From assembly GCA_965112155.1 (NCBI GenBank), contig OZ218099.1: a DNA stretch of 64,000 nt; one strand, 5' to 3'. Shown here piece after piece: positions 1 to 64,000 of this stretch. The DNA comes from Podarcis liolepis. Taxonomy: Eukaryota. Numbering within the stretch: the first letter of the stretch is position 1; the number at the start of each line of letters is the position of its first letter. The notes beneath the pieces are model-generated. The model made no database searches. It was not told the DNA's origin and was given only the letters and a program-made list of their open reading frames with translations. The translations under genes and the position numbers were made by a program.

Positions 1-2030
1 GCCAGTCAGGAATTCACTTAGAGCTCAGTTCCACCTTCCTGTGCTTCTGAACTCCCATTGCAGAAGAACTAGTCGACGGTGATGACTGTTAATAAGGGGT
101 TAAATTGGGAAAGTGTATCGGAAATAAAACTCAGAATATTGGCCTCTGCAGAACTTCTCAACAGGGGTTCCAAGTTACAGATCCTATAGGTGGCGCTGAT
201 TGGTCTACATCAAATTCTAGGGGTTCATCACACAGGTCTCACATCTTCAAATATAGATGCTTCTGGATTGTGTGGGGTTTTTGGATGACTGAGTATCAGT
301 CACTAGTAGGGATGTAAAAGTCTGAGGTCCTCTGATTTTTAATAAAGCCCAATAAGAAAGGGCCCAGAAAAGAATTCCAGCAACAGACTGCACTTTTTCC
401 TGCAGTGGCTGAGCAGTGACCCTTCTGTTTCAAGTTCTAAAAGGGAAAACTGGGCATACTTACAAGTACTTCTCATCCTGCTTTTTTCTGGGTGTTCATG
501 ACACTCCTGTAAAGAGCCATATAAGAATGATGGAAGAAGAGGGAGAGGGGAATAGGCCATATCTCTTTCTCCTGGAAAGAAACAGGACTGTGCAAATAAT
601 GTGCATGCAACACCCAGCAAAGGCACTCTCTCAGCACCAGTCTCCAAAATGTCGTCATCCAGACCGTGCTGGCTTTTACCTCAGAATCGCAGCTGTGTTA
701 CCACCGTCAATAGCATGTGCCTGACTCAAGCACACCTTGAGTGTTTATGTTGGGAACTAATCCCTTTGTAAACTCTCCACAGGCTTTCTAAACAGAGACC
801 TAAAAAGAGAAAGCAATAATGTAGATAAAAACTGGCCTCAGTGTTCCTCTAGTAGAAACATAACACACACACATGCCATCTGAGGAGTGCCTTGTGCAAG
901 ATTCTGCCTGGAAGGTCCTGTCTATGGACAGGCAAAGTTTTATATGCCCCTCCATCTGGAGAATTTATTGTGTACTGAGTACTAGATAGTGATCTGGAGT
1001 GTATGGTACTGCCCTGCATTTACACAGATTGGTTACCTAATAAGGCTACTACTAATTTTAGCTGCTGATCTGGGGTGGTGAGAGAGAGAGAGAGAGAGAA
1101 TATGCCATTATTTTCCTTAGGAAATCTTGTACTAAATATCCCGGGTCTGGCAAACCCTGCTTATAGTCATTCTCTTGCCTGTGGTCGCTTCTGCATTGTG
1201 TAAAGAAGAGTTGGCAGGTGGGCAAAGACCACTGACCTAACATACGATGAGCTGGGAGTTCAGAGAATTCCACCAGCAGATTTCTGAAGCTCCACCACCT
1301 GGGGCTGCGACATATGCAATTGCCATTCCTCAGTGGATGAAGAGCTGCTAAGGCTTTAAAGGACTTGGTGGAACTTGACTGGCTTATGGCGTCAGACGAC
1401 TGTATTCAGGGCAGAACTGAAGTCTAGAGGGGCACCCTTGACCCACAGAGTTTAATCTGCTTACATGGCTGTCAAACCAGGGTGCTAGTAGTTCAGGGTG
1501 CTGGTAGTTCAGACCTACCTGTTGGGGGCCTGGGTTTGAACCCACCTGCCCCCATTTCTAGTTGCCTTTCCTTCAGCATTTTGTCTGAAGTTGTGCATAT
1601 TTGAGTGGGGATGGTTAGAAATTTATTGTTTTAATGCTTCACCTTATATTGGGTAGCATCCATATTCATTATTTCATTTTAACATGTTGATTAGACTATT
1701 AGTACATCATTTTAATTGGCACATAACTCTTAACACCCAATATCACAAATTATACTACCAGCTGTAAAGAAATAGCACCCTGTACAGGGTTCACAGTTGT
1801 GCAACTGCTGTGCCAGTAGCATGGTTCTCATGTAACTCTAAACCATGGTTTCGTGCTGTGTGCATGAGTTGGAGTTAACATGAGCAAAGATTCATGTTTG
1901 TATGTGTTCCCATCTTCTCTTTCCACATGGCCAGGAGGAAGACTTCTGCGGAGCTGTGTTTTGCTTTGCTTTTATCTTGGCTTTTCTTGTTGTGTGAAAC
2001 AAACACTGTCAGATTTCTACTCGACCAAAC

Positions 2031-2187
2031 ATCATAGAATCATAGGTTCATAGAATTGCAGAGTTGGAAGGGACCACAAGGGTCATATAGTCCAACCCCC
2101 TGCAATGCAGGAATCTTTCGCCCAATGTAGGGCTTGAACCCACAACCCTGCAATTAAAAGTCTCCTGCTCTACTGACTGAGCTATCC
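2031..2187 (-). mobile_element. tRNA-Lys-derived SINE with CR1 3' tail (related copies near 17187-17300 and 36081-36165)
   Basis: Minus strand reads GGATAGCTCAGTCAGTAGAGC...GGGTTCAAGCCC then CCCTTCCAACTC..(ATTCTATG)n CR1-type tail. Confidence 0.82.
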
Positions 2188-2264
2188 ATCAGTATATCTG
2201 GTCAAAACCATGATCTCTGCCTCATGCTACACAAGAACCTGAGATTAAGAGAGAGCAAAAGTAA

Positions 2265-2657
<393 letters not shown>

Positions 2658-5600
2658 TGATGCTAGGAACTTGTGAGCAGTTCTTGGGCTTAACATGATG
2701 TCAGGGATGAGCAGGGGGATTGGGAGAGGCAGGTGACAGGGAGGATGATCCAGGGGGAGGGGCCAGTGATTTGTGGGACTCTGCTGCCCTGAGGGGCTGC
2801 CAGGGATGGAGGTAGGGGGGAGTCAAGGGGAAGTGACTGGACAGTCAGAGACAGGGAGGCAGCGGGAAAAGAGCTGGCGGGTGGGTCTCAGAAGTTGAAG
2901 AGCCTTAGGAATCCCCTCCATGCTCAAGGAGGGACTTGAAGCTATGGGAGCAGCTGGATCTACCTGCCAGGAGAAGCCATCAGGTGCTTGTGTGCCCTGC
3001 GTCAAACCAGGGGGTTTAAGAAAGTAGGAATTGGCATGGCTACACTGTTGCTCCAACTGTGTGATGGAGCACAGGTCTGCAGAGGCCACGAATTCTTAAT
3101 CCCTCAAACTAAGGGCCAAAAGCCCAGATAAAAAGGAAAGGGTTCGCCTGGTGCATAAAACTAGACAAAGAGGGTATCAGGTGAGCCTTCCTGGGAAGAA
3201 CATTCCCAAAGTAAGGAGCCACCACTAAAAAGGCTCGTTCTCATGTTACCACCCTCCAGATGACCTGTGGAGGGGGCAAGTGGAGAAAGGCCTTAGATGG
3301 TGATTGCAGGGTCCAGGTGAGTTCATGTGAGGAAAAGCTTTCAAAATTCGGTGGGGAGGCGTTTGTCTTCAGGTATATGACCATTTTCTAGAGCCAGTAT
3401 GAAAGGACAATATGTTATGCATTTCCTCTTGCAAAGACAGCAGAAAGTATTCAGAGCTTTTCTTTAGAGGGTGTGTGTATTAAAAGCATAATGATGATTG
3501 TTTAAAATATTGGCTCTAAGACCTGGAGAGAACCTTTTCCAAAACATTCCTGGCTTTGTGGTATGGAAATCAAAAGAGATGCATAAAGAAAATGGACCTT
3601 GTCCAATCAGAATATATGTAAATAGAAGAAATTACCCAAGTTCACCTAATTATTAGTGAAAAGATGGTTGGTGGGTATGGGCAGGAGGTTTCTTACTGGG
3701 GCTTTTTGGAAGGAAGTATTTAAGCAACGCGATTGGAGTGGGCTACAGGGACAAGGAGGGGAATGACTCACAAGGTAGCCTCTCTCCCCAGCTGCCTAGA
3801 ACGTTGATTCTAATCACATTTTCTTGGAAGGAGACACACTTGCTTAAAGATATGCAATTGCTGTATTCAGCCTTTTCTAGAAAGCCGTAAAAGATCTAGG
3901 TTGTTTTTTGTGTTTTTTTTAGTGATTGGCATGCTGAACTGGTAAGTTGCATAAAAAATGGCTCAAAGGGGATGTTGTGGGTGGAACAGGTAGCATCTTG
4001 CCTGCTCCTGCTTTATTCATTGTGGTGGCCTATCACTCCTGATACAGGAACAGCTATGAACAATGGCTTCCACGTTTCAAATAAGACGTTAGCAGTTGGG
4101 GGGCTTTGCTCAGTTTTGCAATAGAAAATGCATCTGACTCCCACTTGCAAGCTGTTGCAGTTTTTGGCTGTTATATTTATTCTTCAGACCTTTTTCTCTT
4201 GCATGATGGCTTTTTCATGCACAACCCTAAAATGCTTTTCAGTCTCTCTTCCATTTGTCTGTGCGTGTGGGTGCTGTTTTTAATGAGGTTCAAATCAGGA
4301 AAGAACCATTTTAGTGCATATTCTAGACCACACAGATTTTATGGTCATGTTTACAGGCCGAAGAGAGTTTCCTTCACTCTTTCCTGCAGATTTGTAATGG
4401 TGAGAGTAAAATATGTACCATATTTATCAAGTGAAGTGTGCTTTCTTTTCAAGAGCATTAGATAAAAGCTAATATCCAATTTTCTTTAAAATATGTACAT
4501 GATTTAGTTTGATTCTCTTAACCAAATCATGCCCAGGTTTCTGTCACTCACAACGGTAGATTCAATTCCCTTCTGGTGTCTGAATTCCTGTCGTCTTGTT
4601 CCCCCTCCACACACTGAGCTGGTTTGCAAGACACGGTAATACAAAATACGCCTTCGCAAAGCCGCCTGAATGTTCCAGTTTACAGGTAACAGCTCATATC
4701 CACTTTTACTCCTCTCTGTTCCTTTTGACTGCTGTGCTGAGCTGAGCCAAGAACAAACCATGGTTACAGCTTGTGGTAAGTTAAAAGAATGCTTCACTGA
4801 GAGTTGGGCTGACGTGGTAAGCCAAACCTAAGCCAAAGCTTAGCTCAGAATGGTGCAGCAGTAAAAATTACGAGAGAGGAGCAAAGTGGCTATGAGCATG
4901 ATCTTGCGAAGCCAAGGATTGGCTTATGTATCACGCCAATGGGGCTCATTCGATCAACATGTGGAAGGTTGCAGGATTGCGGCAGGTGACTCCGCTGCCC
5001 ACCTGTGTGTGGCTAAGAGCCCCACTCCCAATCTGTGTGTGTTCAGTGGAACATAATGGCAAGTCCTACTCAGGTGTGTAGTTGGGAAACGTGGTCATGG
5101 CATAGCTCCTCATTGAACGGATTGGCTTCATGCAAGGTCAGCACACACAAGTTGGCAGCAGAGCCAGCAGCTGTGACACACACCCCTCCCTGTCCTAATA
5201 TGTGAAGCAGAACCATGCCATTATCTCCTGCAGAAGTTTATTTGCCTGGAGCTAAGCTCTCCTCTATAAAGACATGTCTGCATAAGGCTATTTTCAATTA
5301 TCTTGTCCTTGCAAGCAGTGCTGCACCTCTGCTGTGACAAACACACACGCTGGCAAATTGTCTCTTATCCTCCAAATGGCAGATTTGGGGTGATGTGTTT
5401 GTGGCTTGTAGCACCATTGTGGTTAGCAGGAGCTCCCAGGGTAGAACAACACCCTGTGCAATGCTTTCTGATTCAACTCCCCCAACACTTCAGGTTGTGG
5501 CCTGCAGAAATAATGTTGGAAAGGCAAGGAACTCCAGTGTGGGCATGTCCTGAGGAAGAAGGCACTTAGCAGTTCTTTGGAAGCTGTCACGTCTTCAATA

Positions 5601-8299
5601 AAAACATGTTTTTAAGGTCAAAATGAAGCATCAGGCCTGCAGTTCAAGCATCAGCATGTAGATGCTCATGAATCAGCAAAGCTCCTATCTTGTTGTTTTA
5701 TTAATACAGAACAGTGCTTTAAAGGAAGTTGATTAAATTAGAGAGTTGGGTTTTGGTACAGGCTTGCTTGTATCCTTTTGAAAATTATGACTTAGCTCTC
5801 TTTGTTGATTAAAATGCAAGCATATCTGGATTTTAACCAGGCATCCGTTTTGAAGAGAGATCGCTCAGACAAGGCCATCCCTTATCAGATGTAGGTTTTA
5901 CTGGCAAAGTATGCATTTTTCTTTTATTCATTTGCAAATTGTATTGCTTTGTATTATTACGCATTTATATAAACAGCACACCATCTCACCCAGCCTAGCC
6001 TATAACTTTTCCCAAAAGCTAACAATAAATTATACAGGAAGAAATAGTTAAATGTAAACACGGAGGGCGGGAGAGAGAATTGGTGCAGTGCCAACGTATG
6101 GAACTGGGCTGTCCAGTCACTAGCACCATCTGTGAGATGGCTGGGGACATCCACTGCGTTCTGAATGACGCTGCCGCTGCTACCGCTGCTGCCTCTCAGG
6201 GGCTGCCAACCACATTGTCACTACTGTGGTCTGTTTGCCATGCCTGGTCCTTAAGGGGCTTGGAGCAGCCAACAGCACCATCCAGATTGCAGCTGTTGGG
6301 ACTGGCTAGGCAGGTGTAAGGAAGATGAATGGGAATGACATAGTTTCTCTTCCTCCAATCCCAGGGGACCAAGCTGCTGCTGCTGCTTTTGGTTTATGCA
6401 TGGAGCAGGAAGCAGGAGACAGCCACAAGAAACCCATGGCCACTTTGTAAGTGGTGCAGCTTCTTACCTAGGGAAGAACAGATATATAGATGACCAGAAC
6501 ATGCATTTTCCTCCTCTGTATGTGGGCTAATTGAAGGAGTCATGTGTTGCTACAACACTTCCTTCTGGTCAGAGGGGCAATAATACTATGTCCCCAGTAC
6601 TAAATTTCCCACATATTTCTCCTTGTAGGCTATTTTGTTCAGGAAAAAATAAAGCATTATGCCTGAGCTCCCTAGTGAATAGCACCCTTGTATTGTAAGA
6701 GAATAATGGCAAAATGGAAGCAATCTGTTTTACAGAGAGCTGGTTATTTAAATTCCACCTACTGAATACTTGTGTGCCAGACAAGCTGTTGACATTTGAA
6801 TTCTTCCCCCCCCCCCTCCAAATGAGGTTTGTTTTGTGGTATTCTGTGAAATCACCAGAAATCTGCTATGGCTTTGGGAGATCATGTGAGTGCCTAGAAA
6901 GTCTGAGGGAAGCTTTTAGTCTGGAGAGAGAGCGAGAGCACTCCTGTTCAGAGAGATTGTAGTGCTGTGAAGCTGATCTGTAGTCATAAAGAACAGGTCT
7001 CCTAAATGCTTATATCAGCAAACAAGTTTGACCTGGGACCTTTTATAAGGATCAGGGAGTGCTATCTATTGTGCTATCTACTGGTGCATGCGACATGCTG
7101 GCTTCTTGGTGCATGAATATTCCATTTGCCTAGTATGAGTACGGTTTCCTCCTTTTGGCCAGAGCAGAATCCTTGCACCACCACTTGTTCAAGAGGTGCT
7201 GCTGTTTGGCCAAGTTCTTTGACCAAGCCCTTCCTGTGTTGGCCATTATATGACCTATTAACCCTGAACTCCCTCTGTTGCTTGTGATTAGGTAAGGTTT
7301 ATATTGCAGAAGCTAGTCAACGGGATTCTTTACAACAGGGTATAAGACCTTATTCACAGTTAAGATTTCTAGGGACTTGCACTGATCAATTTGTATTTGC
7401 AATATTTTAAAAATTACAGAGCTCAGAAAAGGAGGTGCCTCTGTAACAACTGACTCTCCCATCTTTGCTTTATCACTCATCTAGTAAGGTCCACTTTAGG
7501 GCCAGTCCTCTCAGAACTGATTTTTGCTGTTCAAATACTATACAGGCAATTCTGCTTATTTACAGTTGCCACAAAAAGGGGTAGGATAACGAATAAGTCA
7601 GTTTTACAGACGGTTCTTGCACTAGGGCATTTAATTCATTTCTTATACGGAGATGAATTGCATATAGGGGAGTCCTTTCAGAAGGCTGGAATAGTTTTCA
7701 CAGAGAATTTAGCTGTAAATTCTGAGAGTTTCAGAGAAGTAGAAGGAACACACCCAATAATGTGTGTGTGTATCTGTCGCACACCCTACTGTTCAGTGTT
7801 TTTCCCCCTGCAGGATTAATAGTTGAGTGAATTGCCACTTTGTAAGAGGAGGGACCAAAGGTCATGAATTCTTCACATAGGAAGGGTGGTGCCAGGCTTG
7901 CAACACTAATCTTTGCTTTCTCAGCAGTTAAATTGCCATGCCAAAGAGTTTAAATCCCCTTTGGTGAAAGGAGTGGAGATTGTGTTAAAAGGTTTGAATG
8001 GGTGGAATTTATCTCCCCTGTTAGAAGTTGCAAGGCTGTCTCAAAAAGATGCTAATTCAAGCATCCATTTAAAAGGCATTATTCGGATTGCTGGGCCATG
8101 AGAGTCTTTCCTTTAAGGTCATGTATTTTAACTTCTAATATAATAATGGCCAGTTTAAAAGCCCCACCCCACAATAAAGGAAAACGTATTCAGAATTCCA
8201 TGGTGGGATGGATTACGATGTACAGGTATTTAGGGGTGACCTTCCACTAACTGCTACCATGACTGAACCAGAAATCAACCATGGTTGATACCAGAAAGA

Positions 8300-8460
8300 A
8301 ATGAGATTCTGACTAAACAATAGGAAGAATTTTCTGACAGTAAGAGCCATTCAACAGTGGAAGTGGTGGCCTCTACTATCTATCAGCGATTCTTTAGCTG
8401 TGATTCCTGTGTTGCAGAGAGTTACACTGTTGGGTTCTCTTCCAACTCTACGGTTCTAGG
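8300..8460 (+). mobile_element. CR1 LINE 3' fragment (others near 19260-19345 and 45090-45185)
   Basis: AGGAAGAATTTTCTGACAGTAAGAGC...CTTCCAACTCTACGGTTCTA CR1 3' signature. Confidence 0.7.
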
Positions 8461-8541
8461 CTGAAGTTAGAATAGAGAGCGTGACAATTGTTCCAAGTGT
8501 GGCTGGTTAGAGCCTGTTGGCTCTCCTTTCCTTATTGCAGC

Positions 8542-8700
8542 CAGGGCGTAGCCAGGAGGGGCCAGGGGCAGCTGCCTCCCCCCAAAAAAATCTAGAAAAT
8601 AAAAATAAAATAACTAACTGACGAATTGCATCACAGATAACTCAGTTCTGCTCCCCCTAACATAAAGCCTGTCCCCCAATAAATCCTGACTACGCCCATG
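8542..8700. mobile_element. Short TIR element (hAT-like MITE)
   Basis: Ends CAGGGCGTAGCCAGGA / TCCTGACTACGCCCATG. Confidence 0.7.
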
Positions 8701-9637
8701 TCTGCACTCCAGCACAAAATGCAGCTGGGTGCCATTTTGGAAGAAGCACAGAAACCATCCCCAGTTAAATTTGATCATGTAGGTTTTGCTGATAGGCACA
8801 ACCTTAAAAAAAAGTACTGCTTAATGATGTGTTCTGCAGAGTGGAATGTACAGAACATCCTGTTTGGTGCTAGAAGGCAAACTTTGACATTAGAACTATT
8901 AGAACCTCATACATCTGGAACTATTAGAGCCTGTACTGCAACTTAAACTGGATTTCTGAGCTGTAGGGAGACTGTGTACAAACAGTCCCCGCCCATATTT
9001 ATTCTTATCTTAATTGCAAATTGTTTTTTTAAAAAACCTATCTAAGGTTCTCTGGCTTCCTCCCCTGCATCCTGTATTCACTGACTTTTCTAACCTTTAT
9101 GCCTTACTAAATTGACTGGCACACTCCTTTCTCCTCATCCCGTCCCAAACCCAAATAAGGCTATGTAAATATCGTAACATGGCTAATATTGATCCAAGCT
9201 AAACTGGGGTTAGTCCTCTCCAATCGTCTACAAACTGGTCTCAAACTGGCTCCACATCAAATTCTATATCCACTCAATAGTGAAGGAAGGCCGCTGAATT
9301 TAAACGAATTTAAAGCTGAGATAGCAAATTACAGCACAGAGAATAACAATGGTTGTGCCTGGCAAATAGAAATCTGTAACTGAAATATGAAAACTACAGT
9401 CACAAATATACCTTCATGCATGCAGCACAAGACTAAAAAAGAGAGAATGCAGCCACCATAATCAGATTAGCAAGATTCAAAGTTATTTGAGTTGACTCAT
9501 TCCAAACTGATGTGACTGCTTTGACTCTACAGTTTCTCATCTCAGCAATTCTAGGGCTGCAGAAAGAAACGGCAAGGAAGTGAAATGTCTCAGTGGGGGA
9601 AACTAGGGTTAGTAGGGTGATTACTGCAGAGCAAGCC

Positions 9638-9895
9638 TGTTAAGTTGCGGGTGAACATATCAGACGACACAGAGATTCTTCAAACAGCTCTTGTTTATTC
9701 ACAGGCCAGAACAGAACTGAACTGAAGGGTTCAGCCAGCCTGCTTATATAGAGCTCCACTAGAACGCAACAGTAACCATTTTCTGTAACTATCCAATCAC
9801 TGAACATCACTTTCGATCCCTTATTTGCATATGTGGGCCTGAACTATCTACAGTATCCCCCTGCTGGCCCAGGGTGAGAACTTCAGTACATAACA
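9638..9895 (-). mobile_element. Solo LTR (258 bp) of an LTR retrotransposon
   Basis: TGTTA...TAACA termini; 5-bp TSD AAGCC (9633-9637, 9896-9900); minus-strand TATATAA (9744-9750) upstream of AATAAA (9694-9699). Confidence 0.88.
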
Positions 9896-10217
9896 AAGCC
9901 CACTGGCTTGGTTGAAATATTTCAGTGGCATTAATATATTACATATCTGAGGGCAAGATTTTCAGTGTACATTGGTCTTAGTTGCATAGGTAGGGAAGAG
10001 AGAGAGAGAGAGATTTTTTGAAAGCCCCAAGTTGGAAATAGGTTTAAGTTGGCATACACTCAAACCTGGACTCCACAATAATATCCAGTTTCCTTGACCC
10101 TCCCTGAGGTGAAAGAAACGTGCTTCTCTCAATGAAGATCCCTCTTGGATTACAAGGGGAGCAGAGCTGGCACTCAGCTCCTTGTCTCTCCCAAAGATTG
10201 GCGAAGCCTCTCTAGTA

Positions 10218-10476
10218 CTTGGGTAGGCAAACTAAGGCCCAGGGGCCGGATCCGACCCAATCGCCTTCTAAATCTGGCCCGTGGACGGTCCGGGGATCAG
10301 CGTGTTTTTACCCGAGTAGAATGTGTGCTTTTATTTAAAATGCACCTCTGGGTTATTTGTGGGGCATGGGAATTCATTCATTTTTTATTTTATTTTTTCA
10401 AAATATAGTCCGGCCCCCCCACAAGGTCTGAGGGACAGTGGACCAGCCCCCTGCTGAAAAAGTTTACTGACCCCTG
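10218..10476. mobile_element. hAT-Charlie-like MITE (second copy of the 44470 family)
   Basis: Colinear similarity to 44470-44725 over its full length; ends ...TTTACTGACCCCTG. Confidence 0.8.
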
Positions 10477-13400
10477 CCATGAACCAAGTGCCTTAGGCTT
10501 ATTGGTTGTTTTCACCAACCCTGAGGGTGGCACAAGACATAACCTGTCAAATTTTGTAATATAGCTCAAGTCCGTCTTATCCTAACTAGTTAGGACCACA
10601 GCTGAGTGTTACAGCACTTACTCTGCATGCAGAAGTTTCTGTGCTCAGTGGGGCTGGCATTGCACCCTGCCTGAAACCTGGAGGGCTGCTGTCAACCAGG
10701 GTCAACAGTGCTGGACTAGATGGGCCTAGTGGTCTGACTAAGGCAACTTCCTACGATCAGAGGGCCTGCTGCCACAATGCAAGGAGCACACTGCTCAATT
10801 GGTAGCAGCCAGCAAAATGAGTCTGAGCGTCGCTCATTCCACAAAGGCCTCTCCTGGAGCAGGACCTGAGCCTGAAGCGGAAGTGGACAAGGCTTAGCTA
10901 TGCCTTTTGGCTTTCTCCTCTTGGAGGAATGTTGGAACGCCTGTCATGCAGTTGCTAAAGGCACCGGGCCTCTGTCACCAAAGGAAGCGGCACACCTAGT
11001 TGGCAAACATTTGACTTGCTTTCGATTTGTATTATTTGGAGCCGTGTGAGACAAAGGGCGGGATTTGCAGACAAAAGTGGCAGACAGCATTCAAGAAGTT
11101 TTGAAATCTAGGAGAGCAATTACTAATAAGATTGAGCTATGGGCAGTTTGATTCTTTTTAAGAGGGTGGAGAGTACATGGGAGAAGGGGGGGGGGGTGAC
11201 CAGAGAACAGCCAGGTAATAGCATTGCTTGCTTTTTAAACAAGGAAGCAGAAATGCAAAGAATGTGCTTTTGGCATTACTCTTTTCTTCTTTGTCTCTCT
11301 CAAGAGCCAAAGGTGTCCCGTTGAAGTCATGTTGTCTTCCCAAGCACTCATTCATCCCTTGTTCTGAGCAAATGGTTTGCACCCACCCCATATGAACAAA
11401 CTGTTCACCCAAGAATGCTCCTGGATTTCTGTATCTGTTGAAGTGAACTCTAACCCATTCAGCTTCATGCAATAATAAATCTGTTAGACTTTGAGATGCT
11501 CCTAGACTCTGCCATAAGCTATCAAAGAGTCAGTGGCGACTCCAGAATTTTCTGTGCACTTTGTTTTCAAAGCATTCCTCCCCCTTCTTTTTTTACAGAT
11601 GTAAACTTATGATCTATGTCAGAAATGACATTAAATAATGCTCGTAGGACTTTCCCCATTAAGTTTTCAAGTACCCACCTGTAATAAACACCTTCCGCCA
11701 TGCTAAATAACTGTGTTTTTATTTGGGGGGGGGTGTTTCCAAGTACACGAGCAGCAAATAGTAAAATTACTTTTCACGGGTTTAGATGCTGATTACAGAG
11801 AGTGGTTGCAGTCTCAGTGTACAGTCAGCCCTTCAGCACTAACAAGGTGATATATGTCCTGATGGTATTGTGACACGAACCTGGCTCAAGCTGCATTATA
11901 GATTGTGCCAGAACATGCTGTATAGATAGATTAACAGCAATGATCAGTGCATGGGAATTTATTGGTGCATGAGTCAGGAGATGCTTGACACAGTTGAAAT
12001 GTTTATTGCAACAAAGCAAAGCTCTATGACACATGACAGTGAACAAAGGTCACTCCACTGGGTTTCTCCTGTCGCAGAAAAATTAGCCACACCTGAGTGA
12101 TAATAGAATAACGATGATAATAGAATTTGCAGAGATTGCTCACTGTAAATATTTGTTGATGTGAGTACTGCTAAAAGCGTGCATATGCAAAGTATATGCA
12201 CTTCTAGTTCCAGAGTAGGAGAAACCAGTGGGGGGGAAATCCTCCAAATCAGGTGAATAGTCACCTGATGGATAAGAGATGGATGTGTTTCTGTGTGTAT
12301 ATATGGTTTTAGTTTTATTTTATTTTAATTATATTCAAGGCAATATGCATGAGGATTTGAGGTGGTTTCCCATCCCAGCACGGACCAGAGAGACTGGCTT
12401 AGTTTTAGCAAGGTGGCTGCATCATTTGCCCTCAGCCCATGCCCTAGCTGACAATTAGGCCTCACCTACATGGGTTACCAATTTGAATAGTTCGGGCCCT
12501 GAAACTCGATTCTTGTGTCACCAAAATGATACCCCGACTTCAGTGCTGCCTCAGTTCCCAAACGGATAGCCCTTCCCCCAAAAGGCAGTGGTACTTCCAG
12601 GCCACTCAAAAGCTGAAATTTGGCACATATGGAGTCTAAGTCATTCCAAGTACAAGATATATCTCGAAACAGGGCAATTTCACAAAGGAGGGGACATGAA
12701 GTGTAATCCTGAATATATTCCTTATAATCCAGCACAGAGCAAGCCAGTCTGCACATAGAACAGAGTGTTGATGTTTTTGGAGTTGGCTCCTTCCCTGGAC
12801 TGAGATTTGGGGTAGGGGGCACTTTTAGCTGCAGACAAAAACATAGTTCACCACTTGCAAAATATGAAGGGGTATGTGCATGTGATAGTTCAGATAAATA
12901 CCTGAACTACAGTGGACAAATTTGACTTGCTCCCTTAGTTCAGACTCCAGTGTAGCTAATCCTTTTACTTCATAGACATGTTCAAGACAAATTATTAAAA
13001 TTCAAGCCTGATTGGTTGTGAAAAGGCGTGACTTTTAGGGACTTCAGGGGAATGTTGTGATGGGCAAAACATATTTTTTAGCACTATTACAAAACAACAG
13101 GCAAACCCCTGAGAACCAGCTGCAGGCTTCATCTTCAAATTAAAGCAGAAAAAGGAGCACTGTGAGTTTTAGGATGCTTCTGAGCTGTTTCCACGTCAGC
13201 TCTCAACTATGACAACTATTTCATCCTGTTGGCAAGTTCAAGTATCTGCAGCAGCCCTCTCTGTTCAAGCTGCAATCGAAACCTGTAAACAAATGCGTAA
13301 GTGGAGTCATGAGCATTGAAGCTGCTTCAGATGGGCCTGCAGGTACAGGGAGCATAGGAGGGCTGGTTTTCATTTTGTGTGAGAGGGCAATGATCTGAAA

Positions 13401-14088
13401 GGAAGTTTCCTGTGGGCTGAAGTCAAGGCTTTGTTTTCTCCCGTTTACTCTGTGGGAGGTCTTGGGGGACATGATCGGATGGGCGTTCAGGGTTAGGCAG
13501 ACGTCAGAGTAACATAATAACTAAAGGAATCAGCTGCAAACCAGGAAGTCTCTTGTTCCCATCCTCACCTCTGCGGTGAAAACTTTCTTGGTAGCCCTTA
13601 GGCAAGCTGTGTCTCTTCTCAGCCTCAACATCACTGCATCTGCAGTGTGAGGATAATAATACTGAACAACCCTTCAGGATTATTTCAACAACTACAGTAT
13701 TTGAATAAAGAGGTTTATGAATGTGAGGCAGTAGCAATATTTCTGTTTGGAAGAGCTGTAAGTTAGACAGTCCTGATTTTGTGTGAGAACTTGTATGTTG
13801 TTTATTATAATGTTCTTAAGCAGCAAGCGCCCGAGTTTGACTTAAAACACCTTACAATAACATTTTAGAAGTAGGGACTTGTGCCCAACAGCAAGTTGCT
13901 CTGCTGTGCCAAAAATAACAATAGCAATAAAAAAAATAGTTGGAGTGTTACTTAGTTTGGGGGAAGAAGAAGCTGGTTTGTTCCAAGAAGAGGGTTTTGT
14001 TGTTGTTGTTGTTCTCTCTGATAGCAAACGAGCTGTTCTCTGAAATATAATTTCCAGCTGCCCATTTAAAACTTTCTTTTTTTGACAG

Positions 14089-14137
14089 ATCATGATCGAG
14101 TTTTGCCCTGGTGGAGCAGTGGATGCTACCATGCTGG
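14089..14137 (+). CDS. STK10: STK10 exon 3 (IMIEFCPGGAVDATML)
   Basis: tttgacag|ATC...CTGG|gtaagt, 49 nt, phase fits exons 2 and 4. Confidence 0.96.
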
Positions 14138-15638
14138 GTAAGTGACATGAAGCATCTTAACAATGAAGCCCCTTTTGAGGTCTTTCAGCACATTGAATGT
14201 GTTCTGGTCGTTCCTCCCACTCCCATCCCTGCAGGAAAGCAGAGCATTAGGTTTCTGTCCAAAACATGCATGTGAACAGGCTGAAACTGATCATGTGCAC
14301 GCATGAGGGATTAGGGAGGGGGAAGACATCTGCCATCGAGGAGGGTATTATTTTCCACAGCTTGACTCAGACCCAACACAAGAAGCAAGCATGTGGCTGC
14401 TGTGCTTTCCCAGACTTACTGGGAATGATTGCTCCGTGTTATAGTATTTGGGGGTGAATGTGAGGAGAAGGGGTCACAGCAGCTACTGCTTTTAAAAGAG
14501 CAAGCCCACACAAAGGCTGTCTTATAGCAATGGGACATAGCCTAGATTTGCTCTGGCTGAGTTTTCAAGAACAGTAGCTATGGCAGGGGGTTGTGTGAGT
14601 TTGCCAATCTTCCTGGAAGGGGGAGAAAGGGAGCTTTCAGTTTCTCAGGATCTGAGTCTCCTGTTTAACCAGGCAAAGTATATCTCATTTCACAGGTACC
14701 CTCCAGGTTTGGGGATTTGCTTTTAGAGGAAAATGGGGGAGCAGGAGGGGAGGGGGAACTGAGCTATATTTCAAAGGCCTAGATCATGTCTGGCATCTAT
14801 GCTCCAGGCAGCAGGTGGTGAAGCTACATACTCTTATAGGAGGCAATGTGCAGAGGTCACAAGTCTAAACTCCCAGCCTGTGGTTTTCAGGAAAGAAGGG
14901 CTGGGACATTAAATTCATGACCAGTCATTGGGGGGGGGGGGGTTGATTCTCACTGTGGTGAATGAATTCCAAGTGTGCATTTTGTATTTGTTATGAATTT
15001 CCCTCCGTCACAGCTAACCACACAGACAGTTGGGATGCAGAGGATTGGCATCCTGCAAATTCTCTTAGACAGCTTTGGGTATCTTCAGTGGTATTCAACT
15101 CTGTCTTACTCACAGCAGTCTTACATGGAAATTAAGGGACATACCCTGAGTAAAACTTAATTGAATTTCACCCTTCGGAAGAAGCATAGGAGCAAAAATG
15201 CTTGCCCTGAAAAAATGATCTCCTTACCGCTACATTGAATTCTACCCACATATCTGAGGGAATGCCAGCCCTGTTTTCTTTTTCCCTCAGGGTCCACCTA
15301 CATCTGGGATGGGGAGCCAGTGGCCCCGCAGGTGTTCTTGGGCTCAAACTCCCATTGCCCCCATCTAGCATGTGGTCCAGCAAAATCTGGGGGGTCACAG
15401 GTCTCCATACCTGGCCTAAAATCACTATTTCCGTAATCAAAGTAGGTGAAAGAGAAACCACCCACTGAAACAAATACGGCTCTCCCAATGTCCAAAGCAA
15501 AGGCGTATTGCTCATGAACAGAAACAATTGTCTTGAAACGCCTCATCTACATTCACTGTGTTCTAGTAGAGCAAGATTAAATATCGTATGTTTGTCGTAT
15601 TTTACTCTCAGCCTAGTGGTTATGTGTTAGGGCTATGA

Positions 15639-16094
<456 letters not shown>

Positions 16095-18281
16095 TAGTTA
16101 GCCCTTGTGTAAGATGGGTGCAAAGCTGCTTCCTGCACACAGTGAGATGAGTGGCTGAAAACAGTGGTGCAGCGTTGTTGTTGTTGTTGTTGTTGTTGTT
16201 ATTTATCATTTCAAAAACAGCAACTGTAAGAGCTGTTGTGTGACCACCTGAGAAAATTATGCATGCTTGGCTGCTGTAGAATAATCATTTGTTAGGTTTG
16301 TTTTCTTTCCACCCTTTTCCTCTGAGCAGCTGGGAGCCACGTTGTAGCCTTGCAGCATCCCTGAGGGGTCATTTGAGCAGAGAGACAGAGACCTACTGAA
16401 AGCAACCCAGTAAGCTTCCTGGCCAAGCAGGGATTTTCAACCCTCTCTCAAGAAGATCTCATACAGTGTATTTACTTAGAAGTCAGTCTCAGTACATTCA
16501 CTGAGACTTACTCCCAGGTAACTGTGCATAGAATTAGACACGACAAAAAGCAGAAACAATGTTAACTGGTCTCAAACAAATTTTTGCAGTGTGGAGTGCT
16601 GCAAATTCTATTCAATTACATTCAATTTATCCCACCCTCAGAATAACCAGTTGTGATTTAATATCTGTTCATATTCCTCTTTGGACTGTCTTGACTCTTG
16701 AGGGATGCCCCTTAGAGAGGGTTTTCCTATTATTTTTGTACTTTTGCAAACCTTTGAGTTTCCAGAAACGTATTTATAACCTAGAATCAGTCAGTGTTGA
16801 CATCAGCTAAATCTGTGAATGGAGAGGTGCTGAGGGTTATTCTTTTCACCTTAATTAGAATATTTTTCTCTCTTCACCCTAGAATTCGTAGGGTTCTAAA
16901 AACTGTGATGAAGTTACTTTGCACGGTACACTTTTCAAAGACCCTCCTTTATAAATGGGATTGTGCTGATTAACTCTGGATGTGGACATAAATCCTCTGC
17001 ATGCAAAATCAGTTTGATGCAGGCAGGCAGAGGGACATCAAGAAAGCAGTTGCTTGCTATGGTAATATGCTGCAAGAAGCCTGAAGTGATCTTCCTGGCA
17101 TGGGAGCAAAGTTCAGTTTCTGTATCAGAAGTTGGCCTCTTTTGCTGATGCTGGCTGTGATGATCCCCTTCTGAGAAGGTTTTTATTAGAATCACAGAAT
17201 CGTAGAGTAGGAAATGAACACAAAGATCATCTAGTCCTGCAATGCAGGAATATTTCACCCAACGTGGGGCTGAAACTCATGCTCTACTGACTGAGCTACA
17301 CAGAGATGTTAGCATACTTTGAACTTTGGCCTTCCCTTTGGCTCCTGCTCAGACTTGCTGAGCTAAAATTATGCCAGTTCCGCCTCTTTGAATGATAGTA
17401 CCCACCGGAATGGATGTTCTTCAGAATGGGGATAGGTTGTATTGGGTCCAGAAAGACTTAAAGCAAAACAAAAAACCAACAACAAATCTGGGGTCATCAT
17501 CTGCAGAATTTAAAGGGGAGACTGATAAATGCAACTTTTTTCATTCTATATGGGATTGTGTATAAATTTATGTCTGCCACAGGAATTGGCATGTTTTCTG
17601 TGCAAGCTGGAGAGGGTGTAGTTTGTTAGCAAGGACAGGGTGACGTTTCCTACACTTCATCACCTTTTCAGTGGAAATTTTCTAGAAAGAGGAGGAAGAA
17701 TAACCCTTAACACAAAATAGAACTGCAGACAACAGCAGGAAGCAGGAGAAAACAATTGATGGCTTGTTAGGATTTTGCTGAGGTATCCAACTACTTAACT
17801 GTTAAAATAAAGCAAAATGCTCCACTAACCTGATGGGAAATGAAAGGGCTTCCGTTAGCATCCCCTGTTATTTATATGGCAGAATAAAATAAATAAATAC
17901 AATTACCTTGGCTTTTGTGGGGCACAGTTAACAAAAATCTGGTACAGTATTTAAACTTCTGACCCTCATTGGGACAGTCTCTTTTGTCTATGTGAGATGG
18001 ATTTTGCTCCATGTGATTATTATGCATGTGTTGTGGTCACCTAGAACTCCTCTGTTTGTTGAAATCGCTTTCCAGTTTCATCTGCTGATGAAAAATGTGT
18101 CCAGCTACAAGTAGTCCTAGAGTTTGTCCACACTTCTGCTTATCCCGTGCCTAGAAAGCACAAGTCTGAGTGGTTTCCCCACACTCCTTTCCCGGGGAGA
18201 CAAGAGGGAGTGTGGATAAGCCCTTGCACTGTGTCAGAACCTTAGCCTAGGCATTGTCCTGGCCACTTCGATAATCGTTGA

Positions 18282-18470
<189 letters not shown>

Positions 18471-19969
18471 TGAGTAAATGAATTCAGATTAGCAAGATGC
18501 TTGAAAAGGCTACCACCAAATAAGGGCATATATATTCCAGCTCAAGAATGAAGGTGCTACCTGCCTCTTGGCTGAATTGTAAACTATCCACACGAGTGGA
18601 AGTGTGTCAGAGAATGTGTGGCCATGTGTATATGCCGTGTGCTTGGTGTTTTACTCCTGGGGTCCCCCAAATGGCACCTATGGGCACCCCAGCACCATCA
18701 GACACCTGCCAAGGTCCCCAGCCCCTCCTAGCCTTTTTTAAAAATTGAAATCTTTTTTGCCTGTATTTCATTTGTTTTTGTTTTTTGGGAGGGGGAGCAT
18801 TGTCGGTGTTCTGCCTCTTTTCAGTGGTGTGTGCCTAAGTATGACATGTTTTTCTTCTGCAAAACAGATATTTTGTGGTGCTCGTAATGGTTTCTTAGGT
18901 TTCCAAAGCTGCCCCTGGGCTCAAGAAGGTTGAGGATCTCTGTTTTACTCTCAGTGCTGTGCAATTACATCTTTGTGTGTATTTTAATGAATTGAATCAT
19001 AAGAGATTCATTAGAGTGCACATGTCTGCTAGCCTTGGAGGTTGATGGGAGACAGGCTGGGCCAGTGGTTGCCACATTTGGGCTCAGAAGGCAGGAACCG
19101 GCCAGTTGGCTGGCTAGGGGCACATGCCCTGCTTTGCCCGCCAAGATTCCCTCCTGTTGAGTTGAGCCCTGCCTGCCTCCTCCCTGGACCCTCCTCACTA
19201 CAAAGTGCTTCAAGCATAGGGGAGCACAAGGAGTACATCAACAAACTTGCACAGGGGGGAAACTATGTTGAGTGTCCTGCATTGCTGGGGGTTGGACTAG
19301 ATGATTCTTGGGGTCCCTTCCAACTCTCCAATTATATGAGTCTATGCAAATATGCAAGAGGCTGCAAACCTAGATGAAAGGCAGCTTTTAAGTATTGTTC
19401 TATGTGACATCAGTGAAAATGCTACAAGTCCCATAACTGGAATGAAATGTTGATGAATCTAGGCCATTCTCTCTCCCTGCCCCTCTCTTTTACTTCCTAG
19501 CATTTGGTGGAATGTCCTTTTTCTGAAGCAGTTCCAAGTATATGAGAGCAGTGATTCACTCTAGGAATTTAATCTCTAGATCAGCCATGTTGCTAAGGGG
19601 ATGCAATCAGTGAGCATTAATTTGCCATCTAAAGCAACATCCAGGCCAGATGTCATTGGCCTGCTGGTTTTCTGTCGCTGCAGCCTGTTGAGAATGGAGA
19701 GATGAATGGTGGTTGCCAGAGGGGGGCGGGTGAACTGGATACTGTCTTTAGCTGATAGATTTAACCATTTCCACGCCCCATTTATTGCAATGGGAGAATT
19801 ACACGAGTGCTCAACTCTCCTGTAAAAATCAGTGTGACCTATAAGTGCTTAACTCTGGATAGATCATGCCAAGGGCAGTAGAAGAGGCTTCCCCCCAATT
19901 TATTCAAGAACTAGCTGCAGAGTCATATTTCTGATGCTTACAACTGACTCCAGGCTAATAACTGATTAA

Positions 19970-20266
<297 letters not shown>

Positions 20267-21462
20267 TGAGAAGATTTTTTTTTATAGTGCATTTGCACTT
20301 CTGGGTGTGTGAGAGGGAGTCTGTCTGTTGGTTGGTTGGTCTCTGTTTACCCAAACAACTGCGGGTCACCTTTGTCTAGATCATGATAATAACAAGGACT
20401 AATTTCTTCTGTACAAACCCCCACTTGTCCATGTGCTCACTGAATAACCTTAGGCACAACCAATTTTTCAACCTACCCTATTTCCATGAAGTGCTTTCAT
20501 GAGGATGTGGGGAGATAACCCAATGTATGCCACTCTGAGCTCTTCAGAGGAAGGGTGCCATGCAAACTTAGCATATAATAGCACCAGTCTTCCCCAACCT
20601 GGTGCCTCCTTGATGTTTTGGGTTGCAACCTGAGAGCCACCACTGGTCAGAGTCGGCCATGGGTGTGAAACTGGATCTGGCCCAATTCCCACCCCTTACA
20701 GGCCAATTTTCAGTTCTCTACACACATCTGGCCTATACATCTTTGCCCTTTCACTCCTTTAGAGTATTTTCTGTGCGTTCTCCAAGTGTATAGATGCTGC
20801 ATTGGAGTAAATACCTAGCCAGACCTTCTGGTTTTTAAAGAGAGGAGTGAACAGCCCTGAAGCTTTTTCTCCCTATGCTCCGCAATCCAAATTATACAGG
20901 ATCACATTCAATGAAAATCACTGGGTGGTAGCTTCCATGGATAAACTTGCTTGTGACACAGTTTCTGCAGTCGTGTGTAGAAACTGCCAACAAGTTCTTT
21001 GTCCTGGCTTTACATAGAAGACAACATTGGATGGGAAAGCGGGGGGGCAGGACGATGTTATTATCGCTTGCCTGACAGAAGGCTTTGTATTAACACGAGC
21101 TCAAGCGTACAATTGTCCTCATGTGAGCTTGCTAACATTTGGGCTTTTTGGCATGAATTGAGAAATAGAGTGACAGCATGTAACTTGCTTCTGAACAGCT
21201 GTTGCTCCGGAGCTTTAAAGGGAAGTGCTAAATCTGTAATTAACCAGGCAACATTTCTGCGTATTCAGAAAATGTTATTGTTTTTAGTATGTTTGTGCTG
21301 CTTTGTCTCAGTAGCTCTTCCTTTCAACCCATTAGGGCTAAGTGAACAATAATTTGTGGCGATAATCCTGGGAATATAATTGATGTGGGCTGTGGGGTGC
21401 TTGGAACCATTTCCTCCCTTCTGAAGTTCTAGCCAACTCTGTTTGTTTCTTTGTGCATAAAG

Positions 21463-21544
21463 GTCTCCAGAATTTAATGACTTCCTGAAGACTGCGCTTG
21501 ATAAGAACCCCGAGACACGTCCAACTGCGGCACAATTGCTGGAG
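21463..21544 (+). CDS. STK10: STK10 exon 7 ([27 protein letters not shown])
   Basis: 82 nt, taaag|G...GAG|gtaagt, frame continuous. Confidence 0.95.
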
Positions 21545-22815
21545 GTAAGTGCAGGATCCCCAGTCAATAAATGCATAAAATAGATACATACATGAGCAGC
21601 TGCTTGCAGGTTGGTAGCCCACGTAGTGCAAACTTGTTTTTGGTGTGCTGATGCATAGAAAAGTTGAGCCTGTCTGCTGTAATTGTGGCTCCTAACTGGA
21701 CACAAACTATACCACTATTAGAAGGTATAGCAGTGCAAATTTGACTGCCAGTGCTGACTGCTCAGCCGCCCCTTACTTTTACTGGGCCTTCCAGTTGCTT
21801 CCACCTACCCACCCTCTTACTTGACTCCAGTGTAAAAAAGGTGAATGTAATTTTCTAGCAACACTCATACAGCAGCCACCATTCCTAGATACTTCTTTAT
21901 TTTGGAAAATTCTCCTTGGCCACTTTAGAACCATGCATAGCATTTGTGTGTATTTTTTCAGTTTCTGTCCAAATGGTTATGCTTTACTATGAGCCTTTGG
22001 TTAAAAAGGAAAAGTTGTCTAATCAATAGTTGGAGGAGAGGGAGTCTGCATCTAATGTGGGTTGTTGGAAGAGTTCTGAGTATTGACTCCATGAAACAGA
22101 GAGGAAATTGGCAGTACTGTATTGTCAACCAGGGGACGATTTCTTAATGAAGTTTGGGGCCAGTTCGCATGCTTACTTGGTTGGATGACCCTCTTTCTGT
22201 GGTGCTAGGAAGTAGATGTGCACACACATCTCTGCACTATGCATGTAATGGCACAGGTGACTTGTCTGCTGCACATGGAGGTCCAAGTCTGGAGTTTATT
22301 CCTCTCCAGGAGGAAGAACAGAAAGCATAATGGGAATTGGGGATGCTCATGGAGCACATGTGTCATACATTAACAGTGCAGTCCTATGAATATCTCCTCT
22401 GAAATGAGCCTCGTGGAGTTCAGTGGTGCTTCCTCCCAGGTTAGTGTTAAGGACAATGCAGCCTCATATGGCAATTACAGCAGCCTCATAACCTGTGCAG
22501 TGTAGGCCTGCAATGTGCCTTTTCCTCTGTGACGGCAAGATTAAAGTCGAATGAGAGTAAATATTCTCCTTAGTTTGTATAGTGGGTTTTTGCACTGTCG
22601 CCAGGTATGTTTGTATTTATGCAAGCCATCTTGGTACAGAGCACATGGGGCTCATAAGGACCAGGTCACACGTTCCTTTCAGCTGCTTGAGTTGCTCATG
22701 GGAACACTGTTCTTGTGTAAGCATTGTAATGGGGTCTGGGGGCTTATGGCTATCAAGCTGTAACAACTTCCATGTTCAAGAACATTAATATCGAAGGCCC
22801 TTCTGCACAGCCCAT

Positions 22816-23090
22816 TTAGAGCAGTATCATGCCACTTTAAGCAGTCATGCTTTCCCAAAGGATCCTGTGAAGTGAAGTTTGTTAAGGGTGCTGAAAGTTG
22901 TTAGGAGAGCACTACTCACCTCTCAGAGCTCCCTGGGAAGATGGGTTGATGTTTATCTACTCTCTGAATTGCAGCTCTGAGATAGGAACAGGGATCTCTT
23001 AATAACTTTCAGGACTCTTAACAAACTACAGTTCCCATGGTTCTTTGGGAGATGCTATGACTCTTCAAAGTGTCACAGTACAGCTTTCAG
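22816..23090. mobile_element. Old palindromic MITE common in squamate genomes
   Basis: Arms AGTTTGTTAAGGGTGCTGAAAGTTGTTAGGAGA / TCTCTTAATAACTTTCAGGACTCTTAACAAACT. Confidence 0.7.
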
Positions 23091-23994
23091 TCAAATCAAT
23101 CAGTTTATTTGTATGCTGCCTTTCCAAAGTTAACACCATGCTCAAGGAAGCTTACAACATATTTTTAAAAAATTGCATAGCTACAAACATAACAAAAGTA
23201 GTCATAAACACAAAGCAACAAAAGTGCACAACCAAACTGAACAATTTCCACATAGATCGTAAGATACAAAATAAAGATACAAAAAAAATTAACAGCAACA
23301 GCCCCCCGCAAAAAAAACCCACCCTATACAAATACCCCAGGCCAAGATTCTGTTCACCAGCCTCAGCTTTTGTAGCTGGAGTCAGTCAGGGCCTCGCCCT
23401 CCCTGGTCATGTGGGAAAAGACCTGCAAGGCTGGGAGGGAGCAGGTCTTCCAGGACTTACAGCCAATTGCTGCTCCATGGATTGGATGTGACCCATGAGG
23501 ATACATTTTTGTCTGCCTCACTGCAATCCTGCTCAGTTTTAATCAAGGTGTTTTGAAACTCTTCCCCCATAGTTTCACCTGCGAGGGAAAAATAGAGAAT
23601 TGTTCCCCACAGAGACAAGTATTCCACATCTTTGCATTTTTTTCTACTTGGGTAGTAGTTTTCTCCAACTATCTAAACACAACTGTGCCACAAACTTAGC
23701 TGAGCCCTCACAATACATGCAGGGGTCGAATTGCATTACAAAATGCCCTTCTGGTCCCTTTATTGCTTTCTGGAGAGACTGTTTTGCTCCCAAGAATACT
23801 GCCTGTGGTTTAGCATGTCCATTTCAAAGCTAGAGAGGATGCAGACTGCCCATAGCACTTGTATGAGAGATTACATTGCTTGTGAGTCTACTTGCATGAA
23901 TGAATTTGGGCAGGGTGAGGGGAGCAGCTGAAAGTGCATGACTTGGGTTGCAGGATTATTCATTCCAATATGGTCACACGTTCTTGGTTTTCAG

Positions 23995-24129
23995 CATCCT
24001 TTTGTCAGCAAGGTCACTACTAACAGAGCCCTACGTGAGCTTGTGGCTGAGGCAAAGGCTGAAGTGATGGAGGAAATTGAAGACAATAGAGAGGAAGGAG
24101 AAGAGGATGACTCACCAGAATGTGCATCT
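23995..24129 (+). CDS. STK10: STK10 exon 8 ([30 protein letters not shown]...ECAS)
   Basis: 135 nt, AG/GT; end of kinase domain. Confidence 0.96.
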
Positions 24130-24733
24130 GTAAGTTTCGTTCTTTCTGTCGTCTTTCATTCTATCTATCCTGCTGCATGAAGGAAATGCATCTTTTTAAG
24201 AAGGAAGGCAAACCCCAACACCTGCGGGAATACACAAAATGCTTATATTTTTCAAAAAGCTTTCACAACGAAAGCTAGCTAGATACAGAAAAGTCAACTG
24301 AGGACCACCTTTGACCTCTGCATTGACTGTGTTTTTCTCGGGATGGGGGTGGGGAGCCACTTTGTTGTTTCTCATGCAGGTGGACAGGAAAAATGCCTCC
24401 TTGGTTGGGGAGCGATTCCTCCTCACGCAGCAGCCAACAAGCCCTGGAAACAATGTGATGGGCAGAAAGCCAGTCCCTTCGCTTTCCTCTTGTGAGAGAA
24501 GTCTCCTAAGTTAATGCTGAATGTGTCTCTTCATGTGTAACACTCACTATATGGCTAAAACGGCCACATGAGAAGATGTTGTCCGCTGCCTCCTTTGCCC
24601 CAAGGAAAATCTCCCTGTGCCACTTGGGACTAAAAATGTGTTCTATGCCCTGGATCCTGGTGGCTGGTATTGGGCTGCAGTGGTATTGGGCTGGGTGCAA
24701 ATAGGAGGCTATAGGAGAAGTTGTATTTCTGTA

Positions 24734-24737
<4 letters not shown>

Positions 24738-24778
<41 letters not shown>
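24738..24778. repeat. (GT)n microsatellite
   Basis: Direct reading. Confidence 0.95.
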
Positions 24779-24781
<3 letters not shown>

Positions 24782-25718
24782 TTCGTTCATTCATGGAAGC
24801 AGGTCAGAAACAACTGGCAAGATTAAATATGTTGTTGATGGCTGATGCCAGGGTTCCAATCTAAAAGAGGTCTGTTCTGTCCCAGGGCAAGGGATGTGGG
24901 GGGCATGTTCCTTATCCTACATGGAACTTTTCTGTGGAGAAAATGATGAAACTGCTTCAGGCACAACGCCGTTCCCTGGAGCTTGACAAACCAGACTTTG
25001 GAGTTTTTGCAGACTTCCTTCGATTGTCTAGGACTTGGACAGAAAATAGACAAAGTTTCAAGGGGGTAGTTGAAATCGCCAAGAGAGGTGCGTTTTCAAC
25101 ATTCATGAAAACAAACCGAAAAGTCTTCTCATGGAAGCTCTAGTTGTCGGAGCAGAGTCACTGCTCTGTGTCCTACATCTGTACCCCAACCCATTGTTCC
25201 CTTAAACTCAAGCACCTGGTGCCAGTCCTGAGAAAGAAGTTAAGGAGTGCTTCCTCTCTGACTGAAGCTTCAATTAGGAAATGCAAGCCTGGCTCCTCAA
25301 GGGAGGTGGGGGCGTTGAGGACAAGTGGCTGTGTGTTTCCTTCTCCCTCCCAACTCTGGAACTACCTTTAGAAGTGGGAAGAGCAACACAACTGCTGTCC
25401 CTGAGGGGGTCCTCATCTGTGGAGGCTGAGGACTCAGTGTCAAGAATTGCGGGCAGGTCTTCTTCACTCCTCCTTCCACTCAACCCCCAAGATGTAAGGG
25501 GGAGAGTAGAAGTCTTCAAGTGTTGCTTAAAGAGCTCCCAGAGAATCCAGCAGGAAAGAGTTTCCTAAGAGACGACACTCATGACAAATTTTCAGAGCTT
25601 GTTGATAGTACTTGTTTTTTCTGCCAGTTTTATTCATGAGTTTTTATCTTCTAGCTTTTTAATTATGTAAACTGCTCTGCAACCAGTTCCGCTCTGGTGA
25701 AGGATAGCATATAATATA

Positions 25719-25969
25719 CAGTATTTTTTGCTCTATAAGACTCACTTTTTCCCTCCCAAAAAATAAGGGGAAATGTGTGTGCGTCTTATGGAGCGAATGC
25801 AGGCTGCGCAGCTATCCCAGAAGCCAGAACAGCAAGAGGGATCGCTGCGCAGTGATCCCTCTTGCTGTTCTGGCTTCTGAGATTCAGAATATTATTGTTT
25901 CTTGTTTTCCTCCTCCAAAAACTAGGTGTGTCTTATGGTCTGGTGCGTCTTATAGAGCAAAAAATACGG
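25719..25969. mobile_element. Tc1/mariner-superfamily MITE
   Basis: TA TSD; TIRs CAGTATTTTTTGCTCTATAAGAC / GTCTTATAGAGCAAAAAATACGG. Confidence 0.85.
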
Positions 25970-26222
25970 TATTGTTTAAATCAATTATTTGAAATAAAAC
26001 AAAAAGTAGAAGACAAAAGATCTGCTAGTTCAAGGTTTCAATGGTCTCCTTACACTACAAATATTCAGAGGCAGAGGACATTTTAGTCTTGTTTCTTTAA
26101 AAAAAAAAAAAACCCAGTACATTTCTCAATGCATATGTTCGGTATTTGACTTCTCAGTTAAGTTTTTTAAGGAGAACGAAGTCAAAATTTATGACCTTTC
26201 TTTTTCCCTTTTCTTTACTCAG

Positions 26223-26807
26223 CCCCTTGATGCTAATAAGAGGGACTCTTCTGTGCCAAGCCAGCTAAGTTTGCAAAAAGAGAAGTCTCCAGAAAACGGC
26301 TTGTCACTTGTGGCCAATGGACCCATGTTGCCTCTACAGCAAGTCACTGAAGCCATAAATGGGAAGGGCAACAAGGTTTCAAAGGAAGTGGCTAGCGACG
26401 AAAAGCCAGGCAAACACAACAGCAGTACAAACTTGTCTGGAATTGCGGATTGCACAGATGAAGCCAGTGCCAAAGAAAAGCCAGACACCAGCCCCCAGTT
26501 GCTGCAACTCAACAAGAACGTTAAGCCAGTCGAGAACAGCAGTCTTGTCTACCAAAATAAGGACACTGAGCCAGTAAGCAAAGATGATTCCAATGTGGGA
26601 AGCCGGCCAGAGAGCAGCCTCCTTGAGACGCCGGTTGAAGAAAAGCTCCCCAATGGGAGTTTGAGTTCTTCCTCTCAGTTTGAGGATGGCAGCTCCAAGC
26701 AGGACTCTGATTCAGGTAGCACCTCTGCCTCAGAGAGCATGGACCTCAGTATCTCCTTGTCTACCGACCTGTCCCTGAACAGAGGCAGCGGGTCCCTCTC
26801 TCTTAAG
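26223..26807 (+). CDS. STK10: STK10 exon 9 (Ser/Pro-rich low-complexity linker, 195 aa)
   Basis: Polypyrimidine tract+AG at 26222; open frame matching ORF 26253; ends ESMDLSISLSTDLSLNRGSGSLSLK|gtaag. Confidence 0.93.
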
Positions 26808-27114
26808 GTAAGAATTTGGGCTCAACAAGTGGGTTTTGTGTAGCATGGAAACCAGGCTTCACTCAGCAAACCTTTGAGCAAGATGTCTCTCTAACATTCT
26901 CCAACGAACTGATTCTATCAAGGGGTCAGGACACAAAATTTACTCCTACATGAGATAGCTGATTCTTAAAGTCTCTCCTGAGTTATCTTCCTTGAAGAGT
27001 CTGATAAAACCATTATTGGGCAGGTGGTGATAAATCTGAATGTTGTAATATATCCTAGTCCCCCTGTGATTGTTAGTTCCCAACTTTAGTCACCTTTGTT
27101 CTTGTTAGGCTGTG

Positions 27115-27145
<31 letters not shown>

Positions 27146-27194
27146 TTTCTTTAATGGTTGGTTCACCATAATAAACATTCGATTGATTACATAG

Positions 27195-27325
27195 GATGCA
27201 AAATTGCAGAAGATGACACTGAAACGGACCAGGAGATTTGTTGTGGATGGAGTAGAAGTGAGCGTCACTACCTCAAAAATCATCAGTGAGGATGAGAAGA
27301 AAGATGAAGAGATGAGATTCCTCAG
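27195..27325 (+). CDS. STK10: STK10 exon 10 ([44 protein letters not shown]), GC donor
   Basis: 131 nt; conserved [15 protein letters not shown] motif; donor is CAG|gcaagc. Confidence 0.93.
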
Positions 27326-27915
27326 GCAAGCTGAAAATCAGGGGATTTTTGTTTGGGGTGGAGATATGGGCACACCAGGCTTTCTAAGAATATAGTTTTC
27401 TCTATGCTTTTCACTTTCCCCATAGAGTTGTATGAAGTGGTAGGGAACCAGGGGACTCATCACACAATATATTTTGGGCAGTTAAAAATATAGCATGAAT
27501 GCTGCAGATCTGTAAAAGCATGATCTCCTTATGAGTAACAGGGAGTTATGGCCATTTCCAGAGCCTATCTGTTTGCACAAATTAAGGTTGTTGCTATATG
27601 ATGTATATAGCAGCTTGTTAGAAGTGTTTGTGAAGCTAGACCTGTTTTTGTTCTGTTGCTTTTAAGTGCCACTTCTGGTGGTTCTCCTGCTTAGTGAAGT
27701 GACTGTCTTCAAATTCATAGGTTTCCTCTCTGACATGGCAAATGGTGGACATGAGCAGTCAAGGTGCTCATCAAGGATGATGTGGACCAAAAACCTGGCA
27801 GCAGCACTGCCATATAGCTTGGTGCCAGACAGTGAACAGCCTTTATACTGCTCTGGTCTGTGGTCCAGAGCCCACAACATAGTTGTTTTTTGGCATAAAA
27901 TCAATATAAATACTG

Positions 27916-28067
27916 NNNNNNNNNNNNNNNNNNNNNNNNNNNNNNNNNNNNNNNNNNNNNNNNNNNNNNNNNNNNNNNNNNNNNNNNNNNNNNNNNNNNN
28001 NNNNNNNNNNNNNNNNNNNNNNNNNNNNNNNNNNNNNNNNNNNNNNNNNNNNNNNNNNNNNNNNNNN
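27916..28067. other. Assembly gap (152 N) in STK10 intron 10
   Basis: Run of N; exons 10 and 11 join in frame, so no known exon is missing. Confidence 0.99.
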
Positions 28068-28678
28068 GAACTAGGGGATCAATAGGGACTTCACTGTAGA
28101 AGTACAGCAGTTTCTGATAAGTGTCTAACAGCAAATTCAGGTACTTCTCTTCACAGAGCTGCAAAAGCATACTTTTCGAAAGCCTTACCTTGTTGATAGG
28201 TCTACAACCTAAACAAAATCTGACAGGTGACACCAACTTTCTAATCCTTGACTTAAAAATAATCAGGGGAGACCCACAACTATAGCTTGTAGCATTTGTC
28301 TGAGCCCACTGAGCTTCAGTCAGTGAGGTATTCTTCCTCATAGTTCATTGTGGGGCCATATTGTACGTCTATTTATTCAAAGTGTCTGTACAAGGAAGGT
28401 GAATAATTCAAGGCCAGCGGACAGGAAAGCAGCCCCTTCTCAATATCCTGCCTGAAAGGGACAAGTGGTGAGAAGTGTGGCTGTGACACAAGGAGGCAGC
28501 AACTCCTTGAAGCAACGATTCTGACACTAGGAACACTCAGTCACTGGGGTTATTTTAGTATGGATTGTGCTCCTTGTCTCCCCCTCCCTTTTTTTAGCTT
28601 CCAGAGACTGCCTGCCCTGGCAGTACAGGGAGAACTGGTCCTCCGTTCCTGAACTTCTTCTCCACTTTAATCCCACAG

Positions 28679-28802
28679 GCGCCAGGAGTTGCGGGAGCTG
28701 CGTCTGCTTCAGAAAGAGGAGCACCGGAACCAGACCCAGCTGACCAGCAAGCATCACCTGCAGTTGGAGCAAATGCTGAAGCGCTTTGAGCAGGAAATGC
28801 AC
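28679..28802 (+). CDS. STK10: STK10 exon 11 ([21 protein letters not shown]...FEQEMH)
   Basis: 124 nt, AG/GT; start of PKK coiled coil. Confidence 0.96.
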
Positions 28803-31800
28803 GTACGTGGCAAAGAGAAGCCAAATTCCTCTCTCTCTTATTCAAAGATATCGGGCCGCATGCTGGTGGGAAGCAGTGGGGAGAGGAGAAACACGCCACT
28901 CACAAGGAATATATTGTATAGCCTGTTAGCCAGACTAGGCAGAAGGCTAGCCACTAGGAATGAAACTGGAGGCATGTTGATGGAATCATTAGCTTTTCCC
29001 TCCATGTGCTGGGGCTATGTGGCGAGGGGAAGGGCCATTGTAAATGGACATTTCCATCCGGTCTGGCGTTGGCTGTGTTCTGGTGCTGCTCTTGTGGCGC
29101 AAGGCCTTTTCTTTGCAGCAGTTCAACAAGAAAAGTGGTCACCTTGGATGCTGGAGAGGTCTGCTGCAATGGCCCAGCTTTTGAGGGGTCAAAAAGAAAT
29201 GTTGTGGAAACAAAACAATAGGCCTTAAAACCCTATGTGAATCTTTCTCAGTTTCAAATATATTCCGCCGCCCCCTTTTTTAAAAAAAGGTGACATTTTC
29301 TTCAGGCTATTCCCCTCCCCCCCCCAATAAATACATGAGTACTTTTACATATTCTGGAGTCTTTCAGCAGAACTTGTTGATGTGGTGTTCTTTCTCTTTC
29401 TGTCAGTTCAGTGTTGATTTTAAATCTGGCCAAGAAGAAAAGTAACATCTCTGAAGCCATGTTATGGCATTCCTGCAAAGAATAGCTTAGCATAGGTTGG
29501 ATGCTTCAAAGTGCGTGTTTCTTCCTGTGTGTGAAACCTGACAGGATAAGGAGACAATGCAAGATTGTCATATTTTTAATTGAGGAACAGTTTCAGCTTA
29601 TTCCTGTATGCCTTCAAATTTTCTGGAAATCTTGCTGAATCAAAAATAACGAGGCACTTGCTGAAACTGCAACGCAACACATTCACAGCTATTGTGGCAC
29701 TCCCCATATACGTATCCTCATATGCCTAACAATTTCCCAAACTCTCTCATGCAGGTATTCCACATTTTCATTTCAGCTTAAAAGCGAGGGCACATATTTG
29801 GGGGCTGGAGTCCTGAGTTTTCTGCAACATGTGTGCTTGTTCCATATTTTAAGTATTGCTAAAGCCAGCTCCTCCTTCCTTTCCCTTCCCAGCCCCCACG
29901 GCATACAGTTAAAAAAATGGCAAGGGGTGTACAACGGGGGTTGCAAAAGGTTATTAGGCTTTCAAGGATCTGTGCCAGTAGATTGACTGAGACTGACCTT
30001 AGGAGACCACAGGTAAACTTTTTACAGGGCTGAGCTGGGCCCCTGACAAAATCCCACACACAAGGTATCTCTAGCAATGTCATGTACTGTGCTCTGTTTA
30101 AGGGAACGTCAGACAGTGGCCCCTGTCAAACCCCAGAGAGACCCTGCTAGTCCATGTAGCCAATACTGAGCTAGAGTGACAAGTGGTGTGACTTGGTTCC
30201 TTCCCAGCCTTCCTTTAAAGTGGAGTTCAGTATGTCAGTAGCTCTGTCTGCAGCAGTTAACTATGCGACCCACACAATGCATTTTCGTTAGGACTCTGCT
30301 GTGCTTAAGCCTCAGTATGTTTGGAAAATGTTTCCATTTCTCACCCTTATGTAAGTTAAGATCTCTCTTGGGAAGAAGGCTTTCTGAAGGTGTGAATGGT
30401 TTTGGAGGAAGTGCAATAGCTACACAGGCACTGTGGTATGGAAAGTGGGGCGGGGGTGGGGAAGTATTCTCTGAACCAGAGGGAGTAGTGTCGAGTTTGC
30501 ACATGCAGACTGTTCCATTATTGGGCGTTTCTTCAGCCACCCTCTCACTGAGTTGGTTTAGCCCAAATATTCTTGTAAAACTCTGCCGAAATCCTGCGCG
30601 CTGATTTCAGTCCTGTTGCTGGCAGATATTTCTCCTTCTGTGAGGAAAAGGCGGGCGAGCATTCTTTCCTGTTCTGCTTCAGCCACAGCCTGTAAGCAGA
30701 TGCAGCCATCTCATCTGCTTGCTCCAGCTCATGCCCTCCAGGCATCTCTGCTGCTTAATGTGTCAGAAGGCGGTGCTGCTCAGGAGATCCAGGTGTGTGG
30801 CAGGAAAGAACATTGTCACACACACATCCAGCTCCTAGTCTGCTCCCTGCCGTATATATGTGGGGGAACTAGAAGGCTACTGCAGCTTGTTTACTATTCT
30901 CTTCCGTTTCTGTGAGGTAGCTTACACAGAGTAATATATATATATATTAAAAATATGGCATGCAAAGAAACAATATCAACAATGGAAGCAATTAAAGCAA
31001 CTCACATTTCTCACAAATTAGCCTTTTTACAAATAATGTTCACAAAACCTTCAGTGTATGAACTTAATTTTTTAAAAATTGCAATGCCATCTCATAAAAC
31101 ATATTTTTAATCCTTTGCTTCTTCTTTAGAACAGGTATCTTCAGCTTTTTTCAGACCTGCCATTTAACCCAAAGATGCATTTGGGGACTCATTTCTTAAT
31201 CTTTTCTTAATATATTTTCATGGTGGCAGTGATCCTGTTGCAAACCTCCTTGGATCAGCTCACGAACCACTAGTGGGATCCGACCCACAAGATGTAGACC
31301 GGTGATTTAGAAACTCTGGTTTGTTATTCTGGTTTCAGAATAGTGAGGCAAGCTTCCCTAGGCTTATGAGTTCCATAGGACAGAGGCCACTACCGAAAGG
31401 GCCCTGTCATGGTCTCTCACCAGTTTTATTCCATATATGGGGGGAAAGGACCATAGCCAGGTGGTAGATGATTTGCTTTGCATGCAGAATGTCCTAGGTT
31501 CAATCTCCAACATCTCCAGGTAGGTCTGGGAAAGCCCCCTGCCTGAAACGCTGTTGATGTGTGAGGTGCTCATATGGGAAGAGAGACTCCCAGGGACACA
31601 CTGTCCCCAGACAATGTGCCTTCAGTATTTAGAACTGCTAATGCTCAGAGATGCAACAAGATTTGGATATGTTCAAAAAAGTTTTAAGGTGGATTCATTT
31701 TAAGTTGTGCCTTTGCACTTTGCTTTATTAATTAAATGATGAAAAATACTAACGTAGTCAAATCTCTCAACTATGTATAAGGAAGCCTGAATGTCCTCTT

Positions 31801-31813
31801 TGGTCTCGTACAG

Positions 31814-31993
31814 ACAAAGAAGAAATTCTATGACACCGAACTGGAAAATCTGGAACGTCAGCAGAAGCAGCAAATTGAAAAGATGGAGCAGGACCACACG
31901 CTGCGGCGCCGTGAAGAGTCCAAGCGTATCCGCGCTGAGCAGGAACGAGATCTTGTTAAATTTCAGGAGCAGCTGAAGCAAAGGAAGAAGGAG
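31814..31993 (+). CDS. STK10: STK10 exon 12 ([23 protein letters not shown]...QRKKE)
   Basis: 180 nt, AG/GT, coiled-coil homology. Confidence 0.96.
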
Positions 31994-32683
31994 GTAAGAG
32001 TTGACGTTGGGCCAAAATCTTGCACAGGGAAATCTTAGATTTATTTGTTGGCACTGGCCTATCTGAAAGCCCCCTCAGTCGTCCTGCTGTCATTGGCTGA
32101 GGCGCTCTCATGTCACAGACAAGCTGTGGAAGGGAAGGGAAGCTGAGGGCAGAGCTCCAAGATTTAGGGGTGCTGAAGAAAGGGAGGAGAGTGAACAGCA
32201 AAACAGAAGCTATGCAAATGCACACAGACAGACACCTGCCCATCCTCCATTGTCACAGCTCAGGGGCACATTCCATCCAGGCAAAAGCACTTGAGGAGGT
32301 GGGTAGGGGTGCAGCCAGGGCAGGGAGCGTGACCTAGACATTCCTGAGGGCCAGGTAGAGGCCAAAGGGTCACATTCTGTCCCTGGGCCCTGAGGCTTCC
32401 CTACCCTTTTTCTAAATTCACTTGTATGTAACTATTCTGCCAGGGAAGAATGTAAAAGTAAGAACCACCACCACCCAGAAACAAGAGACTTAAGAAACAC
32501 TAACAGAAAAATAGGTGAGGGTGAAATGAAAGCAAATCAAAGTGATAGCATAATGTCAGCATAAAACGGGAGAATTGAAAGCCAAACCATCAGGTGACAC
32601 GGCCAACGTGATAAATCACTTTTGCTCAGACTTGTTAGGAAATTGGACCAGTAAGAACTTTTGTTGGTGTCTTTCGTTTCAAG

Positions 32684-32776
32684 CTCAAGAGTGACATTGA
32701 GAAGCTTCCACGACAACAGCGCAAGGGGACCATGAAAACAAAGATGGAGGAGTTTGCCCAGAGAAAGCAAGTCATG
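32684..32776 (+). CDS. STK10: STK10 exon 13 (LKSDIEKLPRQQRKGTMKTKMEEFAQRKQVM)
   Basis: 93 nt, ttcaag|CTC...ATG|gtaagc; EKLPRQQRK motif. Confidence 0.93.
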
Positions 32777-32963
32777 GTAAGCTCTAGAGATGTTAAGTCT
32801 GTGGTGGGGCCAAGAACCATATGGACACATTTGATTCCTTGCCTCCCAGTTATCAGGATGAGGAAGCAGAATCATACCACCCATCCTGCTTCCACTCATA
32901 AGAAAAGTTTTAGGCATCATACCAATAAGAGCATCTCTTTTGCTACTGTCTCCTTTCTTCCAG

Positions 32964-33093
32964 GAGCAAGAGTTTGAAGCCAAACAGGCTGAGGATCTGG
33001 AACAAGCCATGAAGAATATCACCACCCAAAATCGGAAGGAGATCTGTGACAAGGAGCGAGAGTGCCTCAACAAAAAACAACAGCTTATGAGAG
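32964..33093 (+). CDS. STK10: STK10 exon 14 ([17 protein letters not shown]...[11 protein letters not shown])
   Basis: 130 nt, AG/GT. Confidence 0.95.
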
Positions 33094-34560
33094 GTGAGAG
33101 GGTGTCGTCGCCCCCCCCCCCAAAAAAAAAGTGGGGAGGAGATTTCTCTAACTTGGTGCCCTCCAGATGTTGATGGACTACAGCTCCCATTAGTCAGGCA
33201 TGCTGGGGCTGATGGGGATGGGATTCAAAACACCCTCAAGACACCAGGTGGGGTGAGTTTCCTCCAAGGAGAGTTATTGACATAACTATAAGTGAGCAGG
33301 TAAGATAGCGCCAAAGACAGTAGCAAAAAGCATTCCACGTTCTGTCAAAGCGTTCAATAGTAGTAATATTAACGAACGATGTAATTTGGAAAGGGTAGCC
33401 AATCAGTCTCAAGTTGCAGTTTTTCCCAATAGCTTATAGCCACAATACAGCCTTGGAAGGGGGAAAGAGGGTATAGCCCTTTTCCCTTAACTGCAAGGAT
33501 TCTCTAGCCGCCTTTCTGCCCCTTCCGCATCCTTCTTTCATGCCTTCTGCACCTACTGCCCAAAGAAATTCCTGTCTTTATTATCATCTCACCCCTCAAG
33601 TATAGACCTGGCAGCACAAGGAGTTACAGGAGTATAAATGACGTAAAGGGACAATGACTGAGCCTGGGGTCAGACTTCATTAAGTCCAGGGTGGTCCAAC
33701 ATGCGATCCAAGGGCCTCATGCTGCCCACGATGCCTTTTTGGGTGGCTCTCAGGCAGCCTTCATGCTGCCTTCACGTTGCCTTCCCAAAGCTAGGCAAGT
33801 GATGTGCTGGGCTTTCGGAAGGAGACGTGAGGGCTCTGGCAGGGTCTTGGAGTCCTCCTACCTCCTTACCAAAACCTGGCTAGCACTTTCCCAGCTTTGA
33901 GGAGGTGGGGGACACCAAATGTTGGCCTCCCCCCATGTGACAAGGCAGTGTGCAGTCTATGGGTTCCATAGTAATCTTGTGGCCCACTTGGTATGAAAAG
34001 CTAGACCGCCCTGCTAGTCTGTGCTTCTTTTTCTCTTTCTTGCATACTATCCTCTCCCTTCCTTGGTCAGCTTATCCTACAGTTTTGCCTTGAGTATTTG
34101 GTTAGGCTGAGGTGGTGGTTGTGCTTGGAAAGGGAAGTGACTGGATTCTCCAGTGGAGGATGGTCCATTAGGGCGAGTGGGGAATAGCTCTGCCCACCTT
34201 ATTTGACCCTCAACCAGCCTCCACCTTCTTGCCTTCTCGCTGGCAACCAGTCCAGGAAGTGGCATTGCCAGTCATCTTCCTCCTCAGTATCAGTGTTGCC
34301 GTTGTAGAATTTGGCAGGGAGGAGGATGGGAATACAACTAGAATTGCTTGGCCTGCTCTGCATGTCTTTGGCTCTAGCTTCATTTGCTGTGGGTCTTGCT
34401 GCCTTCTGCCCTACTGCTCCCCATGGGCACCAGCCACCATTGGGAAGTGCCTTTACCTCCTGGAATCGCATGTGATTCATAACTTCTTTGCCTATTCCCC
34501 CCCCCCCCCCCGGTGGTAAAGTGTGTAATGACCATATGCCATTTTATACCTATTTCTCAG

Positions 34561-34685
34561 ATCGGGAAGCTACCATCTGGGATCTGGAAGAGCACCACCT
34601 ACAGGAGAAACACCAGCTTATTAAGCAACAGCTGAAAGACCAGTATTTCCTCCAGAGGCATGAACTGCTCCGGAAACACGAGAAG
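34561..34685 (+). CDS. STK10: STK10 exon 15 ([20 protein letters not shown]...LRKHEK)
   Basis: 125 nt, AG/GT. Confidence 0.96.
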
Positions 34686-34977
34686 GTAGCAGAGTTTCAG
34701 TCTGATTTATTTTCTTTAATGACTCTAATGCTTCCTACGGATGAGCAAGGTGTGGAGTTGCTGTGAAAGAATTGACCTCAGCAGATTTACAGAAAATGGC
34801 CTCCCTGTTGCTTGCTTGCATTGGGTGTGAGTACTGCGTATATTTAACCATAGTCAGTGCAGTCAAACGTGGAAAGTCTGGAGATGGAATAACGGTGGTC
34901 AGTTATAGGAGTACAGTTTTGTGCTTATAGACTCATAGAATTGTAGAGTTGAATGGAACCCAAAGGATCATCTAGAT

Positions 34978-35113
34978 CAGTGTTTCCCAACCTTGGGTCT
35001 CCAGCTGTTTTCTGACTACAATTCCCATAATCCCTGACCACTGGTCTGGCTAGCTAGAGATGATGGGAGTTGTAGTCCAAGAACAGCTAAAGACCCAAGA
35101 CTAGGAAACACTG
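34978..35113. mobile_element. Palindromic hAT MITE inserted in a CR1 3' remnant (34932-35220, minus)
   Basis: CAGTGTTTCCCAACCTTGGGTC...GACCCAAGACTAGGAAACACTG hairpin; TSD ATCTAGAT/ATGTAGAC; flanks resume the CR1 tail sequence. Confidence 0.8.
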
Positions 35114-35325
35114 ATGTAGACCAACTCCCAGCAATGCAGGAATCGCAGCTGAAAAATCCCCGACAGATGACAATCCAACCTCTGTTTACAAACCTCCAAT
35201 GAAGAAGAGTCCACCACTTACTTTAGGCCAGCCTTCACCATTTTGGTGCCCTCAAATGTTTTGGACTACAACTGTCATCAACCCAGGCCAGCACAGCCTC
35301 TCTCTCATGCAATTGGTTTGTTTGT

Positions 35326-35371
35326 GTGAGTGAGTGAGTGAGTGAGTGAGTGAGTGAGTGAGTGAGTGAGT
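35326..35371. repeat. (TGAG)n microsatellite
   Basis: Direct reading. Confidence 0.95.
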
Positions 35372-35655
35372 GTGCTTCAATAGGACCAATGTCAAAATAT
35401 TCTTGCCATAGTGTCTGTTGCATTTCCATCAGCTTTTATCTGACTGAGCCCCTGGAGTAAGCCATGGTGAATCTTCATAGAAGTGGCTTTGTTTTCCTTA
35501 AACTAAACCTGCACTATCTTTGTCTGTCCCCTTTGTGGTCTGTTGAATATTACCCTGGGCAAATATCCAATGTCACCATTCGCTTTGACTCTAAACTTGC
35601 AACATTTATTGTATTGACTTACCCCCCCAACCCTGGGCTGCCGTTGCTATTCCAG

Positions 35656-35844
35656 GAGCGTGAGCAAATGCAACGGTATAACCAGCGAATGATGGAGCAG
35701 CTGAAAATTCGGCAGCAGCAAGAGAAAGGCCGTCTCCCCAAAATTCAGAGGAGCGAAGGGAAGACCCGCATGGCCATGTATAAGAAGAGCCTCCATATCA
35801 GCTCCAGTGGAAGCGCCTCAGAACAGAGGGAGAAGATAAAACAG
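35656..35844 (+). CDS. STK10: STK10 exon 16 ([12 protein letters not shown]...[21 protein letters not shown]...KIKQ)
   Basis: 189 nt, AG/GT. Confidence 0.96.
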
Positions 35845-36740
35845 GTGAAGGATAGCACTAGAACCCTTGACGGAAGGATTCGATTTGTGGCGCTTGCATT
35901 CATTCATTCATTCATTCATCCATCCATCCATCTATAGATGGATCTCCAATGAGGTCAAGGTAGCACACACAATTTCCGCCCCCCCCCCCACTCATTAGTT
36001 AACCGCCACAACAAACCTGTGAGGTAGGTTAGGCTGAGAGGCAGTGACACTGCATTTGGATTCCTGCAAGCGACGACTGTTAATCATAGAATTGCAGAGT
36101 TGGAAGGGATGACGAGGATCGTCTAGTCCAACTCCCTGCAATACAGGAATCTTTCACCCAATGTGGAAAGGAGGATTGTAGACTATACATGGAGGGTCCC
36201 TTGTTCAACAGCATGTACTTCCAGAAGCCACTAGTCCAGGCTGCTGACAGATATTTGCTCAGTTCCATCTGATATCACTGACGTTTTAAGCTCCAGTGCT
36301 ATATAAAGCACAAGTTAATACTGCCAGAAGGTTTCAGACAGTGGGTAGCTCAAGAAACCTTCCTGCAACACCTGTTAATGGTTTCATGGAAGGGTGGGAA
36401 GGTCATAGCTATGCCCCCTGCGTTGCTCTGGCACCTGTGGTGCAACCAATACAAGGTGCCGTGGAATCAGATCATATTGTGCTCACACCAACAGATATCA
36501 AAGGAGTACATGTATTTGAGGGTCCTACTCCTAGCGCAGAAGCTGAGAGGGGGCATTTCCCCCTGAAAATAAATTGTTCTCACATTTGTGACCCTCCATG
36601 TCTTCGTTGTGCAGCATTCTAGCTCCTGGTATATATATAAAAAATGTAGGGAGCCATGTTTAAAATTCCTGTGAACATAGCCTGGTGATTTAAAACCACA
36701 GTGAACGATGGTGATGTTGGGTTGCTCCCTTCTGTTTCAG

Positions 36741-36866
36741 TTTGCACAGCAGGAGGAAAAAAGGCAGAAAGCTGAGCGACTGCAGCAGCAGCAGAAACAT
36801 GAGATGCAGGCGAAGGATATGAGTGCCCAGTGTGAGAGCAACATGAATGAACTCCAACAGTTACAG
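36741..36866 (+). CDS. STK10: STK10 exon 17 ([21 protein letters not shown]...ELQQLQ)
   Basis: 126 nt, AG/GT. Confidence 0.96.
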
Positions 36867-37430
36867 GTAACTTAACACCGGCTCAGCTTTACGTATGCTT
36901 GGGCGGGGTGTGGCATGCCACTAGTTTGGCTCATAGAGAAAAATCTGCCATCCATTCTGAAAAGTTGGTTCATCCTACCTGACAACAAAACCCACCCAGA
37001 AGTGGAAAATGTGCTTCAGTATTTCTTGTTTTTGCTTCTGGCATGTCGTGACATTTTGCATCCTATCTTTCCATAAAGATGGTATATATATGGAGGCTAT
37101 CTCATTTAATCCTCACTGCAACCATGTGAGGTATGATAGACACGGAGAGAGTGAATTTTCCAGAGCCTCTCAATGGGGTTTGTGGCTGAGCAGCCTCTAA
37201 CCATGACATTCATGAGCTCCAAATTGAGTGGATGCAAAAGTTTTCTGGAATGAGCATAGAATGAGTTGGGATTTTGTTGCTTTTGAAGTAAATCTTGTTC
37301 TTTCCTGGTCTTGGAAAGTCATGTTGGGTTTATAAATCAAGTCAGCAGGGATGCTGGGTTTGATACTGACCTTTTTGCTCTGCAGAGCTTCCCTCATTTG
37401 TTTTTCTTCTGATGTTTTAAATCTGTATAG

Positions 37431-37544
37431 AATGAGAAGTGCCATCTCTTGGTTGAACATGAGACCCAGAAACTGAAAGCTCTGGATGAAAACCACAATC
37501 AGAACTTGAAGGACTGGCGGGATAAGCTGAGGCCACGAAAAAAG
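37431..37544 (+). CDS. STK10: STK10 exon 18 ([20 protein letters not shown]...LRPRKK)
   Basis: 114 nt, AG/GT. Confidence 0.96.
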
Positions 37545-38559
37545 GTGACAGCTAAAGAAAGTTGGAATAAAACTTCAAACATCATTAGCATTTGGGGGGG
37601 GGGGTGTGTGGAAATCAAAGGTTCAGTATTGAACTTTTGACTTTCAGATCAATTTGCCAAATCAAATACTCGGGGCAGGGGGAATACTTTGTGTTCATTG
37701 AAATGCTAGCAGTAATTTTTATTCCAGTCTGTATTTTTATTGGATTTAAAATTGTTTTTATATTTGAAAGTGCTTTATATGTTGTTATTGTCTGAGATGC
37801 TTCCTAAGAAGCTATTCAGAACTGCGATGAAATAAATAAACCATTTGGATTTGGAGGAGGGTTGAATTAGGACAACCTATTTCTGAAATGTTGCAAGTTT
37901 AGGTTTTTGGATTTGGTTCTCTCCCCCTCTAATTTCATCTAATTTTGTTTCATTTTTGACAACTCATGTACATAAGCCAGGGTTGGGGGAACCTCCACCC
38001 CATGGGCCAAACTTGGCCTGCCAGATCATTTTTGGGAAGCTGCACTCACCCTCCACCTGACATCATACCTGATGGGTGCATGGCTGCATGCCTTGCTTAA
38101 GAAGGGGGAAGTGGCTTCCATTCCATGGAAACTCTTCACTTCTAATGCTGCTCTTTGAACCCCCCCAAATTGGAGATTCAAAGAGTAGCATGGGGCAGCC
38201 CCAATTTTCAGAGGGTTAAGGAGTAATGAGGGTTAAGGAATAATGAGGAAAAGGGCTTTTGAATTGCCATTTGTAAACAGTCCTGTCCTGCTCTTTAAAC
38301 ATCAGATTTTCAGAGGTGTAAGGAGCAGCATGGGGATGTTTGCAAATGGCTATTAAACAGGGACATCAAAGTGCAGCATCATTTGACATCACTATGATGT
38401 CTGCCAGGTCTTGAGAGATTAAGACCTTTTGCCCCTCCTGGCCAGAAAGTTTTCCCCATCCCTGATGTAAACTGACAGGAATCCAGGTGGCTGAGAACAG
38501 TGAAGTGATTACAGCTTGAAGCATTTCTCCATCTGAGCTCATTTCTCTTCGCATTTCAG

Positions 38560-38700
38560 GCTTTGGAAGATGAACTGAATCAGAAGAAGCGAGAGCAAGA
38601 AATGTTCTTCAAACTCAGTGATGAGACCGATGGTCAGCCTTCAAGGTCGCCAAACAAGCCTGCCAAATTTGTCCCATTCAGTTCTGCAGAGGCTTCATAA
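38560..38700 (+). CDS. STK10: STK10 terminal exon 19 coding part ([20 protein letters not shown]...SSAEAS*)
   Basis: tttcag|GCT...TAA, 141 nt; matches recalled STK10 C-terminus. Confidence 0.96.
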
Positions 38701-40432
38701 CCCTTGGATTAGTGGACAGAAAGGCAATCCCTACCTTTGTCCACAGAGAAGTTGACCCAAAGGACTGTCAGGGCTCCCTTTTCTCATGCACCAACTCTGA
38801 TTTCCTCTTTTGTCTGAGACAACCAATGTGGCCTGAGGTCTGTTCCCCTAGAGATGAGACAGCTTCCCATTCATGTGGCCCTGGCTGGTGCTGACCAGTT
38901 GCACTTGGAGAGTTGTGGATGAGCTTCGGAAAGTAGAGCTAGTGGGGTTGTGTGCAGAGTTCACACTGCTTGCTGATCCCATTGCCCAGATCTTGGGCAG
39001 TTTTCTCTATTAACTATCTGTTGAAGGGATGAATGTTGGTGACCTAAAAGATTGTTGATGGCTGTTAAGTGCTGCTGATAAACTTGCCTGTTTCATTTTC
39101 TAACTAGTTCTCCTGTTAGGCCCAACTTGCTATGTCTATCAGTGGATCTCACTTAGCCTTTTAGTCTTAATGGTCGAACCATTTACTGCCTTGAAGCACT
39201 GGGAGTTCAACTTCACAGCTTACAAAAGACAACAAGGAATTGTTAGCTTTTATTGTGGCCTCCATCTTTGTCAGTTAAACAAAGAGCTCCTTCTCCTCTC
39301 CTCCTAGGGCCTAGAATCTAGGCCGTCCCATTGAAACTCATCAATTCCTCAGCTTGTTTTGAAGTGACCCAGCACACCACCCTGGTAACGTGTGACACAA
39401 TTTCTGCCCTTTCTCAAAGTTACCACAGCCTGAAACATACAAGTGGAGTGTTTAAATCAAATCTGTCCCGAGTCAAAGGCTGACCAAAAAGGCAATGAGA
39501 AGCTTATGATCCAACTTAGAGTGCAATTCAACAGTTGCGAAGGCTGCATATACATGGTCAGCTGTGGAAATTGCTGCCCAGTTTTGGGATGTTTAACTTC
39601 GCACACCTGCCCCAATTAATAAGCCGTGCAGAGGCCCACACCGTTCAGATCCTAAAATGGTGGGTAACATAAAGGTCTGGCCTTTGCTCTTCACTTTCCC
39701 CTCCTCTTCCGTTGTGAGGCAATGGGTTTCTTTTCCCTGTGTTCATCAACAGGGAGTTCTGTCTCTCCTGCCTCCATTTCTCTCCCCAGCCCAATTGGTC
39801 CAGAAGGCAAAGCTTGTGCTCAGGTTATGGCAAGAGCTAATGGCTGCTCTTTCCAATATATTAAATAGAAGAAAAGTGCAAATGCCTTGTAGCAGCAAGT
39901 TTACAACTGGCCTAAGGTTAAAGGCATCTTGTTTTGCATCATCTCATTTGAGTTTCATAGGACATCAATTGCTAGCTTTTAGTTTTTGTTTTTTAAGGTC
40001 TACTGTATAAACTATTGGGTGTGCTGTGATTTGAGAACATGATGTTGGCCTAAACCATAATTTTGGCCAGTGTGTGTCCCTTTGCTGCTACTTTTGAGTT
40101 TGTAGCAAGCCAGAATGATTCAGGTAAGAGGAGCCCCATACAGCAGAATAGAATGTGATACATTTGAAATGCTGAAGATAATCAGCATGTCATTATCTTT
40201 AAGTCTTCCAAAGGCTGTTTTTAAACCAAAGATGTGTTACTTTCCCCTCACACCTTGCCCACTCCCCATTTCACTATTAAAATACATATTTCAGGAAATG
40301 TCAAGGCTTTTATCAGTTTCACCAATTTGCATTTCCCTAGACATTAAATCTATATTGAAGTCTTGATGCTTTGCACAGTGCAATTCACACAATCCTCCAT
40401 CTGGGTCAGCTGTTTGTGGTAAATGCTTAAAT

Positions 40433-40505
40433 TTGGTACTTCATTCAAACAAAGTCTTCACAGTTCATTGGTACTTCATTCAAACAAAGTCTTCACAGTT
40501 CATTG
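40433..40505 (+). repeat. Perfect 35-bp tandem duplication in the STK10 3'UTR
   Basis: TTGGTACTTCATTCAAACAAAGTCTTCACAGTTCA x2 + TTG. Confidence 0.95.
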
Positions 40506-41674
40506 TGCCGTCTCAAAGCACTTAGGTTGGCAAAATGCTCCAGTGTTCCTTTTTGTGTATCACTCAGGACTTTTCCAGCACTAGCTCTGTATAGGAAATA
40601 ATGCTTTTCTTTCCCTGTCTTCCTATAAAGCCATGTTGCTGTTAATGTGATTTCTGTTCTCAGAGTTAACTTGATGGAATGGAAACAGAAGTCTAGCAAA
40701 TGCATCGGCTGCTGCCAGGCTGCAGTTTCACTGTCTTGTTTAAGAGACTCCGGATTCTGGATATTTTAGAGGCTAGAAAATGTGCACCCAGAAACCATGG
40801 GGTTACCGTCCTGTTCTAAATAATTGTGTTTTGAGATACTGTCAGGTGAGACAGAGAGAAACTGGAACAGAGCCTGTGAATGAATGGGTTGTGTTCTGAA
40901 AACTCAAAGATCCTAATTTTCTCCAAACCCGATAGCCAGTTTCTGTTCTAACTTTATGTCGCAAATTTTTGATAGTTTGCATTGTGCACAGGCTTGTGTA
41001 TGTTGTGGACACACCCACATGCAGCTCAATCTCCTTATAAGTCAGCCAGTAGTACATCTAATTGTCTTCATCCTTGGCCAAGAAATCAAACAAGAGTTGC
41101 TAATTTTAATACTGATGCAAGTTTGTGTGTGCTTATCTTTCTTTGTGTGCCAGTCTGGTCTTGACTGCTACCAAGCGCTGCTGTAATTTTACAAAAGTGC
41201 AATATTTACCTCGTGCAGTGTTGCAAGGATGTCCTGCTCCTTTTGTGGCAAGAAAGTGTCACTTTTCTTTATTTTTCTCTTTCCCTAACCCAAACAAAAC
41301 CAACTTTTTCTTTCTCTTCCTTGGCATAAATCTACAATATTTTTTACATGGGGGGACCTGATTCTTCTACCTAAAAGGGTTTTCTTTTTGGGGGAAACCA
41401 CTACGATGTAAATAATCTAATAAAAATGTTACCATGGTGAGCACCTGCATTTGCGTCCTGAACACCTTGTTGTACTTGTTGCCTGTGGGTTTTGGTCAGC
41501 AGTGCTGACTTGTATTTGTACATAAATTTGGCTTGAGCGTAATGGAATTTGATTCCTGCTTACTGAGATTCAAATCACCCCACAATCAACAGCTTTCGGG
41601 CTTGGAACCAAACAAACTTTTCTTAAAATATATATTGTCTCATTTTGAGAATGTGTGCATTGAAATGTGTTGGT

Positions 41675-41680
41675 AATAAA
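41675..41680 (+). terminator. Probable distal polyadenylation signal of STK10 (proximal alternative at 41419-41424)
   Basis: AATAAA preceded by TGTA elements and followed by a U-rich tract. Confidence 0.6.
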
Positions 41681-42644
41681 GCTATTAATTCTCAAAGCTA
41701 GCTGTGACCAGCTGGAGCTGTTTTTAATTTTCTGCTGCTAAACATCCAAGAATAGCTAAAGGGTGACACTGTTTGGTGAAGAGGGAGACCTGCACTTACC
41801 GCCATCCGTCACATCATCTCCCATTTTGAATCTGCTGCCCTTCTGTTTTGATATTAGCAATTATTGAGCACCTACAGTGCCTATAAAAGCATGTGCAAAG
41901 TCTTGGGATGAAGAGCCCCGTATCATCACCTAGCCATTTATTATACAGTACATGTGCTAGATAGTGTTTTCATGTGGAAATTGCCATTGATGGGTCAGTC
42001 ATCTTTGCTGAGTAGGGGTTTCACAATTCCCTCAATGCGATGGAGTTGCTGGGAATTACATGACATCGTTCTCAAAATTCTGCACATGCAGAGGGAATAT
42101 TGTGTTGAATATTGTGCTTCCGAGGTCAAAGAAACCATTAGATGCTGTTGACATGGCCCTCAAGTAGATTGTAATTGATCAGCAAGCACAGATGTTGTCA
42201 TGACTAGCCCTGAAGTTTAGTAAACATCGTTTATTATAAGTAGGAACCAGTTGTTCTAGGAGACCTTACATTTAAGAAAATGGTACTTAAAATGCACACA
42301 TGTACTGAAATACATGGAAATGGTAAATTACAGTTTCTTCCATTACATATTACATGGTGTAGAAGACACAGATTCACATATTGTGCTATTTTACAACTTC
42401 GGCTCCAGATACCTACAGTTTCCCTCTGTTTTTGAGCTCCAATCCTCTTCCTGGAGCTTGAGGAAACCAAGTGAGATAATACAGAGACTGTCAATCAAGT
42501 GTCGTCTCCCCTCCCCCCTCTCACATACACACACGTGAGCAAAACCATTTGTTGTTGGGCTGGCTAGCTGTTGTATGATCTGTCAGAGGTCACCAGCTCT
42601 GATCCATGCTCTGGGCGATGCTGGATTTTGGCCCTTGTGGAAAG

Positions 42645-42785
42645 ATACCATAACTGCCAAGGTAGGAAAGGTGGTCAACGTTTTCCAACATTACACCATT
42701 AAGTTGGATTTGTGGCGCTGCAGAGGGGTTGTGGGGTGCTTGTTGGTGCAGCACTTTGGTTTTTTGGATATTGAGCGATGGGCCC
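42645..42785 (-). mobile_element. RTE-clade LINE reverse-transcriptase fragment
   Basis: Minus translation SLNIQKTKVLHQQAP...PQIQLNGVMLENVDHLSYLGS is typical of the RTE RT C-terminal region. Confidence 0.8.
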
Positions 42786-44469
42786 ATGAGTGTGTGGTGA
42801 GGCACCTGTGCACATGCTTACAGGCACAAGAATTGGCCCATGCTATGCCACCACCATGCAGGAAAATGTGGCATTTCCAGGTGACAAATTCCAGAAGGTG
42901 TTTTCTGTAACCAATAAAAAGTCGTCTTGTAACGTAAGGCTAACAAGTGGTGTAAGTTTCTATGGGCTAAATAAAGCCCATTAAATGTGTGGTCTCTTAA
43001 ACTGATATGTACATATAGAGAGGTGGAGGGAGGTTTATGTCTGGGGCAACAGGAACAGATGGCAGCAGATGTATCCTATTTCTGTGCAGAGAGAAAATGA
43101 AAACAAGATCCAATCAGGGTGGAAGTCTTTCCAACTGATACGCTGAAAGCCAGTATACGGGTAGAATCCAGTACATGAGAGCAAGTCAGATATTAAACTA
43201 TCTTGTCATATAGCTTGATACAACAGCAAGTCATTATGGGCTGGCTTAAAGCTCTGGCTGTTGTGGGATAGTCAGGGGAGGAGACTAAATATCCTGGCAA
43301 ATATCCTGGTTAGAGCTAGAGCAATGCTGTGATGTGTTGAACACAACTCAGTGATCATTCTGTTTGCTGCATGCGTAGACTTCTCTGAATTTTGACTATT
43401 TTATACTGTTCCCTTGCCCAGAGCAAAATATGCATGATGCACCTACCGGCAGAAACTGGCTTTAGGTCACACAAGTCTAATTCTTTCCTGATGCATAAGT
43501 AGTCAATGTATATTCCTGGAGCCTAAAATCTGGTGTTTAAAAGGAGGTGTATGGCCACCAGTTTTAGACAGTAATTTTTTAAAGGTAGCCAGATGTTCTG
43601 ATGCGATATGTACTAGAAATAAAAAGCAACACAATTCTCCAGTAGTCTAACTATTAACTCCATCTATAGACTAAGTAGAACAAAACATTAAATACGTTTT
43701 TCCGGGGGTGGGTGGGGGCCTTAACTGAGGAACAGAGGAATATTATACATCATTTAGTAGGCCCAAGTTTATGGGTGGGCTGAGAGCAACAGCTTAAAAA
43801 ATGAAGCAGGGAGTATCTCTTTCCATAATAGTATTAGAATTCCAGACCTGATGGAAGGGAATAATTAAGTTGATTTTAATATTCTATTGCTAATCAGGCT
43901 GCTATTAAAAACAAGGTGTGCAGAACACTCAGGCTATTTGTAGTATTTCTCTAGCAGCACCTTTCTCCTTGCTGCCCCCCCCAAAAAAACCCCAGTTCCC
44001 CCCAAACGGAATCTTAAGCACCTGATTTAATTACCAGGGCTTTGTGAGAGCAGCTGGTGGAGGATCTCACTGGGGAAAATAACCTGGGCACACCTGCATC
44101 CATTTTCAAATCAGCTGGTAGAGGTGGCTTCTCTTTACCTCTGAAATTAAAGCATAGTTTGGTGGCTTGCTGAATATGAGATGCACCATTAACAAACAAA
44201 CAAAAGGTAAGGGCTTGCACTCCATAACCCTGTTGGCATTCTTTGTGGAAACTTGTAGCGCCCTGCTCAATGACACAATGGTAGACTCTGAAGTTCAGGC
44301 ACCCTTTGTGACTAGTCCTATAACTACACTCCCTGGACTCAAAGGCTTGCTCCCTATTTTGTGGCATTTTGGGTGGTAATAATAGATTTTGGAATTGCTC
44401 AAAATTGAAGAGGCAGTTAAACCCGTAGCCATGCATGCTAAGTTGACTTGCCTCTTCCTTTGCTTAGCA

Positions 44470-44725
44470 CAGGGGTAGGCAAATAAGGCCCGGGGGCTGG
44501 ATGCGGCCCTATCGCCTTCTCAATCCGGCCTGCGGACAGTACGGAATCAGCGTGCTTTTACATGAGTAGAAGGTATTCTTTTATTTAAAATGTATCTCTG
44601 GGTTATTTGTGGGGCATAGGAATTCGTTCATTCCCCCCCCCCAAAAAAAAAATTTTAGTCCAGCCCACCACATGGTCTGAGGGACGGTGGACAAGCCCAT
44701 GGCTGAAAAAGATTGCTGACCCCTG
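44470..44725. mobile_element. hAT-Charlie-like MITE
   Basis: TIRs CAGGGGTAGGCAAA / TTGCTGACCCCTG; TSD GCTTAGCA/GCTTAGCG; same family as 10218-10476. Confidence 0.85.
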
Positions 44726-45273
44726 GCTTAGCGTATGGGGTGGTTTCTCTCTGGTGAAAGCTTCTTTATTGGGCGTCGTGCGGAGGGATGGGTAAATAGC
44801 ACCAAGGAAATACCATTGTTCCTGCTGTGAAGGAAGTCGCAGCATTTCATTCCTGCTCCACTACACCACTGATAGCAGTCCAAGTTTCATCCACAGTGTA
44901 ATAATAACAAAGAGTGACTTCAGACATCACAGGAGATGCAAATTAATTTTTTTCCTGGTGTGAGCACTCTTCATCCTTTTGTATAAAGTTGCCTTTTTAA
45001 ATGCCTTGAGCCATGAGCTAACTGCTATTGGAAATAAGATGTAAAAGTGCTTTCTAACTGTGCATCCCAGTTTATGGCATTGTTAATAAGAATGCAGGAA
45101 TAAGAGTCTTGATTCCTGCCTTGCAGGGGGTTGCAGTCAGTGAGCCTCAGGGTTGCTTCTAACTCTACAATTCTATCCTTCTATTAGACCAGTTCTGCCC
45201 CCTTCAGTGTTAGCCTTTACTGAATTACATATTTAATTGCTGCGGCCATATAATGTGCATTTCTTCAATGTGT

Positions 45274-45287
45274 CCACTAGAGGGCAC
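45274..45287 (+). promoter_or_regulatory. CTCF motif
   Basis: CCACTAGAGGGCAC, close to the CTCF core consensus. Confidence 0.65.
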
Positions 45288-45936
45288 CACATTAAAACAT
45301 TGGGCTCGACTTAAAGTTTTAAGAGATGTTCCTGTCGTAATCTGATTTATACTTATGGTAAACGTCATCAATAAATGGTGTGTTTTAAGGGTTTGTTGTT
45401 TTTTAATCTTTTGAGGAATTTGTTGAGATAGGGCAGTTTGATGTGAAGGTATGAGCAGGGACTAGCAAAAGGACTGACCAGTTGTTCTGCTGCAGGAATG
45501 TTAAATGTCCTAGCACTTTAACTATGACATCACCCCATTCCCTCAGAGGCCAGCATTATGAAGTCAGCAGCAAGGGCATTGCAACTTTCCAGTTTAAAGA
45601 TTCTTGAAAGATTCCCAGTGGTGGTGTGAACTGAGCCACACAGAGCTGTTATTTAAGCACAGTGGACACCCAAAAGGAAAAAGGGGGAAATAAAGGTGAG
45701 GGGAAATAGAAATGAGGATTATTCAAAAGGACTTGGTGAAGAAAAGAATTCAAGCAAGCCCACTGAGACCTAAGCAAGTTTAAGCTTTACTTTGTTGTTA
45801 ACTTGGTTACACAGAGAAAGAAACACCAACAACCCTATACAGGAGTTTGTGTGTGTAAAAAAAAACAGCAGATGGCAGAAATGACTAGGTTTGTCTGCCT
45901 AAGAATCTGGAATGTGTATTCTGAAATTAGAATTTA

Positions 45937-46527
45937 CCGTATTTTCCGCTCCATAAGGCGCACCACTTTGGGGGGGGGGGGATTCAAGAAAAAAAATATT
46001 ATTTAAAGGGAGCGCTGAGCAGAGCCTGTATGCATCCCAGGCTTTGCTCAGCGCTCCCTTTCATGAACCACGCAGTGTGTGTGTGTGACGGGCTGCCCTT
46101 CTCCCTCCTCGGGGAGAAGCCCCCAAAAGCCACACACACACTCCACGCAGCTCTTAAAAGGGAGCGCGACTCTTGGGGGCTTTTGCAGGAGGTGGGGGAA
46201 GTGAGAGAGCCGCGCTCTGCCCCTTCCCCCACCTTCCGCAAAAACCAGGGATAGCCGCACGAAGCCTCCTCAGGGCTTGTGGGGCTGGCGGTGGGGGGAG
46301 CCCGGCTTTCCCCCAGCCCCAAAAAGCAGGTCGGGGAGCAGCGGAAAGGCTCCCAGAGTTTGTCGGGGCTGGAGGGGGAAGCCCGGGTCCCCCCCCCGCC
46401 CTAGGGACCACACATTCGCTCCCTAAGACCTGGGGACAGTCCCCAGATTTACAAATCAGTCCCCATACAAAATCCATTGAATTTGAAAAGTGTCCCCGGA
46501 TTCATTGAAAAAAATCTGGTAGCCTTA
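45937..46527. mobile_element. Composite GC-rich DNA-transposon remnant (mariner-type left end, different right end)
   Basis: TA+CCGTATTTTCCGCTCCATAAGGCGCAC start like the 25719 family; internal inverted repeats; ends AAAAAATCTGGTAGCCTTA. Confidence 0.6.
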
Positions 46528-48388
46528 TGGTAACATCTTGCGAAACTATTATCAATACAATAATAGGCAAGTAAAGTGGATTGTTTATTTATTTGTTTAT
46601 CTCTCACCTTATTTTCCAGGGCAGCAAACAAAGCTGAAAACACAATATTTAAAAGCAACATATTTTACCTACTTTTGCTAACAGTCATAAGACGCCCAAG
46701 ATTACTATATAAAAATAGCAACAGCAGCCAAAATGGAGCAGCATTGAGCAAGCCATAAAACAAAAGATTATACCCAAAACCTTTTTGAAAGATGGTTTTG
46801 CCCCCTCCCCTGCCCATACAACACTACATTAGTATTAAGCAATTTTCATGCAAAACAAAAAACGAATGCACATGAATTTTGACAGGCAGTGGGAACATCC
46901 TAATTCCTGTACCATATACCCTGGAATCTAGGTGCTTGTTCACATAAATACTGGATGCATATGATGGTACTGATACACACGGATGCTTTCCATCCCTGTT
47001 GGAAGACAGTCCTTCTAACAAATAAAATCTCATCCAGATTAATCAGCACTGTGAGGCATTCTGATACTTAAGTGCTTTCCCATTGATCTTTGGCTTTATC
47101 TTGGCCTCACGCCAGTTTTCTTGTAAGTGGTGCACTGGAGTGGCTTTGTGATGGAGGACAGAGATATGCAAGGGGAATTTATTTTAACAAGCTGCTGCGA
47201 GGATAAACATTATTAATCTCAATTAATATTAAAACAAACCAAGGGACTGCTGACTACATGTTGGTCACCAAAAGAAGGCTAAAGGCATGTGTGAGTGAGT
47301 TTGTGTGGTATTAAACTAGAGAGAGAGAGAGGTAGATTGATCTTACGCTTTTGTTCTTAACGCTTATTCCCTACTGGAATAAGCTGCCTAAGGGTGTTGT
47401 GGATTCTCCAAAAGCTGTTGCAAAACTGGTCAGGTTTCATAGAAACAAATGTTAAAAACAGTGATTTCTTCATAATGGCAGAAGCGCGACTAAATACCCA
47501 GTGTCTATAATCAGTTATTTTACACTTCAGAAGCTTTTACCTAGGTGCAATTAACATGTTCGTTTAATTAATTAATGAATACCCTGTGTTGAAAGGATAT
47601 AGTTATGGATGAGTGTGCAGGTGGTATGAAAGTTGGGAAAACTAATTGAAAATACATTGAACAAAATGGTGCATATTTTGTTTCATAAGAACAAAGTACT
47701 GCATACGGTTAACACCCTTAATTCTTAACTAAGCTGGTGAGAATGAAAGTCCAAATGTATGTCTTCCAGGTTTTAGTGAAACTATATTTTCCCTTTGTTA
47801 GGTCTCCCATATCCTGCAGAAAGAGTTGTGTAGGACACAGGAATTTATGGTACAGTACAGCGTTATTGGCTGATAGAGTTGCCAAGGTCTCATCTGGAGA
47901 TGACGACGACTGTAAAATAGGTTCTCTTCCTTTTTGCTTCATTTATGCTGCAATCTTATGCACACTTACTAAGAAGTAAATTTCATTGAAATCCATGGGA
48001 TTTACCTCTGAGTAAACATGCTCAGGGGGTCTGCTGTTAAATTCCCTTGTATTTGCATCGGAATAAAGTACTGATTGCAGTGTTGCTTTTGGCCAGGGTG
48101 AGGACTCTGGGCTTCCAGATATTGCTGGACTAAATTTCCATAATCCCCGGTACAATAGCCCATGCAGACTGGAGCTGATGGGAGCTGTGGCCCAAAAACC
48201 TGTGGAGGGGCACCAGGTTCCCTATCCCCAGCTGAGACCATTTCAGAAAGTACAAGGTACTCTGATTGGCTTCTCTCACCTCTCCAAATCTCAAGAGTAG
48301 GCCATCTGTCTCCTATTCAGCCATCAGGTAGACCACACAAAAACTGAGGCCTAGTTTTTTTGTAAATCCTCAGAGCCCCACCTTGATA

Positions 48389-48389
<1 letters not shown>

Positions 48390-48431
<42 letters not shown>

Positions 48432-48435
48432 CGCG
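48390..48435. repeat. (GT)n(GC)n compound microsatellite
   Basis: Direct reading. Confidence 0.95.
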
Positions 48436-49962
48436 AATGAACGCACTCTCTCCTTGGACCAATTAAATTTAGAGGTGCCATTAATTACATCCTATGTCTG
48501 AGCTGGGAAAACTACATTTCTCCCTAATACCAAACTTGCTAGCACTGAAATTTGAAATTCCAGGATGGATAGCAGTTCTACTTGAAATAGGGAGTCTGTC
48601 CAGTTTTCTCCAGTTGTTGTGTAGGCGACAGGCAGGGTTAAACACATAACGGTCCTTAGGGCTGTCTGCCAGAATTTAAAGCTGTCCTTTTAAAACTGAA
48701 GCTGGTACAAATGTTACAGTTCAAGGACAATTCAAGTCAAGTTTATTGCATTGCTCATACATTGTAAAATCATCTAGGGCATTAAGAGACGATGCAACCA
48801 TTGTGCCTCATACTACACCACACCACAAGGCTCTTTTCCCACCCTTCTTTCCAACCTGTTACAATGCAGATGTGCAGTGGCCTTTGCATGGTCCCCCAAA
48901 CAATGCAATTGCTGCTTCCTCCATTTTTGTCCATGTGTTATTGGAGGTTTATAACATGCCATACAAGTGGTACCAGACCATTGGTAGGAATGTAATTTGC
49001 AAATGCTCTTTAAAAAACCACTTGGATCACAAGTCCTTCCAATGGCCCCAACTGGTACAAAAACAACTTATAGAGGTAGTAGCAATTACACTACTCGGTG
49101 CCAATGGATGCTAACAGAACTAAGTCCTCAACTACAGAGGTTATAGAGATATGCCTTGCTATATATTAAATTATACTGTTTTGCGCTGAGTGCTGTTGCT
49201 GCTGAAGAAAGGGGGATGTGTTTCAGTTGCTGCCAAGGACACAGATGAGATGTTTATAAGAGAATCCAATTAATCTGAAAGTCAGTGATGTGCCAGTACT
49301 AAATCTGAATTCACTTTAAAATGTAACTAAGCATTCCCACAGCTCTCCTCCCTACAGGGGTGTGTCTGCGACCTTCACTGGACAGCTTTCAGGGAATGCT
49401 AAAGATGCACTTCTTTACCCCAGCCTTTTGACACCTGAGGTGCATTTTTTTCAGGACCTACCCTATTTGGTTTCAGCTGTGCTTAACACTGAATTTTTAA
49501 AGTCATTGGCCCACAGACCTTTTAATGGAAACAGACTGTTCAGACAGAGGTCCTGGAATATTCCGGGGGCGGCCAGTCACCCCTCCATGGCCCTGTATAT
49601 TACTTCATTTGGCCTGTGGTGTAGCAGCACGTCCCTAGTGAGTTTACAACTTGCATGAAAGATACAAACAGCTGCCTCATACACTACGTGGAGCTGAGTG
49701 AACACTGTTAATCTATAATATATGAAAGAACCATGTAGATACAGATTCCTATTATTTGTTGCAGGCTTCAAGGGGTGGGGACTAGGGGCATTTTTAGTTG
49801 CCATCCTGTGTGTCACAGGCAAGTCCCTCAGTGGAGGGTACAGGTAACCTGAAATTTATGTAGGGATTACGTTCCAGGGACAGTGCATAAAGCCAAAACT
49901 GCGTGTAGTCAAAACAATCCTCTGAAAAACAGAAAACGCCACACAAAAACTGGAGCATGATG

Positions 49963-50220
49963 ACTGTGTGGTATAGTGGTTAAGAGCGGTGGACTCGTAA
50001 TCTGGGGAACCAGGTTTGTGTCTCCGCTCTTCCACATGCAGCTGCTGGGTGACCTTGGGCCAGTCACACTTCTCTGAAGTCTCTCAGCCTCACTCACCTC
50101 ACAGAGTGTTTGTTGTGGGGGAGGAAGGGAAAGGAGAATGTTAGCCGCTTTGAGACTCCTTCGGGTAGTGATAAAGTGGGATATCAAATCCAAACTCCTC
50201 CTCCTCCTCTTCTCCCTCTT
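49963..50220 (+). mobile_element. Squam3-type tRNA-derived SINE
   Basis: A/B-box head TGTGGTATAGTGGTTAAGAGCGGTGGACTCGTAATCTGGGGAACC and CCAAACTCCTCCTC/TCTTC tail. Confidence 0.85.
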
Positions 50221-50221
50221 C

Positions 50222-50362
50222 TGTGTTGCTTAGTTTAGAGAAGCTTTTGATGTTTAATAGACTATTGTATTCTAATATTTTGTTGGAAGCCACCCAGAGT
50301 GGCTGGGGAAACCCAGCCAGATGGGCAGGGTATAAATAATAAATTGTTGTTGTTGTTGTTGT
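50222..50362 (+). mobile_element. 5'-truncated L2-type LINE 3' end
   Basis: GGAAGCCACCCAGAGTGGCTGGGGAAACCCAGCCAGATGGG hairpin followed by TATAAATAATAAA and a (TTG)n tail. Confidence 0.7.
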
Positions 50363-50513
50363 CATCTTCTTCCAAGCATGGTATTGCTCCAGGAGATGAT
50401 CGGACAGGCTTTGGAAACCGATAGAGATTTGCAGATGACATGGTTAGCCTTGGTTAAGCTTCAGAAGTTGATTGTGTGAACTGATTTGCTGCTGGTTGTT
50501 TTTGTTCTGAGAA

Positions 50514-50860
50514 CATAGCCGCCGACTCCATGGGGCTTGAGGGGGCCCGAGCCCCCTCAAAAATTCGTTTGGGGGGGCTCCGCCCCCCCAATAATCTCTG
50601 GTGCCCCTCCAGCAGAGCACCATCGCCGCCCCTCCCCCAGCCCAAAATGCACAGGGAGGGTCGGGCTGCATGCCTCCTGCCCTCCCTCCCGAGCAAAAGC
50701 TCCACCCAATTTCCTTTGGAGCTGATTAATAGGCGCAGCACGCTCTCCCCTATTCGCTCAGGAGGCGGCGGCGCCACTTTATTTGCATATTCATGAGCTT
50801 ATTTATTATTCATGAGCTTTCCCGGGCCCCCCCAATATTTTTTATAAGTCCGCGTCCCTG
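50514..50860. mobile_element. hAT-type MITE inserted in the Tigger fossil
   Basis: 8-bp TSD TCTGAGAA (50506-50513, 50861-50868); imperfect TIRs CATAGCCGCCGACT / AGTCCGCGTCCCTG. Confidence 0.8.
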
Positions 50861-51578
50861 TCTGAGAAACATGGTGATTGGCAACTGCCACTGTTGTTTC
50901 ACAGCTGGAGCATTTCTGGATAAGGTCTCAAAGTGTCTGTAAAGCCGCGTGTGATTTTGAGGCTGTGTTCAACAGAAGGATGAAAGTCAGCAATCAATCC
51001 AATCATGTGTTTTCATGTGCTTGGGAGAGCAAACTGATGCAGATTCCAACTTGCTGGCATATTCTGTCCATCATCCTCATCTTTGTCTTCTGTACATGAT
51101 CTTAGCTGCTCTTCTTTGTCTGCAAGTGCAGCAGCATCAGTTGTGTGCACATTTTCCAGGTCAAAGTGGATCTTAAAGCTTTGAAGCCAACTGGGGCTGG
51201 CTTTGAACGCCTTCCCAGGCTACCCATCCTCAGCAAAAGGCTGGGAGAGTACCTAGAGGCTGAGCGCCTTCTGTCACAAAGTGAAGCCATCAATAGGTAT
51301 GCATTTACAGTTCATATCTTCAAGTAGGAAGTTTATCGCCTTCTCAGTCTTCACCAAAATCTTGTCTTCAGTTATTTGAGCACTTGTTGCCACAGCCTCA
51401 CAGATTTCCCCCCCCCCCAACTTTGATGGCATAGCTGCTAGATTCACTGTGGCCAAAATTGCCGGTCAAGGTGCAGACAGACAGGCCACCTCTCAAGCAG
51501 TTTAGCACAACCAAGACTCAGCTAGACTGGTAAAGAAAAAGCGATTTATATGCGTTTTGTTTGCGGTATAACATTGTG

Positions 51579-51592
51579 CCACTAGATGGCGA
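51579..51592 (+). promoter_or_regulatory. CTCF motif at the edge of the SH3PXD2B CpG island
   Basis: GCCACTAGATGGCGA. Confidence 0.6.
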
Positions 51593-53220
51593 CGCGGAGC
51601 TCCGTTTTTTCTCTACCTGTTTTCCCCCTTTAAATTTATGCCGCTTTAAACTGAAACGCTTCTTTTGATGCGTCTAGATCCAGCGTTGGAACCAGTCGTT
51701 GTCCTCTTGTATTGCACAGCAGCTGAGGGAGCTGGCTTATGTTTCGGGGCCATGCTTTTTAATCTCCCAAGGCCCCACGCACCCTCTCCCTACAGATCCC
51801 AACACGATCCCCTACGTGAGTGCACAACGGCGGGTGGGATTGCTGAATCCATCCCTCAAGACCCACCCGTGTAAAGCGTGTAAAGTTGAAGCCTGGGGGG
51901 GGGACAGGAGAGGGGGCGAAGTTTTGCAAGGGGATATTTACTCCATAGGAAAGACTGAGGGAGAGTTGTGGAAAAGCTCAAAGTGCTTTATGCGACGACG
52001 GCTCGAAAGACGACCTTCGGCCTCCCTCGGAAACCAATTGCGCCGCCTCCTGTCGCGACAAGGAGCGTTTCAAAGTGTGGCAATTCCAGATTCAGACGAG
52101 GATTAATTGGTGCCTTTTCCTCTTCTGAGAAAAAGGCGACCCCTGCGTTTGACCTCGGCTGCTTTCGAGCTCTCTTCCTTCACTTCACAAAGAGAGAGAG
52201 AGAGAGAAAGAGAGGCGGGCGAGTTGGGGGGTCAAATGGAGGTTAAAATGGTCCTTGGGATTGTGTGGAAAAGACTCGCTCCTCATATTAATCTAGTCCC
52301 TCTATTTCCCCCTTGCTGTTCTTGGTTATGGGTGACGTGAAAGAAAGGCAAGGATCGTGCGCGGGTTGGTTGTTGTGTTACTGGCAGTGGGCAGGAACGT
52401 GTGGATTTGCCGCCCAACTCCAACTTCCCACCGGTGTTCACAGCTGAAAAGTTGCGCCTTTGCTTCCACACACACACACACACACCCGCCCCCCCAAGCG
52501 CCCCCCCCCCCAATTCTCAGCAGCACAAGCGAAAGGCATGGCGCGGAGAGGCGCTTCTGCGTGTTTGGCCTGAAAGCGCTGGCGAGCCGCACGGTGGTCG
52601 TGGCCCTTTAAGAAGCCCGGGGAGCGGGGCTGGATCAGAGAGCGCCATAACCACACCGCCTGCGCCTGAGTGGGATAGGCTGCTTTGGCAGGGATGGGCT
52701 GGGAGGAGCCCTCCTGCATCTGCAAACTCTGGCCAGGGAAAGAGCGAAGGGGGTAGAGCTGGGGGGGAGGAGGAGGAGGAAGAGGAAGCAGAAGCAAGAA
52801 AGGGGAAAGGGGGCGGGGGGGACACGGGCAGGCGCTGAGGGTGCAGTGGGGCTCAGGCTCGTCTATCCCTTAGCAGCGCAATCTCTGCAACCGCTGCGTT
52901 TAAAAGTTTCTGCGCTTTGGGTCCAGGAGCGTTGGCTGCGCCGACCCTCCCGGAGGAGGGGTTTCTTTCGTCTTATCTTCCCCTCTACCCGTCTCCGAGA
53001 TTTACACTCCTTCCCTCCCCCCTCCCGCTTTATTTTGTTACTTGCTTCTGGGGTTCGGGTTGCAGAGGACCAGCGCTATGCCCCGGAAGAGTATCTTGGA
53101 GGTGAAGGTGCTGGACGTGCAGAAGCGGCGAATTCCCAACAAACACTATGTGAGTGAGCATGGCATGTGTGTTTGTGTGTAAGTGTAACCCGCGGTCGGG
53201 TGGGAAGAATTGCTGAGAGC
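51580..53220 (+). promoter_or_regulatory. CpG-island promoter region of SH3PXD2B
   Basis: High CpG density, GC boxes (GGGGCGGGG near 52809) and G-runs immediately upstream of coding exon 1. Confidence 0.8.
53078..53149 (+). CDS. SH3PXD2B: SH3PXD2B (Tks4) first coding exon, start of PX domain: [24 protein letters not shown]
   Basis: Matches recalled human [25 protein letters not shown], unlike paralog SH3PXD2A (MLAYCVQDATVVDVEKRRNPSKHY); strong phase-0 donor TAT|gtgagt; exon 2 not seen in the window. Confidence 0.93.
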
Positions 53221-55259
53221 GCCTTAAAATCCTCTATCCCAGTGTTTCTCAACCTTGGGTCCCCAGATATTGTGGGAATACAGCCGTTCATTTTCCTCAC
53301 ATGCTGGGACAGATCTGCTGCCCTTGATACAGCTGCTTTGCTGGGATTTCGCACGGGCATCTTCTCCCTGCGTGTTTTTTTTTGGGGGGGGGCGTTGGCT
53401 GCAGCTCCCTAGCTAGAAGAGAGGCGATGGGGTCGCCTCCCCGCAGCCGCTTCTGTGCAGTCTCTTCCATTCCCTCCTGGATCCACTGTGAGTGCATGTT
53501 GTAGCTGGAATAGTCTGTCTGTGCACACACTGCAACTTCCTAGCAAGCCAGGCAGGAAGTTCTTGCCGCCTGGCTCTTTCTTTTCTTTCACCAGCGTTGA
53601 CATTACAAAGGCAGGATTGTGCATGTTGACCAGCCCGTCACTTTAAATCTCTGGCCAGTGCTCTGGACGGGTCCCATCGTGGGATGGGCAAGCATAAGTC
53701 TCCCTTGGCGTTTGCTTTTAATGGTTTGCTTGGAAATTTAAACTGCTGGAGGGGATCTGGAGAGCAGCTGCTCTCCTGGCAGAGAAATCTACATGGGTTT
53801 CTTCTTTCTCAGAAAGGAAAGTAGTGGCTTTCCTGCCAGATTTGTGTTCAGCAGCCTAGAAGTGCATCTGTAGGGTGTGTGAGAAGTTTGCTCAGATTTC
53901 GATATACCCCAGGCAAGAAGACCTCTGGTACTCCCTGCTTTTGGGCCCCCTATGCTTTACAGGCATTGTAAGGCTGTGGGAACCTGGCTGCAATGTGTCA
54001 GAACTGTCAGATTCTGTTTGGAGTGTGTATCCATTGGGGCTGGTGACTGGCAGGTTGGGTGCTGCAGCTTGTCATTTCCACTAAACTGGGGTATGCCTGC
54101 TGAATAGCAAACACCTCCCCTTCTTGCAGGGTCTGTTCTCCCACTTTTAATATCCTGCCTGTTCTGTGCTGAATCCTTAACACAAATATTTCGTGCATTA
54201 TAGATTGCGAGGGAACACAGTCTCTACCCAAAGAGTTGACTGGCAACTCTGTTAAAGAATCTATGGCAATGTTTAATTCATTCACAACACACACATACAC
54301 ACACACACATTAGGAGCCGGAGGGGTGAGACTGTGCAAATAGAGAGAGCAGAGATGGAAGGTTGTGCTTCACATATGGGAACCTGATTGTTTCTGAGAAT
54401 AATGAAAAAGGGAGTTAAGTTAGGAGGCAGCCAGGAGGATGCAGAGGAGAACAAGGAGTGAATGGTAGCATAGGATGAAACATGAGTAGAAAATGCAGGT
54501 CTTTTAATTCCATATCCTCTTATACTGTACAAATTGGTGCAGCAGTCGTTCACTATACCTACCTCTAATGGTGTAATGATCCCCCCCACCCTTTTGTGAT
54601 AAAAAGCTATGATACTGCGATAGTTTTATTTTCATATATTTATACTGTTCTCAGCAACAATTGTCACTAGTATAGGCTTTGTTTTAGAATGTCATAACAA
54701 TCTGACCTTTTATTTTATTGCATTTATATCCCACGTTTCTCCAAAGGAGCTTAAGGTGGTGTACAGGGTTCCCCATTTTTATCACCACAATGTAACTGTG
54801 AGTTAGGCTAGGCAGAGAGAGATGGACTTGGCAGAGGCCACTTACCGGTAATCAGCTACTGAGAAAGAATTTGAACCTGGTCTCTGAGCTCCAACTTTGT
54901 TCTCTCCAGATGTTGTTTGACTCCCAATTCCCATTAGTGCTAGCCAGCACAGCCAGTAGTCAGGAGTGATGGGGATTTACAGTCCAAAAACCTTTGGAGG
55001 GCACCACGTTGGGGAGGGCTGCTCTAACCACTGCACCACAGCGACAATCTGCCAAATTTTCATAGTGGAGAAGGCAACACAAGGAAGCAGGTGGGGAGAG
55101 GAAGATAAACAAAGGAAACAAGTAGTGGGGATGATCTATAGCAGTGTTTCCCAACTGGTGTTCCACGGCACACTAGTGTGCCGCCAGACGTTGCCTGGTG
55201 TGCCGTGGGAGGGAGGTGGGCGAGTCGGGCGGCGAGAGGCGGGGCGGCGGCGGCGAGGA

Positions 55260-55620
55260 GAGGCCGGCCAGCGCGGGGCTCTCGCCGTCTGGCTGCCTGC
55301 GTGGCGCTGACGTCACGGGGCTGTAACGTCGAAAGAAACCCGGGAATCCAGGCTGCGGACAGCCAAACTTCGCCTTTTCTCTATGGCCAGCTTTCATCCT
55401 ATCATATGCTAATACGTCTACGGTTGAAGCTGCGGAAGGGCGGAAGTTCCTGCGGGGAAGAACCGTCCGGTGAGCCCCGCGATCTTGGGAAGCTGAGTTC
55501 CCCCCTCGAGAACCGCCCCTCTCCCGCCACCCTTCTTCTTCTCCGCTGCCCGCGTATGGTCCCGCCGCGTAGCATCCTCTCGGCACCCAGAGCCCGGGGG
55601 GCTTCCTGCTTGCCATGGCG
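55260..55620 (+). promoter_or_regulatory. Housekeeping-type CpG promoter carried inside the hAT element
   Basis: Full CRE TGACGTCA 55308-55315; tandem ETS/GABP CGGAAG at 55433 and 55441; undecayed CpGs. Confidence 0.7.
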
Positions 55621-55808
55621 AGCGGCAGCAGCCTGGCGGCGGTAGCTGGCCTCGCAAAAGCTCCCGCCGCTGGAGGCCCCTTTGCGCCCGCCGGCCGCCT
55701 GTCGGCCGCCTGCTCCTGGGAGTGCCGGGCGGACCTGGCGGGAGTCCTGCGCCTCGTCCCGGAGGGGGAAACCGACGCCTGCGAGCCCCTGGGACCCCCG
55801 CTGAACGG
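55615..55808 (+). pseudogene. Captured first coding exon resembling C10orf88/PAAT exon 1, inside the hAT element
   Basis: Kozak GCCATGG; MASGSSLAAVAGLAKAPAAGGPFAPAGRLSAACSWECRADLAGVLRLVPEGETDACEPLGPPLNG then donor CGG|gtgagg in phase 2; pattern resembles recalled human C10orf88 exon 1 (LASSWDVAGGALTHSLLL...EELLAPPAPG); no later exons seen. Confidence 0.6.
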
Positions 55809-56643
55809 GTGAGGAAGGCGCCCGAGACTGGGGGGGGATACACACGCCCCAGGTTGCGGGCCTTCCTGTTCTCTGGAAGGAGCCCCGGGAGCCGTGGCAA
55901 GGAGGCGAGGGGCAGCCGAGACGGGGCCTCGAGGGGCTTGGCGGGGGGCTGCCCCTCTTCCAGACACCCCCCAACCCCCCAGAATGACCGCCAAATGCTG
56001 AACAAGCATCAAACAACCACAAAGGCTTCCGCGTCGTGACTCAGCGGGCAGAGTGTAGGTGTGTTTTTGCACGAAAAGGATCCCAGGCACATCAGTTCCC
56101 GGCGTCGATCCCTGCCTTGGAAACCTTGGAGAGCTCCTGCCCTCCAAGTGCAGACCCGCCGCTGTCAACTTTTTCCACATTGAACCCAAACACATTGCAC
56201 TTGGGGGACCAGCTTCTTAAATCTTTGGCCATATAGTTTGCACGGTTGCACTTGGCACTGCGACCCAATTTGGATCAATTGGAAGACCAGTGGGTGTAGC
56301 AGCAGCCTGGCAAGAATAGGCTCTTGTCCTCATTCCACTTTTTCAATCCATCCTTCCCCCTCTGGGGTAGCTTTCTTACTTGCTCTAGAACAGTGGTTCC
56401 CAACCTTTTTTTGGGCCATGCCCCACCTAAACATCTCTAAAATCCTGCCCCCCCCCCATGACGTATAATTCTTATTATTCAAAAAGTGAATAAGTAAAAA
56501 GTGACCTTTCCCCATCTGGCATGGTGGTGTGCCTCAAGATTTTTTTCATGAAACAAGTGTGCCTTTGCCCAAAAAAGGTTGGGAAACACTGATCTATAGT
56601 ACAATCCTATGCCAATAAACTCTATTGTGTCCAGTAGAGCTTA

Positions 56644-56999
56644 AAGGTACCAATGCCCGTACGGGCCAGTCGTGTCCGACTCTAGGGTTGTGTGCCCATC
56701 TCACTGAAGAGGCCGGGGGCCAGCGCTGTCCGGAGACACTTCCGGGTCATGTGGCCAGCGTGACGAAGCTGCTCTGGCGAGCCTGCACCAGTGCAGCACA
56801 CGGAAACACCGTTTACCTTCCCGCTAGAAAGCGGTACCTATTTATCTACTTGCACTTTAGGGGTGCTTTCAAACTGCTAGGTGGGCAGGAGCTGGGACCG
56901 CAGACGGGAGCTCACCCCGCCACGGGGATTCGAACCGCCGACCATGTGATCGGCAAGCCGTAGGCGCTGAAGATTTACCCACAGTGCCACCTGCGTTCC
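56644..56999 (-). mobile_element. Sauria SINE (Squam1), near full length
   Basis: 16-bp TSD TGTCCAGTAGAGCTTA (56628-56643, 57000-57015); characteristic TTCCGGGTCATGTGGCCAGC and GTTTACCTTCCCGC body; ACCTTT tail on the minus strand. Confidence 0.88.
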
Positions 57000-57805
57000 T
57001 GTCCAGTAGAGCTTACTCCTTGTTAAATATGTTTAGGATTTCAGCCAAAATTCAGTTGCAGACATATGCTTTAGAACTGGCTGCAGTTGGAGATGAGATT
57101 CTACTTACTTAAACATATTAATTATAATTAATTAATTAGATTTATATACCACCCTTCCTCGCAAGATCTCAAGGCGGTTCACAGAATAAAAATACAAGGC
57201 ATAAACACCAGTAAATAATTAAAACAAAAACAACAAAGCAATACCCCCTTCCACAAACACATTTAAAAGCCTCTTCTACTAGATTGCTGCTGCTTTTTAT
57301 AATGCCTGCTTTTTAAAACACCTTGCTTATAACATGACATTTCCTTGTGTATCTTATTAGACTGGGGGAGAGTTACCGGTAGGACTTGCTTTTACTCTTC
57401 ACTATGGATAATTTCTTTTGTTTTTTAAAACTGAATGCTGCCTTTGCACCAAATGATGCTATAGTGCTGGCCACATGCATCCTTTGAAATACATTCCTGA
57501 GTTGACTGGAATAGGTTTTTTTAATCTTTGGAAGGATCTGCCAGTGACTACAGATAGAGATGCTCTTAGCTGTGTTCTAGTTCTGTCTGGGACATCATAG
57601 TATGGAGGAAATGCATAATCAAAGGGGGGAAAGATGGTAGGCTCTTACACATAAGAGAAAAAGTGAGTCGTTTGGGAAAAGACAATCCTTTAAATCAGAA
57701 GGAAAATCAACAATAAATTGTTGCCTGTAATGAAGGATAGGCGAAGTGAATCAGTTTGGTATAGCTCTTGAGTTCAGATAGACATAAGATTTGATTATCA
57801 TACCC

Positions 57806-58264
57806 CAGAGGTTTTCAGCCTTTTTGAGTCCTCGGCTCCCTTAACCAATTACATTCTGTCTGCGGCACCCCTGTGGGGCTCAAGAGTCCAGTTGTGTCAC
57901 CCCTTGCCTGCAGAGCTGACAGCCTCTCACCCTTTTTTGAACACCCTCCCTTGTGGAGTCTTCCCTCAGCCTCTTCCCTCCCCTTTCCTTGGGAGTCCTT
58001 GGGGCAGCCGTCCCTTGTCTCTGAGCTGACCCCCCCCCTCCGCCCCAAAGAGAGGTGTCTCCCAGAGGCACCCTTCACCTACAGAGCTTATGGCCTGGGC
58101 TGCTGCAACAAACAGCTGTGCAAGCCTTTGGGAGGCAGAGACAAGAGAGGGCATCAGAGCAGGGAGGGAAGGAAAGAGGGATGGAGGCCAGTGTTGCCCA
58201 CGGCACCCCTGACCATCATTCAAGGCACCCCAGGGTGCCACAGCACACTGGTTGAAAAACACTG
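57806..58264. mobile_element. hAT MITE
   Basis: Perfect 8-bp TSD TCATACCC (57798-57805, 58265-58272); TIRs CAGAGGTTTTCAGCC / GGTTGAAAAACACTG; GGCACCC subterminal repeats. Confidence 0.85.
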
Positions 58265-61200
58265 TCATACCCTAACGACCTGTTGTTGTTTAAATGAGGC
58301 AGTCCTGCTTTCTAGCTGACTGTAGGGTTGGGCGGTTGTTTGTATCTTGGTCAATTCAAATGCCATGGTTGCTACTGCAGAAACCAGCTCTGTAATTTGC
58401 ACTCCCTCCTTCCTTTGAGTAGATTAATTCCTTGGTCCCCTTTCCCAGCTCGGAAAGTTTTGGAGGTGGAGGAGGAAAAGGGGCTTGTACCCAACCTCCC
58501 AGTAAGATGCGGTGTGAGGTCTGGAACTTGTGTTGCAATCCCTTATGGGAGTAAGCACCAGTGAGCACAATGGGACTCCTGTGCGAAAATGCACCGGATT
58601 GTTCTTAAGGGTAAGGTCCTGACAACCAATCTTCGCTTGACTACCAAGGCCCAAACCAAATTTGTGGGTCTCCACTGAGTGCATTTGCATACATCTTACT
58701 TGTGCAACCTTCATACTGGGATTGTGTGTTATGAAGAATCCACTTGCACACAAACTGCCCTCTTGGATCAGACCGAAATATCCATCTAGTCAAGCATTTG
58801 GTTTCCATCTGCTCACCAGATGCCTCAGCGTGGTTAATTGTGATTTTGGATTTTAGAAGCAAATATTCAGATGGGAAATACACTTCATGCTAGCCAATGT
58901 GTGTTCTCAAACAACACTTGTGATGGGAAAATTGGGGTGGGAATAGGAATTCTTCCCTGTAAATTTCTTCCTCACTTTTTTTTTAATTATAAAAAAATCT
59001 TAATCAGTGTTGATTCCAATTGGGCAGCACTGCTGGGGGGGCAATGTACTAAAAGGGGGGGGGGGAGAGAGAGAGAACCATTTGCAGAGGAGAACTGATG
59101 AACACGGAAAGGGTTAAGCATCTTTCTGTGCTGGTTCTCACCTGCAAATACCCCCCCCCCTTATTAGTATTATAAGGCAAATAAGGATAATAATGATATG
59201 GTGGCTCTAGAGCCTATATTTATTTTATAGCATGTAGATCTGTCCAAAGATTTCTGCTGGCCATATATATCCAATGAGTTCCTTCAGACAAGTTCAGCTC
59301 TTTGACTGCATACCTGGGACTGTTTGCACGAGCAAGAATATATTGTGTGAACTAGGTCTGAGGCTCATTGTTATTTACACAGATATTTTTTTTCTGTCTT
59401 GCCCTTCCTCCAGTTATTTATGATGGAAAAAATACTGACTTCTCCCTTTTGGAGTAGCATGAAAATGGTTGGTGATGTTATAATTCCTCTTCAAATTACA
59501 GTACTACTCTAAGTGAAGGATTAAAGGCTGCCTTCCCTCTTGGCAAATGTGAGCCTTCCACTTCTTCCAGCAATGGAAAATATCCACCACAAATATGTTT
59601 GCTCTCATTTGATTCCTTAGATGATTCTTTAACAGTTAAAAGTTTTTAGCCCTTGAAAAGAGAATGAACTTGTGATTCTGTAATTCAGCTCTGACAACCT
59701 TTGCAGGAATATCTTGTGTTGTGGTTGATTTGAAATTGGCTGCTGCTGACCTTTACACACCAAGACTAGACCTTTGTTCTTTATCTTCTACCTGAGCTAG
59801 GAATCTTTCACCCTATTTTTAAATGTTCTCATATGCTTTCCCCTCGTCCCAGTGGATGAAAATACAGGATGAGACTTCCTTTGGAATCCATAGTTTTTCA
59901 GCTTGCCATGTATTTCCATCTTTTGAAGGGCAGGTGTGAAAATAAAGGACAATTTTAGGAGTCTTCTTTTGTCTCTGGAATCCTATGGTGTTTTGTTTCT
60001 GAGAAACCTTCACACCCACCCCACACACATTTAAATTGATGTGATTATACCATCTACCTGCAGATAGAAGACATCTCCAAACATATTCTTATCTAAGAGG
60101 CTTTGTGAATTAAGAGGTCACCTGCAATGAGATCTTCCTACTTTGGTACATGCACTGTTTCTTCAGTGGTGACATTCCAGTGATTCCAGAGCACAAGTAC
60201 CCCACTCCAACAATAGTTGTGGAAAAATAATTAGAATTGTTCAGAGAAAGCTTGGAATGGGAAAGAATCGCAAGGCCATTCTCCCCCCCCCCCATTTGAT
60301 CATGGACAGTTGTACATGCATACAGTGACCACATGAAGAATGGTAGACCAGTTTGTACACATAGGCAGCCTGCAACCATCTCTGTGCCCAGGTGCTAAAA
60401 AAGTACAGTTGGACAATGTAGTTGCACTAAACTTTCAGCCATGAAGCTCACCGTGTGGCCATTGCCAGGCACACTGTCTCTCAGCCTAAACTACCACACT
60501 GGGGAGTTGCTTGGCTAAAAAGTGGACAAATGTTGTAAGCTGCTGCCTTCAATTCGTTGGAGGAATAAATGTATTTTGAAGTAAATCATGTTTCTGTTTC
60601 TGAAACCCTGTGAACTAGATTAACGTTGAAGTGAAAGAGAACAGTGTTTGCCCTTGAATCTGTACATAAGAACAAGACAGATTCCCAAAGACAGTTAATT
60701 ATATACACTCCAAACCTATTTTTACACAATAAGTGGAGAGGCTGAGTCATCTTGCTGTTGGCTACCTATAAGGCTCTTTCTGTGAGGTTGGAGCCAACCG
60801 TAAATAGGCCTGTTAGGCCTTCTCAACTACTTTGAGCACAGACCTGCCTTTCTCTTCCCTGAAGGCAGTTTCTTAGTATTCATGAGTTTGGAAAACTCCC
60901 TACTTTCAGAGTGTCATAGTCTGACCTAGAAATGACCTGTGCATTTCCCCACCCCCAGACAGACAGACAGACAGACAGTTGCACTTAACTATGGAAAGTT
61001 GTATTTTCAGCTGTGGGGCAATAATGGGGAGACTGGATCTCTGAGAAAAGGCTGAGGAAAGTGTGGCCTTGAGTAACTTTTGGTGCTCATTTATTGAGTG
61101 CTTGGAAGATCTGATGTTTGAGAATCTGCTTCTGTCCTCATTTATCTCTGTGGCGGCTGTAACAGAGAGCAGAGTTGCATGTAACTTTTGTTTCTTCCTC

Positions 61201-61488
61201 CTCCCCACATCCCCTCAGCTTTGGAGAAACCTGCTTCAGATGAACTTGTTGCATCTAGTTAGTGGAGTTATGATATCAAATCTGTGTTTCAAAATGAACT
61301 TAACCTTTTCTCTCATCTCATGGTTGATGAATGGGTCAACACCTGTTTGGGCAATGGGTCAGCTTTGTGTTTAGGGATCTGAACTTTTGCCTTGGGTTGC
61401 CTAACAGTCTGAAGACAGATATTGATTGAGTCTGGTAGGAGTGTAAGTGTGGAGGAGGAGGAGGAGGGCAAAAGTGAACTATTTAGTA

Positions 61489-61626
61489 CAGGTGTGGGAA
61501 GCCTTTGGTCCTCTAGATGTTGCCAAATGACAACTCTTATAATCCCTGGCCATTGGCCATGCTTGCCAGCGCTGATGGCAGTTGTAGTTTAGAAACATCT
61601 GGAGAGCCAAAGGTTCCCCACTCCTG
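61489..61626. mobile_element. Palindromic hAT MITE (related copies near 48085-48230 and 54890-55022)
   Basis: CAGGTGTGGGAAGCCTTTGG...CCAAAGGTTCCCCACTCCTG; TSD ATTTAGTA/AATTAGTA. Confidence 0.8.
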
Positions 61627-64000
61627 AATTAGTACCATGGCTCCAACTGATCTAGATTAAGCCCTGGATTTCTCAGTGGCAACCTCAAAAAGTGGAGTGT
61701 TGCACCTGTTTGCAGTGTGCATGCAACTGCTGAGACTTGAAGGGAAAGGCTGTGTGTTAAGAGTACAAGGCCTGTTACCCTATGTCTGTGCCCTTAATCC
61801 TCTCAAACACAGTAAATAAAGCACAAGACACTTTCGTCATTACAGAAATATCTGTAAGCTGGTTCCTTTTCTATAGGAACCTTTACCTGGGGCCAGGGTT
61901 CAGGAATACAATTAAAAGAAGTATAGATACCACAACATACTGCTCCACAACTTACAAAATGGAGGTGCTAATCTGGCTCTGAATTTAGAGATGAGCTAGG
62001 AGCTGGTGTGAAGTGACATATGTTGGTGTGGTTGGACTAGAAGATTGGCAATGCTAGACTTCCAGTGTTCTTGGGAATTGTTAAGAACATTTTTCTCTTC
62101 TACAGCTGACAAAGGGTTATATCTTTTTGTAGCTGTTAACAGTTTTTCTTCTAATAATGCTAGCAAGTAGATGAATGCATTGGAAATAAGCTCTTGATGG
62201 ATGTCTTAGTAATGGAGTTTGCTAGTGATGCCAGACCAGTAATGAATGATGGATGAGAAAACTAAGTGATTGAAATCTTTATTTTTAAAATATGAGGACA
62301 GATAAAGCGCTCCTTTTGTAAGATTATGCATGCACTGCTCCAAGCTGCAGCTTTTTAGTTGGGGGCAGTGACTGGTCAGCACAACATTGCTGATTCTATT
62401 ACATTGAAATACATTGGTATTTCCTGCAACGTACAACCAAACCACTGCACTATATGAATTACAAGTGGCTGGACTCGTGTGTTAGCACTCATCTGAAGGC
62501 ATATTGGCTCATGAATTGGTGCATGTGCAGAAATTGCTGATATGATATCCCCTTTTGTTTAGGTTGATGACTGTAAGGTGAGTTGAAGATACCCCCCAAT
62601 AGGTGCTTTGTAATGTTGACTTTGGGTGATTTAGGCAGTTGTTCAGTGCTGAGCCGTGCCAAGAATCGGATTTGGTAGTATAGGAAGGTATGAGATGTGG
62701 CCTGGTGCCTTATCTAACAGTACTGGCATTGTGTAAACTTACATCTGGTCCTGAAACATGCCGCAAAGCTGCTACCATGAAAATTCGGAAATGTGAGTAC
62801 AGATGGAGCATTACTCTTCTGGCTTTCCTATCTCTAAATAGGCAGAAAATGGAGGGGTTGTCCTCCAAATGAAACATGGGATCCCTGATCCACGATTTCC
62901 ATGGCTTGCCCTGCATTTATCCCCCAGTCACTGATAAAGTCAAATTTTATTTTCTAAATCCACTTGTGCACACTTAAAATGTACTTGTTTTGCAGGATGT
63001 GGTTGCCAATAAACTGAAGGTATTTGAAGAAGAAAACAATACCCCCTCAATGTAAACTTTGGTTAGACTCTGGTCCTGTTGGACTCCTGTGGTGTGTCTT
63101 CCTCTTACCGCCTGGTTTGTCTCAAGGCCACCAGCTCTGCTCTTGCTAAAAGGTTCTGGCACTTGGTTCCCCTGTTGATAATGCTAAGTGATGCCACATC
63201 TGATGAACTTGGTAAATTCCCCCTGACTTCTGGTGTAAGTTCATATTGAAAGAATCATGTGGCTTCAAGAGTGGAAATGGGGGTTGTGACTCGCTGGGTT
63301 TTATTTCTCCCTATTCAGTTGCTTTGAGGGTTCCCCCCCCCCCCTCTCTGACAGCTCTGTTACAGTTGGACAGATACCATTTGCATTTCTCTAGCAGCTT
63401 GTCACTCTTGGCAGTTTTCCTTTTGGCTATTTTCCCCCAGTCCCGTTTCCTTCAATATGTGGTTGCTACAGCTAGTGAAGGGACATGGAAGATTGGGAGG
63501 GAATTGTATTATATAGATGAGATCATACAAGGAGGTATCTGTGAGGAACAATATTCTTTTGAGCCAGGACTTGTCACCCAGAAGGATATTTTCCTTCTCC
63601 ATATGCAGCAAGGTTTTAATTAGTTGGGGGTTAAGCTTGACGATACAAAGACTTCTTAAAACCCAACTTGGTTAAATGCCCATCATGTTTTAAATGTTTG
63701 TAATATAATGCACAGGCATATTTTATATATAAAACCACAAATTAAACACATAATTAGCAAGAGACAGCACCTCCCATCTATGTTGGAGATCAATCCTAGT
63801 AGCATTTTATGTTGTTGAAAGTGACCCCCCCCCCTTGAAATATACATGGAGAACGTACCACATTTTGATTTTCATATTATTCACATAAGGCACCAGTGTA
63901 AGAGCAGGGCCTCCAAGTGCCAGGCAGATTCTTAGGGGAGCAGTTTCTGAGGTAATGTGGTCCCAAGCTATTTAGGGCACAGGTGGGTAGAGTTCAGATT

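Follow-up and report, generated by a model that had tools for sequence, protein, structure and literature searches.

In Podarcis liolepis, intron 1 of an SH3PXD2B-like gene houses a 1,450-bp hAT unit without a transposase, whose interior carries a CpG island and the first coding exon of a different gene. It was characterized within a 64-kb window, by which we mean the whole stretch of DNA analysed. The first coding exon of the host gene, which we take to be SH3PXD2B, precedes the unit by 2 kb and has the same orientation, which places the unit within intron 1 of another gene. A PDB search with the peptide of this host exon retrieved no match, and a motif scan of the window for host exon 2 gave nothing convincing. 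The neighbourhood of the unit is rich in MITEs and SINEs.

Table 1. Features of the host exon and the hAT unit, in order of position in the window
Feature	Position	Strand	CpG o/e	Basis
Exon 1 of the host gene (coding, 24 protein letters), phase 0; GTGAGT adjoins	53078-53149	+		ORF and junction reading
Left TSD copy ATCTATAG, 8 bp	55134-55141	.		Sequence reading and repeat comparison
hAT left end ("A-type"): 14-bp TIR, GGCACAC/GTGTGCC repeats, palindrome	55142-55209	+		Repeat and motif analysis
Cargo part 1: CpG-island upstream region, presumed PAAT 5'UTR, GC 0.66	55210-55614	+	0.96	Composition
Cargo part 2: PAAT (C10orf88) coding exon 1, 194 nt, phase 2	55615-55808	+	0.85	64/65 aa to P. muralis PAAT
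Cargo part 3: intron-1-like, begins with donor GTGAGG	55809-56382	+	0.59, then 0.37	Composition
CTCTAGAA, target-site-like octamer directly abutting the internal TIR	56383-56390	.
Complete 201-bp hAT MITE with inverted ends of the "B-type"	56391-56591	+	0.11	Inverted-repeat arms
Internal TIR of the MITE, CAGTGGTTCCCAAC	56391-56404	+		Inverted-repeat and motif analysis
Right TSD copy ATCTATAG	56592-56599	.		Sequence reading and repeat comparison

The transposon frame

The unit shows the characteristic features of hAT elements: an 8-bp TSD, short TIRs of the CAG... type and subterminal repeats. The left TIR, CAGTGTTTCCCAAC at 55142-55155 on the + strand, recurs as its exact reverse complement at 56578-56591 (14/14), and the TSD ATCTATAG matches at 8/8 positions on either side, for which the probability by chance at fixed positions is about 1.5e-5. 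The match lengthens to 10 bp (TGATCTATAG, identical at 55132-55141 and 56590-56599), and the octamer conforms to the hAT preference nTnnnnAn, with T at position 2 and A at position 7. When up to two mismatches are allowed, the TIR motif is matched eight times in the window against an expectation of 0.92, and this number is attained in 0 of 100 shuffles. GTGTGCC/GGCACAC occurs 16 times in the window, and five of these occurrences fall within the terminal 68 and 65 bp of the unit, where ~0.03 would be expected; they include an 18-nt perfect palindrome (55166-55183). The TIRs, TSD and subterminal repeats of the unit are far beyond chance, and the frame described in the original prediction, i.e. 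1,450 bp with 14-bp TIRs, 8-bp TSD and GTGTGCC repeats, was recovered in full at its predicted position.

The same prediction held the interior to be devoid of a transposase and, consistent with this, a Pfam search with the long ORFs of the unit detected no domain; furthermore, no ORF of at least 180 aa within the 64-kb window carries a transposase domain. An antisense ORF of 340 aa (55173-56195) was rejected as a gene: it has no Pfam match and is an artefact of the GC-rich sequence.

The outer left end of the unit is of type A and the outer right end of type B, an inequality also seen in an independent element at 57806-58264. The left end can be aligned with an end of that element only as far as GTGCCGTGGG (55200-55209), and the transposon sequence is thus placed to end there. 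The limits between transposon and cargo are drawn from a single alignment (~70%) to this diverged element, and the left limit of the cargo is uncertain within the range from 55210 to about 55300.

A CpG island with the first exon of PAAT

By its composition, the cargo is a genuine CpG island. Its CpG o/e ratio declines from the upstream part along the intron-like part (Table 1), in the manner of the CpG island at the 5' end of a native gene, and the left flank of the unit has a ratio of 0.20. In the upstream region, a CRE (TGACGTCA, 55308-55315) and two CGGAAG ETS cores (55433-55446) can be read from the sequence, followed by a start codon in the context gccATGg at 55615. The 65-codon ORF opening there spans 55615-55809 and runs into the splice donor CGG/GTGAGG, with its GT at 55809-55810. 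This entire arrangement of a CpG island with CRE, paired ETS sites, Kozak ATG, open exon and donor had been anticipated, with the ATG at 55615, as had the 65 codons and the 194-nt coding part of phase 2. We infer a promoter function for the island from its composition and motifs. The intron-like part shows no protein similarity and is not repeated elsewhere in the window, and an Rfam search of the region 54000-58500 detected no RNA family.

The ORF is 98% identical (64/65) to residues 1-65 of the ATPase PAAT of Podarcis muralis, with identities of 97% to the P. raffonei, 95% to the P. lilfordi and 58% to the Pogona protein; it groups with the Podarcis sequences and not with those of Lacerta or Zootoca (91-92%). 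The original prediction had noted a resemblance to C10orf88/PAAT and proposed a protein search with the 65-aa peptide; this search matched the N-termini of Podarcis PAAT, and the identity was borne out. The exon heads the PAAT protein in five lacertid annotations, in four of which full-length models of 456 aa run on into the remaining PAAT. In the matched proteins the PAAT-like Pfam domain (PF14958) begins directly past the shared part, at residue 69 in P. lilfordi; the 65-aa ORF itself matches no Pfam family since the domain starts only in exon 2. At the level of protein comparison, the coding part of the cargo is thus confirmed as the 5' end of PAAT/C10orf88, whereas for the non-coding parts we infer an origin from the upstream region and intron 1 of the same gene.

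The similarity to PAAT halts exactly at the GT splice donor, and the 31 residues that come next after residue 65 are not encoded past the exon, where a stop follows. As the homology does not reach past the donor of exon 1, beyond which the sequence is non-coding, the cargo points to a capture at the DNA level, as originally proposed, and not to a retrocopy. A processed PAAT retrocopy is further rejected in that the intron is kept and there is no poly(A). A functional or full duplicate of PAAT is likewise rejected: a tblastn search with three PAAT proteins against the 64 kb recovered exon 1 only, and the ORF lacks PF14958. No second copy of the cargo is present in the 64-kb window. A putatively recent origin of the unit is suggested by the 64/65 match in amino acids, by TIRs and a TSD that are still intact and by the preservation of CpGs. 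The CpG retention could alternatively result from germ-line hypomethylation of an active CpG island.

The internal hAT end and a proposed route of capture

The layout of the unit is more complex than the original prediction had it, as a complete internal MITE and a third hAT end had gone unmentioned. This third terminus, CAGTGGTTCCCAACCTTTTTTTGGG at 56391, pairs with the right end of the unit via 32-nt arms that are 88% complementary, such that the outer right TIR (56578-56591) closes both the MITE and the unit as a whole. Since the internal TIR is preceded by the target-like octamer CTCTAGAA, the right 201 bp can be delineated as a complete small MITE. A TCTAGA-type core is common to CTCTAGAA, to the TSD of the unit, ATCTATAG, and to ATCTAGAT, the TSD of a MITE at 34978. 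Accordingly, CTCTAGAA is taken as a half TSD carried along from the donor locus. The presence of a complete internal MITE with this octamer leads to the proposal that a MITE residing in PAAT intron 1 probably accompanied the cargo when it left its locus, either by ectopic gap repair or through the use of alternative ends. Classically, hAT elements acquire foreign DNA in two ways: by abortive gap repair with ectopic filler DNA or by means of the ends of two linked elements. In the maize Ac/Ds system, the transposase can pair the ends of closely linked elements and thereby move everything between them as a macrotransposon.

In the reading that we consider probable, the unit is a non-autonomous Pack-TIR (Pack-hAT) with ~1.18 kb copied from the 5' end of PAAT, comprising the CpG-island upstream region, exon 1 with its donor and ~575 bp from the start of intron 1. 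A small hAT MITE would have sat about 580 bp into intron 1 at the PAAT locus, and its integration junction (CTCTAGAA/CAGTGG...) would be the one still visible at 56390/56391. A related hAT element that had been broken or excised would then have taken this MITE as an ectopic repair template, with the synthesis leaving the MITE through its left end and running on across intron 1 and exon 1 into the promoter. The copied DNA would next have been joined to an A-type end by a non-transposase junction at about 55209/55210, yielding a chimera that retains two working outer ends. This chimera might have arisen on site, but with no parent copy in the window it is more likely to have been cut and pasted into the host intron, creating the ATCTATAG duplication. 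The transposition of the entire unit and filling in situ are not separable by the TSD, as it looks alike in both.

A purely local origin, in which an old cargo-less hAT element with the ATCTATAG TSD broke, was repaired from the PAAT 5' region plus MITE and never moved, appears unlikely, even though most animal Pack-TIRs present in a single copy are concluded to arise in this way, with parents lying within 15 kb in 57% of the cases (Tan et al., 2021, Nat Commun 12:4280, PMC8277862). The left junction at 55209/55210, which is not a transposase junction, accords with it, and a return of synthesis, guided by the homology that the resident right end shares with the PAAT-intron MITE, would explain the structure equally well. 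However, the strong cis bias expected of this route is at odds with the surroundings of the unit, where 55 kb on the upstream side and 7.4 kb on the downstream side hold neither a PAAT exon nor a copy of the cargo, and perfect TIRs and TSD are unexpected for an old resident, though 14 + 8 bp have little power in this regard. Less probable still is an origin from two separate hAT insertions, one on either side of the PAAT promoter and exon 1, with the transposase using the outer left end of one and the outer right end of the other to mobilize the whole as a macrotransposon. The complete MITE with its own left TIR inside the right end and the different types of the outer ends, paralleled in the 57806-58264 element, would fit such an origin; yet the left element would be a bare 68-bp end with no matching inner right TIR after it, and the junction at 55209/55210 bears no TIR or TSD signature.

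A reading that we hold as a real, if less than even, possibility is that, after a single capture of the PAAT fragment, the ~1.4-kb chimera spread as a multicopy family, with the cargo representing the interior of a lacertid hAT-N element. Against it, the 64-kb window contains no second copy; a search for relatives of the 65-aa ORF among proteins of 36-114 aa found none (a weak negative); and a search with residues 1-65 of P. muralis PAAT among annotated proteins of 251-798 aa returned the PAAT cluster only, with no other protein beginning with the exon and no annotated chimera (again a weak negative). That no capture took place, with the CpG island and exon being native here between two chance MITEs or the product of an assembly artefact, is hardly credible: the abundance of MITEs and SINEs in the region would allow for chance neighbours, but an identical 8-bp (10-bp) duplication exactly adjoins both outer TIRs, the window holds no further PAAT exon, the exon heads PAAT in the lacertid annotations, including the full-length models, and the host exon upstream marks the locus as the intron of another gene.

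Beyond the single unit of the preferred Pack-hAT reading, a currently or recently active hAT family in the lacertid genome might constitute a recurrent system for the capture of CpG-island promoters, with MITEs landing by promoters and gap repair or alternative end use reading out of the MITE into the first intron, exon and promoter. The resulting chimeras would remain mobile and may be multicopy; the PAAT element would then be one of the housekeeping promoters with splice donors scattered among the introns of other genes, and the signature would be that every cargo adjoins a half TSD and an internal hAT end left as a "fossil". We offer this broader scenario as a rather doubtful extension.

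Relation to known elements and to the host gene

Plants are well known to harbour Pack-type DNA transposons; those of animals are known mainly as short, single-copy and largely inert fillers. Among the animal Pack-TIRs, hAT is the commonest superfamily (208/370), and their breakpoints are typically guided by (micro)homology (Tan et al., 2021, PMC8277862). The unit described here has TIR ends that enclose a non-transposon segment encoding PAAT exon 1, with the parent known at the protein level only, and the PAAT-carrying lizard hAT is a further member of a kind already described in animals. Like the animal Pack-hATs, it is non-autonomous, has an 8-bp TSD and contains an interior segment probably duplicated from a host gene at the DNA level; moreover, as in Pack-hAT-N8_XT of Xenopus tropicalis, which carries 291 bp of the CAPSL 5'UTR (PMC8277862), the cargo comes from the 5' part of a gene. 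It differs from the animal Pack-TIRs in its larger cargo, a functional-looking module of CpG island, start codon, exon 1, donor and part of an intron, and in the complete internal MITE whose carried-along integration junction marks the donor side. As a vertebrate example it is a clean one, with an entire 5' gene module lying between intact hAT ends, in sense orientation, in the first intron of another gene, and the internal MITE junction offers an unusually explicit and testable trace of the route of capture.

The unit also resembles the Pack-MULEs of rice and maize, which are transposase-less TIR elements bearing host gene fragments and are reportedly biased towards GC-rich 5' gene ends. Those are Mutator elements with a 9-10-bp TSD and long TIRs, often mosaics of several genes. 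They are frequently multicopy, with 36% in rice being so (PMC8277862). Relative to the Ds-type deletion and filler-DNA derivatives of maize Ac/Ds, the superfamily is the same; the plant cases come from genetic experiments, whereas the route proposed here is read from the anatomy of the junctions. Helitrons of vespertilionid bats are said to capture and spread host promoters along with first exons, and hence are comparable as vertebrate DNA transposons with such a cargo. These are, in contrast, rolling-circle elements without TIRs or TSD that capture by end bypass, as opposed to a cut-and-paste hAT element. The host in the present case is a squamate, a group that is effectively blank in the only metazoan survey, where the one lizard included, Anolis (anoCar2), had 0 Pack-TIRs (PMC8277862).

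With respect to the host gene, the unit likely places an ectopic, sense-oriented CpG island, as a candidate promoter, together with a splice donor in intron 1. If the promoter fires, it would provide a direct example of promoter shuffling in amniotes by a cut-and-paste transposon. The exon of the cargo is of phase 2 and host intron 1 is of phase 0, so that a splice joining the two host-side reading frames at exon 2 would not keep the frame; on the same ground, an in-frame PAAT-SH3PXD2B fusion formed from the 194-nt exon was rejected.

A hAT unit enclosing the 5' end of PAAT

The 1,450-bp Pack-hAT element originally predicted at 55142-56591 (hereafter the main unit) is real, with its TIRs, TSD and subterminal repeats all present. 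Its first bases are CAGTGTTTCCCAAC and its last are the exact reverse complement of these; this motif has 8 matches in the window (at most 2 mismatches) against 0.92 expected, which marks it as the end of a resident family of repeats. The TSD, ATCTATAG, directly adjoins both ends, with the surrounding identity reaching 10 bp (TGATCTATAG), and bears the hAT signature: 8 bp, of which the second is T and the seventh A. Five of the 16 occurrences of GTGTGCC or its complement across the 64 kb lie in the main unit, within 68 bp at the left end and 65 bp at the right, and one such pair builds an 18-nt perfect palindrome (55166-55183). The outer ends differ from each other: the left aligns with an end of an independent hAT element up to a common GTGCCGTGGG, and the right is of the CCTTTTTTGGG type. 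No transposase was found in the interior, where the longest ORF (340 aa) is without a Pfam domain. The ORFs that overlap the unit and reach 180 aa or more number three, all antisense and all rejected as genes, being read-throughs of GC-rich sequence; the Pfam scan took the 340-aa ORF, within which the other two are nested in other antisense frames.

The cargo was predicted to derive from PAAT (C10orf88), and protein sequence comparisons confirm this for its exon. An exhaustive HMMER search with the 65-aa ORF (55615-55809), whose peptide is as first quoted, recovered a 148-aa protein, 'Chromosome 10 open reading frame 88 [Podarcis lilfordi]', at 95% identity across residues 1-65, together with the 496-aa 'C10orf88 homolog [Pogona vitticeps]', at 58%; both contain the Pfam PAAT-like domain (PF14958), beginning 4 residues past the common part. 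In an alignment with the lacertid PAAT cluster, the ORF shows 98% identity to P. muralis XP_028585866.2 (64/65; the sole difference is A53T), 97% to P. raffonei, 95% to P. lilfordi, 92% to Zootoca and 91% to Lacerta. The captured fragment is thus of the Podarcis type, which places the capture after the split from Lacerta and Zootoca.

The similarity to PAAT stops exactly at the donor CGG|GTGAGG (55808|55809), which itself forms the TGA terminating the ORF; a Logan ORF of a different species, not related to this one, has the same ...NG* end, as expected of a conserved exon-1 boundary. Searches of both window strands with three PAAT proteins (tblastn) detected no PAAT beyond exon 1, and there is no second cargo copy within the 64 kb. 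Hence, the isolated 5' fragment was captured as genomic DNA, as the original prediction held, and a retrocopy or a gene duplicate of PAAT was rejected. The CpG ratios of the cargo are those of a native 5' CpG island fading into its own intron. The predicted CRE, tandem ETS sites and Kozak ATG (read as gccATGg) are likewise present.

Coordinates and CpG observed/expected ratios (o/e) of features in the window
Feature	Coordinates	CpG o/e	Remarks
Run of 152 N	27916-28067		gap or masked
MITE, 136 bp	34978-35113		14-bp terminus CAGTGTTTCCCAAC; different interior (...ACTACAATTCCCAT...)
(GTGA)n microsatellite	35322-35372		~50 bp
Host CpG island and first coding exon	52400-53200	0.63	ATG 53078; GC 0.60
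Solo hAT terminus	53240-53270		CAGTGTTTCTCAACCTTGGGTCCCCAG
Left flank of main unit		0.20	
Left end of main unit	55142-55209		~70% alignment with end of hAT element 57806-58264
Cargo, upstream region	55210-55614	0.96	
CRE motif	55308-55315		putative promoter
Two ETS cores	55433-55446		putative promoter
Cargo, exon	55615-55808	0.85	
Cargo, intron-like, first part		0.59	
Cargo, intron-like, second part		0.37	
SINE-like repeat	56640-56990		tRNA-derived; reverse orientation (...GGGATTCGAACCGCCGACC...)
Second hAT element, 459 bp	57806-58264	0.13 (interior)	perfect 8-bp TSD TCATACCC

An internal MITE and a probable route of capture

A third hAT terminus, CAGTGGTTCCCAACCTTTTTTTGGG, which the original prediction overlooked, lies at 56391 and forms with the right end 32-nt arms of 88% complementarity; the last 201 bp (CpG o/e 0.11) therefore constitute a complete small MITE. 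Directly before this terminus stands CTCTAGAA, with a TCTAGA-type core common to the main-unit TSD and to the TSD ATCTAGAT of the unrelated MITE at 34978. Judging from these motifs, we read 56390/56391 as a probable genuine, transposase-made integration junction carried along with the cargo, in which case the MITE would once have sat in PAAT intron 1. The junction of left end and cargo (~55209/55210) is without TIR or TSD signature, and is of the repair type.

We infer that ectopic repair from this intronic MITE is the best-supported route of capture: a related hAT element would have been broken or excised and have used the MITE as repair template, with synthesis leaving the MITE to cross intron 1, exon 1 and the promoter, and the newly copied segment then being joined to the other hAT end. 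hAT elements prefer promoter-proximal open chromatin, so that a MITE would often be flanked by a CpG island; together with the template route, this would account for the capture of a 5' gene end in particular. Less well supported is a macrotransposon made of two elements, since its left 'element' would amount to a bare 68-bp end. Ectopic repair also agrees with what has been described in animal Pack-TIRs, namely template switching and gap filling guided by (micro)homology (Tan et al., 2021; PMC8277862). The TSD of the chimera is compatible both with origin at the present site and with arrival by transposition. In cases of in-situ origin the parent tends strongly to lie in cis, 57% of them no more than 15 kb away (PMC8277862); the window contains no parent, which mildly favors transposition of the whole chimera.

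The Pack-TIR survey reported 370 such elements across 100 animal genomes, 208 with hAT ends and almost all single-copy, including the frog hAT-N8_XT, which carries a 5'UTR, and none in the sole lizard covered (PMC8277862); no squamate report was found in the literature searched. The main unit is therefore new and unusually complete, but of a kind already known in animals. A possible, though less likely, reading is that hAT elements form a recurrent promoter-capture system in the P. liolepis genome.

The host gene and neighboring repeats

The first coding exon of the host gene, a putative SH3PXD2B, lies on the same strand 2 kb upstream of the main unit (53078-53149; donor |GTGAGT); a PDB search with its peptide gave no match. 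Since the phases differ (0 for host intron 1, 2 at the end of PAAT exon 1), a splice from the cargo to host exon 2 would be out of frame. A query with P. muralis PAAT residues 1-65 found no annotated chimeric protein among 251-798-aa candidates, a weak negative. At 0.63, the CpG o/e of the host island falls below the 0.85-0.96 of the imported PAAT island. The solo terminus ~90 bp downstream of the host exon-1 donor, beside a CpG-island first exon, presents the configuration required by the capture model.

The second intact hAT element, also non-autonomous, is oriented opposite to the main unit; its end at 58264-58197 is the one resembling the left end of the latter, and its different, GC-rich but CpG-poor interior is possibly an older cargo. 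The SINE-like repeat directly to the right of the main unit presumably resembles the squamate Squam1/Sauria SINEs. The 136-bp MITE is flanked by an imperfect TSD, ATCTAGAT / ATGTAGAC, from which a TCTAGA-like target core follows for the family.
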